Source: a virus (Duplodnaviria; Caudoviricetes). Taken from it: a stretch of DNA of 48,018 nucleotides. Where the stretch lies: positions 1 to 48,018 of the IMG/VR virus record IMGVR_UViG_3300037722_000305; one strand, 5' to 3'. Made by a program: the position numbers and the translations under genes. Numbering within the stretch: the first letter of the stretch is position 1; each line of letters begins with the position of its first letter. Below are positions 1-48,018 of this stretch, in pieces. The notes under the pieces are model-generated. The model saw only the letters and a program-made list of their open reading frames with translations, had not been told where the DNA came from and did no database searches.

Positions 1-70
1 ATTAAATGGGTTGCATCTCTAAATAAAACAACTCATATTTTTTACGCAGATGAATACACAGGGGTATAAA

Positions 71-571
71 ATGGGTCTCGCTAAAACACGGATGGAACGA
101 TTACAAGCAATCAAAATCCTGTTGCTTGAAAATGGTGGTATGCACTATAGCGATTTGATGAAAATACTAGGTGTGCATATGGCAACTATTTTCCGCGATT
201 TGGATGAATTAAATGCGTGGACAAATGGTAACGGGTTTTGGGAATACACACCAACAGAGAGCGATTTTAGATTTTCGCACTTTGTAATGGTGCATGGACG
301 TAAAGTTAGATGGAATGGCGTTGAATATAAAAGCATAAATGAGGCGGCAAAAGCATTAGGTATATCGCCGGGAACGATGTCTGATCGTATCAAAAAAGGA
401 TATACTTCCGACGACCATGTTTCTAACGTGGGAGGGAGTGTACCTTGCTCGTGGAACGGGATTGAATATTCGTCCATGACAGATGCGGCAAACGCTTTAG
501 GTATCGATGTTAGTTCGTTGCGTTATCGCATCCAGAGGGGGTATACCTGTGATGATGATTTAAGAAAATAA
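71..571 (+). CDS. DNA-binding protein: N-terminal DeoR/HTH_11-like winged helix plus two NUMOD1-like repeats
   Basis: LMKILGVHMATIFRDLDEL HTH, then two copies of WNG[VI]EY.S..[ED]AA.ALGI....[ML]..RI..GYT.DD. ATG71 follows the stop (67-69) of the junction-spanning ORF; the ORF track starts at 50. Confidence 0.6.
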   Translation: MGLAKTRMERLQAIKILLLENGGMHYSDLMKILGVHMATIFRDLDELNAWTNGNGFWEYTPTESDFRFSHFVMVHGRKVRWNGVEYKSINEAAKALGISPGTMSDRIKKGYTSDDHVSNVGGSVPCSWNGIEYSSMTDAANALGIDVSSLRYRIQRGYTCDDDLRK

Positions 572-681
572 ATCCGTAGGGTCTGATAATCGCCATTCTG
601 AGAATGGCATATCACAAAACATTATCTGGCGATACACTCCTACTGATGAGGACATCAGGATTGCCAAACTGATTATCCCCT

Positions 682-701
682 AGCCCTACGGGGCTTTTTT
701 T
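682..701 (+). terminator. Intrinsic terminator
   Basis: AGCCC-TACG-GGGCT followed by a T run. Confidence 0.7.
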
Positions 702-754
702 ATCCCTACTTATCCCAAGCCCATTTGCGATATATTGATATGTTGATACTCTGA

Positions 755-783
755 TTGCGCCTATCAACGATGTATACTATACT
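755..783 (+). promoter_or_regulatory. Sigma70-like promoter
   Basis: TTGCGC-17 bp-TATACT upstream of RBS AGGAG; same -35 hexamer as the promoter at 37190. Confidence 0.5.
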
Positions 784-814
784 GATAGGTGAGATGACAG
801 CATAGGAGACGACA

Positions 815-1564
815 TTGAACCGATACCAGCAAATCATACAGGACGCGGAGGCAGAGATACAGAAGAAACGGGAGCGCCTGTCTCCCCGTTGGAATAATAT
901 TTTGAGATACCTACCCTATGAGGACTTATTCACACCTGCGGGGCGATTGCGGTCTAAGGGGTCAATCAAACGGCGTGGCTCAAAACTATTTAAGAGTGCG
1001 TGGTCTACCGAGCATCTATCCTACAATTACGATATTGAAGCCGCGTTATCGCCTACGTTCGGACGCGATGTGGAACGCGATACATTTATTGGGATGCTAG
1101 AAGATGCGCTCAAGAATTACCATGTTTCGCCGCTCACACGGTCGCAACAAGAAACGGTTGTCTTAGACCGTATGGCAAAAGAAACGAATATGGCATCAAC
1201 TCAGTTAATTAGCAATGTCCTGAGTATCACGTTACAGGGCGCAAAGCAACGATTAGCAGGGGCGCGAGCAAAAACGTATACCTTAGATGACGATTTTGAT
1301 ATAATAGAGATAAGTAAGGCAATGCAAGAAACACCGCGTTATTGCCCATTCTGCGTTGAACAATCCCGATTGACACGCATACCCGTTCCTACCCGCCCGA
1401 TGTGTTGGGCGCATCACGATAGGTTTATCCGTCGTCAAGATTTTGGCAGGTATCCGAAGAAAGACTTTGAGCAACTTGTCATGCAATCGACAAAAGATTA
1501 CTGGCAGGATGTTCGCAACACGATTGATGAACATCGTCGGGATAGCGATAGCCACGCGGCGTAA
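815..1564 (+). CDS. Hypothetical protein, possible late-gene regulator (HTH-like segment, CxxC...C..H zinc motif)
   Basis: 249-aa ORF with RBS and TTG start; CPFC and CWAH motifs; lies just before the late operon. Confidence 0.45.
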   Translation: MNRYQQIIQDAEAEIQKKRERLSPRWNNILRYLPYEDLFTPAGRLRSKGSIKRRGSKLFKSAWSTEHLSYNYDIEAALSPTFGRDVERDTFIGMLEDALKNYHVSPLTRSQQETVVLDRMAKETNMASTQLISNVLSITLQGAKQRLAGARAKTYTLDDDFDIIEISKAMQETPRYCPFCVEQSRLTRIPVPTRPMCWAHHDRFIRRQDFGRYPKKDFEQLVMQSTKDYWQDVRNTIDEHRRDSDSHAA

Positions 1565-1581
1565 CGCAGTGCAGTACATAT

Positions 1582-1643
1582 GCGAGTAGCCCATTTCATC
1601 CACCCACATGTAGGGGCTACGGGTGCAAATCCCGATACTCGCT
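1582..1643 (+). ncRNA. tRNA-like element (acceptor stem and T-arm, no D-arm)
   Basis: GCGAGTA(1582-88)/TACTCGC(1636-42) 7-bp stem; GCCC/GGGC stem; CGGG-TGCAAAT-CCCG T-arm. Confidence 0.5.
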
Positions 1644-1673
1644 CTCGTATCTGAAACTCGGTTCATCTGAGAT

Positions 1674-1802
1674 AGTAGGATACATCCGGCGTGGTTGAGC
1701 CTATCAACTGTAGGGCAAGTCAGCGCTCTGGAATGGCTCTTGCCCGAAACACGTTCCAGATGTGGCGTGTGACAAGATAGCACGGGGGTTCGCGCACCTA
1801 CT
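1674..1802 (+). ncRNA. Structured RNA with multi-way junction and kissing loops
   Basis: AGTAGG/CCTACT, CTATC/GATAG, GGGCAAG/CTTGCCC and ACACG/CGTGT stems; loops TCTGGAA and TTCCAGA are complementary. Confidence 0.5.
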
Positions 1803-1895
1803 TATAAAAGTGCAACTGTTAACCATAACAACGGGGCGCAATTCTACTCTCTCTGAATTACAATGCGCCCCTCCCCTGCTATGAATGAGGCTCGA

Positions 1896-2636
1896 ATGAA
1901 GCTATCTCAGAAGGTTGTGTTGTTTTACAATAATCAACAAGGCGGTACACCTGCGGAGCAATACGCCGCGTCTGTGCTTGCTACATCGCCGGTAGCCTAT
2001 TGGAAGCTGAACGAAGGTTCAGGCAGTGCCATTGTCGATAGTAGCGGCAATGGCTACGACGGGTCATATACGGGCGTGACGTGGGACGGTGAGACATTTC
2101 TCGGTCAACCTGTGCCGTTCTGGGACGGTGCGAACGATTACGGCGATGTGTATAGCGCAGGTCTACAGTCTGCCTTCGATTTTGATGAAGGTTGTGTCTT
2201 AATTTGGGTTAAGGTTGCTAACGCGGGTGTCTGGACTGATAGCACATCGCGCTACTTCTTCAATCTTTTCGCTGATGCGGATAATCGAATTTTGGCAACA
2301 CGCGCTTCTAGCGACAACCAACTTCAGATATTACGTTCTGGGGACGGCACATTATCATCATTTTTGGTAAATAGTTTGTCGTATGCAGATTGGTTTAGCG
2401 TACTCCTCAGCTGGTCTGTAGCAAATGACGAAAGTGAACTGTATATTAATGGTGTTCAATCTGGTAGTACGCTAACAGGCTTGGTTGCGGCAAGTAACAC
2501 AACATTTAATACATCGCGTGTGACAATTGGTGCGCTTAGTACAACGCCTTCGCTCGTGATGCACGGCTACTTAGCCCAGTACGCAGTGTGGGATAGCCCT
2601 GTGGACGCTTCGAAATTAGCGTTAGCGACGGTGTAA
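1896..2636 (+). CDS. LamG/concanavalin A-like lectin domain protein
   Basis: PVAYWKLNEGSG...DSSGNG.DG, W..V..SW...LYINGV and IGA motifs typical of the LamG-like jelly roll; RBS GAGG before ATG1896. Confidence 0.75.
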   Translation: MKLSQKVVLFYNNQQGGTPAEQYAASVLATSPVAYWKLNEGSGSAIVDSSGNGYDGSYTGVTWDGETFLGQPVPFWDGANDYGDVYSAGLQSAFDFDEGCVLIWVKVANAGVWTDSTSRYFFNLFADADNRILATRASSDNQLQILRSGDGTLSSFLVNSLSYADWFSVLLSWSVANDESELYINGVQSGSTLTGLVAASNTTFNTSRVTIGALSTTPSLVMHGYLAQYAVWDSPVDASKLALATV

Positions 2637-2638
2637 TC

Positions 2639-3076
2639 ATGGCAAATATTCACACATATATCGGCATTGAAAACCTGAACCTGACGAACAACCAGCGCAA
2701 TCAATTGGTTGCTACCATTCAGGCGCTTGGCGCGGCTAACAACAGCGTGCAACCTGCGGAGCGTAATCATTGGAGAGTGCGACCCGATAACGATGCGGCA
2801 ATCTTTGAAGCATTGTTTGATGAGGATACGATTACGATTGATAGCATCAAGCAATTCCTAGCCAACATTTTCGGGATAGCCGTTGGGACAATCAATCATG
2901 CCACGCAACAAACACAGTATGGCTTACTGGCAACGTTTAGCCGCAACGGGACGGATTACGTGCGCTTGATAAGTTTTGGTCATGATGGCGACTGGTCAAC
3001 ATGGCAAGAGAGCAACGCGGCGGTTCGGGATTATCTCAGCGATAATGCAGTGGCATGGGGTGATGTTGATGAGTAG
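2639..3076 (+). CDS. Hypothetical protein
   Basis: 145-aa ORF tightly coupled to its neighbours. Confidence 0.6.
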   Translation: MANIHTYIGIENLNLTNNQRNQLVATIQALGAANNSVQPAERNHWRVRPDNDAAIFEALFDEDTITIDSIKQFLANIFGIAVGTINHATQQTQYGLLATFSRNGTDYVRLISFGHDGDWSTWQESNAAVRDYLSDNAVAWGDVDE

Positions 3077-3479
3077 ATTAGGTGGTGACAGTCCTCCGAA
3101 TTGGCTGTTTGTACTGGCACTCATTGGCTTGATTATCCTTGCCTCTATCGCGTACAGGTCACAAGCGCAGATAGCACAATCCGATACACATTACATGCTG
3201 CTGTACAGGGCTTCAAATGGATTGCACTTCGATTGTGTTGATGAGTATCCATACAATGATGTACGCCGCATGGAGTGGAATAGCACCGATGGCTTTATTG
3301 AAGTCACTGACTTTAGACACTATCTATCCATCGTTGCTGTCAGCGAGTGCAATATCGACAATGTGTACACAACCGAAAACAACGGTACATTCGTTTGGCG
3401 GATGACCAACAGAGAGTGCGAACGGAATGTTTGCGCCGCACACGTCAATCGCGGTGCATTTTGGATAGAAGCAAAGTAG
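3069..3479 (+). CDS. Hypothetical membrane-anchored or secreted protein
   Basis: N-terminal hydrophobic helix WLFVLALIGLIILASIAY; ATG overlaps the upstream gene end. Confidence 0.55.
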   Translation: MSRLGGDSPPNWLFVLALIGLIILASIAYRSQAQIAQSDTHYMLLYRASNGLHFDCVDEYPYNDVRRMEWNSTDGFIEVTDFRHYLSIVAVSECNIDNVYTTENNGTFVWRMTNRECERNVCAAHVNRGAFWIEAK

Positions 3480-3521
3480 CGTGTTGTTGATTATGGTTGA
3501 TGAGAATAGCGAGGGGGTTGC

Positions 3522-4772
3522 ATGAGCGAGAATAAATTTAGTCACCTACAGAGAGCCTTACGCTCAAGGCGAATTTATACCCACCCTGAAACGGGCGACC
3601 CATTACCCAACCAAGTGCGTGCTGATGAATTATGCCCTCATCCGAACAATCCCAAAATCCATCCTGAAAAGCAACACCAAGCCGTAGCGGGGAGCTTGGA
3701 TACACTCGGTCAAATCGACCCACTCAAAATCAATATCCGAAACGGGTATCTGGTGGATGGTCACGAGCGGGCATGGTTAGCGTTGGGCTATGCTGATGAT
3801 ACGATGGTGGATGTTATTTTTGTTGACCTATCCGAAGCAGAACACAAACTCGCATTGTCGGTTTATGACGAAACGCGGTCTTATGCCTATGACCGCGAGG
3901 CACTCGATAGCTTGCTTCGTGAAGTCAAGGTTGATGACGCGCGGTTGCAGACGATGTTGAGTGAGATGGCGAGTAGTCAGGGGTTGACTTACGGACAAAA
4001 CAAAAACTTATTTGAAAATGATACCGTCGATATCGATAAAGCCGGAGATTTATTAAAAAATAAATGGGATGTACAGGAAGGCGATATTTGGGTCATCCCA
4101 TCGCAAACAGCCACCTACCCACACCGTCTCATGTGTGGCGATAGTCTCAGTTTCACCCATCGGGATACCCTACTAGATGGACTTACAGAGTATTGTTTTT
4201 TCTCAGACCCGATGTACCAAGACCATATCATCAAGGAATTGAGTATGGTATGGGACTTCACCCATACGGTATTTTTGACAGGTGGGAAGATGTTACGTGA
4301 AGTGCTTGACATTATTCCCACGTGGTCAGACGGTGCAATTGTTCCCGATGTAGATGCCGATACCTTCGAGAAGGGCATTCTCTTGAATGTAAAAACGGGC
4401 GTACAAAAAGGAAATTATAAACGTCCGCAATATATCCATCGGAATATCATTTGGGTATCGCCAACAATCAATTTTGGGCCCGGTTACAATTCTGTTATCA
4501 GGTCATCAGAGGGCGCACGTATCAAACATGGCGGGGTCTACCACTATTACGCGAAAGCCGTTGATGCAATCGAAATGGTTCTTAAACCATTTCAACAGGA
4601 TGTTATTGTAGACGGTTTCGCAGGGGCAGGAACAAGCTTCTTATCATGTGAACGCCTGAACAAAACCTGCTACGGAATGGAACTTGACCCTCTGTATTGC
4701 GCGTGTATTCTGGAAAGGTTAGAAAGCCTTAATTTCAAACCCGAAAGACTAGTATCTCACTCGGTATTATGA
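3522..4772 (+). CDS. ParB/Srx-like domain fused to an N6/N4 DNA methyltransferase-like domain
   Basis: HPNNPKIH and LVDGHER (ParB-N); HRLMCGDS, FSDPMY (motif IV variant), IVDGFAGAGT (motif I), CYGMELDP.YC. Confidence 0.8.
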   Translation: MSENKFSHLQRALRSRRIYTHPETGDPLPNQVRADELCPHPNNPKIHPEKQHQAVAGSLDTLGQIDPLKINIRNGYLVDGHERAWLALGYADDTMVDVIFVDLSEAEHKLALSVYDETRSYAYDREALDSLLREVKVDDARLQTMLSEMASSQGLTYGQNKNLFENDTVDIDKAGDLLKNKWDVQEGDIWVIPSQTATYPHRLMCGDSLSFTHRDTLLDGLTEYCFFSDPMYQDHIIKELSMVWDFTHTVFLTGGKMLREVLDIIPTWSDGAIVPDVDADTFEKGILLNVKTGVQKGNYKRPQYIHRNIIWVSPTINFGPGYNSVIRSSEGARIKHGGVYHYYAKAVDAIEMVLKPFQQDVIVDGFAGAGTSFLSCERLNKTCYGMELDPLYCACILERLESLNFKPERLVSHSVL

Positions 4773-4778
4773 TATAAT
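4770..4778 (+). promoter_or_regulatory. Extended -10 promoter for the Gp37Gp68 gene
   Basis: TG-A-TATAAT about 30 nt upstream of AGGAG RBS and ATG4808. Confidence 0.5.
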
Positions 4779-4807
4779 AGTAGTATCGAAAAATAGGAGA
4801 TATTAAT

Positions 4808-5602
4808 ATGCAAGAAAGCCTGATTAGTTGGACAAAAGTAACTTGGAACCCGGTTCACGGATGTTCTGTTGTGAGCGAAGGTTGTCGCAATTGTTACGCG
4901 GCGACACTCAGTCTGCGCTATGGTCATACGACAAAAGCGTGGATTGGCAAGAACGCGGCAGAAAACGTCATGCTCAAACCGCACAAACTGCGCGAACCCT
5001 ATCGACTTAAAGAGCCGTCCAAAGTGTTCGTGAATAGTATGAGCGACTTGTTTCATGAACAAGTCGCCGATGAATACATCAAGAAAGTTTTTGATGTGAT
5101 GTACGACCTGCCTCAGCACACATTCCAAGTCCTGACAAAGCGTCCCGAACGGGCGGCAGAGTGGGATTATAAGTGGCAATTTAATATCCAGATTGGTACA
5201 TCGGTTGAAGATGCGCGGGTCAAGCATCGGATTGATACCATTCGCCAGTCAAAGGCGCTCATTAAATTCATCAGCTTTGAACCCCTTATCGCGGATATGG
5301 GCGAATTGGATTTGACGGGTATCCAATGGGCGATAGTCGGCGGCGAGAGCGGGCAGGGCTATCGTGAGATGAAACACGAATGGGCGCGTAATGTCCGTGA
5401 TTCGTGTCTGAAATACGATACAGCGTTTTTCTTTAAGCAGTCATCCGCATTCGTTACGGAGCGCGGAACGGCACTTCAACATGAAGATGGGACGTTCTGG
5501 CGCTGGGAGCAATTCCCCTTTGACCGGACACCGCCTATCAAAATTGAGGATATTCAACAAATCAAGCCCTTGCCGTGGCAACGAGACGCGGCGATTGCAT
5601 AA
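4808..5602 (+). CDS. Phage Gp37Gp68 family (DUF5131) radical SAM-like protein
   Basis: TWNPVHGCSVVSEGCRNCYA, FVNSMSDLFH, FQVLTKRPER, SFEPL, WAIVGGESG, FFFKQ. Confidence 0.9.
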   Translation: MQESLISWTKVTWNPVHGCSVVSEGCRNCYAATLSLRYGHTTKAWIGKNAAENVMLKPHKLREPYRLKEPSKVFVNSMSDLFHEQVADEYIKKVFDVMYDLPQHTFQVLTKRPERAAEWDYKWQFNIQIGTSVEDARVKHRIDTIRQSKALIKFISFEPLIADMGELDLTGIQWAIVGGESGQGYREMKHEWARNVRDSCLKYDTAFFFKQSSAFVTERGTALQHEDGTFWRWEQFPFDRTPPIKIEDIQQIKPLPWQRDAAIA

Positions 5603-5609
5603 GTAAGCG

Positions 5610-5638
5610 AACGGCACGAAATGTGCCGTTTTTGTTTT
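5610..5638 (+). terminator. Intrinsic terminator
   Basis: AACGGCAC-GAAAT-GTGCCGTT followed by TTTGTTTT. Confidence 0.7.
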
Positions 5639-5653
5639 AAAGGACACACCATC

Positions 5654-6271
5654 ATCGCCAGACCAACCAAACTCAATTCTGAATTACAAAAACAAGTCAT
5701 AGACCGTCTCGCCGCAGGGAGTACGATTAAAGCGACCTGTGATAGCGTGGGGATAGCTGAGCGTACCTATTATCAATGGGTTGCTTGCGGTGAGGCTTTT
5801 CTTGCAGGTGAAGACCATGCGAAAATGCCGCGTCTGATTGCAGACCGTGAGGCTTTAGCGCAGTTTTCGCAGGAAGTCACGCGCGCACAAGCCGATGGCA
5901 TGATACAAGCCGCTATTCGTTTTCGGGCTGGCATGAACCCGAGCGAGAGTGAAACGGTTACAACGGAGACGGTTACGGAAACGAAAATTCGCACGATTAA
6001 GCATCCAGATGGTACGATTGAACAAGTCCCCTATGAGGTGGTCAAGACGACAACACGCCAGTCCATTACGCACAATCCCGGCGACTGGCGTGCAGCGATG
6101 GAATACCTTGCGCGGCGCGACCCTGAGAATTGGGCGCGGAGTGCAGCTCAGAAGCATGAGGTCACGGGCGCAGACGGTGGGGCGATACACACCGAAACAA
6201 CTCACAAATTTGAGACCATGAGCGACGATGAATTACGTAGCCTTATCACCAAGCGCACAAGCGGAGATTGA
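5654..6271 (+). CDS. terS: Terminase small subunit (HTH); start possibly the non-canonical ATC
   Basis: ARPTKL N-terminus, HTH (CDSVGIAERTYYQW), DWRAAMEYLARR.P..W, HEVTGADGGAI; directly upstream of terL. The ORF track starts at 5621. Confidence 0.75.
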   Translation: MARPTKLNSELQKQVIDRLAAGSTIKATCDSVGIAERTYYQWVACGEAFLAGEDHAKMPRLIADREALAQFSQEVTRAQADGMIQAAIRFRAGMNPSESETVTTETVTETKIRTIKHPDGTIEQVPYEVVKTTTRQSITHNPGDWRAAMEYLARRDPENWARSAAQKHEVTGADGGAIHTETTHKFETMSDDELRSLITKRTSGD

Positions 6272-7694
6272 GTTAGCGCGACGGGAATTGGCGCGGCGGT
6301 CACTCTTAGATTTTACGACCTACACCTTCCCCGATTATGAGGTCAACTGGCATCACGAATTATTGTGCCAGTACCTAGACCGCTTCATTGCAGGTGATAT
6401 TAAGCGCCTGTTGGTTTCCATGCCACCACGACACGGAAAAAGCGAGCAAGTCTCAAGACGGTTGCCAGCCTACATTCTAGGGCGTAATCCGGATGCTGAG
6501 GTCATGGCAGCAAGTTATAGCGCGGATTTATCACGGCGCTTCAATCGTGATGTCCAACGCATTATTGATAGTGAACGCTATGATAAAGTATTTCCCGAAA
6601 CGAAAATCGGCGGTGCAAACATTCGTACCGTCGCACAAGGTACATGGTTACGCAATGCCGATATTTTCGAGATTGTGAACCGTCGTGGTGTGTATAAGTG
6701 CGCGGGTGTTGGTGGTGGGTTAGCAGGTATGGGGTTCAATTACGGAATTATTGACGACCCCGTGAAGGATGCCAAGCAAGCGAATAGCGAGACTGTCCGG
6801 CAGTCGATATGGGAATGGTATAGCGATGTATTCTGGACGCGGCAAGCACCCGATGCGGGTATCTTGCTCACAATGACGCGCTGGAATATGGATGATTTAG
6901 CCGGACGCATTGTTGAGACGCTATCGCAAGATGATAGCGAAGAATGGGTTATCCTGACACTACCTGCCCTACTCGACAATGATACCACAAAGCACCCTGA
7001 TGACCCACGCGAAATAGGTGAGCCGCTATGGGAAAGCCGTTATCCGGTAGAATTCCTTGAAAAGGCACGGGCGCAGAATAGTTATTCATTTGCGGCATTG
7101 TATCAGCAAAACCCTATACCACATGGGGAAAACATATTCGATACAAGCCAGATTGAGATTATAGACCACGAACCCGCCTGCACCGATATTGTCCGCTTCT
7201 ATGACCTTGCCGTGACTGCTAAGAAGCATAGCGACTATACGGCTGGCGTGAAGCTAGGGATTACAAAACGCGAGGATATTATCATCTTGGATGTGTATCG
7301 TGCTCAAAAGAAAATGCCGGACATTGAACGTGATATTGCACAAAACGCGGCGATGGATGGCAAGGGCGTAACCATTCGACTAGAAGCTGAAAAAGCGGGA
7401 ATAGTACAATTGGATTATTTATTAGAACGTCCTGATATGCGCGGCTATACGATTGATAAGAAACCGCCTATCGGGGATAAGTACACACGAGCGCAACCCT
7501 TCGCTAGTCGAGTGAATGCCGGAAAGGTCAAGATGATTAAAGCCCATTGGAACAAAATCTACCTTGACGAATTAGCCGTTTTCCCACTTGGTGCAAATGA
7601 CGACCAAGTAGACGCAAGCTCCGGCGCGTATGATATGACCATCAATATCAGTCACACCGAAATTATAGACGTACCGAATATCTTTGGACGCTAA
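6228..7694 (+). CDS. terL: Terminase large subunit (Terminase_6 type)
   Basis: MPPRHGKS Walker A, IIDDPVK Walker B, MTRW..DDL.G, ALYQQ.P, YDLA, NDDQVDA nuclease motif. Confidence 0.95.
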   Translation: MNYVALSPSAQAEIELARRELARRSLLDFTTYTFPDYEVNWHHELLCQYLDRFIAGDIKRLLVSMPPRHGKSEQVSRRLPAYILGRNPDAEVMAASYSADLSRRFNRDVQRIIDSERYDKVFPETKIGGANIRTVAQGTWLRNADIFEIVNRRGVYKCAGVGGGLAGMGFNYGIIDDPVKDAKQANSETVRQSIWEWYSDVFWTRQAPDAGILLTMTRWNMDDLAGRIVETLSQDDSEEWVILTLPALLDNDTTKHPDDPREIGEPLWESRYPVEFLEKARAQNSYSFAALYQQNPIPHGENIFDTSQIEIIDHEPACTDIVRFYDLAVTAKKHSDYTAGVKLGITKREDIIILDVYRAQKKMPDIERDIAQNAAMDGKGVTIRLEAEKAGIVQLDYLLERPDMRGYTIDKKPPIGDKYTRAQPFASRVNAGKVKMIKAHWNKIYLDELAVFPLGANDDQVDASSGAYDMTINISHTEIIDVPNIFGR

Positions 7695-9314
7695 ATGACA
7701 CACACACCGTTTGACAATGCAAGTACAACCTATGATGTAGGCGATTTTATCCCGCAGACGTGGCGCGGATGGGATGATTACTCGTCACGTCTTGCCCGTT
7801 ACGAAATCCTTGAGGGCTATTACCACAACCTTGCCTATCATAAAATCATGCCCTACGCTCAACAGATTAAAGTTACCGAGAGTATGTATAAGCATGTACG
7901 TGGTGTCCGAAACCCTGTTCGGCGCAATGCGGAAGCGATTGTTTCAAAGATTTACGGGGGAATGCTGGACACTGAAACGGGCTTGACTGGCAGTATCCCC
8001 TTGCAATCCGAGAATGAAACCCTCATTGAGAGCATCACGCGCTTATGGGAGTTGAGTATGTGGGGTCAAAAGAAATCGCTCTATGTCCGTAACGGGGCAA
8101 TTAAGGGTGATAGTTTCATCAAGGTTGTAGATGATATTCAAAAAGAACACGTTCGCCTTGAACCCGTTGACCCGGCAAAAGTCAAGCGGATTGAAAAAGA
8201 AGCGGATGGTACAATTGTCTATGCTGAATTTGAATATTACATCCGTGATACAGAGACGGGATTTAACCGCCTCTATCGCGAGATTATCACGCCGGAGAAA
8301 ATTCAGGTATTCACACGCGAGAACATCTATCGTAATGGGCGCTTTGTTAGTTCACAGATAGTCCCCTTCGATAGATTTAAAAATGCTCGAAATGAATCTG
8401 TTCCGGAGTGGGAAAACGAATATGGTTTCGTGCCACTGATACACGTTCAGCATACGGATATGGGGATGCAGTATGGGGCGTGTGCGGTACATGGAACACT
8501 CCACAAAATCAATGAACTGAATGACCTTGCAAGTATCGTCAATGATGCTATGCGTAATCAGTCGATGTTGCCATTGGTCACGATTAATGCAAAAGTTGGA
8601 AGTATCGACTTCGGCGCAGACCGTAGCACAAGTGCCGATAATACCAGTGACGACCCGAAAAAGGACACGATGAAGGTACTCAACATATCAGGGACGGATG
8701 CCGATATTAAAACCCTTGCCCCGACACTGAACGTTGCTGATGCCCTGCAAGCCATTCTTGCTGGGAATGATGAGATTGAAAAAGATATGCCCCTGCTATC
8801 GTTACACCGTCTACGTGATAGCAGTAACCTAACTGCGCCCGGCGTTCGTAGTGCCTATGATGATGCCATTGCACAGGTGCAAGATATTCGGAATGGTTAC
8901 GATAACGGCTTGGTCAAGGCGCAAAAAATGGCGTTATGGATGATGGATTATCGGCGCTATGAGAATGCCCCGTCTATCAATGCCCCGATGTGGGATGACG
9001 ATGGTTATGCTCATCAGATTGCGGCGCGTCCTGTCATTAGCGATACACTTGGCTTAAATGAGCAACTTAATCTTACGCTACAGGGGCTATCTGCCAATGC
9101 GCCAAAGTCGTTCTATGTCAAGGCGGGTTGGAGTGAAAGCGAAGCAAATGACATAGTATCCGGCATAGAACGTGCCAAACGCAGAGAGCAACGCATGTCT
9201 ATTCGCAATCTATTAGCACAGAATGAAGTAGCAGACCGCCCCGCAACCGAAAATGATATATCTCAGAATGGAGTAGAGGCTAGTGACATTGCCATTGGAC
9301 CCGAAGTCGCGTAA
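7695..9314 (+). CDS. Portal protein
   Basis: 539 aa directly after terL; GDSFIKV and NEYGFVPLIH resemble SPP1 gp6-like portals. Confidence 0.8.
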   Translation: MTHTPFDNASTTYDVGDFIPQTWRGWDDYSSRLARYEILEGYYHNLAYHKIMPYAQQIKVTESMYKHVRGVRNPVRRNAEAIVSKIYGGMLDTETGLTGSIPLQSENETLIESITRLWELSMWGQKKSLYVRNGAIKGDSFIKVVDDIQKEHVRLEPVDPAKVKRIEKEADGTIVYAEFEYYIRDTETGFNRLYREIITPEKIQVFTRENIYRNGRFVSSQIVPFDRFKNARNESVPEWENEYGFVPLIHVQHTDMGMQYGACAVHGTLHKINELNDLASIVNDAMRNQSMLPLVTINAKVGSIDFGADRSTSADNTSDDPKKDTMKVLNISGTDADIKTLAPTLNVADALQAILAGNDEIEKDMPLLSLHRLRDSSNLTAPGVRSAYDDAIAQVQDIRNGYDNGLVKAQKMALWMMDYRRYENAPSINAPMWDDDGYAHQIAARPVISDTLGLNEQLNLTLQGLSANAPKSFYVKAGWSESEANDIVSGIERAKRREQRMSIRNLLAQNEVADRPATENDISQNGVEASDIAIGPEVA

Positions 9315-9468
9315 AATCACGGGCGACCCGTTACCGCTTGAGGAATTGTTGGATATAGCGGAAATCGACATAGAGGATATTGAGAACGCCGCCGATTGGT
9401 GGGATGAAAACGCAAGCCTGGAATGGGAAGGCGCGTTGGATAGCGACCCTGTAGAGGATGACCGATGA
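9283..9468 (+). CDS. Small acidic hypothetical protein
   Basis: 61-aa ORF with upstream GAGG, coupled to the next gene by ATGA. Confidence 0.45.
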   Translation: MTLPLDPKSRKITGDPLPLEELLDIAEIDIEDIENAADWWDENASLEWEGALDSDPVEDDR

Positions 9469-9656
9469 GAAATATCCCACCCTGCCCGATTTGCAAGAGT
9501 GGCAATACGCAATATCACACATCAAAATCTGATATGTATTGGTGTCGTGATTGCAATAATGCGTATGATAAACATACAAAAAAGACCGTACAAAAAGTTA
9601 TTTCAGGTCTTGTTTTCCGATTATTCAAATACACATCACGAGGGAGGAATAAATGA
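9465..9656 (+). CDS. Small zinc-ribbon protein
   Basis: CPIC and WCRDC motifs; ATGA coupling. Confidence 0.5.
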   Translation: MRNIPPCPICKSGNTQYHTSKSDMYWCRDCNNAYDKHTKKTVQKVISGLVFRLFKYTSRGRNK

Positions 9657-9859
9657 CAGATAAACGTTTCCGTGTTCTCGTGATTGAACACAATGAACCT
9701 AAAAGCATCATTGCAGACCATGACCTTATCCCTGTTACTTTTGAAGGAGTAACTGGATTTATCAGTAAATCATTATATGATGTTCTCCTCACAAAAGAGA
9801 ATGAGTTACGTGATATACTAGGTATATGGATTAGTGAGCCAACAAAGGATGACAAATGA
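9653..9859 (+). CDS. Hypothetical protein
   Basis: Strong RBS GGAGG; ATGA coupling. Confidence 0.55.
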   Translation: MTDKRFRVLVIEHNEPKSIIADHDLIPVTFEGVTGFISKSLYDVLLTKENELRDILGIWISEPTKDDK

Positions 9860-10051
9860 ACGCTTATGAACTAGCACGATTGTCAATCATGAATGAAGAT
9901 GAGGCGCAGGTATTCTTGATAGGATTAAAGGGTCTGTTGTATGGCGTGTGGAGATGATTATAGAGTTGTCCAATTGTGGTTTCTCGGCATTCAAAATTAT
10001 TCAATATATTGATGACGACCCAATGTTTTTGTTAGCTTATCTGGCGCTTTC

Positions 10052-10663
10052 GTGACACTCCCAATTCTGAGCAGGTTTTCGTTTTCCAATTCAATCCAGC
10101 AATGGATTAATGTCCAAACTTTGCGACCCGTGATTAATCGTGTCGTCAATCGGCAGGTACAAGCGACGAAAGAAGTTCCGACGAGTGAATTACGGCGTGC
10201 TACATCACAATTATACGGGGGGCGTATTACCTTAGAGCAATGGCAGACTGTGGTGGCGTATGAATTAAAAGATGCTCATCTTGCACAGGCGATGCTTGCC
10301 GTTGGTGGCAAGAATAACCTATCCCCTGCTACCCTATCACGGTTGCGTGATACGCTACGCAAGGAATACGGGTTCTTAAATCAATTCGCTATCGACATCA
10401 AAAGCGGGAGTGTATCAGAAGCCCAAGCATTAGCCCGTGTCAATCAATATGCCAAAGCCAGCCAGCAAAGTTATTATCGTGAATATGCGATGTTGCGGAC
10501 GGGGCGCTTCGTAAATTGGGATGTAAATCCGGGTGAGAACTGTTCCGGTTGTCTGGACATGCAATCGCAGAACCCGCATGACGCGGCAACCATGACCAAG
10601 TTTCCCGGCTCGGGCGATACCCCGTGTCGGGGGAATTGTAACTGTACATTATCGGAAGCGTAG
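10052..10663 (+). CDS. Minor head/head morphogenesis protein (Mu gpF/SPP1 gp7-like)
   Basis: C-terminal ENCSGC...PG....CRGNCNC cysteine motif; lies between portal and scaffold. Confidence 0.65.
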   Translation: MTLPILSRFSFSNSIQQWINVQTLRPVINRVVNRQVQATKEVPTSELRRATSQLYGGRITLEQWQTVVAYELKDAHLAQAMLAVGGKNNLSPATLSRLRDTLRKEYGFLNQFAIDIKSGSVSEAQALARVNQYAKASQQSYYREYAMLRTGRFVNWDVNPGENCSGCLDMQSQNPHDAATMTKFPGSGDTPCRGNCNCTLSEA

Positions 10664-10691
10664 TTGGTAATTTAATATTTATTACAAGGAT

Positions 10692-10723
10692 AAAGCCTGT
10701 CATATTGATGGGCTTTTTTATTT
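10692..10723 (+). terminator. Intrinsic terminator
   Basis: AAAGCCTGTCA-TAT-TGATGGGCTTT followed by TTTATTT. Confidence 0.6.
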
Positions 10724-10766
10724 CAAACATTTACCTGTAACTCACAGGGTATAACAGAGGAAAAAC

Positions 10767-11429
10767 ATGAGCGGCATTCAAGACAACCCAACCGAAGCAA
10801 CAACCAATGATACTCCAGAAGCCTCACAACCTGATAGCGAACAGGGTCAACAAAACGCGGCAACACAAGAGGCAACCTTTACGCAAGCCGATATTGACCG
10901 CATTATCGCAGACCGCCTCAAGCGTGACCGTGATGCACGGCAAAGTAAACTGCTAGAGGAATTAGGGGTATCCGATGTAGATACCCTCAAGCAGACCCTC
11001 GAAGCAGAACGCAAGCGTAAAGAAGCGGAGATGTCAGAGGTTGAAAAAGCACAAGCTGAAATTGAAAAAGCGAATAAGAAGGCGCAGGAAGCGGAACATC
11101 GGTTACAGGAAATGCAACAGCAAATCTTACAGCGTGACCGCAAAAGCGCGTTTCTGAAAGCCATTCAGGCGAATGGTGGCAAGAATGAAGATGATTTATT
11201 CATCCTTGTAACCGCTAAGTTTGCCGAAGCGTACGAGAATGTGTTTGACGGTGCTACCCCAAAAGATAGCGCCCTTTCCAAGTTTGTAAAGGATGTTCAA
11301 ACCGCATTCCCCGCTTACTTCGGCTCATCCGGCGCGGGTAGTCCAAGCAACGCGCAGGGTGTCGCTCCAACATCAGTAGACAAAGTAGACGAAGCCATGG
11401 ACATGTGGCGTAGACATCTAAGGAATTAA
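10767..11429 (+). CDS. Capsid scaffold protein
   Basis: TFTQADIDRIIADRLKR motif, EMSEVEK coiled coil, position before the capsid genes. Confidence 0.8.
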   Translation: MSGIQDNPTEATTNDTPEASQPDSEQGQQNAATQEATFTQADIDRIIADRLKRDRDARQSKLLEELGVSDVDTLKQTLEAERKRKEAEMSEVEKAQAEIEKANKKAQEAEHRLQEMQQQILQRDRKSAFLKAIQANGGKNEDDLFILVTAKFAEAYENVFDGATPKDSALSKFVKDVQTAFPAYFGSSGAGSPSNAQGVAPTSVDKVDEAMDMWRRHLRN

Positions 11430-11433
11430 TGAT

Positions 11434-11847
11434 ATGGCAGAATTAACGATTTCTGAAATTCGGGTTATCGAATGGGGTGAAGACCCTATTTCGGGTCCGA
11501 GTGACGAAACCCTTGCCGCAGGGGACGCGGTACGTTTTGATGTAACCGACGGGCAATTGACAGCCGCCAACGGTACAGACGGCACAGAGAGCGATTTTGT
11601 TGGGCTTGTTGTTGCAATTGATGCAGGGCAAGTCGTGACGGTAGCAGGGAACGGTAGCCTTGTCACACTTGGCGCAGCCCTCGCAAGCGTCAATTACGGT
11701 GCATACATCTATCTGGATGACACTGACAAGAAATTGACCACCGCATCCGGCGAAAGCACAGACACCAAAATTTTTGGGATTGTAGAAGCGGTGCATCAAC
11801 ACGGCACAGTCTACAAAGCCCTGCGTATTCGGAAAGGTGACAGCTAA
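11434..11847 (+). CDS. Capsid decoration/cement protein
   Basis: ETLAAGDAV...VGLVV...GQVVTV..G pattern; lies between scaffold and MCP. Confidence 0.6.
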   Translation: MAELTISEIRVIEWGEDPISGPSDETLAAGDAVRFDVTDGQLTAANGTDGTESDFVGLVVAIDAGQVVTVAGNGSLVTLGAALASVNYGAYIYLDDTDKKLTTASGESTDTKIFGIVEAVHQHGTVYKALRIRKGDS

Positions 11848-12959
11848 TGGCTATTCCTAACGGACTTGCACCCGGCTTTTATAATATTGACGATGTTTTA
11901 GACCGTCGTATTCAGGATGTCGGGGCGCAAACAATTAGTACAGCACTGCAACAGAGCGCACAAATCCACCAACGGATTGTGAATGAAATCTATGGCAGCT
12001 CAGTGATGCGCGTGGATTGGTTTCAACGACGTTATCGTGTCGGTGGTAATCGACGTGTTCAATCAATGACGCAAGATGGCACACCGCGTCCATTCCGTAG
12101 CGGTCTGGTCTACGATGTGGCTTTGCCCTTGCAAATCGTAGCGGATAGTATCGCTATGAATATGTGGGCAGAGAACAAACAGACCGTCCAAGACGTGAAT
12201 GACGAAATGGTGCAAATCCTCGAAGCCTTCAACGATTGGGAAAAGCGGACATTCTTAGCCGCTATCTTCACTGATACCGCGTGGACATACGCCGATGATA
12301 GTGATGATGTTGGCAATCTTACTATTCAGGTATTGGCGAACGGGTCAACGGATAGTCAGTTATACCCGCTTCGGGATGGTAGCACAGCAACCATTGACCA
12401 TTACCTCGCACAAGCCGGAAGTATCAGCAATTCGGCAAACTCCTACTCCACAGCCTATGAGACATTGAAGCAACACCCGACCAATTCAGGTCCCTATGTC
12501 TCCTACATTGCGAGTAACCTTGTCTCGGATACCAAAGCGCTTGCTGATTTCCGCCCGCTTGAAAGCACATTCATCAATTACGGCGCAAATGCAACAACCG
12601 CCGCTAACGAAGCAATGCGCTTGATGGGTTGGGGAAATGAAGTTATTGGTGTGGTTGAAGGCGCGGGCAGTGGGACAGGGATGGTTATTGTCGAAGCGGA
12701 CTTCCTGCCCTCATCCTACATTATCACACAGGCAACGGGCGCGGGTGCATTCGTGGGTGTTCGTGAAGAGCTAATCGGTGGACAGTCCCTGATTATGCGC
12801 GAAACTCGTCCCAACACCAATCACCACAAAATGGACTTCTACCGTCGTGCTGGTAAAGGTGTTGTTAATCGTGTCGCCGCTACTGTAACCCGTATCGGGA
12901 ACGGCACATATGCAGCCCCAACAGGCTACGACGCGCCATACGTTGGCATTGATAGCTAA
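11847..12959 (+). CDS. Major capsid protein
   Basis: 370 aa in the canonical position after the scaffold and decoration genes. Confidence 0.75.
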   Translation: MAIPNGLAPGFYNIDDVLDRRIQDVGAQTISTALQQSAQIHQRIVNEIYGSSVMRVDWFQRRYRVGGNRRVQSMTQDGTPRPFRSGLVYDVALPLQIVADSIAMNMWAENKQTVQDVNDEMVQILEAFNDWEKRTFLAAIFTDTAWTYADDSDDVGNLTIQVLANGSTDSQLYPLRDGSTATIDHYLAQAGSISNSANSYSTAYETLKQHPTNSGPYVSYIASNLVSDTKALADFRPLESTFINYGANATTAANEAMRLMGWGNEVIGVVEGAGSGTGMVIVEADFLPSSYIITQATGAGAFVGVREELIGGQSLIMRETRPNTNHHKMDFYRRAGKGVVNRVAATVTRIGNGTYAAPTGYDAPYVGIDS

Positions 12960-13009
12960 TCTGTAAATGACGGGGAAGGCAACTTCCCTACTTGATGAAA
13001 GGCTAAACA

Positions 13010-13312
13010 ATGGCAAGTATTCAAGCTATTGCAATTACAAAAGAACAGGCATATCAATCATTGCGTGAGACAACGCAAGCCTTAGCCAGTCGCTTAGGGA
13101 TTGATGCGCCGGAATTGGATATTCACAAGCGCCATCCACTGGACTATCGCAATGCAGAAGAACTCAAACGCATGGCAGAGTTCTTAGAGCGCATTGTCGA
13201 AACAATCGACACGCCGCAAGGTGACATACAGGCTGTTGTTGAGATGGTGTCTCAGGATGATAAAAAATGGACAAAGGCGGAACTAAAAGCCCTTGTGTTA
13301 GGTGGTGACTAA
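13010..13312 (+). CDS. Hypothetical protein
   Basis: 100-aa ORF with RBS; C-terminal TKAELKAL resembles HeH-like tails. Confidence 0.55.
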   Translation: MASIQAIAITKEQAYQSLRETTQALASRLGIDAPELDIHKRHPLDYRNAEELKRMAEFLERIVETIDTPQGDIQAVVEMVSQDDKKWTKAELKALVLGGD

Positions 13313-13770
13313 TGCCAACTTACCCTGTTCATTCCCCTGCCGATGTTACCTTTACGCCTGATACGTCTGCCTATGCAGATGGTGATGTGGTTGGCGGGTT
13401 ATTGACCTTTGAATTTTCTGCAAAAACAGGGTTAATTGTGACGGTTATCCTTACGGAAGATGACAATGAGGGCGCGGTATTCGATTTGTTTTTATTCGAT
13501 AGCCAACCCTCGTCAATTGCCGATAACGCCGCGTTTGCGCCAACGTTTGCTGATATGCAGAAATTGATGCGTAAGATAGAAATTGCGAGCGCCGATTACT
13601 TCACTGAGAACAGCATCAAAGCTATTCAGGTAGACTTACAGAGTTCCGGCGCACCCTTACCATTCTGGACAGATACGATTTATGGGTATCTTGTGACGAA
13701 TGGTGCAACCGCAGAATTTGCCGCCGCGAAGACGGTACAAGTCCGCTTAATGGCGATAGGAGATAGCTAA
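13312..13770 (+). CDS. Putative virion structural protein
   Basis: TAATG coupling; beta-rich; head region. Confidence 0.55.
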   Translation: MPTYPVHSPADVTFTPDTSAYADGDVVGGLLTFEFSAKTGLIVTVILTEDDNEGAVFDLFLFDSQPSSIADNAAFAPTFADMQKLMRKIEIASADYFTENSIKAIQVDLQSSGAPLPFWTDTIYGYLVTNGATAEFAAAKTVQVRLMAIGDS

Positions 13771-13771
13771 T

Positions 13772-14263
13772 ATGGTACGAACACAAATCGACAACGACTA
13801 TCAGGAAGTTAATACTAATCGTCTGGTAGTCAATGATTACTTTGAAATCAACGGTACGGAAGTCACGGCAACCGCCAGTGAGCTAAACGGCATTGTTTCA
13901 ACACCAACAGATGCAACTATCACAGTCGGCACAGAAGCAGACAATAGTATCAATGTGGCTGTGCAACTTACGGATGCCAACGGGGATAACGTTGCGGCTA
14001 TTCATCATCTGTTGGTATACCTGAGTGACCAAGACGACGGGACAGATGTCAGTGCTGGAGCGCCGGATGCAGACGTTGCTATTGGAACAGACGGTGTTAT
14101 CTTGCTGGAATATACAACCGACCTTGTGTTTCAGGTTCAAACTGATGCAACAGGCGCATTTGATTTTGATATTGGTGATACGACAGGTACGCCAACATGG
14201 TATCTCGTGGTTGTGCTACCAAACGGGCAACAGGTCGTTAGTGACGCAATCACGTTTGCATAA
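13772..14263 (+). CDS. Putative virion structural protein (Ig-like, acidic)
   Basis: INGTEVTATASELN motif plus a beta-rich domain. Confidence 0.55.
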   Translation: MVRTQIDNDYQEVNTNRLVVNDYFEINGTEVTATASELNGIVSTPTDATITVGTEADNSINVAVQLTDANGDNVAAIHHLLVYLSDQDDGTDVSAGAPDADVAIGTDGVILLEYTTDLVFQVQTDATGAFDFDIGDTTGTPTWYLVVVLPNGQQVVSDAITFA

Positions 14264-14273
14264 GGTATAACTC

Positions 14274-14654
14274 ATGACCTTTACCTATGTAGGTACACTA
14301 ACTACAAGCTTGGACATCATTCGATTTAAACTAGGTGACACCGTTGAAGATAGCGGTGTCAAACCGAATGGTGGCAACTTTACCGATGAAGAAATCGCAG
14401 GGCTATTAAGCCTTGAGGATGATAATACAGGACGCACCGTTGCCGCATTATGTGAAGTCCTTGCTAATATCTGGGCAAACTATGTAGATACTCGTATTGG
14501 ACCCCGTGATGAGAAATTATCACAAATCCCGAAGTTCTGGCAAACCCGCGCCAAGCAGTTGCGGAGTGAAGTAGGCTACACAACTGGTAGTGTGTCAACG
14601 GGTACAATTAATCTCGGTATTGATGAAGAAGATGAGAATTTCAATATAACCTGA
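14274..14654 (+). CDS. Head-tail adaptor protein
   Basis: IRFKLGDT...FTDEEI..LL pattern; synteny. Confidence 0.65.
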   Translation: MTFTYVGTLTTSLDIIRFKLGDTVEDSGVKPNGGNFTDEEIAGLLSLEDDNTGRTVAALCEVLANIWANYVDTRIGPRDEKLSQIPKFWQTRAKQLRSEVGYTTGSVSTGTINLGIDEEDENFNIT

Positions 14655-15031
14655 TGTTACTCAATTTTATGACTGAGACAGCAACCACCACACGCAGACC
14701 TGCTGTATCTGATAGCGACGGAGCGCGAGTGACGAACTTGCAAGCCGTCAAGATTTGTGCGCCGATGTTAGCCAACGCTGTTAGCGCACACCAAGTCCGG
14801 CAAATGATAGGTTTAGAGGGCACGGCAATTCAGATATTTGAAACCTATACAGAAAGTCATGCACATACCGATGGCGGGGTTTCCGTTACACAGGTGCCTG
14901 ATATTCGCGCAGGCGATTTAATAACCATTGTCGGTGTGACTTACGCTGTTCGGCTTTGTGAGCAACAGCCCCCCACAACATCCTATGGTGCTACCCTATT
15001 GATATATATCACGGAAGATAAACGCGCATGA
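14654..15031 (+). CDS. Head closure/stopper protein
   Basis: DIRAGDLI...G.TY.V pattern; synteny. Confidence 0.6.
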   Translation: MLLNFMTETATTTRRPAVSDSDGARVTNLQAVKICAPMLANAVSAHQVRQMIGLEGTAIQIFETYTESHAHTDGGVSVTQVPDIRAGDLITIVGVTYAVRLCEQQPPTTSYGATLLIYITEDKRA

Positions 15032-15483
15032 CAACTACATTTCAAGACCCCGAACTCGTGCGTGATGAATTGGTGGCGCTATTCATTGCTGATGGGAGTT
15101 GGCAACAGGTCTATGGCTACATGCCAGCAGGGAGTGAACTTGTCGGGCTATCACGGTTTTTAGTTATCCGTCGGCGTGGCACATTACAGCAGTCATCAGG
15201 ACAATGGACAAACCCCGTTGATTATCGTTTTGCAATCACAAGTTTTGTGCTTGCCTATAGCGATATTGATAGTTGGACATCCGCGCAAGCTGAGGATAAG
15301 TTAGACGAATTAGACCAAAAAATCAGGCAAATCATTCGCACGAATATGGGCGATTTTACCAATTGCGATATAATCGCGATTGAAGATAGTTTCTCGGAAG
15401 TGCGGGATATTACAATTGAGAATAAGCCGTACATTGCAGAAGCTAGATTTGTAATTGCTAAATTAGTGAACGGGGCGGTCTAA
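15028..15483 (+). CDS. Tail terminator-like protein
   Basis: Size and synteny; AEDKLDEL helix. Confidence 0.5.
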   Translation: MTTTFQDPELVRDELVALFIADGSWQQVYGYMPAGSELVGLSRFLVIRRRGTLQQSSGQWTNPVDYRFAITSFVLAYSDIDSWTSAQAEDKLDELDQKIRQIIRTNMGDFTNCDIIAIEDSFSEVRDITIENKPYIAEARFVIAKLVNGAV

Positions 15484-15605
15484 TGCGTGATGAAGAAACC
15501 AGTTACGATAAGGTAGTAAAAGTCAGGACATACGGTTGTCTGGTATTCGCCGTTGTGATTATCGGTTGTGCGTTGATTTTTACGTTGTATTCAATGGTGG
15601 TATAA
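15483..15605 (+). CDS. Small membrane protein (40 aa)
   Basis: TAATG-coupled ORF MRDEETSYDKVVKVRTYGCLVFAVVIIGCALIFTLYSMVV, below the ORF-track cutoff. Confidence 0.45.
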   Translation: MRDEETSYDKVVKVRTYGCLVFAVVIIGCALIFTLYSMVV

Positions 15606-16085
15606 GTGACGAAATCCATTGAGATACACGGCTTACGCGAACTCCAAAACGATTTTGACAATGCCTTTTCACTCAGTCGTAAAGAAGGCAAAGCGTTCTC
15701 AAAGATGTGGGGCGAGTGGGTAACGGGACGTGTGAAAGCCTATACCCTAGATGCTGGTGCGGTTGATTTAGGCACACTGGTACAGGGGATTGATTACCAC
15801 ATAAAAGACAGTGGAAATACAATCGAAACAACTGTGAAGCCGGACGCAAAAGGCGATAAATACGCGATTTATGTAGAGCGCGGCGCGAAACCGCATAGAC
15901 CACCCGTGAAGGCATTGCAGGGATGGGCAGACCGTCATGGGATACCTGTTTGGGCGGTTGTGCGAAAGATTGAACGCGAGGGAACAGACCCGCGCTGGAT
16001 GTGGCGCGATACCTATAATGATGTACTGGATAAAGCCGATATACATGCCCGAGAATTTGGGGATAGGATACTCAAGAGACTATGA
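15606..16085 (+). CDS. HK97 gp10-like tail completion protein
   Basis: IEIHGLREL, VDLGTL..GI, YAIYVERG.KPH.PP, GT.PR motifs. Confidence 0.75.
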   Translation: MTKSIEIHGLRELQNDFDNAFSLSRKEGKAFSKMWGEWVTGRVKAYTLDAGAVDLGTLVQGIDYHIKDSGNTIETTVKPDAKGDKYAIYVERGAKPHRPPVKALQGWADRHGIPVWAVVRKIEREGTDPRWMWRDTYNDVLDKADIHAREFGDRILKRL

Positions 16086-16297
16086 AACTAAAATATGATG
16101 GAAAAGGTAAATATATCATGGGCATACCCGCCCGTGATTTAGATGAGCAAGATATTGAGATGCTCATTGCAAGTGGAATGTTTGATAATGAGCAAGCCGT
16201 CATAGATGCCTTGACGAGCAAGGGCTTATATAGTATGGAAAGAAAATATTTTCACAAGATTGAACCAAGTAATATAGATATAGAGGGTAAAGACTAA
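16082..16297 (+). CDS. Hypothetical protein
   Basis: GIPARDL motif; coupled to both neighbours. Confidence 0.6.
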   Translation: MKLKYDGKGKYIMGIPARDLDEQDIEMLIASGMFDNEQAVIDALTSKGLYSMERKYFHKIEPSNIDIEGKD

Positions 16298-17337
16298 TGG
16301 CTTACGGTGGCAAACCATTTCGTAAAATTCAAATCAGCAATGTAGAAGGCACGCCCGGCACGCCTGAGGCAGCAACAGAAATCTTATTCGGGATGCTCAC
16401 ACAAATGGTACATGATATGGTACTACATACGCCTGAGCAAGATAGAGGTGTATTGGCTAAAAATGTTGAAACACCATTCCGTGTGAGTGATGACCCCGGC
16501 GAGATTGTGATTGAGGGTGAATTGTATGACCGCCTTATGGTCTTCATTTGCGCCAATGCGATACGTGGCAATGTAACCCCCACGCAACCAGATAATGTCA
16601 ATGAGCCAAACCATTATCTGTGGGAATTTTCACCTACTATGACCGCCCCGAATACCCCCGACCAAACGAATGGGATTGATACTTTCACAATTGAATGGGG
16701 GGATAATATCGGAGCTTTCGAGATGGAATTCGCTTATACCATCTCAGTTGAAATTACAGGTGAACCGAATGAACCCATCATGGTATCGTGGACAATTTCG
16801 GGGAGACAAATCACGGCAACGACCTTTACAGGGGCATTGACAGCGCCGACTGCCGCATATTTTCCATTTAACCTATCGACATTCTATATTGATACCTCGT
16901 ATGCAGGCATTGGCGGTACTGCAAAAGCAGGGTATTTACGTGCCTTCACCTATACCTTCGAGACACAATTTACCCCTCTAAGAGCGGCAGATGGAAACTT
17001 CTACTTCACGCAATTGCAAGAAAACGTTAAAGCCCCAACACTCGAAATGACGGTCTATCGCGATGATACGATTTACGCGGCTGAGCTTGTAAAATTCCTT
17101 GCCTATTCTACGACCTATATCCGCATTGCACTATCATCGGAAACCGAGATGGATAGTGGACAAAGCAACCCCCCTTATATTTACATAGATGGGGCGTTTA
17201 AATATACCGAAATTCCTGAATTAGAAGATGAAGATGGGACTGTGGTTACAAGTGTTACTGCCGAAGGATGGTATGATGCCACCGCCGCGCAAATGATGAC
17301 AATTTCTGTTGGCACAACGATGGATGCTTACGAATAA
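16297..17337 (+). CDS. Major tail (tube) protein
   Basis: 346 aa, Thr-rich, EGTPGT N-terminal motif; upstream of chaperone and tape measure. Confidence 0.75.
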   Translation: MAYGGKPFRKIQISNVEGTPGTPEAATEILFGMLTQMVHDMVLHTPEQDRGVLAKNVETPFRVSDDPGEIVIEGELYDRLMVFICANAIRGNVTPTQPDNVNEPNHYLWEFSPTMTAPNTPDQTNGIDTFTIEWGDNIGAFEMEFAYTISVEITGEPNEPIMVSWTISGRQITATTFTGALTAPTAAYFPFNLSTFYIDTSYAGIGGTAKAGYLRAFTYTFETQFTPLRAADGNFYFTQLQENVKAPTLEMTVYRDDTIYAAELVKFLAYSTTYIRIALSSETEMDSGQSNPPYIYIDGAFKYTEIPELEDEDGTVVTSVTAEGWYDATAAQMMTISVGTTMDAYE

Positions 17338-17345
17338 GGATACCT

Positions 17346-17780
17346 ATGACCTACGATTTTTCACATCTATACAAAAACGAAACCGTTGAAGTTAAGTCCC
17401 CTGCTGGCGAAATTGCGTTTACTGTTGTCGTGCGCGAAATCACACACGGGGAAAAAACCGCCGCACAATCTAGCCTTACGAGCGCGATTGATATACCAAT
17501 GGAGGGGAGTAAGCAATCCCGCCAGCGCATTATCAAACAGCGCATTGATGAATTAGATAAAGGAGCGGCTATATCTAATGTCTCTTTAAAACAAGAAGTT
17601 GCGGCAATCCAATCATGGGATTTAGTTGATGCGAAAGGCGAACCCGTTCCTGTGTGCCTTGAGGCATGGAAGGCGTTGCCAGTTTTTTATACTAGTCAGA
17701 TTGAACCCGTGATTGAGAGGCTTAATCCTGAAATGGATGATGAATTTCATAGCGGATCAGGAAGCAACGGCACGGAATAG
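17346..17780 (+). CDS. Tail assembly chaperone (gpG-like)
   Basis: IQSWDLVDAKGEPVP motif; lies between tube and tape measure. Confidence 0.75.
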   Translation: MTYDFSHLYKNETVEVKSPAGEIAFTVVVREITHGEKTAAQSSLTSAIDIPMEGSKQSRQRIIKQRIDELDKGAAISNVSLKQEVAAIQSWDLVDAKGEPVPVCLEAWKALPVFYTSQIEPVIERLNPEMDDEFHSGSGSNGTE

Positions 17781-17973
17781 AGGGTTCAACAAAAAATCAC
17801 TCCCCGTCCCCAACGAATTAACAGATGTATATATCATGGATAAGATGGGATGGGATTATTTCACACTCCAAGCAACTCCAGACCACATTATCCAAAAGCT
17901 AAAGTTCTTCTGGCGTATCCAATCTATCCATGATGAGGCGGGGCAACCCGTTCCCAAAACAAAGCGAAAATAA
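17746..17973 (+). CDS. Tail assembly chaperone extension (gpT-like), probably reached by frameshift
   Basis: Overlapping +1 frame ORF with MGWDY..L..TP motif, ending just before the tape measure ATG. Confidence 0.6.
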   Translation, partial: FIADQEATARNRGFNKKSLPVPNELTDVYIMDKMGWDYFTLQATPDHIIQKLKFFWRIQSIHDEAGQPVPKTKRK

Positions 17974-19983
17974 ATGGCATCCAATGATAAACTAGTTCGG
18001 ATTATCCTCAAACTCGTTGATGAGTTTAGCGGCGAATTAGATAAAGCATCATCCAAACTCAATAGCGTGGGTAAAAATATGATGAAGGTAGGGGCTGGTC
18101 TAACGGCTGGTCTTACCTTACCGATTGCGGCGGTGGGTATTGCCGCGACAAAAACCGCGATTGAATTTGAAGCCGCGTTTGCTGGTGTTGAAAAAACAGT
18201 ATCAGGGAGCGGCGATGAACTTGCACAAATACAACGTGAATTAAATTCGCTTGCCACGAGTGGGAGTAGTCCTGTTGCGGCGCTTGAAAATGCCCAATTG
18301 GAATTATATGAAATTGCGGAGGCGGCGGGTCAATTGGGCGTTAAAAGACAGGACATCGTAGAATTCAGTGATGTCATGGGGCAACTTGCCATGAGTACCA
18401 ATATTGCAGGCGAAGAAGGCGCTCAGATGGTAGCGCAATTTGCCAATGTCTCAAGGATGCCATTATCTGATATACGCAAGTTCGGAGATGTTATTTCGAC
18501 GCTAGGGAATAGCTTGGCAACTACTGAAAATGATATTTTACGCTTCGGTCAACGCATGGGGACGCTATCCAATATTGGATTTAACCCAGAGGAAATCCTC
18601 GCCTATGGTGGGGCGATGGCAAGTGCTGGCGTGACAGCCGAGCTAGGGTCTACCAATTTCTTGAAGGGCGCTCAAAATATTGCGGTTGCTGTTGCACAAG
18701 GTGGAGACCAGCTTTCTTTACTTGCCGATATGACCGGGCAAAGTGCCGAGCAATTCGCAAAGGCATGGGAGCAAGACGCGGCAGGCGCAATGCAATCTTT
18801 TGTTGAGGCGCTTGGGGATATGCCGCTTGAGGAGCAAGTTGCTGTCCTAGACCAATTGAACTTGAACGGGAGTGAGGCACAACGGACATTTTTAACCCTT
18901 GCTGGCAATACGGAATTGCTAGGAGATGCTTTAAATATGGCAGGCGAGGCAATGCAGGGGAATAATGCCCTGTTTGAAGAAAGCCAAAAACGCGCTGAAA
19001 CGACTGCCGGACAGTTAAATATCTTGCGGAACAACTTAACCCAACTTGCGGCTGATTTAGGCGCAGTTATTCTCCCCGTACTGAATATGTTCTTAGGCGC
19101 ACTTATTCCACTTGTGCAAGCCTTTAACAATCTGCCAGGTCCCGTGAAAACCGTAACGGTTGCCATCCTTGCCCTACTTGCGGCAATAGGTCCGGTCATG
19201 ATGATAGTCGGTGGAATTATTTCTGCGGTGGGGACAATCGGGACAGTCGTCGCAGGGCTAAGCGGTATATTTGCAGGTGTGAGCGCCGCTATTGCTGGTA
19301 TCGGTGCGGCGTTACCTGCGATAGGGGCTGGCATTGCCGCACTTGCCGCGCCCATTGCTATTGCGATTGCCGCTATTATCGCTTTAATTGCCGTAGGTGC
19401 TCTCCTTATCAATAATTGGGATAAGGTAAAGGAAGTTATTTCGCGCATCGGTGAGGGTATTGGTGTCGCAATAGATAGGATTAAGGGGTTAGGGGAGCAA
19501 ATCGGAACGATTGCGAGGCTCGTGGGGGAAAGTTTATTCAATGCCTTCAAAGGGCTTGCTGGCGCATTCTTATCACTTGGAGCGCAAATCATCGGGGGGC
19601 TAGTTGAGGGCATTAAGTCCAAAGTTGCCGCACTTGTGCAAACCGTCAAAGATATGGCAAGCCGCGTGACCAATTCTATTCGTGATGCCTTCCAGATACG
19701 AAGCCCCTCAAAACTCATGGCGAAAATGGGTAATCAAGTGGTAGCAGGCTTTAATCAAGGGATTGATGCAATGGGCGGGCTAGGTGTCAATACGCCACAA
19801 CTTGGACAAATGGCAAACGCCGTAGCACCCTCACTCGCAGGCGCAGGTATGGGCATGGGCGGGGGTGTCACAATCAATATCGAAAACTTAACCGTACCGT
19901 CGGGAACTACCCGTGAGCAAGTAGACTTCTTATTGCAAGAAATGGGCAAGCGCGTTAAGCAACGGGGAGCAAAGGGGTTCTAA
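17974..19983 (+). CDS. Tape measure protein (TP901 family)
   Basis: FEAAFAGVEKT, AAGQLG, LGN..ATTE.DI, hydrophobic Ala/Ile repeats, IRSPSKLM, G...GF..GI. Confidence 0.95.
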   Translation: MASNDKLVRIILKLVDEFSGELDKASSKLNSVGKNMMKVGAGLTAGLTLPIAAVGIAATKTAIEFEAAFAGVEKTVSGSGDELAQIQRELNSLATSGSSPVAALENAQLELYEIAEAAGQLGVKRQDIVEFSDVMGQLAMSTNIAGEEGAQMVAQFANVSRMPLSDIRKFGDVISTLGNSLATTENDILRFGQRMGTLSNIGFNPEEILAYGGAMASAGVTAELGSTNFLKGAQNIAVAVAQGGDQLSLLADMTGQSAEQFAKAWEQDAAGAMQSFVEALGDMPLEEQVAVLDQLNLNGSEAQRTFLTLAGNTELLGDALNMAGEAMQGNNALFEESQKRAETTAGQLNILRNNLTQLAADLGAVILPVLNMFLGALIPLVQAFNNLPGPVKTVTVAILALLAAIGPVMMIVGGIISAVGTIGTVVAGLSGIFAGVSAAIAGIGAALPAIGAGIAALAAPIAIAIAAIIALIAVGALLINNWDKVKEVISRIGEGIGVAIDRIKGLGEQIGTIARLVGESLFNAFKGLAGAFLSLGAQIIGGLVEGIKSKVAALVQTVKDMASRVTNSIRDAFQIRSPSKLMAKMGNQVVAGFNQGIDAMGGLGVNTPQLGQMANAVAPSLAGAGMGMGGGVTINIENLTVPSGTTREQVDFLLQEMGKRVKQRGAKGF

Positions 19984-21923
19984 TGGTTGCGCCGAGCAAT
20001 TACGATATTACAATCACCTTGAATGAGGTTGATATTACAAGTTATGTGCCTTATGAAAGCCTCGCAATGGATTTACACCGTCGCGAAGTATCTCGGTTAT
20101 CCCTTACAGTGCATAACCCGTCGGGCGTAACCCCTGCACGCGGTCAAACCATTACCGTTACAGCCGATAGCTTGGCAGGGTCACCGATTGTATTCACGGG
20201 CTATGTCATGGAAGTGACGAGCCGTAAACGGTCAAATGGCATTGTGAAAGAATATGATTTAGAGTGTGCGGATAGAAAAATCCGCTTGCAGAAATCGGTA
20301 TTGGCTTACAATGAGTATTCAGGCTTGGATAGTGATATTCTGAGTAGCCTCTTATCCGATACCTACCCTGATTTGTCTGATTTATTCGATTTCAGTAGCG
20401 ATGTCACAAGTTTCGCCAATGACCTATCACTCATCACGGATGATACCAGCCTCTTAGATGCCTTGAATGAGTTGGCAGATAAGGCGGATGCAGAGTATCG
20501 GTTTGATATTGAGGCAGTCAATGGGGGACTTGATTTTGATAATGATTTTGATAGTGATAATTACGTTGTAACTGGTGTATTTGGGATGAGCGTAGCCGTC
20601 ACAACGGGGGGAAATCCGGGTCAATGTGCTAAAGGCACAGCTGCGACATGGACAACACAAGAGAAAATGACAATAAACATTTATTTAGGCGAACTAACAG
20701 AAATTAACGATGTTACTTTTGATGTTTACACAGATATAATCTCCGCTGCCGCCCCACCACGCGCCCATATATCATTAAGATCGGGGGGGACATGGGATGT
20801 CGGGACTAAAACATATAGTGGGGGGTCTCTCCTCCATAACGATACATTTAATATTACTAATACAAATGCAACATGGGATAGTTTAAGCGCCAGTGTCGAT
20901 GGCGATTTCTGGTCTCCTCCATATTCTGCCGACCTTGTTAGTCTGTTTTTAGAGCCTACACACCCCATTACGGGCGGACATAGTGGGGCGGACATTCGTT
21001 TAGACAATATTAATTGGGGCGAAATCGCTGGTAATACGGATAGTCTACAATGGGATGCAGACCCCGACCTATCCGATTTCAATATCGACATTGATAGCGG
21101 TGATGAATTCGCCTTTGATATTGACTTGTATGAAGGCGATTGGGATGATTTCAATTCCATTACGGTTATCGGTGGTTTTGAGGAAGTCGCAATCGACTGG
21201 ACATATCGTGCGAGTGGTCAGCAAGAGCATATCAATCTCGAAACTGAGATAAAAGATTTAGTCGTCTATACCAATGGTGGCACAGATACAACGCCCTCAT
21301 GGGGGACAGCCCTTGCACTTGGCACATTCGGCACAGATACCTTAACAGGCGATGGTGGTGATAAAGATGTTCTCTATGACCCTGATAAGCATTGGCTATG
21401 GTTTGATACGAACCCACCGAACCTTGAAAATAGCATCCGCTTAACAGGGAGTATCTTAAAACCCATTCGTGTCCGCGTTGAGGACGTTGCGGATGGCGAC
21501 CCCACGTTTGCAACCCCGATAACCGATACATCGGTGACAACCACTGACCAAGCAATCGCAGTAGGCAATGCCGCACTCAAGAAAAACAATGCCCCTAGAC
21601 GACTGGATTTTAAGACGTATGAACCGGGTCTAAAGGTTGGGCAGTCGATAACGGTATCGGATAGCAATCGAGGGTTATCCGAGACATTAATTATCCAGAC
21701 GATTAAGGTCAAGTGGATAGGGAGCGCCCATGCGATTTTTGATGTGCAATGTGGCGATACCGAAAGTACAAGTTTGGATAGTATTGTGGCAAACAATGAT
21801 AAACGTAGCCGTATTGGTGTAGGGGCAAGCGCCCCGACGATTACGACCTATGAGGTCTATACCGATAATAGCGGCAATACCTTAACCGATGATAGCGGCA
21901 ATTTACTATATGAGGTGGCTTAA
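19983..21923 (+). CDS. Tail tip/baseplate hub protein with inserted central domain
   Basis: Follows the tape measure; YDLECAD, ALNELAD, NSITVIGG and GLKVGQSITV hub-like motifs. Confidence 0.7.
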   Translation: MVAPSNYDITITLNEVDITSYVPYESLAMDLHRREVSRLSLTVHNPSGVTPARGQTITVTADSLAGSPIVFTGYVMEVTSRKRSNGIVKEYDLECADRKIRLQKSVLAYNEYSGLDSDILSSLLSDTYPDLSDLFDFSSDVTSFANDLSLITDDTSLLDALNELADKADAEYRFDIEAVNGGLDFDNDFDSDNYVVTGVFGMSVAVTTGGNPGQCAKGTAATWTTQEKMTINIYLGELTEINDVTFDVYTDIISAAAPPRAHISLRSGGTWDVGTKTYSGGSLLHNDTFNITNTNATWDSLSASVDGDFWSPPYSADLVSLFLEPTHPITGGHSGADIRLDNINWGEIAGNTDSLQWDADPDLSDFNIDIDSGDEFAFDIDLYEGDWDDFNSITVIGGFEEVAIDWTYRASGQQEHINLETEIKDLVVYTNGGTDTTPSWGTALALGTFGTDTLTGDGGDKDVLYDPDKHWLWFDTNPPNLENSIRLTGSILKPIRVRVEDVADGDPTFATPITDTSVTTTDQAIAVGNAALKKNNAPRRLDFKTYEPGLKVGQSITVSDSNRGLSETLIIQTIKVKWIGSAHAIFDVQCGDTESTSLDSIVANNDKRSRIGVGASAPTITTYEVYTDNSGNTLTDDSGNLLYEVA

Positions 21924-22276
21924 TGCCCAAACTGAGTGAAGCAACGAATTTAGATAGCATCCAATTCCAAGAGCAAGCCAGCGCCCCTACTACCCCTGCA
22001 AGTGGGTTTCATCAAGTATATGCGGATAATGCAGGGGATATACACGCGATTAACGACGGTGGTATCTCGAAGAAATTAAGCGGTGTGAATGTTTCAACAG
22101 CCGATGTGAGCAACCCCCCAACGGATGCCGAGCTAGACAGTGAATTTGGCACACCCGCTACCGTTGGCGCAGGATTTATCGCTATTGTTGATGATAATGG
22201 CGCAGATACGAATGATTATCTTGTGGTATCCAATGGGACAAGCTGGTGGTACGCAACACTAACAAAGGCTACATAA
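21923..22276 (+). CDS. Minor tail protein
   Basis: TAATG-coupled; N-terminus similar to that of the following fibre gene. Confidence 0.6.
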   Translation: MPKLSEATNLDSIQFQEQASAPTTPASGFHQVYADNAGDIHAINDGGISKKLSGVNVSTADVSNPPTDAELDSEFGTPATVGAGFIAIVDDNGADTNDYLVVSNGTSWWYATLTKAT

Positions 22277-22279
22277 GCA

Positions 22280-23386
22280 ATGGTTGATAAGAAAATCGCC
22301 CCTGACGCTTACGATTTCCCTGAACAAGCTTCATCTGATAACCCTGATAGCGGTTACGTTCGCCTATTTGCAAAAACGGATAACAAACTTTATAGCCGTG
22401 ATGACACAGGGACTGAAACTGAATTAGGTAGCGGTGGCGGGTTCAATTCATTCTCACTCGCTGGCGATAGTGGTACACCTGAAACGGTAGAGAATAGCGA
22501 GACCCTGACGATTGCAGGGGGGACAAACCTTGCAAGTATCGTTTCGGCAGACGATACCGTGACTTTGAATATTGATGGTGAAATCGCGGTGGCAAATGGG
22601 GGGACAGGGGCGAGTGATGCGAGTACCGCACGGACTAATCTAGGGCTTGCAATCGGGAGTGACGTACAAGCCTATGATGCAGATTTAGCGGCATTAGCGG
22701 CGCTTGTAACATCAGGCGTACTTGCTCGGACGGGCGCGGGAACAGTTGCGGCACGCACGATTACAGGCACAGCAAGTAATATTGATGTCTCCAATGGCGA
22801 CGGGGTATCTGGCAATCCGACCCTGAACCTAATCGACACGGCGGTAACACCCGGTAGCTATACCAATGCGGATATTACAGTGGATGCAAAGGGGCGCGTC
22901 ACGTCCGCCGCAAATGGGAGTGGTGGCAGTGGTTTATACACGTCCATTGCAATCCTGACAGATACAAAAACAGATGGGACGGCTGGAGGGGCTTCAAGTG
23001 CGGCGACGTGGAATGCCCGAGATTTGAATACGGAAGATTACGACCCTGATGGGATTGTGACTATCTCTAGTAACCAGTTCACACCGATTTCAGGCGATTA
23101 TATTATCCACGTTTTAGCGCCTGCAAACGAGTCTGGTACTCATCGGCTGAGACTGTATAATGTAACAGGGACTTCACAAGTGGCGTTGGGAATAAACTCC
23201 CATGCGGCAACTTCGGGTGTGCAATCGGCAGCAATTCTAAAAGCGAGCTTTACAGCCAATGGTACGGACGCATATCGAATTGACCATTTTACCGCCGCTG
23301 GAAAGGGTACGAATGGTTTGGGTATACCTACGTCAGACACAAATACCGAGATGTACATGATTATCGTTTTGGAGAAATTATCGTAA
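22280..23386 (+). CDS. Tail fibre protein
   Basis: VANGGTGAS..ARTNLGL..G.DVQAYD and VTPGSYTNADITVDAKGRVTSAANG fibre motifs; C-terminal globular domain. Confidence 0.8.
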   Translation: MVDKKIAPDAYDFPEQASSDNPDSGYVRLFAKTDNKLYSRDDTGTETELGSGGGFNSFSLAGDSGTPETVENSETLTIAGGTNLASIVSADDTVTLNIDGEIAVANGGTGASDASTARTNLGLAIGSDVQAYDADLAALAALVTSGVLARTGAGTVAARTITGTASNIDVSNGDGVSGNPTLNLIDTAVTPGSYTNADITVDAKGRVTSAANGSGGSGLYTSIAILTDTKTDGTAGGASSAATWNARDLNTEDYDPDGIVTISSNQFTPISGDYIIHVLAPANESGTHRLRLYNVTGTSQVALGINSHAATSGVQSAAILKASFTANGTDAYRIDHFTAAGKGTNGLGIPTSDTNTEMYMIIVLEKLS

Positions 23387-23880
23387 TGAACAACAGTGAA
23401 TTTAGATTAGCCGTTGCTCAATTGCAAAGTGAAGTTTTTTTTGGGAATGCGATATTGATAATTGAAGTTGGCGACGATATAACTGACCAACAGGTGCTAG
23501 ATGGCGAGACTTTGACTGTTCTCACCCCGTCGCAACAAGAATTAGATGACGCGCTTATTAGAGCTAATACTAGTATTGCAACGGAAACATTAGAAACCAC
23601 ACAAGCGGATAGCGCACGCAATAGCCTCAAAAGTTTGATGATAGGCTTGCAAGATTTGTCATCAAGTGACAAGGGCTATGCGGTCTATGTGCGTCTCATG
23701 GCATGGCGCGACGGGGCAGACAATCCTACAATCTTAGGGATTGTCGATAAGGCAAGCGCCGTTGCCTATGTAACGAGCAAGGCGGAATGGGCAAATACCC
23801 CTGCTACGGTGAAACCCATGCTGAACGATATGATGGAAACCAACGCGGCGCTGTGTCAAGTATTACTCTTAATTTTATGA
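23386..23880 (+). CDS. Hypothetical protein (possible fibre chaperone)
   Basis: Coupled to the fibre gene. Confidence 0.55.
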   Translation: MNNSEFRLAVAQLQSEVFFGNAILIIEVGDDITDQQVLDGETLTVLTPSQQELDDALIRANTSIATETLETTQADSARNSLKSLMIGLQDLSSSDKGYAVYVRLMAWRDGADNPTILGIVDKASAVAYVTSKAEWANTPATVKPMLNDMMETNAALCQVLLLIL

Positions 23881-23897
23881 GGATAGAATAAGACACT

Positions 23898-24005
23898 GAC
23901 AAATACGTTTGTCCGCGATAGAGGACGTTCTGAGAGTACGCATTCCCTTGTGGCTCTTGGCGCGTCCTCTATGCGTTTAAATACAAGGGAAACGGACAAA
24001 ATACG
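23898..24005 (+). promoter_or_regulatory. Pseudoknotted 5' leader covering the RBS of the lysis-region operon
   Basis: 10-bp stem 23918-27/23963-72; loop 23943-51 complementary to 23983-91; 23908-15 complementary to 23993-24000. Confidence 0.55.
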
Positions 24006-24785
24006 ATGAGAGAATTGTTGAATTGGATAATCACCATGATACCTGAGATTTTAGGAGTTCTGACCACACTACTCGGTATTATCGCGGGTTGGCAAGCATA
24101 CAACATACAAAAGCAGAAGCAGAAGCATGACCGCGAAATGAAGGATAAGGATGCACGGCTTGAAGAAATTGAAAGTCTGCAAATCAAAATCCAAAGCGAT
24201 GCCAACGCGCAAGCGACACAGTTGGACATCCTAAAGAGTTCCATCGCAAATCAGGCTGAAAGTGATAAGCGATGGCATCATTGGATAGATGAAAGAAGTA
24301 AGCGCGATGTGGAACGTGATATGGAACGTGAAACGCGAATGCTTGATGTGTTGGAGCGATTGAATACGAGTATTTATGATAATACGCAGAGCGTCGCCAA
24401 TATGTCACAAGTGGCGGAGATCCAATCCGTTCGCTATGTGGAACTGGTAACTAGCAATCGTGAAACCACGCAATCGGTGATGAAAGAAGCCAAAGCCACC
24501 CGCGCCAGTGTCGATACAATTAAATCCACGATTGAGAAATCCTTTAATCTCGTGCAGTCGGCACTAACGACCTTGCAAAAGCGATTTGATGACATCACGG
24601 AATTAGAAGAAACGCATATCGAAGCACAGGGCGCACGCCATGATGAACAAATAGACCGCAGTGATGGGTTACGGGATGAGATAAGGTCTCTATCGTCTGC
24701 CATCACCACGATGTCCGACGTGATAGACAATACCCATAAACTCGTACAGGAACACTACAAAATAGAGAATGAGGAGACACCATGA
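24006..24785 (+). CDS. Membrane-anchored coiled-coil protein (lysis region)
   Basis: N-terminal TM helix followed by a long heptad region. Confidence 0.65.
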   Translation: MRELLNWIITMIPEILGVLTTLLGIIAGWQAYNIQKQKQKHDREMKDKDARLEEIESLQIKIQSDANAQATQLDILKSSIANQAESDKRWHHWIDERSKRDVERDMERETRMLDVLERLNTSIYDNTQSVANMSQVAEIQSVRYVELVTSNRETTQSVMKEAKATRASVDTIKSTIEKSFNLVQSALTTLQKRFDDITELEETHIEAQGARHDEQIDRSDGLRDEIRSLSSAITTMSDVIDNTHKLVQEHYKIENEETP

Positions 24786-25129
24786 CAGATGTACAGTATT
24801 GGAAGTCCTTACTTGCGATTGAGGTGGAGAAAAAGAAACAATTAGAGGCACAACTAAAAGCTGTCAAATCCTATATACGCAACCTCCAATTTGAAATAGA
24901 TAAGTTCACGATAGACTATTATGTAAAAATTGATGGTAGCGATTTCCGACACGCATTTGATGAAACCCATTCGCCTTACATGGGATATGGTGTGACAATG
25001 CGCGGTGAAATCGTAAAGGATTATACGGTTAGTTACGATGATACATCTCCTATTTGTCCTGATTGCGAATTTGAGGTGCAAGCAAGGGGCGTAAATCAAA
25101 CGAGAATAGAGAATGACGAGACGCTATGA
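24782..25129 (+). CDS. Hypothetical protein (CxxC)
   Basis: ATGA coupling at both ends; flanked by a 25-bp imperfect direct repeat. Confidence 0.55.
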   Translation: MTDVQYWKSLLAIEVEKKKQLEAQLKAVKSYIRNLQFEIDKFTIDYYVKIDGSDFRHAFDETHSPYMGYGVTMRGEIVKDYTVSYDDTSPICPDCEFEVQARGVNQTRIENDETL

Positions 25130-25671
25130 GTATCGAATTACAAGTCATCTCGATAATCTTGTTTGGTATTGTGACCATAATTTATGGCATACAAGCCTTT
25201 ACGGGTCGCACCGTTTCCGCAAATAAACAAGCGGACGCGGTTACGGCGCTGGCACTGATGAATAATCAGGAGCGTCAAGACGCGCAGGGAGAACGCCTGA
25301 ATATACAGGAGCAAGTCTCCTTGCTACGAGAAAACTTTGCAGGGGCAAAAGCTATCAATGGGGAATTACAGGCACGCCTTGACCGATTACAGATAAAGGC
25401 AGATAGCAGTGAGGCACAAGTTCACTTGCTGGAAAACCAGATGGCTAACCTAACGGTAGCGCGTACCAGTGACCAAGCCACCATTGCTGAGATGAAGTCC
25501 GAGATTAAGGACTTGAATAAGACCATCGGGTCACGTGATGAGACCATCGCCAAACAAGAAAAGACCATTGCCGAATTAAGCTCTACCATTGCCGAATTGA
25601 AAACCCAACTCGCGGACTTATCCGCACAAGTCGCAAGTCTATTGACCACAGAAAAAAAGGAAACACCATGA
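25126..25671 (+). CDS. Membrane-anchored coiled-coil protein
   Basis: N-terminal TM helix; TIAE/TIAK heptads. Confidence 0.65.
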   Translation: MSIELQVISIILFGIVTIIYGIQAFTGRTVSANKQADAVTALALMNNQERQDAQGERLNIQEQVSLLRENFAGAKAINGELQARLDRLQIKADSSEAQVHLLENQMANLTVARTSDQATIAEMKSEIKDLNKTIGSRDETIAKQEKTIAELSSTIAELKTQLADLSAQVASLLTTEKKETP

Positions 25672-26213
25672 AAGCATTACGCACAATATTTATCATTATC
25701 GGATTGGTACTGAGTATCAATATCACCTTTGCACAAGATGAAACACCCGAAGTCGTATCTACCGTGACCACAGTAATTGAAGAAACACCGACTGCTGAGG
25801 ATACAGGAGCATTCGCGATTGATGAAAGTATCATGATGCTCCTATCAACCCTCTTTAGTGTACTCGGTGTGACGGTCATTGCAGGGATTTCCGTATATCG
25901 CAATGGTGGTAATGTCAAGGATGCACTGAGAGCTAGTGCTGAAAGTGGCTTGCGTGGGATACTGACGAACGAGGGATTAAGCGGTACGATTGAAACGCGC
26001 CTCTTATCCATTCCGCAAAAACAGCGCGATTGGTTAATTGAACTTGTAAATCTAACTAGTCCCCTGACCGATACATCCACTATCAGCACGGACGCAGCGA
26101 CTTGGGTACGCAATGTGCTGGACGGAAATCTAGAAACAGGCGCGATTGTCGCACAGAGTACCCGTGATACATTTGAAACAATTGACGACAAACCCATAGA
26201 CGCGGTAGGTTAA
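25668..26213 (+). CDS. Membrane protein, holin-like candidate
   Basis: Signal peptide-like N-terminus (...TFA-QD) plus a second TM helix. Confidence 0.55.
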   Translation: MKALRTIFIIIGLVLSINITFAQDETPEVVSTVTTVIEETPTAEDTGAFAIDESIMMLLSTLFSVLGVTVIAGISVYRNGGNVKDALRASAESGLRGILTNEGLSGTIETRLLSIPQKQRDWLIELVNLTSPLTDTSTISTDAATWVRNVLDGNLETGAIVAQSTRDTFETIDDKPIDAVG

Positions 26214-26215
26214 AG

Positions 26216-26500
26216 ATGACAACCAATATCAACGTAAAGCAATACGCCACGACTGGCAGTTTGCAGACGTTCCTTTTAGCCGTGATTTTTGGCATTGCCT
26301 TAACCGCCGTTGCTGTACTGACGCTTAGCATGGTTATCGTACTTGGAATTTGTATCGCAGTCTATTTCATTCGCCATTTGAATGACTGGATAGTACCATT
26401 GCTAGGGATAATCGTGGGCAGCGTGTTAGCTTTGCTACTCGGTATATCCTTGCCTGAGCAGGCGCTACTTGTTGCCATCTTCGGCGCGGTATGGTTTTAA
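26216..26500 (+). CDS. Small multi-TM protein, holin candidate
   Basis: Almost entirely hydrophobic; directly upstream of the lysin. Confidence 0.55.
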   Translation: MTTNINVKQYATTGSLQTFLLAVIFGIALTAVAVLTLSMVIVLGICIAVYFIRHLNDWIVPLLGIIVGSVLALLLGISLPEQALLVAIFGAVWF

Positions 26501-26510
26501 GGAGTTTGTG

Positions 26511-27479
26511 ATGTCCTTAATAGGATACAATATTGATGGTGATGAACTAGCGAGTAATGATGCGATTATCAATCAGGTTAGGCGCGGGAAGTCGAATTGG
26601 CATATCGTGATAAACCATAAGGATGTTGCGCGGCGGATTGCACCGGATACCCAAAAAGGCGTTATTTTCCGTGCATATAATCCATATGGTGAAGGCACGA
26701 ATTTCGATAACGACTTCTGGATGAAACATAGTGCAGAAGAAACCGCGAATTGGATGAAGGCTAATTTAGATGACATCTCTGAGATGTATCTGACAGCAGG
26801 GAATAATGAACCATCCTCTAACCCTTCAAATCGTCCACAGTTGGTTAAGTGGTTGTCTGACCTCATGCACCATGTTGCAAATCGCAATCAACACGGTGCA
26901 ATCGGTGAAATCGCTGTAGCGAAAACCCTGCATCGCGATGAAATTGATAACGGGGTCTGGGATGAGTACCTTGAGACACTCTATCAATATCGAGACCGTC
27001 ACATTGCAACATTCCATGCGTATACAACAGGGTTGCCGCCTGCGAATTTCATACCGGGTTATCCTCAAAACCTCATAGATAAGTCCATCAGAGATATGTC
27101 ACGTTGGGTTAAACAAATCCCACTTGTAGAAGGTGGGTATCATCTGGGGCGGTGGCATTGGTTACGGGAACGCGCTATCAAAATCGGTAAGCCAATGAAA
27201 CGGGTCGTCATTACCGAGTGCGTGTATGACTACATGGAAGACGATAATGAAAACGGGCAATGGTTAAAAAATGTATTGCGACCAATGTTTTCATATGGAC
27301 GTTTCGAGGGGCTAAAAGGTTGGGAAGGACATAAACCTTATTTGAAGTGGTTACTCGATAATGACGATGATAGAGCATGGCAGGAATTCATGTTCGAGAG
27401 TATCGCGTGGTATGCGTCTGCAAGTGCGCCCGAAGTTGAGGGCATTTGCTTATTTGGATTGAACCCAGACTGGTACTAG
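26511..27479 (+). CDS. Putative endolysin catalytic domain, GH-A clan-like glycoside hydrolase
   Basis: NNEP (acid/base), FHAY, GRW, ITEC (nucleophile) and GICLF motifs; RBS AAGGAG before ATG26511. Confidence 0.6.
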   Translation: MSLIGYNIDGDELASNDAIINQVRRGKSNWHIVINHKDVARRIAPDTQKGVIFRAYNPYGEGTNFDNDFWMKHSAEETANWMKANLDDISEMYLTAGNNEPSSNPSNRPQLVKWLSDLMHHVANRNQHGAIGEIAVAKTLHRDEIDNGVWDEYLETLYQYRDRHIATFHAYTTGLPPANFIPGYPQNLIDKSIRDMSRWVKQIPLVEGGYHLGRWHWLRERAIKIGKPMKRVVITECVYDYMEDDNENGQWLKNVLRPMFSYGRFEGLKGWEGHKPYLKWLLDNDDDRAWQEFMFESIAWYASASAPEVEGICLFGLNPDWY

Positions 27480-27488
27480 GAGAATACA

Positions 27489-27953
27489 ATGAATCAAGGT
27501 GTAGACTTATCACGAGACGGCGTTGCATATTTTCGCACCCTCGTTGAGACAATTCCCGTAGCACACAATACCCCCACGCCCGTACCAGACCCCACGCCAG
27601 ACCCGATAGACCTAAGACCTATCACGATAACAGGCTACCGTGCCGCAACCCAGACACCCAATCATGTCAATATTCGGGATATGCCATCAGGCACAATCGT
27701 AGGGATACTCCCTGCATCCCCCGTTGTGACAAGCGGCTATGTGTCGCTCAATAAGCCTGTATCCAGTAACGGGTACATGTGGCAATACTATGAATTGGAC
27801 ATAGAGAATACCGTGTCGGGATATATTGCGGAGGAATTCGTTACCGAAATTATAAAGGATGAACCGCCACCTGTAGAGGATGACGTTATCGAAATGAGTA
27901 AGTCTGATTTTGATACTATCGTTGCGATTTTGGAGAAGTATCACCATGCGTAA
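27489..27953 (+). CDS. Pro/Thr linker plus SH3b-like binding domain, in frame with the upstream hydrolase
   Basis: TPTPVPDPTPDP linker; VNIRDMPSG.IVG.L...NGYMW......SGYIAEEF SH3b pattern. Confidence 0.65.
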   Translation: MNQGVDLSRDGVAYFRTLVETIPVAHNTPTPVPDPTPDPIDLRPITITGYRAATQTPNHVNIRDMPSGTIVGILPASPVVTSGYVSLNKPVSSNGYMWQYYELDIENTVSGYIAEEFVTEIIKDEPPPVEDDVIEMSKSDFDTIVAILEKYHHA

Positions 27954-28227
27954 CCACACGACGGACGAGTTTATCTCAATTGGTATCTATCTCCCCGAAG
28001 ATGACCCAGAGACCCCTGATTACATTGCTTACTGCCCGGAACTGGAAGGTTGTATCGTGCAGGGGTTTACGATGCACGAAGCAATGGAGACCCTGCGACA
28101 AACCCGTGAAGAATACATTGAACACCTACTAGAAGACAATCTCGCAATCCCCACACCAGCAAACACGAATATGATTGTGATTGATTTCAGCGAAATCATG
28201 GATACATCCAGGAGACAAGATGCGTAA
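27946..28227 (+). CDS. hicB: HicB-family antitoxin-like protein (no DNA-binding tail, no hicA nearby)
   Basis: YIAYCPELEGCIVQGFT..EA...L...E.....IPTP signature. Confidence 0.8.
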   Translation: MRNHTTDEFISIGIYLPEDDPETPDYIAYCPELEGCIVQGFTMHEAMETLRQTREEYIEHLLEDNLAIPTPANTNMIVIDFSEIMDTSRRQDA

Positions 28228-28651
28228 ACAAATACATGCAGACACATGGCAAATAGGGGATTACCTTCTCATACTTACCAAGTTTGAAGGTGATGACAAC
28301 TACGAATGGGAAACTAAGTATAGCCCGATGGGATATGGATTTAACGGCACTGCGGCAACAACAGAAGCGGGTATCCGCAGTATGTTGGATATAGCCGAAC
28401 AGCATACGGGTGGTGTATTGGTTGAAACATATACATTCGATATGCCGGGTGAAAACATAACCATATCTTGCACGCCCCAAACCACTATAGAAACTGCATT
28501 TAGGCAAGCGATTGAAGAAAATAACATCCGTGTTGCTTATGAAGATTGGACACTTGAAAGTAAGCACGGAATACATATTGACAATCCAGATTTACACATC
28601 GGGGTTTTCAGTGATGGTATTATCGCCTCAATTAATCCCGTGACAGCATAG
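28220..28651 (+). CDS. Hypothetical protein
   Basis: RBS AGGAG before ATG28220. Confidence 0.55.
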   Translation: MRKQIHADTWQIGDYLLILTKFEGDDNYEWETKYSPMGYGFNGTAATTEAGIRSMLDIAEQHTGGVLVETYTFDMPGENITISCTPQTTIETAFRQAIEENNIRVAYEDWTLESKHGIHIDNPDLHIGVFSDGIIASINPVTA

Positions 28652-28660
28652 GAGACGACC

Positions 28661-28879
28661 ATGAAACGCCTTAAAGCACTCTGGCTCACATTGCGGATGC
28701 CCCACTCCGAACTAGATGAGGTCATCTACACACTGGCAGAAATAGCTGAATTCTATAAAGAGCGGAAAGCCTACGTTGCGCCAGAGAAACCAGTCTACAA
28801 AACCTACCACCTCGTACCGCACGAAGAACCCCCAAGCTCGGACGACGGTCAAAAAAAAAGACCACCGCATCCGAGTTGA
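28661..28879 (+). CDS. Hypothetical protein
   Basis: RBS AGGAG; last + strand gene before the terminator. Confidence 0.55.
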   Translation: MKRLKALWLTLRMPHSELDEVIYTLAEIAEFYKERKAYVAPEKPVYKTYHLVPHEEPPSSDDGQKKRPPHPS

Positions 28880-28975
28880 CAATCCTTCACCCCCCTATCA
28901 GCTCCGCAAATACAACCAATTTCTACCTTGATGACGGTGTGTTCCTCAGTGGCGGTTGGTTTCCCCGTAATTGAA

Positions 28976-29005
28976 AAGTCCCCGTGTTGGGGACTTATTT
29001 TTTTG
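28976..29005 (+). terminator. Intrinsic terminator at the convergence of late and leftward operons
   Basis: AAGTCCCC-GTGTT-GGGGACTT followed by ATTTTTTT. Confidence 0.75.
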
Positions 29006-29006
29006 T

Positions 29007-29723
29007 TTACAGCGAGTTCTGTAAATTATTTAAGCTGTTGAGGAAATTCTGCGTTGCTTGCCCGTCGGGCTTTGCCTTCGTGATGGTTAACTCTGGCATA
29101 TCCTCATCATCATCAAAACTTGGCGCGGCTAGTTTTATCGGTTGCAATCCCCCGCCTGACAAGCCCTTTAGCCCTACGCCCGTGCTTTGCGGTTGTGGTG
29201 CTACGGGTTGTGGCGCGTTCTGGATGAGTTCTTCTAACCTATCGAATAACTTTTGTTCTTTCGTCTCGGTCAACAGCTTGTGAATACCGGGATAAGCCTC
29301 GTGTAATGTCGTATCATCACCACTCAGGAATTCACTGTGCATGATGAGCAAGTCCACTATTGTCGGTGTCAAGATGCGCTCCCCTGCCAAGCTACGGGCG
29401 ATGGTGTAGGCTTCCTTGTGGTCATCATTCGCCATATCGAGATAGACTTTCAGGACTTCCCGTTTGCGCGTCTCACTACTGTAGCTTGGCAGTAGTGCCA
29501 GTTCTTCGCAACCGTATCGTATTCCGAGTTTTGTAAACAGAATGCGGCGCTCGGTCTTGCCATTCTCTTGCACGAATTGATAGTCGATTAGACCGCGTGT
29601 ATACATGGCGCGGATGCACGAGGGATGAATACCAGACACATCAATCGCCTGCTGTGGGGTTGCCATAGCGATAGGGTAGAGGTCGCAATAATGTTTGAGT
29701 GTTGTATCTGGTAATGGTTTCAT
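29007..29723 (-). CDS. Hypothetical protein, possible N-terminal winged helix
   Basis: 238-aa ORF with RBS AGGA; GIHPSCIRAMYTRGLI...FTKLG resembles a wHTH. Confidence 0.55.
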   Translation of the reverse strand: MKPLPDTTLKHYCDLYPIAMATPQQAIDVSGIHPSCIRAMYTRGLIDYQFVQENGKTERRILFTKLGIRYGCEELALLPSYSSETRKREVLKVYLDMANDDHKEAYTIARSLAGERILTPTIVDLLIMHSEFLSGDDTTLHEAYPGIHKLLTETKEQKLFDRLEELIQNAPQPVAPQPQSTGVGLKGLSGGGLQPIKLAAPSFDDDEDMPELTITKAKPDGQATQNFLNSLNNLQNSL

Positions 29724-29948
29724 GATAAAATCCTAAGTGCTTATAACTATGCGGCTATCATACCGCGTTCCGAGAGCCACCTAACAGGGTGGCTTTTGTT
29801 TAGTCGCTAGTCCTTATCCTCTGGTGTATAACCCAACACGCGAACAATCGTATTGAGTTGTGACAGGGTAATTGCAAGGAAGTAATCACTCAATTTATGT
29901 TTCCTTGCAATCTTGTAATCGCGATTGAGCTTATGGTAGAACCTATCT

Positions 29949-30377
29949 TCAATCGAATAAACTTAATTGTGTTGGCGCAGCCGGATTTTCGATAACAGGT
30001 AATCCCATTTTTTTTGCCAGTCGAATAATCGACTTTGTACTTTTTGGTTTCTTGTGATACCACGCTATCAGGGTATCCATATTGACCAACATCAGGTGTT
30101 TCTTGACAGTATAGAATTCTGTGCCGAGTGCTATTTCGGACATCCTGATAGCCAATTCACTGCTTTGCATCAAATCTTCTATGGCCAACCCGCGCTCCCA
30201 AGCCGCACTTTGCAAGCGTAAATCGCGAGGCTGATGCCACGCAAACACAAGGATACTGTTCTCTGGTAGCGTAGCAATGTAATCACACGCCTCTTGGATA
30301 TTCGTGTAATTATTGTCTATCACAATACCATATCGCGTGCGAAGTGCGTCTTGAATGATGCTTTCGTAGTCAGTCAT
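29949..30377 (-). CDS. SLOG/YspA-like (DUF2493-like) protein, divergent
   Basis: DTLIAWY....KSTKSIIRLAKKMGLPV resembles the SLOG C-terminal motif. Confidence 0.45.
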   Translation of the reverse strand: MTDYESIIQDALRTRYGIVIDNNYTNIQEACDYIATLPENSILVFAWHQPRDLRLQSAAWERGLAIEDLMQSSELAIRMSEIALGTEFYTVKKHLMLVNMDTLIAWYHKKPKSTKSIIRLAKKMGLPVIENPAAPTQLSLFD

Positions 30378-30621
30378 CCCACGAACCTATCATGTCTCCA
30401 CCGAACGATGGATTACGAACACTTGTCATCTTCTCGGATTGAATAGCCTCCTCATAGGACATGAATTCATCACACATCAATCGAAGTAATGCGCCAAACC
30501 AAGCGCGTTCTGACTTTCTCAAATTCGGATTGTGATTAATCTGCCATTCAATCTCGTTAATCGCCCGATTGCCACTGAAACTCAAGTTCGGAAACTCATC
30601 ACGATTGTTCATGTTTGCCAC
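30370..30621 (-). CDS. Hypothetical protein
   Basis: ORF in the coupled leftward operon (start could be ATG30612). Confidence 0.5.
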   Translation of the reverse strand: MANMNNRDEFPNLSFSGNRAINEIEWQINHNPNLRKSERAWFGALLRLMCDEFMSYEEAIQSEKMTSVRNPSFGGDMIGSWDD

Positions 30622-30778
30622 CTAGTCTAAATTCTCGGTCAAATTGATTGTGCCGTTCCGCCATTCCGCCTAAATCAAAACGGTCATCCGGTGTCTGTGC
30701 TTGCTTGCCCCGACACAGCATCCATGCGATGCCCGCGCCGATGACAAGCCCGATGAGTATGCCGATACGAAAGGTCAT
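30599..30778 (-). CDS. Small membrane protein (59 aa)
   Basis: MTFRIGILIGLVIGAGIAWMLC TM helix with RBS AGGA; read by hand, below the ORF-track cutoff. Confidence 0.5.
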   Translation of the reverse strand: MTFRIGILIGLVIGAGIAWMLCRGKQAQTPDDRFDLGGMAERHNQFDREFRLGGKHEQS

Positions 30779-30832
30779 GGTGCTTTTTGTCCTAAAAATC
30801 TTCGTCCATTATGTGGTTTCCTTGCTTTCAAA

Positions 30833-31126
30833 TTAGTCGAAACTGAGTTCGTTCTCGATAAATGCCTCAAAGACATTCGACGGTGTATAGGTCTGCGCTA
30901 TCTTGTATTCATTGATTGCAATGCTAGCGAGGGCCACTTCAACGCGATAGCCGTAATCCTTGCCATCGTCTGTTAATTCGTATGCTAAGTACCCGCTATC
31001 CTGCAACATCCCGATAACCGTTTCCCATGTCGCCCAACTGCGCGGGTCAACATAGTAACCATTGCTAACGGTATTCAATGTACGCCGGAGTGCGGATTTC
31101 AAGATTATGTATTCTGCGTATGTCAT
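30833..31126 (-). CDS. Hypothetical protein
   Basis: RBS AAGGA with ATGA coupling. Confidence 0.55.
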   Translation of the reverse strand: MTYAEYIILKSALRRTLNTVSNGYYVDPRSWATWETVIGMLQDSGYLAYELTDDGKDYGYRVEVALASIAINEYKIAQTYTPSNVFEAFIENELSFD

Positions 31127-31350
31127 GGTGTTTCCTTATTCTCTCTATGATATAGAACGACGTATTGTGCCAATTTTGAAATATAACGAATATAACGGTC
31201 CGGGTGACGCTCGTCCTCACTACGCCAAGCAATCCCCCATAATTCGCCAAGCAATCGGAGCGCCTGTTCGCGCTCAAAATCATCCTCAAATGCCAGCACA
31301 GCGACTAGCGTTAAGTATTTACTGCGACTGTATGCGGTCTTCTTTGTCAT
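31123..31350 (-). CDS. Hypothetical protein
   Basis: RBS GAGGA with ATGA coupling. Confidence 0.55.
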   Translation of the reverse strand: MTKKTAYSRSKYLTLVAVLAFEDDFEREQALRLLGELWGIAWRSEDERHPDRYIRYISKLAQYVVLYHRENKETP

Positions 31351-31532
31351 GGTGTTTCCTCGTGGTAAATTTCATTCCCTAATGAGACCCAACCTTTGAG
31401 CCGCCCGTTGCTTAAATCCCAAACAATACCATACTCAACACCCACACTAGATGTTGCTTTATTTATGATGGTGTACACATCCTTGTTTGGAAAATTCTCT
31501 CTGATTGCTTCATAGATATTGAAGTAAATCAT
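31347..31532 (-). CDS. Hypothetical protein
   Basis: ATGA coupling. Confidence 0.5.
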   Translation of the reverse strand: MIYFNIYEAIRENFPNKDVYTIINKATSSVGVEYGIVWDLSNGRLKGWVSLGNEIYHEETP

Positions 31533-31741
31533 TGCTTTTTGCGCTCCCGAATTTCTTTATCTGTATCAATCCCAAGCGCTTTTGCAATATCAGGGAATGC
31601 GTCCTCAATAGCCCGTTTAATTGCAATATCGGCTGTGATATTCGTTCCCGCTTCCAGTTGAACGGTAGCGGCAATTTTACTTATCGCCTCGCGTGTTACT
31701 GCTGATACTCTCACTTGTGTATCCTTAGACATTATTTTCAA
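31529..31741 (-). CDS. Ribbon-helix-helix-like regulator
   Basis: TQVRVS beta-strand followed by two helices; first gene of the leftward operon (start may be ATG31732). Confidence 0.55.
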   Translation of the reverse strand: MKIMSKDTQVRVSAVTREAISKIAATVQLEAGTNITADIAIKRAIEDAFPDIAKALGIDTDKEIRERKKQ

Positions 31742-31749
31742 CCTACCTT

Positions 31750-31778
31750 ATTTTATCATATGTTGTTATCAAAGTCAA
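31750..31778 (-). promoter_or_regulatory. Leftward sigma70 promoter
   Basis: Minus strand TTGACT-17 bp-TAAAAT with extended TG. Confidence 0.65.
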
Positions 31779-31819
31779 CAAATCTAACAAAACTAACAAA
31801 ACTAATTTTGAATATCTTG

Positions 31820-31848
31820 TTGACAAAGTATCCATTGTGTGATATATT
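31820..31848 (+). promoter_or_regulatory. Rightward sigma70 promoter (early operon)
   Basis: TTGACA-17 bp-TATATT with extended TG. Confidence 0.75.
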
Positions 31849-31972
31849 TACATTATAGCTTAACAACAGCATATTGAACACAAAAGCCCAACGCAATCAC
31901 GCAGGGCTGGAACTAAAAAGCGACTGTGCGTCCGTCGAAAGAAACACAACCGCTTTAAAGGAATTAAAACTA

Positions 31973-32533
31973 ATGAACAAGTATACTACACTCTTTAACA
32001 AAAATCAAACGTGGTCAGTTCTCCGGCGCTCGGACACATACGGAACAGGCTACATCGTACAACCTGCGGAGACCATCAGTGTTGCCATCGGCGAGGGTTG
32101 GGAATTCATCGCTGGTAACATGGATATGGAAACCGCTTGCCGGGTTCGCGATATTTACAAAACAGCAGGCGCACCACCCATGCCATGTGAAACAATCGAA
32201 AACCCGTCACTGGATGACCTGCTCGTGTACGACATGACCGAAGCACCAGAAGACCGTGATGGTCAAGCGATTGAAGAATTCGACCTTGTGAACATCGTGA
32301 TTGACGGGTTCTGGCTCGAAGGCACAGTCACAGCGATTGAGGAAGACTATGTCGAAATTGACGGTGTTTGGACAGTTGACCGCATTGGATACCAATGCGA
32401 GTTAATCGCAAAAGCCGAAGATGATTGCGGGTTTATAGAGGAATACGGTCAATGGCTTGACCACCTAGAGGAGAATTATGAGAGATTATACGAAGCCGCA
32501 GTTTCGGCGCAGACCAGCACACTTGCGGCGTGA
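31973..32533 (+). CDS. Hypothetical acidic protein
   Basis: RBS AAGGA before ATG31973. Confidence 0.55.
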   Translation: MNKYTTLFNKNQTWSVLRRSDTYGTGYIVQPAETISVAIGEGWEFIAGNMDMETACRVRDIYKTAGAPPMPCETIENPSLDDLLVYDMTEAPEDRDGQAIEEFDLVNIVIDGFWLEGTVTAIEEDYVEIDGVWTVDRIGYQCELIAKAEDDCGFIEEYGQWLDHLEENYERLYEAAVSAQTSTLAA

Positions 32534-32663
32534 ATTGTACCGCAAGTGGCGAGTAGGGCAGGGCTATCAGCAACAAGCTCCTGCTAAGGTTTCCGTATTG
32601 TCGCAAGCGCAGCAACGGTATCAGCACCGCGATTTTAGCTACTATGAGGATAAGCAGGAATGA
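32478..32663 (+). CDS. Hypothetical protein
   Basis: RBS GAGGAG; ATGA-coupled to the next gene. Confidence 0.45.
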   Translation: MRDYTKPQFRRRPAHLRRELYRKWRVGQGYQQQAPAKVSVLSQAQQRYQHRDFSYYEDKQE

Positions 32664-33148
32664 GCAACCTAAACGCATGGAACTACGACATTCGCAACCC
32701 ACACGGCAAGGACATCCCGGCACACATCAAATTGCCGATGAATTGGTTTGACTTGAAAAACGAACCCTTGCACCTGCTACGTGTTCGTAAGTTGGCAGAC
32801 AACCAGTACATGGCGCTTGCCAAGCATTTTGGGTCGCGTCGACGGGTACGCCTGATGCTGGATAACAGCGACATCGCCAAGCTAGAAGAGGCGCAGGAAA
32901 TATCCGTTGGCGATAAGTGGATTAATCCTAATCCGACACGGTTTGATATTGAGGTCAAGTCGTTTGTTACCACGCATGGTATCATCCGTAAGGGTGTATC
33001 GTGGGGCGGGTATGTGCGCGGTCTGGCATGGGTAGAGGGCGTTGTGCCGTTCTTCTACGTAACAGAAACGATTATCGCCACGCCTGCACCTGAGCCGAAA
33101 CCGAAATACGTTATCGCTGATTTTTGGCGGAAAGGACAAGCGGCATGA
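32660..33148 (+). CDS. Hypothetical protein
   Basis: Coupled ORF, 162 aa. Confidence 0.55.
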   Translation: MSNLNAWNYDIRNPHGKDIPAHIKLPMNWFDLKNEPLHLLRVRKLADNQYMALAKHFGSRRRVRLMLDNSDIAKLEEAQEISVGDKWINPNPTRFDIEVKSFVTTHGIIRKGVSWGGYVRGLAWVEGVVPFFYVTETIIATPAPEPKPKYVIADFWRKGQAA

Positions 33149-33516
33149 ACGAATACACAAAAGGGTATGTAAAAAACCACTATCAGCAGGGCGAATTAAA
33201 AAGTCTATCTGTTTCAGTAACAATGTGGTGTATCTCAAAAGGATACATTGAACCAGTGGTTGATGCCGCGTGGGATACGCATCTTGAATTCACCGAGCTA
33301 GGTAAAATCTGGCTTGGATTGTACGACGTGCAGGAAACACCGAAAGCGCATTCTGACACCGAAACCGACACCCTGCGGCAACAGCTAGAAACATCTGAGG
33401 CACGAGTAGCAGAGTTAGAGAACGCTATCCACGAGGCGTGGAAATATTTGCGGATTACAGGTATACACGGCATTGATGATGTTATTCACAAATTAAGTAA
33501 GTATGCGCCTGACTAA
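33145..33516 (+). CDS. Hypothetical protein with coiled coil
   Basis: ATGA coupling; EARVAELE segment. Confidence 0.55.
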   Translation: MNEYTKGYVKNHYQQGELKSLSVSVTMWCISKGYIEPVVDAAWDTHLEFTELGKIWLGLYDVQETPKAHSDTETDTLRQQLETSEARVAELENAIHEAWKYLRITGIHGIDDVIHKLSKYAPD

Positions 33517-33686
33517 TCCGAAGCCTAACACCATTCCTACCCTGCACGAATTGTAGCAGGTTTAAAAGCGTGATAGGGTAGGTATCTCGCACATTAATTC
33601 TAAAACGAAATTAGGTCACTTAAGAATAGATTTATTGAAATCGGCACTTTTTACAAGACATTAAACCAAAGTAAGCCAGCTTGTGA

Positions 33687-33715
33687 TTGCAAGCGGCGCG
33701 GCGATAGGGTACAAT
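33687..33715 (+). promoter_or_regulatory. Sigma70 promoter
   Basis: TTGCAA-17 bp-TACAAT. Confidence 0.6.
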
Positions 33716-33776
33716 TGAGAGTACCTGACAACCGTGCATTATACAGGAGAAACTATCACTGTAAAGGGATAAACAA

Positions 33777-33962
33777 ATGGACACCACACAAGGCAACATA
33801 ATCATCGGGTTGTTGCTCATCATCATCGCCCTGATGTTTCGCAAAATTTTGAAAGTCGTAGCAGTTAGCAACGGAACGGAAACGGAAAAAGGCGGGGAAG
33901 GTGGGAAGCCTAGCGAGGACAAACACGCTTCCCCGCCACACAAAATCAAGTTCGCTAGTTGA
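33777..33962 (+). CDS. Small single-TM protein
   Basis: IIIGLLLIIIALMF helix; RBS AAGGGA. Confidence 0.55.
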   Translation: MDTTQGNIIIGLLLIIIALMFRKILKVVAVSNGTETEKGGEGGKPSEDKHASPPHKIKFAS

Positions 33963-34017
33963 CGAACCTGATTGTGATAATTGTAACGAATAGAAGATAA
34001 GTACGCAAGGAGTTGGT

Positions 34018-34341
34018 ATGCCAACGATGAACCGCACAACCGACAAGCGCCGTAGCAAAGCCTACACACAGCGCCGATACGACAATCTGATACCACTTTT
34101 TGAGCGTCTACCAGCGCCAGCCGCGCCTATCGGGCAGATACCACAACCGCGTTATCCCATTGGTACGCAGGTGCAATTTCAGCAGTGGCGTAGTCGCTAT
34201 CTGCCTATTCAATCTGGCGTGATTGTTGACACCGACATCTTCGGAGACCGTGATACCTACGTGGTACAAGTTGACGGACGTAAGCATACCATACGTGCTT
34301 ACAATGTTATTCGCGTCCTGAGCGGGGTAGTAGCGGCATGA
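34018..34341 (+). CDS. Hypothetical protein (SH3/KOW-like C-terminus)
   Basis: RBS AAGGAG; YPIGTQV...GVIV...YVV pattern. Confidence 0.55.
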   Translation: MPTMNRTTDKRRSKAYTQRRYDNLIPLFERLPAPAAPIGQIPQPRYPIGTQVQFQQWRSRYLPIQSGVIVDTDIFGDRDTYVVQVDGRKHTIRAYNVIRVLSGVVAA

Positions 34342-34919
34342 CACTTGCACTTGTACCGCAAGCAGTACATGCGCCCGTTGTCGAAAAATTCACCATCGGC
34401 ACACTCGGATTAGAGGTCACTGGACATCCAACGTATGATGAATGGATTGAATTCGGGACGGTCTTGCACGGGTTGAAACAATCCTTGCAATGGAATATCG
34501 GGGATTGGATTGAATACGGAGAATGGGCGTATGGTGAAAAATATGCACAGGCAGAAGATGAAACCAAGTTCTCGAACGGCTACTTGCGAACTATCGCCTT
34601 AACAGCCCGCACGTTCCCGAAATCGGAGCGACGGGTGAATGTGCCGTTTTCCACACACACCGCCATTGCCTATTTACCAGATGATAAACGAACCTATGTG
34701 CTGGACATGTGCGAACGCGGCGAATGGACACGGGGTGATGTGCGCGGATACCAGAAGCAACTGAAAACAGGCAATACGTACACACTCGAAACCATCACGT
34801 TGCAATGGCGCTGGCATACGGTTAAGGACGGCATTTTGACAGTCGCTTTTGTTGAGCCGGAAGGGGTCTATGAGATTGTCGGATTTAAGGCGATTGTGAA
34901 GAGAGAGAAATCGGCATGA
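34338..34919 (+). CDS. LmbU-like DNA-binding protein
   Basis: TYDEW...G......SLQW.IGDW..YGE..YGEKY...F...RR....FSTH..IA.L pattern. Confidence 0.7.
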   Translation: MTLALVPQAVHAPVVEKFTIGTLGLEVTGHPTYDEWIEFGTVLHGLKQSLQWNIGDWIEYGEWAYGEKYAQAEDETKFSNGYLRTIALTARTFPKSERRVNVPFSTHTAIAYLPDDKRTYVLDMCERGEWTRGDVRGYQKQLKTGNTYTLETITLQWRWHTVKDGILTVAFVEPEGVYEIVGFKAIVKREKSA

Positions 34920-35317
34920 CAAATCTTAGAAAACGATACCATCGGAGCAAGGCGCTCAAACTGCAATACCCAAAAGACCTGACACCTGTCTCATATGATG
35001 ACATTAAAGACGTGCCATTGCCTGATGAGCAACGCCCTGACTTTGCTTGGTTAAGCCGTAAGTATTTAGTGTTGCTGTATGCGGAAAATCACCCTGAAAA
35101 TGTTTTCAGGGTGTCGGTTTGTAGCACGAAAAAAAATCAAAACGGGTGGCTTGATGGTTTTTCGTGGGATGAATTAAACGAGATTAAACGAGCGATTGGG
35201 TTTCATGACTGGTATGCAATCGAAATTTATCCACCTGATGAGAAAATTGTCAACGTGGCAAATTTTCGCCACTTGTGGATTATGGAAAAATCGCTAGGTA
35301 TTGGATGGAACGCATGA
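34916..35317 (+). CDS. Conserved phage protein
   Basis: SWDELNEIK..IGF....AIEIYPP...VNVANFRHLW motif common in phages. Confidence 0.65.
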   Translation: MTNLRKRYHRSKALKLQYPKDLTPVSYDDIKDVPLPDEQRPDFAWLSRKYLVLLYAENHPENVFRVSVCSTKKNQNGWLDGFSWDELNEIKRAIGFHDWYAIEIYPPDEKIVNVANFRHLWIMEKSLGIGWNA

Positions 35318-35862
35318 ATATCAACAATTGCCCGCATTGCGGCGCGTTCTATACCACACACAACACCTGCCCGCATTGCGGCAAGCCCACAGTCGCGCAA
35401 AATGCGGCAACGGCGCGGCGTAAGCATCGGCGCAAGTATCAGACAGCATTAGATGTGAAAACGGCGCTGGATAGGGAATTTCAGTTGTCGCAGAAAGACA
35501 AACTGACCTATGACTTCCTCTATTTGATTGACCAGCGCAATCCTGTGTGGTTATCAGAGATGACACCGGAGTTCATTTTTGATGAGCGTCCTACAAAACG
35601 CTTGTGGCGTGTCGATTTTGTGATTAAGGATTTACGGATTGCAATCGAACTCGAAGGTGGTGTCTGGACAGGTGGCAGGCATACACGTGGAAGTGGCTTC
35701 ATTGAGGATTGCGACAAGTACAATGAACTCGCATTACAAGGCTGGCTATTGCTTCGCTTCACCCGTGACCATATCGACAAAGAGGCGGTCAAGGTGATAG
35801 GTAAAATCACGCGGGCGATTGAAGTCCGTGAAGAAATAAATAAATTATTGGACGTGGCTTAA
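35314..35862 (+). CDS. PD-(D/E)XK endonuclease (Vsr/DUF559-like) with N-terminal zinc ribbon
   Basis: CPHC x2; EF.F...R.WRVDF...IAIELEGGVW..GRH.RG.GF..DC.KYN...GW.LLRFT. Confidence 0.8.
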   Translation: MNINNCPHCGAFYTTHNTCPHCGKPTVAQNAATARRKHRRKYQTALDVKTALDREFQLSQKDKLTYDFLYLIDQRNPVWLSEMTPEFIFDERPTKRLWRVDFVIKDLRIAIELEGGVWTGGRHTRGSGFIEDCDKYNELALQGWLLLRFTRDHIDKEAVKVIGKITRAIEVREEINKLLDVA

Positions 35863-35964
35863 AAATATTATTACGAGGGTCAATTAGACCACTTTGGATT
35901 TTATGACAGAGAAGGTATGGTGGCAGGTGACAGTCTGCTACCACTCTTACAAGAGGTGAATAAA

Positions 35965-36183
35965 ATGACTGACAAGCACAACACAACCAACACCCGAAAC
36001 ATGATACTGTCCGGCGCGAATAAGCGTCATCAAACATTGAAACCGCGTATCGGCAACGGGCGCGGGAATAATCTGAATAGCGAATACTGCGAGTGCGGAA
36101 ACATTGCACGTCTGACATGGCGCAATAAGGTTCGTGTCTGTGTGGCGTGCTTCAAGGAATTTATCGAGGCAAAGCAATCATGA
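35965..36183 (+). CDS. Small zinc-finger protein
   Basis: CECG and CVAC motifs; RBS GAGG. Confidence 0.5.
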   Translation: MTDKHNTTNTRNMILSGANKRHQTLKPRIGNGRGNNLNSEYCECGNIARLTWRNKVRVCVACFKEFIEAKQS

Positions 36184-36374
36184 TATGCCAGTACGAAGGA
36201 TGCAACAACATCGCCTACTTTAGTGACCGTGACGGGTCGCCAAAGTGTAGCGCTCATGTGGACATGGAACGCGCATCACAAATCTATGCACCGGAGGTTA
36301 TTAAGCGTACAACCGATATTATTAAAGTCATTCAGGAGCGCCGGGAACGGCTAGAACGAGAAGGCAAATTATGA
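36180..36374 (+). CDS. Small hypothetical protein (Cys/His motif)
   Basis: CQYEGC...CSAH; ATGA coupling. Confidence 0.5.
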   Translation: MICQYEGCNNIAYFSDRDGSPKCSAHVDMERASQIYAPEVIKRTTDIIKVIQERRERLEREGKL

Positions 36375-36595
36375 GAGGTAAACAGAACATCCAGAAGCGC
36401 AGACAGTACACCGGGCGCATGAGAAAGCAAGCCTATCGCGCAAATTTACAGGCGCAGGGCGTTCGTGTGGACATGTGGGATAGTCGGGTTAGTATCGCGC
36501 CAAAAACGCCGCAAATCGAAAATACGGACGTTCTGCGGATTGACTGGTGGAAAAAGGTAGTCATCCACCGGATTGCAAAGGAGCGTGCGGCATGA
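36371..36595 (+). CDS. Hypothetical basic protein
   Basis: ATGA coupling at both ends. Confidence 0.5.
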   Translation: MRGKQNIQKRRQYTGRMRKQAYRANLQAQGVRVDMWDSRVSIAPKTPQIENTDVLRIDWWKKVVIHRIAKERAA

Positions 36596-36897
36596 ATGAT
36601 TTTGATGAGCAGATTAACAATGCCTTCTACGGTGTAGGGCAAGCGATTACACCCGATGCTATCCGCTTCATGCAGACATTCAATCGCATGGCAAAAGGAA
36701 CGGTCTATACCTGTGTGACCGCATGGCAAAAAGGCGATAGCATCTACGCTTGTATCAAAAAACCACATGCTGATGGTGGTACAGAAGATGGCATACAGCG
36801 CTGCGCTGTTGATAGCGATTATGAGGCTAAGGCGCTATCCATGATTGATTATTACGACAATCCGCCAAAAACATTACGACCAGCACCGGAGAAGTGA
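36592..36897 (+). CDS. Hypothetical protein
   Basis: RBS AAGGAG with ATGA coupling. Confidence 0.5.
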   Translation: MNDFDEQINNAFYGVGQAITPDAIRFMQTFNRMAKGTVYTCVTAWQKGDSIYACIKKPHADGGTEDGIQRCAVDSDYEAKALSMIDYYDNPPKTLRPAPEK

Positions 36898-37178
36898 CCA
36901 TGAACCTGGCATCAAAAAATGATACACTAGCGCAAAATCAACAAAGTGAAGGATTGCGGATAGTGAGCAAGCAGGAAATCGAATGGATACGAACATCTGA
37001 GGCGGCTAAAATATTAGGTGTGAAAACCACGCAAGGCGCTTTACATATTCTACGAGGCGAGGGTAAGGTTAATCCAAAGTGGATTGTTCGACATTGGAAC
37101 ATTGGAACTGATGATATGCCACGATACCTAGTTGCTAAAGAGGATGTTATCGCCCTAGCCGAGCAACGCAAAAGTTAA
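36894..37178 (+). CDS. HTH_17/excisionase-like DNA-binding protein
   Basis: WIRTSEAAKILGV...RYLVAKEDV pattern. Confidence 0.6.
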   Translation: MTMNLASKNDTLAQNQQSEGLRIVSKQEIEWIRTSEAAKILGVKTTQGALHILRGEGKVNPKWIVRHWNIGTDDMPRYLVAKEDVIALAEQRKS

Positions 37179-37189
37179 ATTATTGTAAC

Positions 37190-37218
37190 TTGCGCTTGCG
37201 TAAACAATGGTGTATGAT
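37190..37218 (+). promoter_or_regulatory. Sigma70 promoter driving the tRNA-like RNA cassette
   Basis: TTGCGC-17 bp-TATGAT; predicted TSS about 37225. Confidence 0.65.
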
Positions 37219-37231
37219 AGTTGAAAGTGAA

Positions 37232-37307
37232 GGGGTGTATCTGGTATCGACACCGATTAAGACCTGAGAGGGTAGTCCGAAGCTAGGTTGCAAAGCCTAG
37301 CACTCCA
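37232..37307 (+). ncRNA. tRNA-like RNA resembling the tRNA-like domain of tmRNA (no mRNA-like domain)
   Basis: GGGGTG/CACTCC acceptor with G3:U70 and discriminator A; GG-TA-TCGAC motif; CTAGG-TTGCAAAG-CCTAG T-arm. Confidence 0.55.
37269..37307 (+). repeat. 39-bp direct repeat, copy 1
   Basis: AGGGTAGTCCGAAGCTAGGTTGCAAAGCCTAGCACTCCA; 38/39 identical to 38829-38867. Confidence 0.95.
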
Positions 37308-37337
37308 TTGGCAAATATAACAATAAATGAGGAAAAT

Positions 37338-37649
37338 ATGCAAATCAAACGGCAAGGCGACATTCTACTTATCAAACGTGATGCTCTGCCTGATGGCGAG
37401 GCAACCGCAATCAAACGCGATAACGGGCGCGTCGTTGTGGCATATGGTGAGGTGACAGGTCACGCCCATGCCACGACACAAGCAAGCGTGGAGCAAGTTG
37501 AAATTGATAATATTCGGTGGTTAATTGCGCCGAGTGAATTCGTGATTACACACGAGGAACACGCCCCCATCAGGCTAGATAGCGGCGTGTGGGAAATCTG
37601 CTACCAAGCGGAATACACACCCGAAGAAGTTCGGCGCGTGGTGGACTAG
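37338..37649 (+). CDS. Small His-motif (cupin-like) protein, usual partner of DUF6745-like genes
   Basis: RQGDILL, AYGEVTGHAH, HEEH..I.L..G.W....Q.EY.P; RBS GAGGA before ATG37338. Confidence 0.7.
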   Translation: MQIKRQGDILLIKRDALPDGEATAIKRDNGRVVVAYGEVTGHAHATTQASVEQVEIDNIRWLIAPSEFVITHEEHAPIRLDSGVWEICYQAEYTPEEVRRVVD

Positions 37650-37651
37650 AA

Positions 37652-38824
37652 ATGGATAAGATTAACGCGCTCACACTGGAGCAAGAGCAACAAATGGTAG
37701 CCTTCCGTGAGCAGTGGCGGGCTATTGGGATGGCAACAGGTGCGGCAAACCGCGCTATTGTTACACCAATAATTGAGAATTTCTATGCCGCTATTGGCAA
37801 AGAAAAACCTCATGTTTGGTATTGCCAATCCCCCATCCAGATTCAGCTAATATTAAATCTTCGGGATAATCTTGGGGATAATCTTCGGGATAATCTTGGG
37901 GATAATCTTCGGGATAATCTTGGGGATAATCTTGGGGCTAATCTTGGGGCTAATCTTGGGGATAATCTTCGGGATAATCTTCAGGATAATCTTCGGGATA
38001 ATCTTCGGGATAATCTTCAGGATAATCTTGGGGCTAATCTTCGGGCTAATCTTCGGGCTAATCTTGGGGCTAATCTTCGGGATAATCTTGGGGCTAATCA
38101 ATTGCGGTATTTCCCCACCTACGTATGGGGGGCACTCGATGCTTATTGGGTGGCTTATTATCTATATCCGCAAAAGTATCTCAAAGCGGATATTTACACA
38201 CCGTCAGATTTATCACAATTACGCCAATGGGGTAAATTGGCTGAGAATGCTTTCTGGGTCTATCCGTTTGAAAAGGTCTGCTTCGTATCGGATAGACCCT
38301 CAATCTTCAATATGGAAAATCAGAACGGACGTTATCAGTTGCATTCAGATAATGCCCCCGCCATCGGTTTTTCGGACGGGTACGAACATTACTACTACAA
38401 AGGGGTGCATGTGGAGGAGCAAATAATCATGCAACCCGATACTATCACCGTTGGTCAAATCCAAAACGAACGCAACGCAGAAGTACGGCGCGTGATGCTT
38501 GAGCGGTATCGCCTGAGCGAGCAGGTATCCGGCGAGGTATCCGGCGAAGCATTGTTTATCAAAGATGTCGGGATTGAGCCACAAGCCAGTGACGAGTACG
38601 GCACGGTGTACCTAAAATCATTCAGTGACGATGAAGCATTGTGCTATGTCAAAGTTACATGCCCAAGTACCGCACGTGTGTATTGGTTGCGCGTTGACCC
38701 GTCCGTCTACGACAATCAGGCGAGTATCAATCCACAGGCGGCTGTTGCGAGTACATGGCGACGGCAAGATGGTAGTTTATTTTTCGCAGACTGGCGCGAC
38801 TATGCACCAGTTGAACAATCATAG
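37652..38824 (+). CDS. DUF6745-like protein with an NL[RGQ][DA] tetrapeptide array
   Basis: W..SP, repeat block, WVYPFEKVCFVSDRP, LH....PAI.FSDG...YY.KGV.V, NAEVRRVMLE, V.V.CPST.R.YWLRV.P. Confidence 0.75.
   Translation: MDKINALTLEQEQQMVAFREQWRAIGMATGAANRAIVTPIIENFYAAIGKEKPHVWYCQSPIQIQLILNLRDNLGDNLRDNLGDNLRDNLGDNLGANLGANLGDNLRDNLQDNLRDNLRDNLQDNLGANLRANLRANLGANLRDNLGANQLRYFPTYVWGALDAYWVAYYLYPQKYLKADIYTPSDLSQLRQWGKLAENAFWVYPFEKVCFVSDRPSIFNMENQNGRYQLHSDNAPAIGFSDGYEHYYYKGVHVEEQIIMQPDTITVGQIQNERNAEVRRVMLERYRLSEQVSGEVSGEALFIKDVGIEPQASDEYGTVYLKSFSDDEALCYVKVTCPSTARVYWLRVDPSVYDNQASINPQAAVASTWRRQDGSLFFADWRDYAPVEQS
37856..38098 (+). repeat. 12-bp tandem repeat AATCTT(CG/GG/CA)GG(A/C)T, 20 units
   Basis: Counted directly; encodes NLRD, NLGD, NLGA, NLQD and NLRA. 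Confidence 0.95.
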
Positions 38825-38867
38825 GAGTAGGGTAGCCCGAAGCTAGGTTGCAAAGCCTAGCACTCCA
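38824..38867 (+). repeat. 39-bp direct repeat, copy 2 (38829-38867), with its own GGAGT acceptor strand; tRNA minihelix-like
   Basis: GGAGT(38824-28)/ACTCC(38862-66) plus GCTAGG-TTGCAAAG-CCTAGC. Confidence 0.9.
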
Positions 38868-38895
38868 ATAGCAATCGAATAGTAAGGACGTAATT

Positions 38896-39837
38896 TTGAT
38901 AGACCCGAACATGACAATTTATCCGGTAGTAGCACAAAAGCATATTGTATCAGTGTCAAGTGGAGCGCCAAGTGCGTTACTGCTGATGCTTATCAATCTT
39001 GCGGATACCTACGGCAAAAATAATGTGGTTGGTCTATTTGCTGATACGAACGCCGAGCATCCTGATAATTATCGTTTCCTGTATGACCTGCAACGCGCAG
39101 GATACGATATTGAATTTGTCACGACGGGGAAGTCACCGAACCAACTCCAACTAGAGCAAAATACTATTTTTACAAATTTTCTTGCGCCGTGTACGCGGCA
39201 ATTAAAATTAGAGCCGATACGCGAATTTGTCCAAACGATGCAACGGTGTGGCTATTTGTGTCATATGCACGTTGGGTTCACGGTGGAGGATGCAAAGCCA
39301 ACATCGGATAAACCAAACGGACGCATCACAGATACAAAAGCCTCATGGCTTTCCAATGGTGTAATCCCTCATTTTCACCTTGTGGACGAACAGTACAATC
39401 GGCAACAGGTGATGAGTGAGCTTAAGCAACGCGGCTTCATTGTGCCGATGAGTTACGCGCTTGGTTTTCCAAACGCGAACTGCCTAGCAGAAGGTGGGTG
39501 TGTGAAGGGTGGCAAAGGCTACATGCTGAAAATCCTAACGCACTTCCCCGAATATTACGCTAAACGCGAAGAAACCGAGCGGATTATCCGTATTCGCCAG
39601 TACAAAAAACAGCGCGAAAATGGTGTACGGGTAGCAGATATAAAACTGTACAGCTATCTCAAGAGCCAAGTCCACGCGGGCGGGCGCGTCACATTGAAGC
39701 AATTTCGATTAGAACACGAAGCGGCACAGCGTGATGATATGCAATTGAAATTATTTACGCTAGATGCTGACGGGGACTTATGCGGGGCGGAGTGTGGGGT
39801 ATCCAATCCGGGTATCTGGCAACAACCCGCCGCGTAA
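38896..39837 (+). CDS. PP-loop (PAPS reductase-like, adenine nucleotide alpha-hydrolase) protein
   Basis: IVSVSSGAPSA PP-loop, FADT..EHPDNYRFL, PCTRQLK, GF, YALGFPNANC..GGCVKGG, C-terminal CGAEC. Confidence 0.8.
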   Translation: MIDPNMTIYPVVAQKHIVSVSSGAPSALLLMLINLADTYGKNNVVGLFADTNAEHPDNYRFLYDLQRAGYDIEFVTTGKSPNQLQLEQNTIFTNFLAPCTRQLKLEPIREFVQTMQRCGYLCHMHVGFTVEDAKPTSDKPNGRITDTKASWLSNGVIPHFHLVDEQYNRQQVMSELKQRGFIVPMSYALGFPNANCLAEGGCVKGGKGYMLKILTHFPEYYAKREETERIIRIRQYKKQRENGVRVADIKLYSYLKSQVHAGGRVTLKQFRLEHEAAQRDDMQLKLFTLDADGDLCGAECGVSNPGIWQQPAA

Positions 39838-39854
39838 TTAACAAAACGAATAGC

Positions 39855-39883
39855 TTGATTTTTGAGGCGACTTGTGATAAGCT
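39855..39883 (+). promoter_or_regulatory. Sigma70-like promoter for the replication operon
   Basis: TTGATT-17 bp-TAAGCT with extended TG. Confidence 0.5.
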
Positions 39884-40080
39884 AGTGGGTAATTCGCATT
39901 AAGCGAAAAAGCGCACTTGCAATGCGCTTTAAAAAGTCTCGCGGACGATAACGACACTGTGGTTTTTATGTACCTCTATGCCGTCAACTTGTGCATATGG
40001 TACACCCGACACCCGTTATCTGTCAAGGGATTGATTAACATTTGTACATAAATGCACAATTAGATTACAAGGATTTATCC

Positions 40081-40797
40081 ATGTCAGATGAAAACAAGGT
40101 TGCAAACGACCAGAAACTTGCTTTAGACCTGCACGAAGTCCGCAATGATGAAACTGTATCGTTTCTCCTCGAGGAGCTAACCACTTCGCCTTTAACACAG
40201 CTAAATGTGAATGAACTGGTAGGGCGCATTGTCCAGATTGCGAACCGTCACATCTGGGAGTTTATGCTTGAGGCGTTGCAAGTTCCCGACACCGACCCCG
40301 CTACTCAATGGTGTGACCAGTGCAGTAATCAGGATTACGCCGAAATCATAGACGGACATTATTACTGTGCGGATTGTGCAGAGAAATACTATCACAATTT
40401 AGACACCGAGCCAGATACCGATGAATGGCGACGCAAGTATGCCATCGACAAAGAACCCGATACCCTTGATAAACACGGGGACTGGATTGTCCGCCCGAGA
40501 GGTTCATTGAAAGAATTAGGGCGTTACGGAACTTATGCCTCCGCGCGAAAAGCCGCAAAAAACGCAATCGACACCGAGCCTGCTACGGACGTAACACCCG
40601 AACAGGGCAAGCATTCTGTGGTGAAGGTACACGATGAATACGCCGTCGCAACAATTGATAAGCACGGTGATTTCTGCTACCGAGCGCCACCAGTGTACAA
40701 ATTTCCGTACACAATTCACGAACAGTGGGCAAGGTTGCACGCAACCGAAGCCGAAGCGCAAGCCGAAGCGGATAGGTTGAATGAGGCGGGGGCGTGA
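40081..40797 (+). CDS. Mosaic hypothetical protein with zinc finger
   Basis: RBS AAGGA before ATG40081; CDQC...YYCADC; repeated D[TK][ED]P[AD]T linkers. Confidence 0.6.
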   Translation: MSDENKVANDQKLALDLHEVRNDETVSFLLEELTTSPLTQLNVNELVGRIVQIANRHIWEFMLEALQVPDTDPATQWCDQCSNQDYAEIIDGHYYCADCAEKYYHNLDTEPDTDEWRRKYAIDKEPDTLDKHGDWIVRPRGSLKELGRYGTYASARKAAKNAIDTEPATDVTPEQGKHSVVKVHDEYAVATIDKHGDFCYRAPPVYKFPYTIHEQWARLHATEAEAQAEADRLNEAGA

Positions 40798-41846
40798 TGA
40801 GTGATTTTATTCCCAACACATTCCAGACACCCAACGCAATTATAGATACACTAATGTTTCTGCTCACAGATAGCGAATTTCGTGTACTTATGTACGCTGT
40901 TCGTCACATACTTGGCTGGACTAAAAAAGCCCCAACCCGTCGAGCCTGTATATCCCTATCAACATTTGAAGATGGATTTTCATATGATACTCCTGATGGA
41001 GAAATTAGTTATCCCGGTTGTGGGTTACGTGTAGCCCCTATTCGCAAAGCTTTAAAGTCACTCCAAAAATATCGCATTTTGAAAGCGATTGGCAAACCTT
41101 CACAGAAAGGGCAAAAATGGGAATTAGCCTTCATGACCGATGATGATGTAGACATTGCAGGTCTTAAATCCCGACAAAAAAATCAACGGGATAAAAATTA
41201 TAAACGGACGCAAAAAGCACGTGACGCATCTCCCAATAATCAAGAGGGGGTACTGTCCAACAGTTACACCATAGGGGGTACTGTCCAACAGTCAGGGGGG
41301 GGTACTGTCCAACAGTCAGGGGGGGGTACTGTCCAACAGTCAGGGGGGGGTACTGTCCAACAGTCAACAACGAAAGACCATAGTAAAGACCATAGTAAAG
41401 ACCAAAGAACTTTAGCGGTTGCACCGCAGACTACTGGCAATACCGAAGTAGACACTTCGGGTAAAAAGGATAAAGAACCCGACAAGCCGGACATCAAAGC
41501 ATTAGCCGATGTGATTGAAATTCATCTCGATATGCACAATGGGCGACAATGGAATATTGCCCATATGTTACAGGGAACGGCTAAGAAGGGCGAATATGCA
41601 GAATACGGGAAGCACTTTACCGATAACCCGATGAGTGGGGATGAGTTTGTTAAATTCATGGCATATTTTAATCGAGAGTGTGACGGATGCTCACTTGCAA
41701 AAGCTGAGACGATAGCTGATTGGGTGGGGAAATTCAGGGCGAACGCACAAAAGCAAGTAGATGATTTCCAGAGACGATTAGCGCATATGCCGAAACCTCT
41801 CAATTACGACAGTCTACCGAAGCGTGATGAGGCAAGACCAGCATGA
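40794..41846 (+). CDS. Phage replication initiator (lambda O-like N-terminal wHTH)
   Basis: PNTFQTPNAIID.LM..L...EFRVL.Y..R...GW...ISLS.F..G; internal iterons; followed by primase-helicase. Confidence 0.8.
   Translation: MMSDFIPNTFQTPNAIIDTLMFLLTDSEFRVLMYAVRHILGWTKKAPTRRACISLSTFEDGFSYDTPDGEISYPGCGLRVAPIRKALKSLQKYRILKAIGKPSQKGQKWELAFMTDDDVDIAGLKSRQKNQRDKNYKRTQKARDASPNNQEGVLSNSYTIGGTVQQSGGGTVQQSGGGTVQQSGGGTVQQSTTKDHSKDHSKDQRTLAVAPQTTGNTEVDTSGKKDKEPDKPDIKALADVIEIHLDMHNGRQWNIAHMLQGTAKKGEYAEYGKHFTDNPMSGDEFVKFMAYFNRECDGCSLAKAETIADWVGKFRANAQKQVDDFQRRLAHMPKPLNYDSLPKRDEARPA
41246..41403 (+). repeat. Putative origin: five iterons GGGGGTACTGTCCAACAGT plus AAAGACCATAGT repeats
   Basis: Copies at 41246, 41274, 41298, 41322 and 41346 (24-bp period for the last four), each with an ACTGT/ACAGT dyad; 12-mer repeat at 41373-41403. 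Confidence 0.85.
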
Positions 41847-43747
41847 GAAGTACAGCCGATAAAGTTCTATCAGAATTACAGGCGCGTGGATTTAAAAAGC
41901 GCGGCACGGAATGGCGGGGAAACCATCCATTCAAACCAGATAGCGACAGCGAGAGTTTTGCGGTCACCATTCGCGATGGTGAACACGGGGCGTACAAATA
42001 TTGGGCTGGGAACGAGCAGGGCAGTCTATACGACCTTGCGAAGCTATTCGATATTGAGACACCGAACGGCACAGGTATATCTGTATCGGATACCAAAATC
42101 AGCTATCAAAGCCTTGATGAGTATGCACAGAAGCACTATGCCCCTGTAGAGGCTTTCACAAAGGCGGGGTGGCAATACGAAACCATCTACAATCGTCCTG
42201 CTATAACATGGGAAGTGCGAACAGGTAAGCGGGTTCGGTGGTGTGATACATCTGAGTTTATGTGGCTTGGAGGCGGGTCTAATTGTTGGTACGGATTAGA
42301 CCGTGCTATCCAGATAGCGTACGAACGGAGTTATCCGATTGTTTTATGCAATGGCGAAGCGAGTACCATCGTTGCCCAACATTACGGCATACCCGCGTTT
42401 AGCGGCACGGGTGGGGAAGGTGCAATCTCGGATGAGATGAAAAAGTACCTAGATGATAAGTGGCAAGGACAAGTTATCATCGCCCTCGATTGCGACACAA
42501 AGGGTCGTGATGCGGCGCAGGATGTTCACACAATTTTGGGGCGCGGGGCAATTATTGATTTAGGATTATCTGATAAAGGCGACTTGGCAGATTTTTGTGG
42601 GTTACACGCCAATTATAACCCGATGAAAGCACTACAGGCACTTGCGAGAACCGAAATGCAAGTGGCAACGGATGACTTGACAAGCCATATCGAATTCATA
42701 TCAAACCATGCGCTATTAATAGATTTTGGAAAGTTCCTTGAAGAAGACCCGTCGCTATTCGGTAGAACAATTCGTATGCCATTTCATTCGATGCGTGCGG
42801 CTGGTGGTTTCGCCAGTATCATGACCACGAAAAAAGTCTGGTTCATTGGCAATATCTCAGGTGGCGGTAAGACCTTGATGAGCGAGACACTATGCGATGA
42901 GTATAACCGTTTGGGTTACAACGTGGTGTATATCGGCTCGGAGTGGTCACCTATGGAATTACAAGCCCGGCAGGTGCAACGCGCCTACAAAGGCTTACCA
43001 TTGCTCACGTACAATGATTATCTTCAAATTGCGAACGGTGTACAGATACCGAGCCACGATATGATTACAAACGCGGCATACGCGGCACGGGCTATTCGTA
43101 GCAGACCCGGTAAGACATGGTTTATGAGTATCAAAAATGATGTTGCAATCACCAACCCCGACAAGATGGTCGTATTTCTTGAGGATACATTGAATTCATT
43201 GGCACAAACAATCCAGACACTCCGTGCCAACAATGAAAATATTGATGTTGTGGTGATGGATTACTTATCGCTTTACGAGACACGGGGAACAGCCAATAAC
43301 CTTGAGGAATATAAAGCGGGTGTTTTTAAAGCCTACTGCAATTCACTGGATGTTCTCGGCATTAGCACCGTGCAAGTCAAAAAAGAAGCTGAGGACAGGG
43401 TGGTTAATCGGGGCGGGTTTTTGGGGAAACACGATTTATATTGGGTGCGTCCTGATAAGGCGAATTTTATCACAACGATGAATGTGATTTACAAACCGCG
43501 TATTGAAGTTGAAAATGGGCTAGACCCCAGTGAAGCTGTAAAGCCATATCTTAATCTGAATGGAGAACCCGAACCCACTCCAAACTTTGGAATGTCTGTT
43601 GTAAAAAACAGTGTTGGCTCACCTTATCATCACGCATACTTCCACTTCGATTATGACCACCTGCGCGTAATTGAAGGGTTGCACCCTGACTACGAATATA
43701 GCAAAACCTATGGTATCCCGATTAAGAAAATTCAGAGATACGGGTAG
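41843..43747 (+). CDS. Primase-helicase (TOPRIM plus DnaB/RecA-like helicase)
   Basis: YGLD, LCNGEA, IIALDCDTKG, KGDLADF (TOPRIM); GNISGGGKT Walker A, VVMDYL Walker B, KN. Confidence 0.85.
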   Translation: MRSTADKVLSELQARGFKKRGTEWRGNHPFKPDSDSESFAVTIRDGEHGAYKYWAGNEQGSLYDLAKLFDIETPNGTGISVSDTKISYQSLDEYAQKHYAPVEAFTKAGWQYETIYNRPAITWEVRTGKRVRWCDTSEFMWLGGGSNCWYGLDRAIQIAYERSYPIVLCNGEASTIVAQHYGIPAFSGTGGEGAISDEMKKYLDDKWQGQVIIALDCDTKGRDAAQDVHTILGRGAIIDLGLSDKGDLADFCGLHANYNPMKALQALARTEMQVATDDLTSHIEFISNHALLIDFGKFLEEDPSLFGRTIRMPFHSMRAAGGFASIMTTKKVWFIGNISGGGKTLMSETLCDEYNRLGYNVVYIGSEWSPMELQARQVQRAYKGLPLLTYNDYLQIANGVQIPSHDMITNAAYAARAIRSRPGKTWFMSIKNDVAITNPDKMVVFLEDTLNSLAQTIQTLRANNENIDVVVMDYLSLYETRGTANNLEEYKAGVFKAYCNSLDVLGISTVQVKKEAEDRVVNRGGFLGKHDLYWVRPDKANFITTMNVIYKPRIEVENGLDPSEAVKPYLNLNGEPEPTPNFGMSVVKNSVGSPYHHAYFHFDYDHLRVIEGLHPDYEYSKTYGIPIKKIQRYG

Positions 43748-43800
43748 TCAGGCGCGGACACGTACCGCAAGCAGGACAAAGACACAGCATAGGAGGCTGG

Positions 43801-44154
43801 ATGATGAAAAAAATATCAGAAGAAAAAATTCAAAATTTGTACGCGATGTTGCAGGGCGACTTGTTAGACAAAGGTGTAACGATTGATACCATGCCAAACC
43901 TGACAGCAAGCCAAGCGTTCTCGGTTATCTGGTACTTGCAAGAGCAGATGCGGATTTTGCCCGATTGCTACGAAATGTGTGTTGAATGCCACCGATTGAT
44001 GAATACAGAAGAGGGGATGTATTCGTCAAACGGAGATGACGAAATCTCACAAGCGCACGAGTTCCCCACAGACGGTCACTATTGCGAGTTCTGTAGTATC
44101 AAGTATTACGATGATGATAAGTATAACGCACTGATGGATGATGACACAGCGTAG
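43801..44154 (+). CDS. Hypothetical protein (zinc-binding CxxC x2)
   Basis: RBS AGGAGG; CVEC and CEFC. Confidence 0.6.
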   Translation: MMKKISEEKIQNLYAMLQGDLLDKGVTIDTMPNLTASQAFSVIWYLQEQMRILPDCYEMCVECHRLMNTEEGMYSSNGDDEISQAHEFPTDGHYCEFCSIKYYDDDKYNALMDDDTA

Positions 44155-44250
44155 GGGATTGTCCCTACAATCGACAACGGGCGCATCCGCAAAGAGTACG
44201 CCCGTCCAGCCAAGCACAACACAATGAACTTAGCATAAGGAATTTTACCA

Positions 44251-44475
44251 ATGAATGCACAAACCAACAACCGTACACCTATCGAAAAATTATTCGACAT
44301 CGCCGCGTTTCGCTGTGAGCAAGCGCAATGCCGCCTCGAAGAAACGCATACCGCATGGCAACAAGGTAGGGCAAACGACTATGAATTGTCGGATGCAGAC
44401 TTCAAGGCGCAGGTGGCACATCGCCTGCTGAACGAAGTGTGGGAAATGTTGCGAAATGAACTCAAATCGTACTAA
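44251..44475 (+). CDS. Hypothetical protein
   Basis: RBS AAGGA. Confidence 0.55.
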   Translation: MNAQTNNRTPIEKLFDIAAFRCEQAQCRLEETHTAWQQGRANDYELSDADFKAQVAHRLLNEVWEMLRNELKSY

Positions 44476-44481
44476 AACGAA

Positions 44482-44511
44482 ATGACAATATGTTAGCAAA
44501 TATGGTATAAT
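44482..44511 (+). promoter_or_regulatory. Sigma70-like promoter
   Basis: ATGACA-18 bp-TATAAT with extended TG. Confidence 0.5.
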
Positions 44512-44536
44512 AATGAAAACAGCGAGGACTAAAAAC

Positions 44537-45505
44537 ATGGCATTTAATCCACAAGACCACATGGGAAAACTCAAGGGAAAAGACTATCTCGAAGTCAAAT
44601 GGCGTATTGTTTGGTTTCGTCAAGAAAACCCCGCCGGACGTATCGACACGGATGTAAAAGCAATCGGTGATAATGCGATTGTTAAAGCGATAGTTTGGAA
44701 CAATGACGGTGTACAAATCGCCTCTGGTATGGCAACGGTAAGAAGTGCTGACAATGCACGTATGTCATGGGCTGGACGCGACTTTGAAAAAGCTGAAACA
44801 GCCGCAATTGGACGGGCTTTAGGGGTGGCAGGATATGGAACGCAATTCACAGGTGATGAGTTGAATGAAGACAATTACCTTGCTGATAGTCCAGTGACCA
44901 AAAATCAAACATGGTTAGCCGATGAAAGCCAAGTCGCACACGTTAAATTGAACCTTGCCAACATGATTGACTTGCATGGTGAGGACGTGGTTAACGAAGC
45001 GAAGGCACAGTTAGACCCGCGCCAATTCGCCAGCTACGAACCCTACCTTGAGGCGCTCATTGAATTGATTGATACACGCGAAACCGCTTCGCAGATGGCA
45101 GACGAAGTGAACGGTGCAATTGCAGAAAACTCTCCAATACCCGACAACGTGACAGACTTCCCAAAAATGGAACAACCCGAAGGCACGAAAACAGCCTACA
45201 ACCAGACCTATGTTGATATTGCCTTCAATGCGGCTGGCAAGCGGTATTATAAAATCGCAGGCGCATCCATGTTTAGCCGTGAAGCATTCCGGCAACTTGG
45301 CTTTCCCGAAACATTTACCGACCTCATGGGCGAAAAAGAAACCGAAGGACGTGTGCAACTGCCAATGGGTATCAAACTACATGTGACGCATATCACGCGC
45401 ACAACCGAAGACGGGCGCACATGGAAAGAAATCGTACACATTACCCGTGATGATACAGGCGTAACAGTCGATAAGAATGGCGATGTAATCGAAAAAGCGG
45501 GCTAA
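44537..45505 (+). CDS. Single-strand annealing protein (Rad52/Sak-like)
   Basis: KGKDYLEVKWRIVWFR, A.G.A, EKAETAAIGRAL...GYG; close to ssb. Confidence 0.7.
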   Translation: MAFNPQDHMGKLKGKDYLEVKWRIVWFRQENPAGRIDTDVKAIGDNAIVKAIVWNNDGVQIASGMATVRSADNARMSWAGRDFEKAETAAIGRALGVAGYGTQFTGDELNEDNYLADSPVTKNQTWLADESQVAHVKLNLANMIDLHGEDVVNEAKAQLDPRQFASYEPYLEALIELIDTRETASQMADEVNGAIAENSPIPDNVTDFPKMEQPEGTKTAYNQTYVDIAFNAAGKRYYKIAGASMFSREAFRQLGFPETFTDLMGEKETEGRVQLPMGIKLHVTHITRTTEDGRTWKEIVHITRDDTGVTVDKNGDVIEKAG

Positions 45506-45519
45506 CGAAACGGGGGTGT

Positions 45520-45735
45520 ATGCCCACGTTTGATTGGAGTAGATGGAATATGCTAGATGAGAGAGAAATCAAGGAACTGCAAGCCAAAATGGATAGCCTG
45601 TATATAATCACACTCGAAAGTGTGATTGAGAACATCGCAAAAATCACAGATAGCGATGAAACACCAGAGGGCAAGATTGCCGTTATCAAGAAAATCACAG
45701 ACAAATATAAATCAGCATTGATGACTGAGGACTAA
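45520..45735 (+). CDS. Hypothetical protein
   Basis: ORF within the operon. Confidence 0.45.
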   Translation: MPTFDWSRWNMLDEREIKELQAKMDSLYIITLESVIENIAKITDSDETPEGKIAVIKKITDKYKSALMTED

Positions 45736-45737
45736 TC

Positions 45738-46028
45738 ATGGTCTACGACGGTGTAGAACGCGATATTGTGCGAGATTTTATTGGTTCGCTAAATGTACAG
45801 CGCAACCAGCACATGCGCTTTAATCCTGAATATTATGGGGTTGGGTATTCCGATGTGTCACTGTATACCGTGTGGATTTCGTATTACGATGTGTGGTGGT
45901 TACATTCGCGTGAATACGAAGGATTGCGACACGAAGAGTTTGGAAGCGACGATTTAGACTATGCAATATCACTTGCTTGGTTTTGGTTTAAGGCTCAATT
46001 TGGGGATTTATACGAGGAGCAACAATGA
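45738..46028 (+). CDS. Hypothetical protein
   Basis: RBS GAGGA; ATGA-coupled to ssb. Confidence 0.5.
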   Translation: MVYDGVERDIVRDFIGSLNVQRNQHMRFNPEYYGVGYSDVSLYTVWISYYDVWWLHSREYEGLRHEEFGSDDLDYAISLAWFWFKAQFGDLYEEQQ

Positions 46029-46411
46029 CATACCACCAAACAACCATCGTAGGTAATATCGGTAGCTTAGACCTACAATACCTGCAAAGCGGTACAGTCG
46101 TTTGCCGCATGAGCGTAGCGGTTAACGAATACTGGAATGACCGCGAAACCAACGAGCGACGGGAGCGTGTGACATGGTACAAGGTTTCCATGTGGGGCAA
46201 GCAGGGCGGAACCGCGCACAGGTATCTCGCAAAAGGTCGTCAGGTGATGGTCGTTGGTACAGTTGAAGCCAGCGCCTACATGGGACAAGATGGTCAACCG
46301 CAAGCCAGCCTTGAGCTACGGGCGCAGGAAGTCAAGTTTCTGCAAGGTGGCAACGGTGCAAACGAGCCAGCCAGTGACCGCCAACCAGACGGTGAAAACA
46401 TACCATTTTAG
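46025..46411 (+). CDS. ssb: Single-stranded DNA-binding protein
   Basis: IVGNIG, SVAVN, TWYKVSMWGKQ, YLAKGRQV.V.G, acidic tail ending IPF. Confidence 0.95.
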   Translation: MTYHQTTIVGNIGSLDLQYLQSGTVVCRMSVAVNEYWNDRETNERRERVTWYKVSMWGKQGGTAHRYLAKGRQVMVVGTVEASAYMGQDGQPQASLELRAQEVKFLQGGNGANEPASDRQPDGENIPF

Positions 46412-46428
46412 TTTTAGGAGCTATTCTG

Positions 46429-46713
46429 ATGACCTGTACAATCTGCGGGTATGCCGCAATCGAAACCATGACTGATGACGAAACGTGTTCCAATTGCGGT
46501 TTTCAGTTCCCGAAGCCGAAACGGGCAATCGTGTATCCCCGTATCAAGCGGAGTAAAGAGTGGTACGAGGAAATGCGCGATAGTGCTACTGAGTTAGCAT
46601 CTGATATGGTTAGGCTTGCGGAGCAGTACCCTGATAGCGAAGCGGTGAAATGGGGTTACCGCTTCTGGAACGAGAAGGCGGAACTATGCGATGAAAGGGT
46701 GCATGATGAGTGA
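46429..46713 (+). CDS. Zinc-ribbon hypothetical protein
   Basis: CTICG and CSNCG; RBS AGGAG. Confidence 0.55.
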   Translation: MTCTICGYAAIETMTDDETCSNCGFQFPKPKRAIVYPRIKRSKEWYEEMRDSATELASDMVRLAEQYPDSEAVKWGYRFWNEKAELCDERVHDE

Positions 46714-46872
46714 AATTATCATAACCAGTGGGGCACGTTACTATTCGATAACTGATGAAACTGCGACCACAAGTAGACAAAAGACTATTGAAGAGATTGC
46801 AACAGACTTATTGCTTGCTTATTTCTATCAACGTTTACGCTATATAGAAACCACGAAAACACGAAAGGGCGC

Positions 46873-47124
46873 ATGATGCAGACTGATACCACACATGAAA
46901 CCATTCGCGCAATCATCCAACGTTGTGCTGATGCGTTTGGCGAACCTGTCTACGGATACCGCATGATTTATTCAGCAAATGGTGATGAGTGGTTGTTTGT
47001 GCGTGATAGCGAGGTACTGGCAAGCGGTACACTTGATAGCATCGTACAGCATATCGAGGCGTTGTTTCCACTACTTGAGCAAAGAAGACAAAGCAGAAAG
47101 AGACGGGCACACGATGCAGGGTAG
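46873..47124 (+). CDS. Hypothetical protein
   Basis: ATGA-coupled ORF. Confidence 0.45.
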   Translation: MMQTDTTHETIRAIIQRCADAFGEPVYGYRMIYSANGDEWLFVRDSEVLASGTLDSIVQHIEALFPLLEQRRQSRKRRAHDAG

Positions 47125-47380
47125 ACCGTTTGACGCATACCACCGCTATCGTAATCGCTTGGTGGTGATTGAACGCGCGCATTATTGGGCGATTTTGAGA
47201 CGGTGTATCCGTAAGGTAGCATAGGAGAATACAACATGCAAGACTTGACAAATGGACGTATCAACACAGAGAACCTGACCGCTGACGAGTGGGATACCGT
47301 GCTGGATGGTCAATATTTAGGCTATGTTTACGATAACGGCAATCGACTTTTAGTTTTCAAAGTTGAGGCAATAAAAACAG

Positions 47381-47614
47381 ATGATAGATAACAAAACCCC
47401 AGAAATGGACGAATTCGGTTTTTATCCCGAATGGGCTACAGCTTGCCCTGAGTGCGGAAGCGAAAGCACTGGTGAGGTTGTGACGTATCCCGAAGGTGGA
47501 GGTTGGGACAGTCCAGGCGCAGGTGGTCACGTTGATTGTAAGTGTGAGCAATGCGGCTATGAATGGATGCGCGATTTTGGCGAAAACGATATACCTGATA
47601 TGGGCCCGATTTAG
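47381..47614 (+). CDS. Zinc-ribbon hypothetical protein
   Basis: CPECGS and CEQCGYEW. Confidence 0.55.
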   Translation: MIDNKTPEMDEFGFYPEWATACPECGSESTGEVVTYPEGGGWDSPGAGGHVDCKCEQCGYEWMRDFGENDIPDMGPI

Positions 47615-47657
47615 GAGACGCTATTTCTGGCGTTAAAACAAAGCAGTTGGAGATGTT

Positions 47658-47855
47658 TTGATGTCGAAGCAACTCTACAAAGGCAAACCTGCTGTCAAAA
47701 GGCGTGTCGTCGAACAGCGACAAACCATCTGGCGACGAGGAATTGTTGGATGGGAGTTGACGCTGAACTGTGGTCACATCGTCATTCGTAGCAACAATAA
47801 ATACAATTATGCCTATTGCGAAGAATGCGGTGCAATCGAGAAGCCAGAAGAATAG
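47658..47855 (+). CDS. Small zinc-binding protein
   Basis: LNCGH...CEEC; RBS GGAG. Confidence 0.5.
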   Translation: MMSKQLYKGKPAVKRRVVEQRQTIWRRGIVGWELTLNCGHIVIRSNNKYNYAYCEECGAIEKPEE

Positions 47856-47919
47856 GGCTTATTTATTTAGTAATCAGTCACCTTAACGGTTATAGTGATG
47901 ATGTCGCATATAAGGATGA

Positions 47920-48018
47920 ATGATGGTAAAGAAAATTGAACTAGAATTGAAAATCGACAAAACGCCGTTTGATGACTTCTCAACCGAGATAACAAACATA
48001 GGCGAAAAAATTACGTTA
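47920..48018 (+). CDS. 5' part of a ~55-aa ORF that continues across the window junction to position 69
   Basis: RBS AAGGA; reads MMVKKIELELK...EKITL then IKWVASLNKTTHIFYADEYTGV* (stop 67-69) when the ends are joined. Confidence 0.55.
   Translation, partial: MMVKKIELELKIDKTPFDDFSTEITNIGEKITL

Follow-up and report, generated by a model that had tools for sequence, protein, structure and literature searches.

A deviant homologue of the tag-less phage tmRNAs next to a repeat-flanked DUF6745 cassette

Does a 76-nt tmRNA-like element, placed between a small gene and a DUF6745 cassette of a tailed phage, descend from tmRNA, and could it still sequester SmpB? The window, i.e. the whole stretch of DNA that was analysed, is one contig of 48,018 bp carrying tailed-phage genes (terminase, portal, scaffold, tape measure and primase-helicase), for which a sediment metagenome was the best match among the runs. 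A scan of 61 (52 + 9) window proteins against PHROGs gave no integrase match, no terminal repeat was found on the contig, and the contig may be incomplete. No host is named, because the five terminase relatives (at 35–53%) fall in unrelated phyla. A gene resembling a replication initiator contains tandem 24-nt repeats (41274-41366), the arrangement that an iteron-bearing origin would show. The initial annotation had described the element as a promoter-driven, stripped-down tRNA-like domain (TLD) of tmRNA, acting either as an alanylatable decoy or as a tag-less ribosome-rescue RNA.

Sequence and predicted fold of the element

The features of the locus are collected in Table 1. The RNA begins 53 nt after the stop of the upstream ORF. 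The boxes and spacer of its proposed promoter are present, but the site matches 8 of 12 consensus bases, is not among the 10 sites listed by a promoter scan, and is one of 11 matches to a looser type in the window, which makes it a weak candidate. An imperfect inverted repeat (37182-37209), located directly 3' of the small gene, surrounds the -35 box and could be an operator. No terminator was found on the plus strand between the RNA and position 38133.

Table 1. Coordinates of the features of the 76-nt element and of the adjacent cassette.
Feature	Position	Strand	Remarks
Upstream small ORF	36894-37178		no family match
Putative sigma-70-type promoter TTGCGC-17-TATGAT	37190..37218	+	intergenic, after ORF 36894-37178; boxes 37190-95 and 37213-18, 17 nt spacer; predicted start near 37225
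Deviant homologue of TLD-only phage tmRNA, 76 nt	37232..37307	+	model R1, 32.8 bits
Acceptor 5' strand GGGGTG	37232..37237	+	pairs with CACTCC 37301-37306, 6 bp
tmRNA D-loop motif GG-NN-UCGAC	37243..37251	+	letters GG-TA-TCGAC
Upper helix 2 (GAUU/AGUC, weak) and inner hairpin CCU-GAGA-GGG after AAGA	37255..37279	+	helix-2 base unpaired
T-arm-derived hairpin CUAGG/CCUAG, 8-nt loop UUGCAAAG	37283..37300	+	strands 37283-87/37296-300
Left repeat copy (copy 1)	37269..37314	+	core 37269-37307, 38/39 identical; 93% over 46 nt with the trailer
Small cassette gene, 103 aa	37338..37649	+	phrog_27831, E 1.6e-12
DUF6745 gene with internal 12-nt repeat array (repeat family D1)	37652..38824	+	PF20530, E 2.1e-24
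Right repeat copy (copy 2) 38829-38867 plus GGAGT 38824-28	38824..38867	+	closes into 44-nt tRNA-like mini-domain

The acceptor letters are in place as annotated: G37234:U37304, third from the stem end, corresponds to G3:U70 and is followed by A37307 as the discriminator. In the 76-mer the predicted pairing probabilities are 0.96 for G1-C72 and 0.93 for G3-U70 (outer pairs 0.93–0.96), while the sixth pair, G6-C67, reaches 0.27 and competes with the T-stem (0.73). The GG-NN-UCGAC motif occurs once on either strand of the window, and the 28 nt between TCGAC and AAGCTAGG hold no tag reading frame, again in agreement with the first description. Probabilities are 0.18–0.20 for the upper helix 2 and 0.46–0.57 for the inner hairpin. 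The T-arm letters and the 8-nt loop likewise stand; however, the loop UUGCAAAG is predicted to zip up by two extra pairs with a GCAA tetraloop (0.89–0.94), which had gone unnoticed. Conversely, the hairpin GGTGT/ACACC, flagged as a competitor, is present in letters but has a probability of just 0.04.

Two other identities, considered by eye against consensus sequences, were rejected: a hammerhead ribozyme (no stem I) and a tRNA-Leu-like molecule (no anticodon stem).

A family of tag-less phage tmRNAs and the place of the window copy

Excerpts of two sources (PMC4131195 and PMC11915505) describe, citing Mao et al. 2009, a TLD-only tmRNA of mycobacteriophage DS6A, and state that expression of the DS6A-type molecule in E. 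coli inhibits tmRNA, perhaps by titrating SmpB. As this class is already described, the decoy idea is not new. According to the excerpted text of PMC11915505, CDS-less tmRNAs also occur in mitochondria and plastids, with genes of about 65 bp in Mallomonadaceae plastids. Our literature search, covering main texts, recovered DS6A as the sole TLD-only phage form in print and nothing on the breadth of such a family.

Viral contigs were searched with two patterns. The first, composed of the two ends of the element and the D-loop motif, gave 51 loci, 23 of which have a 7-bp acceptor and a 5-bp T-stem with a 7-nt loop, none of it demanded by the pattern. An inner hairpin (A-rich run, CCN-loop-NGG) is present in most of these loci and also in the window element. 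The second pattern, built on this hairpin with the T-arm left free, matched at least 120 viral loci (about 150 estimated); among the matches listed there are 95 distinct sequences, of which 77 pass the acceptor/T-stem filter, four resemble members apart from a slight deviation in parse or pairing, and keep UUCGA, and 14 look like chance. Pooled, the patterns yielded at least 86 distinct intact RNAs in at least 120 viral loci.

A covariance model (R1), made from nine members chosen as aligned in register and with the window sequence excluded, scores intact members at 54.6–92.2 bits (the nine training sequences at 77.2–92.2). It finds the RNA of DS6A, a TLD-only (CDS-less) tmRNA listed as tmID 11587 on the tmRNA Website, at JN698994:28478-28557 (58.9 bits). 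Two intact relatives reach 72 and 63.4 bits with Rfam RF00023 (cut-off 47). In an alignment (A3), itself adapted to the model and with three rows of non-members among its sequences, 97.4% of 529 cells are paired and 18 of 22 pairs show two-sided changes (0/500 shuffles). Within these limits, it is strongly supported that the structure of this family is under strong constraint. G3:U70 is kept in 86/86 relatives among the matches listed, as had been anticipated, but this is largely built into the search patterns. The missing CCA, first regarded as a caveat, is indeed not encoded after A37307 (the next base is T), yet its absence is usual in the family (21/86 relatives among the matches listed encode CCA). 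By analogy with the DS6A type, intact members are likely to be processed like tRNA and to occupy SmpB without a tag, which would lower host trans-translation.

Several family observations deserve separate mention. An unannotated copy in Streptomyces phage LuckySocke (L136:2001-2078, OR725497:17977-18054; 65.8 bits on R1) is an intact TLD-only mini-tmRNA within the tRNA cluster of a cultured phage, with similar blastn matches in GiJojo and pSt2308; such phages would be convenient test systems. Even smaller TLD-only RNAs (60–67 nt), with a plain hairpin replacing the inner arm, were seen at L104:2001-2065, L108:2001-2067 and L113:917-976, the one at L108 being labelled tRNA-Arg by ARAGORN. L115/L222 carries a second GG..TCGAC motif about 30 nt upstream of the mini-tmRNA, and in L101/L191 the acceptor and T-stem are intact around a non-canonical 7-nt T-loop. 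With at least 86 distinct sequences, the intact family is a more useful object than an eroded copy.

R1 aligned with the window at exactly 37232-37307 over model positions 1-79 (32.8 bits, E 2.8e-6; next match 12.7), i.e. with the ends originally proposed for the 76-nt element, while an ordinary tRNA-Ala scored 29.3 bits on the same model. Since the search motifs derived from the window element itself, controls were run. The 22 distinct motif-matched non-members (28 non-passing first-pattern loci minus five duplicates and the near-member L129) reached at most 19.6 bits. With 28 motif positions fixed, 3/1000 shuffles aligned to a family member as well as the element did (13/1000 by mean score), and the corresponding value for a sequence-only HMM with 20 positions fixed was 27/2000. 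The nearest relatives, L140, L180 and L193, have GATTAA..CCTG..GGTA in common with the window element. Given the R1 match, the non-member controls and the fixed-motif shuffles, the element is a homologue of the tag-less TLD-only phage tmRNAs, more than chance would give, and its supposed descent from a tmRNA TLD is borne out. Neither Rfam (at E<=10) nor ARAGORN returned anything relevant on the window, so that the check first suggested with these tools came back empty, and blastn of the locus against cultured phages gave no match on the RNA.

The window copy is nonetheless the least canonical one seen, a derived homologue rather than a member in working order. It has kept G3:U70 and A73 (on a 6-bp stem), GG..UCGAC without a D-stem, the lack of a tag frame and the family inner hairpin. 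Its deviations are: (i) an acceptor of 6 bp at most, GGGGTG/CACTCC versus GGGGGTG/CACCTCC in the nearest relatives, one base fewer per strand (7 bp in the 86 relatives was imposed by the filter, yet 77 of the 95 sequences of a pattern not demanding it passed, among the matches listed); (ii) an 8-nt loop on the 5-bp T-stem instead of the 7-nt UUCRA loop, which 84/86 relatives among the matches listed have; (iii) a helix 2 with 1/6 basal pairs, versus 6/6 in 73/86 relatives and never fewer than three (among the matches listed), the opening C-G pair, found in 86/86 of these, being followed here by five non-pairs; and (iv) T after the discriminator, where 82/86 relatives among the matches listed have C. 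The poor pairing of helix 2 had been recognized at the outset; the acceptor one pair short had not. In comparison with the T-stem of L140 (CACGG/CCGTG), two base pairs are changed, both compensated on the other side.

Set against known systems, the RNA is closest to that of DS6A in being phage-borne, about 76–80 nt long and endowed with G3:U70, A73, a GG..UCGAC D-loop, a CCN-loop-NGG inner hairpin after an A-rich run and a T-arm, with no tag frame and no encoded CCA. However, DS6A has a 7-bp acceptor, a UUCGAUU T-loop, a paired helix 2 and 58.9 bits on R1, whereas the window copy has 6 bp, UUGCAAAG, an unpaired helix-2 base, 32.8 bits and a duplicated 3' half. With the standard one-piece tmRNA (SsrA, RF00023) it shares the acceptor identity elements and the D-loop motif, but it is a quarter of the length, lacks tag frame and pseudoknots and has no Rfam or ARAGORN match. 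The organelle CDS-less tmRNAs are likewise tRNA-like domains without a message; these are organelle genes with a resident SmpB, while the window RNA is phage-borne and deviant.

No second copy of the odd form was found among the 95 distinct matches listed for the T-arm-free pattern, among the three matches of an odd-loop pattern, or in metagenome contigs with a T-arm plus acceptor pattern, whose one match was an in-gene chance hit. A 3'-half pattern had no match in viral contigs, and a nearest-subfamily pattern gave 9 viral loci, all intact, and none in genome contigs. Because the look-alike searches were exact patterns, one of which gave at least 120 of about 150 loci, a small conserved subfamily could be missed. 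Two exact matches of the hairpin in viral contigs (L001 and L002) were rejected as copies: the same letters are part of a longer palindrome before TATAAT, without the 5' half, and are not scored by R1. These loci (L001:2501-2520 and L002:2501-2520) belong to unrelated phages sharing the 20-nt hairpin and similar preceding letters, and the palindrome takes the place of the -35 box in a TTGCAA-17-TATAAT promoter. A variant of the window element, T37276C, occurs in one contig (depth 4.6) of another sample (run X2); it weakens helix 2 further and makes copy 1 equal to copy 2 at the sole core mismatch, and could reflect exchange between the repeats or an error.

The direct repeat and the DUF6745 cassette

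The 3' 39 nt of the element are repeated 1560 bp downstream with one mismatch, in two copies only, a feature which the initial annotation did not mention. Between the copies lie two genes. The 103-aa gene has 178 relatives in viral contigs, showing that the cassette is widespread, and the fold of its product is also seen fused to DUF6745. Within the DUF6745 gene, positions 37850-38100 form about 21 tandem 12-nt units encoding a tetrapeptide repeat (NLRD/NLGD/NLGA); many cassette-bearing viral contigs end 200–900 nt past the small gene, as if assembly breaks in this array. A literature search on DUF6745 found nothing.

A two-gene block flanked by a unique 39–46 bp repeat, neither gene being a recombinase, fits insertion with long target duplication. 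The excerpted text of PMC2853133 describes this process for restriction-modification genes and gives as its criteria a block of <20 kb, no mobility gene and a unique, high-identity flanking repeat of >30 bp. The present block agrees in size, in lacking a mobility gene and in its repeat, but its cargo is a DUF6745 cassette rather than restriction-modification genes, and no empty site was found. That the duplication took in the 3' half of a tRNA-like gene is at the same time reminiscent of how integrases use tRNA genes. Both copies carry the odd loop, so the loop appears to have changed before the duplication.

Other cassettes were compared. Of 80 cassette loci, 37 are complete with flanks (34 distinct), and L068 alone has a longer repeat, of 27 nt, in the same geometry; the remaining cassettes and the controls have repeats of 12–17 nt. 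The L068 repeat (965-991 and 2549-2575) includes a ribosome-binding site and start codon. A link between RNA and cassette, as expected from the proposal to collect homologues upstream of DUF6745 cassettes, was rejected: none of the 80 cassette loci holds a family RNA, and tblastn found no cassette match in the 86 family loci, many of which are short. The 3'-end duplication is likewise absent from all 64 family loci of 1.5 kb or more. No close relative of the locus was found, including via the downstream gene, and contigs of 7 runs, of a kind that cannot span the repeat, showed no joint across the cassette. In one run, depth was 9.2–9.65 inside the cassette versus 11.1 outside, a difference too weak to count.

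Copy 2 is more than a bare repeat. Its ACTCC pairs perfectly with the GGAGT just before it, with A-U at the 3:70 position, and the resulting 44-nt fold is predicted at -20.7 kcal/mol (z -3.54, 0/200 shuffles). Five-base stretches able to pair perfectly with ACTCC are found at 32 of the 48,013 window positions. This mini-domain opens with G38824, on which the DUF6745 stop codon ends, and three of its five closing bases, GAG, could be part of what was duplicated. A single 151-nt contig of run X3 (depth 2.3) agrees with the window over 38824-38901 but has 73 other letters, including an A-rich run, ahead of 38824; these letters are absent from the window, and the contig may be chimeric or may come from a strain in which other DNA precedes copy 2.

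Possible erosion, remodelling or co-option of the RNA

We lean, with confidence little above even, towards the view that the element is an eroded SmpB decoy, weakened or dead, and now the hairpin leader of the cassette transcript. Having lost the canonical T-loop, one acceptor pair and the helix-2 base, it is probably a weak or dead decoy; since the 7-bp acceptor, the UUCRA T-loop and the paired helix-2 base are all missing, the alanylatable decoy first proposed is doubtful as a working molecule, although the decoy idea itself matches the literature on DS6A. The order of events could be as follows: the RNA would have drifted first and acquired the odd loop before the duplication; the two-gene cassette would then have inserted behind it, a long target duplication copying its 3' half; transcription from the upstream promoter would today continue through the RNA into the cassette; and the remnant would act chiefly as a stable leader hairpin on the cassette transcript. 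In that case phage mini-tmRNA genes can decay and become landing sites for passenger cassettes, a modest point, and copies of this sort escape ARAGORN as well as Rfam.

What speaks most against simple decay is that the changes are tidy and compensated: T-stem pairs are compensated, G3:U70 and A73 are kept, the D-loop motif and inner hairpin are intact, and a promoter-like site is present. This brings in the main rival to erosion, a reshaped decoy that still works, which we consider possible though doubtful. It would be cut from the transcript and bind SmpB via the intact D-loop motif, charging or a canonical T-loop not being needed, and the altered loop could stabilise the RNA or hide it from tRNA-cutting defences. 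However, contacts between the T- and D-loops are said, in the excerpted text of PMC3968760, to be required for SmpB binding; the helix-2-opening C-G, constant in the relatives, gives way here to five non-pairs; neither the T-arm-free pattern (among the matches listed) nor the odd-loop pattern supplied a second example; and T37276C, if not an error, weakens helix 2. Were the RNA still inhibitory, it would offer a natural experiment on the requirements for a decoy, and would show that SmpB can be sequestered without the T-loop, a full acceptor or helix 2.

The extra closing stem of copy 2 is unexplained by a simple scar. Alternatively, both copies could have been recruited as tRNA-like signals for processing or stability, marking boundaries in the operon and freeing or shielding the cassette mRNA. 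The same acceptor-like stem can be closed on the same stable hairpin in both copies, the matching 5-mer is found at few window positions, and both copies lie 30–43 nt before a start codon. Still, the GAG of the closing bases may stem from the duplication, the feature was noticed after the fact, and none of the 80 other cassettes has such an RNA nearby. RNase P determinants include the T-loop consensus and CCA, neither of which is present here. Overall, we judge this co-option improbable.

An elaboration on both copies can be imagined, in which RNase P cuts at the 5' end of copy 2, the resulting non-stop DUF6745 message is destroyed by trans-translation, and copy 1, a T-loop-less SmpB decoy from the same transcript, blocks trans-translation so that the protein accumulates. 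The DUF6745 gene would then be gated by the phage's own anti-tmRNA; we find such a circuit very far-fetched.

The eroded decoy is also to be preferred to the tag-less rescue RNA of the initial annotation, which would be alanylated, delivered with SmpB and EF-Tu, and accept the stalled chain untagged. Its alanine identity elements are present, and tag-less tmRNAs are known from mitochondria and plastids (excerpt of PMC11915505), but the one tested phage form inhibits tmRNA (excerpts of PMC4131195 and PMC11915505), the short acceptor and lost T-loop argue against ribosome entry, and there is no reading frame for release. With nothing in the analysis supporting it, rescue is highly unlikely. The excerpted text of PMC11662646, on AcrIIIA1, has no bearing on the element.

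Finally, the element could be an intergenic hairpin that happens to resemble a tmRNA end: its folding energy alone is not significant (z -1.48, 15/200 shuffles), it has no Rfam match, ordinary tRNA-Ala comes close at 29.3 bits and the search motifs came from the element; but such a coincidence is scarcely credible in view of a full-length R1 match above all 22 motif-matched controls, equalled by 3/1000 fixed-motif shuffles, and of an inner hairpin common to DS6A which the first search did not demand.

Follow-up and report, generated by a model that had tools for sequence, protein, structure and literature searches.

A structured 39-nt direct repeat bounding an RQGD-DUF6745 gene cassette in a Caudoviricetes phage record, and its possible descent from a tmRNA-like gene

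One of the closest described counterparts of the RNA element analysed here is the tagless tmRNA of mycobacteriophage DS6A, which the available text of PMC4131195 describes while citing tmRNA inhibition by a similar molecule. Repeat-mediated cassette exchange in phages, via PeSL elements, is reported in the available part of PMC4122927: in T4-like phages, short repeated structured elements bracket accessory genes and act as exchange points at which mini-circles are taken up and lost. At tRNA and tmRNA genes, according to the accessible sections of PMC4383910, islands have a whole element at one end, a 3′ fragment at the other and cargo in between, and a circle that carries a gene's 3′ half and recombines into that gene leaves such a shared block. 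RNase P, as stated in the accessible portion of PMC4919922, cuts phage regulatory RNAs and mRNAs. The C4 antisense RNA of phages P1 and P7, a small structured RNA in an operon leader, is an RNase P substrate.

The window (the whole stretch of DNA analysed, which is a linear virus record of 48,018 bp estimated to be 65% complete) is contained in sediment and soil DNA runs and carries genes for terminase, portal, scaffold, tape-measure, replication-initiator, primase-helicase and SSB proteins. The SSB is ~50% identical to the chromosomal SSB of a Chloroflexota genome, and the start of the terminase is 68% identical to a contig from the same Chloroflexota order; on these sequence matches a Chloroflexota host is only a guess, as this was the sole phylum searched. 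In the rightward early region, a two-gene cassette encoding an RQGD/His-motif protein and a DUF6745 protein sits between an HTH-like gene and a PAPS-reductase-family gene and is bracketed by the repeat (Table 1).

Table 1. Features of the cassette region (positions in the window)
Feature	Position	Strand	Basis or detail
Small HTH-like gene, upstream flank	36900..37178	+	Weak HTH_17 match, E 0.022
Likely sigma70-type promoter TTGCGC-17-TATGAT	37190..37218	+	Pattern search, 1 of 8 matches in the window
Copy 1, full-length element, 76 nt	37232..37307	+	Folds; comparison with tmRNA ends and DS6A RNA
Repeated 39-nt block in copy 1	37269..37307	+	Last base of GAGA loop to discriminator-like A
RQGD/His-motif protein, 103 aa	37338..37649	+	RQGD, GEVTGHAH and HEEH motifs; PF31129 per Atlas
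DUF6745 protein, 390 aa	37652..38824	+	PF20530, E 2e-24, 86 bits against a cut-off of 27
12-nt tandem repeat tract inside DUF6745 gene	37856..38100	+	Codes 4-residue repeats LRDN/LGDN/LGAN
Copy 2, compact 44-nt three-way junction	38824..38867	+	5-bp closing helix, 3-bp hairpin, terminal hairpin
PAPS-reductase-family gene, downstream flank	38911..39837	+	Family match

A preliminary description of this DNA had reported a 38/39 repeat, 1560 bp apart, that encloses the His-motif gene and the DUF6745 gene, and this observation was confirmed. The block in copy 1 and its counterpart at 38829-38867 lie in direct orientation and differ at a single position (T at 37276, C at 38836); by a rough estimate, the chance expectation for such a pair in 48 kb is ~2e-12. 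The limits of the shared block coincide with structural landmarks, running from the distal hairpin loop to the discriminator-like A. An assembly artefact is ruled out as the source of the repeat, since the contigs of run X1, possibly the source sample, break at both copies, as expected for a true 31-nt exact repeat.

Copy 1 is preceded by a likely promoter that ends 13 nt upstream of it and from which transcription would start near 37225, ~7 nt ahead of the element. The identical −35 hexamer and 17-nt spacer are also found at 755, upstream of another gene; a generic promoter scan of the window did not list the site at copy 1. Neither this promoter nor the tmRNA-like 5′ half of copy 1 is mentioned in the preliminary description. 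The element comprises an acceptor-like helix of 6 bp with a G3.U pair and an unpaired A, a 13-nt D-loop-like segment, a 4-bp GAGA hairpin (37262-37273) and a terminal hairpin (37282-37301), and as a whole it folds weakly better than its shuffled versions (z −1.8; 10 of 200 as good). For copy 2, the minimum-energy fold (−20.7 kcal mol−1; z −4.4) was equalled by none of 200 shuffles. This fold contains the pairing of GGAGT with ACTCC that had been proposed for copy 2, with an A-U pair where copy 1 has G.U. The terminal loop is 8 nt; in the preferred fold it is closed further, giving a stem of 8 bp capped by a GCAA tetraloop (−19.0 kcal mol−1, against −15.6 kcal mol−1 for the open loop). Of the ‘acceptor plus T-arm stack' described earlier, the stacked helices can fold, but the ‘T-arm' loop has 8 rather than 7 nt and prefers the tetraloop.

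Like PeSL elements (PMC4122927, in its available part), the repeat is short, structured and placed around accessory genes. Unlike that family, it occurs in two copies only and not genome-wide, the promoter stands upstream of copy 1 only, and neither copy has a terminator-like site or, inside the repeat, a −10 box at proper spacing. Copy 1 resembles C4 RNA in that it is small, structured and located in the leader of a phage operon, and in that it is a plausible RNase P substrate; unlike C4 RNA, it has no Rfam match, and its unique part has no antisense target longer than 10 nt in the window.

The earlier label ‘tRNA-like' found no backing from ARAGORN, Rfam or a tRNA model: ARAGORN and RF00005 returned no tRNA in the window, and the Rfam search returned no match to the copies. 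Against the 7-bp acceptor, 5-bp T-stem and 7-nt T-loop of a tRNA, the element has 6+5 or 5+6 bp and a loop of 8 nt. Alanine-accepting RNAs are recognised by a G3.U pair and a discriminator A, and copy 1 has both (37234 G with 37304 T; A at 37307), together with a stemless D-loop with GG that ends in TCGA-C and is, as in DS6A, 13 nt long. The 5′ motif of copy 1 is common to four of the five tmRNA genes compared and is positioned exactly to pair with the 3′ end of copy 1; its sole occurrence in the window is at 37232, compared with 0.023 occurrences per shuffled genome, for a pattern chosen after the site had been seen. Of the P2a helix only the first C-G pair is present, in the DS6A register; CCA is not encoded, and the acceptor is one pair short.

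Copy 1 and the DS6A RNA (locus L332; the available text of PMC4131195) measure 76 and 80 nt, respectively, to the discriminator. Both are intergenic and on the sense strand, they are collinear, and they share a GGGG start, the G3.U pair, the 13-nt D-loop-like segment ending in TCGA-C and a 4-bp distal hairpin. Unlike the DS6A RNA, copy 1 has one acceptor pair fewer, no P2a helix and an 8-nt loop, and its 3′ half is repeated, whereas no repeat of the DS6A 3′ half was found in the two DS6A stretches checked. Among 20000 shuffled versions of copy 1, one aligned to the DS6A RNA as well as copy 1 does; for the middle of copy 1 alone, the independent part, 135 of 20000 did; in a genome-wide ranking of 95,884 windows against DS6A, four other places score slightly higher than copy 1 and two equal it. 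RF00023 did not match copy 1 at E≤10 (the same search gave DS6A 43 bits), nor did a DS6A-based covariance model at E≤10, which scored ordinary tRNAs and tmRNA ends at 16-28 bits. As far as such comparisons of sequence and fold can tell, copy 1 would be at most a degenerate relative of the tagless tmRNA, not a member.

Several other kinds of element were considered and rejected. The hammerhead consensus is a core of CUGANGA and GAAA with three stems; on inspection the core was shortened here, stem I was absent, copy 2 lacked the CUGA part and Rfam gave no match. Readings of the repeat as a terminator, a REP or an IS200/IS605 end were set aside by inspection against consensus features, as the repeat lacks a T-run and has no right-end cut site that matches.

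No homologue of the element outside this phage population was found in the searches made, and for that reason its fold has no covariation support. The element, compared by blastn with phage and plasmid records, gave weak short matches only; three relaxed hairpin patterns had no match in IMG/VR, and element patterns were found in 0 of 382 and 0 of 401 Chloroflexota genomes. Model R1 returned 10 of 141 genomes at E≤0.1, which is about chance level, with no convincing alignment. Close relatives, sought in IMG/VR via the neighbouring genes, were not found, and nothing closely related to the cassette region was present in 17 prophage stretches taken from Chloroflexota genomes. The exact hairpin matched two IMG/VR loci (L001 and L002), which were rejected: both are sigma70 promoters with the −35 box in the loop, from unrelated phages. 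These two loci have many repeated promoters of this kind, with an A-run upstream, in a PeSL-like manner. Within the window, positions 1582-1642 (+ strand), after the stop of the ORF at 815-1564, have an acceptor-plus-T-arm-like fold with a 7-bp closing helix and a 7-nt TGCAAAT loop, and short motifs in common with copy 2. This stretch is not counted as a third relative of the repeat: the two-copy model does not find it at E≤10, and its score with R1 arises only from its inclusion among the sequences on which R1 was trained.

It had been proposed that the two copies are punctuation elements at which the bicistronic mRNA is cut free and small RNAs are released, possibly as ligands of both proteins, in a candidate new system. 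The relation between element and protein pair was followed through 260 loci that carry an RQGD homologue and come from collections of viruses, metagenomes and genomes, all at most 51% identical; nine proteins at 64-78% identity exist outside this DNA comparison. The DUF6745 gene is directly downstream in 149 of these loci, directly upstream in 6, elsewhere in 7 and absent in 3, and the remaining 95 end too soon to show the partner. Many viral contigs (L003-L182) stop a few hundred bases past the RQGD gene, since assembly likely breaks in the DUF6745 repeat tract. Blastn found the element in 0 of the 260 loci, a covariance model found no match under E 0.1 in 283 loci, and the tmRNA-type motif was absent upstream of the RQGD homologue in all 259 loci searched; 155 of the 260 have the pair without the RNA element. 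Among 138 cassettes with both flanks (~113 distinct), none had a bracketing repeat comparable to the 39-nt one, and 136 were at chance level. The hairpin that the preliminary description proposed to look for in the flanks of other RQGD/DUF6745 loci is missing from all 260 at this range of identity, and the ligand proposal was not supported. Because the RNA is missing beside every readable distant relative of the two genes, the repeat element is probably confined to this local setting rather than part of a new system of RNA and proteins. Both copies can form stacked helices, and RNase P does cut phage regulatory RNAs and mRNAs (PMC4919922, in its available portion); set against these searches and the bacterial operon context of the pair described below, the punctuation-and-ligand proposal is most improbable.

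The structural model of the RQGD protein is all-beta (pLDDT 93), and the invariance of H42, H44, H72, E74 and H75 suggests that this His/Glu set is a metal site. Foldseek gave no match at E≤0.001 for the RQGD or the DUF6745 model, and comparison of the RQGD model with the PDB gave no clear fold match (best VIA Z 3.1). The two proteins are predicted to bind each other: the complex model scores 0.70 (best of three controls, 0.01), its runs agree in at least 85% of contacts, and the partner pLDDT is at least 83. Of 157 solved complexes, 116 attain the score mark used, as do 2 of 215 mismatched pairs; these counts hold only roughly here because custom alignments were used. The predicted interface joins residues 367-390 of the DUF6745 protein to residues 1-10 and 88-95 of the RQGD protein. 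From these models the two proteins are predicted to act as a pair that does not require the RNA element; most likely the RQGD protein is a small subunit that binds metal and sits on the C-terminus of the DUF6745 protein. Atlas lists a cluster in which an RQGD protein is fused to DUF6745, and tandem tracts similar to that of the phage gene are also present in DUF6745 homologues.

Bacterial neighbours of the pair include the STM4011, STM4013/4014 and STM4015 families (19 to 28 loci each). In actinomycetes and Verrucomicrobium (L196, L240, L254 and others) the pair lies inside an STM4011-STM4015 operon with radical SAM, ATP-grasp-like and hydrolase genes, a location that hints at a biosynthetic or modification role. 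The operon pair and the phage pair have the same adjacent genes and motifs, and fused forms exist; unlike the operon form, the phage pair is in an early region, without STM4011-4015 genes, and bracketed by a repeat seen at no other locus. A literature search for DUF6745 found nothing, and one for RQGD with phage returned unrelated papers only. RQGD-DUF6745 occurs widely, is predicted to form a complex of the two proteins, likely has a metal site and gave no clear fold match; it is worth a study of its own, separate from the RNA element.

Sequencing runs from other studies gave some population data for the two copies. In run X2, a 349-nt contig over 37169-37517 differs from the window only at 37276, where it has C; this makes the block 39/39 identical with copy 2 and keeps the 3-bp hairpin pairing. 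Run X3 has a record of 151 nt (depth 2.3) that agrees with 38824-38901 except at one position; the 73 letters that precede 38824 in it are unrelated, and the part of them that was compared is absent from the window. The break is at the base that opens the closing helix of copy 2, a G that is also the last letter of the DUF6745 stop codon. Unless the X3 record is chimeric, copy 2 can occur together with its 5′ strand and right flank but apart from the end of the DUF6745 gene. The null view stated earlier, that GGAGT is a stop-codon remnant, was weakened by this record, which keeps GGAGT behind unrelated upstream DNA; because the junction with different upstream DNA is precisely where copy 2 begins, this copy probably marks the edge of a module. 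Run X3 has almost no cover inside the cassette, a hole that proves nothing, and runs X5-X7 had nothing at either copy. The depth of run X1 (11.1 on both flanks; 9.2 and 9.65 inside; ~z −1.65) was rejected as evidence. Among the contigs listed, which cannot span a 31-nt exact repeat, there was no joint or empty site.

The explanation that we favour, tentatively and at a little less than an even chance, is that the repeat is the 3′ half of a degenerate tmRNA/tRNA-like RNA gene, duplicated on cassette uptake and now a swap boundary. A small RNA gene descended from a tagless tmRNA-like gene would be transcribed from the promoter at 37190-37218; the RQGD-DUF6745 cassette would have been taken up as a circle by a single crossover through the 3′ half of this gene, the 3′ half would have been duplicated in the process, and the copies would since have bounded the module as cassette swap points, with a later exchange at copy 2 that may be represented by the X3 record. 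Since no integrase was found, general recombination between short structured repeats in the PeSL style (PMC4122927, as far as available) is the simpler route. The closing helix of copy 2 suggests that it may also act as RNA, for instance in processing of the RNase P type or in protecting an end; because this helix is its own, copy 2 may mark or protect an RNA end between the cassette and the next gene. The favoured explanation is weakened in that the exchange comes from one X3 record of depth 2.3, a possible chimera, and by the failure of tmRNA ancestry in every structure-aware test. The phage feature is a lineage-level variant of repeat-bounded accessory cassettes, with a possible tmRNA ancestry. 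If the favoured explanation is true, a decaying tmRNA-like gene has been reused as a recombination boundary, a modest addition to phage mosaic formation. Next to it, an ordinary regulatory GNRA-capped hairpin junction (a stabiliser, processing or antitermination element), duplicated once and only coincidentally like tRNA or tmRNA, is an unlikely alternative. In its favour, the preferred fold has the GCAA tetraloop and not a T-loop, no tRNA, tmRNA or Rfam model scores the element, and chance places in the genome match the DS6A alignment score; against it, the tmRNA-type 5′ motif stands exactly where the 3′ end pairs, and the X3 junction coincides with the start of the closing helix.

That copy 1 is an active tagless tmRNA mimic, cut by RNase P and a 3′ nuclease, given CCA and titrating SmpB or alanyl-tRNA synthetase, so that ribosome rescue would be damped during infection, appears quite unlikely. 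The likely promoter with its short leader, the alanine-type acceptor (G3.U pair, unpaired A) and the collinearity with DS6A of the 13-nt D-loop-like segment ending in TCGA-C and the distal 4-bp hairpin all speak for it, as does the tmRNA inhibition by a similar molecule cited in the available text of PMC4131195; they are opposed by the 6-bp rather than 7-bp acceptor, the 8-nt loop, a P2a that cannot form and the unencoded CCA, and by the lack of a match at E≤10 to RF00023 or to a DS6A model that gives tRNAs and tmRNA ends 16-28 bits. If copy 1 were still an SmpB decoy, a class known from very few phages would be widened and the rules for tmRNA mimics loosened. A broader combination would have a minimal tmRNA-derived RNA serve both as an SmpB decoy that jams host ribosome rescue and as a landing pad, while its 3′ half, folding by itself over 44 nt, would act as an RNase P signal at the distal end of exchangeable gene cassettes; each cassette would then be cut out as its own mRNA and exchanged without an integrase. 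This we regard as a long shot. Very unlikely, too, is an islet placed site-specifically by an integrase in a tRNA-like gene, where copy 1 would be the gene as restored and copy 2 the 3′ fragment that was displaced; the preliminary description had suggested an islet integrated at the 3′ end of a tRNA-like gene. The form agrees with this suggestion, a gene and a 3′ fragment with cargo between them being the island signature; the shared block begins in the loop that stands at the place of the anticodon arm, and anticodon-centred crossover is a common class in the available sections of PMC4383910. The defining integrase was not found: neither the cassette nor the record (estimated 65% complete) has a tyrosine or serine recombinase. 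Unlike the islands, moreover, the unit measures 1.56 kb, below the 2-kb floor used in the same source as far as available, the target lies in a phage and is recognised as neither a tRNA nor a tmRNA gene, and copy 2 has its own 5′ strand.

Several further features were noted in the homologous loci and in the window. One other RQGD-DUF6745 cassette (L173) is surrounded by a 20-nt direct repeat (965 and 2549) that holds the ribosome-binding site; in L029 (6233-8920) the DUF6745 gene is tandemly duplicated with the RQGD start region; and in L023 a tRNA-Gly-like gene lies just upstream of the cassette, with no 3′ fragment found elsewhere. In the window, the 300-nt non-coding stretch at 1564-1863, ahead of the packaging genes, has several hairpins and no noteworthy Rfam match. 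Repeated start-associated sequences with a strong ribosome-binding site stand ahead of several genes (24761, 25105 and 25647 on the + strand; 31110-31170 and 31345-31372 on the − strand). The replication-initiator gene contains 24-nt tandem repeats (41274-41366), which we take to be typical of origin iterons. The family-less protein encoded at 815-1564, upstream of the late region, has a C-x2-C...C-x3-H motif and 10 relatives at 40-72% identity, and is possibly a late regulator.
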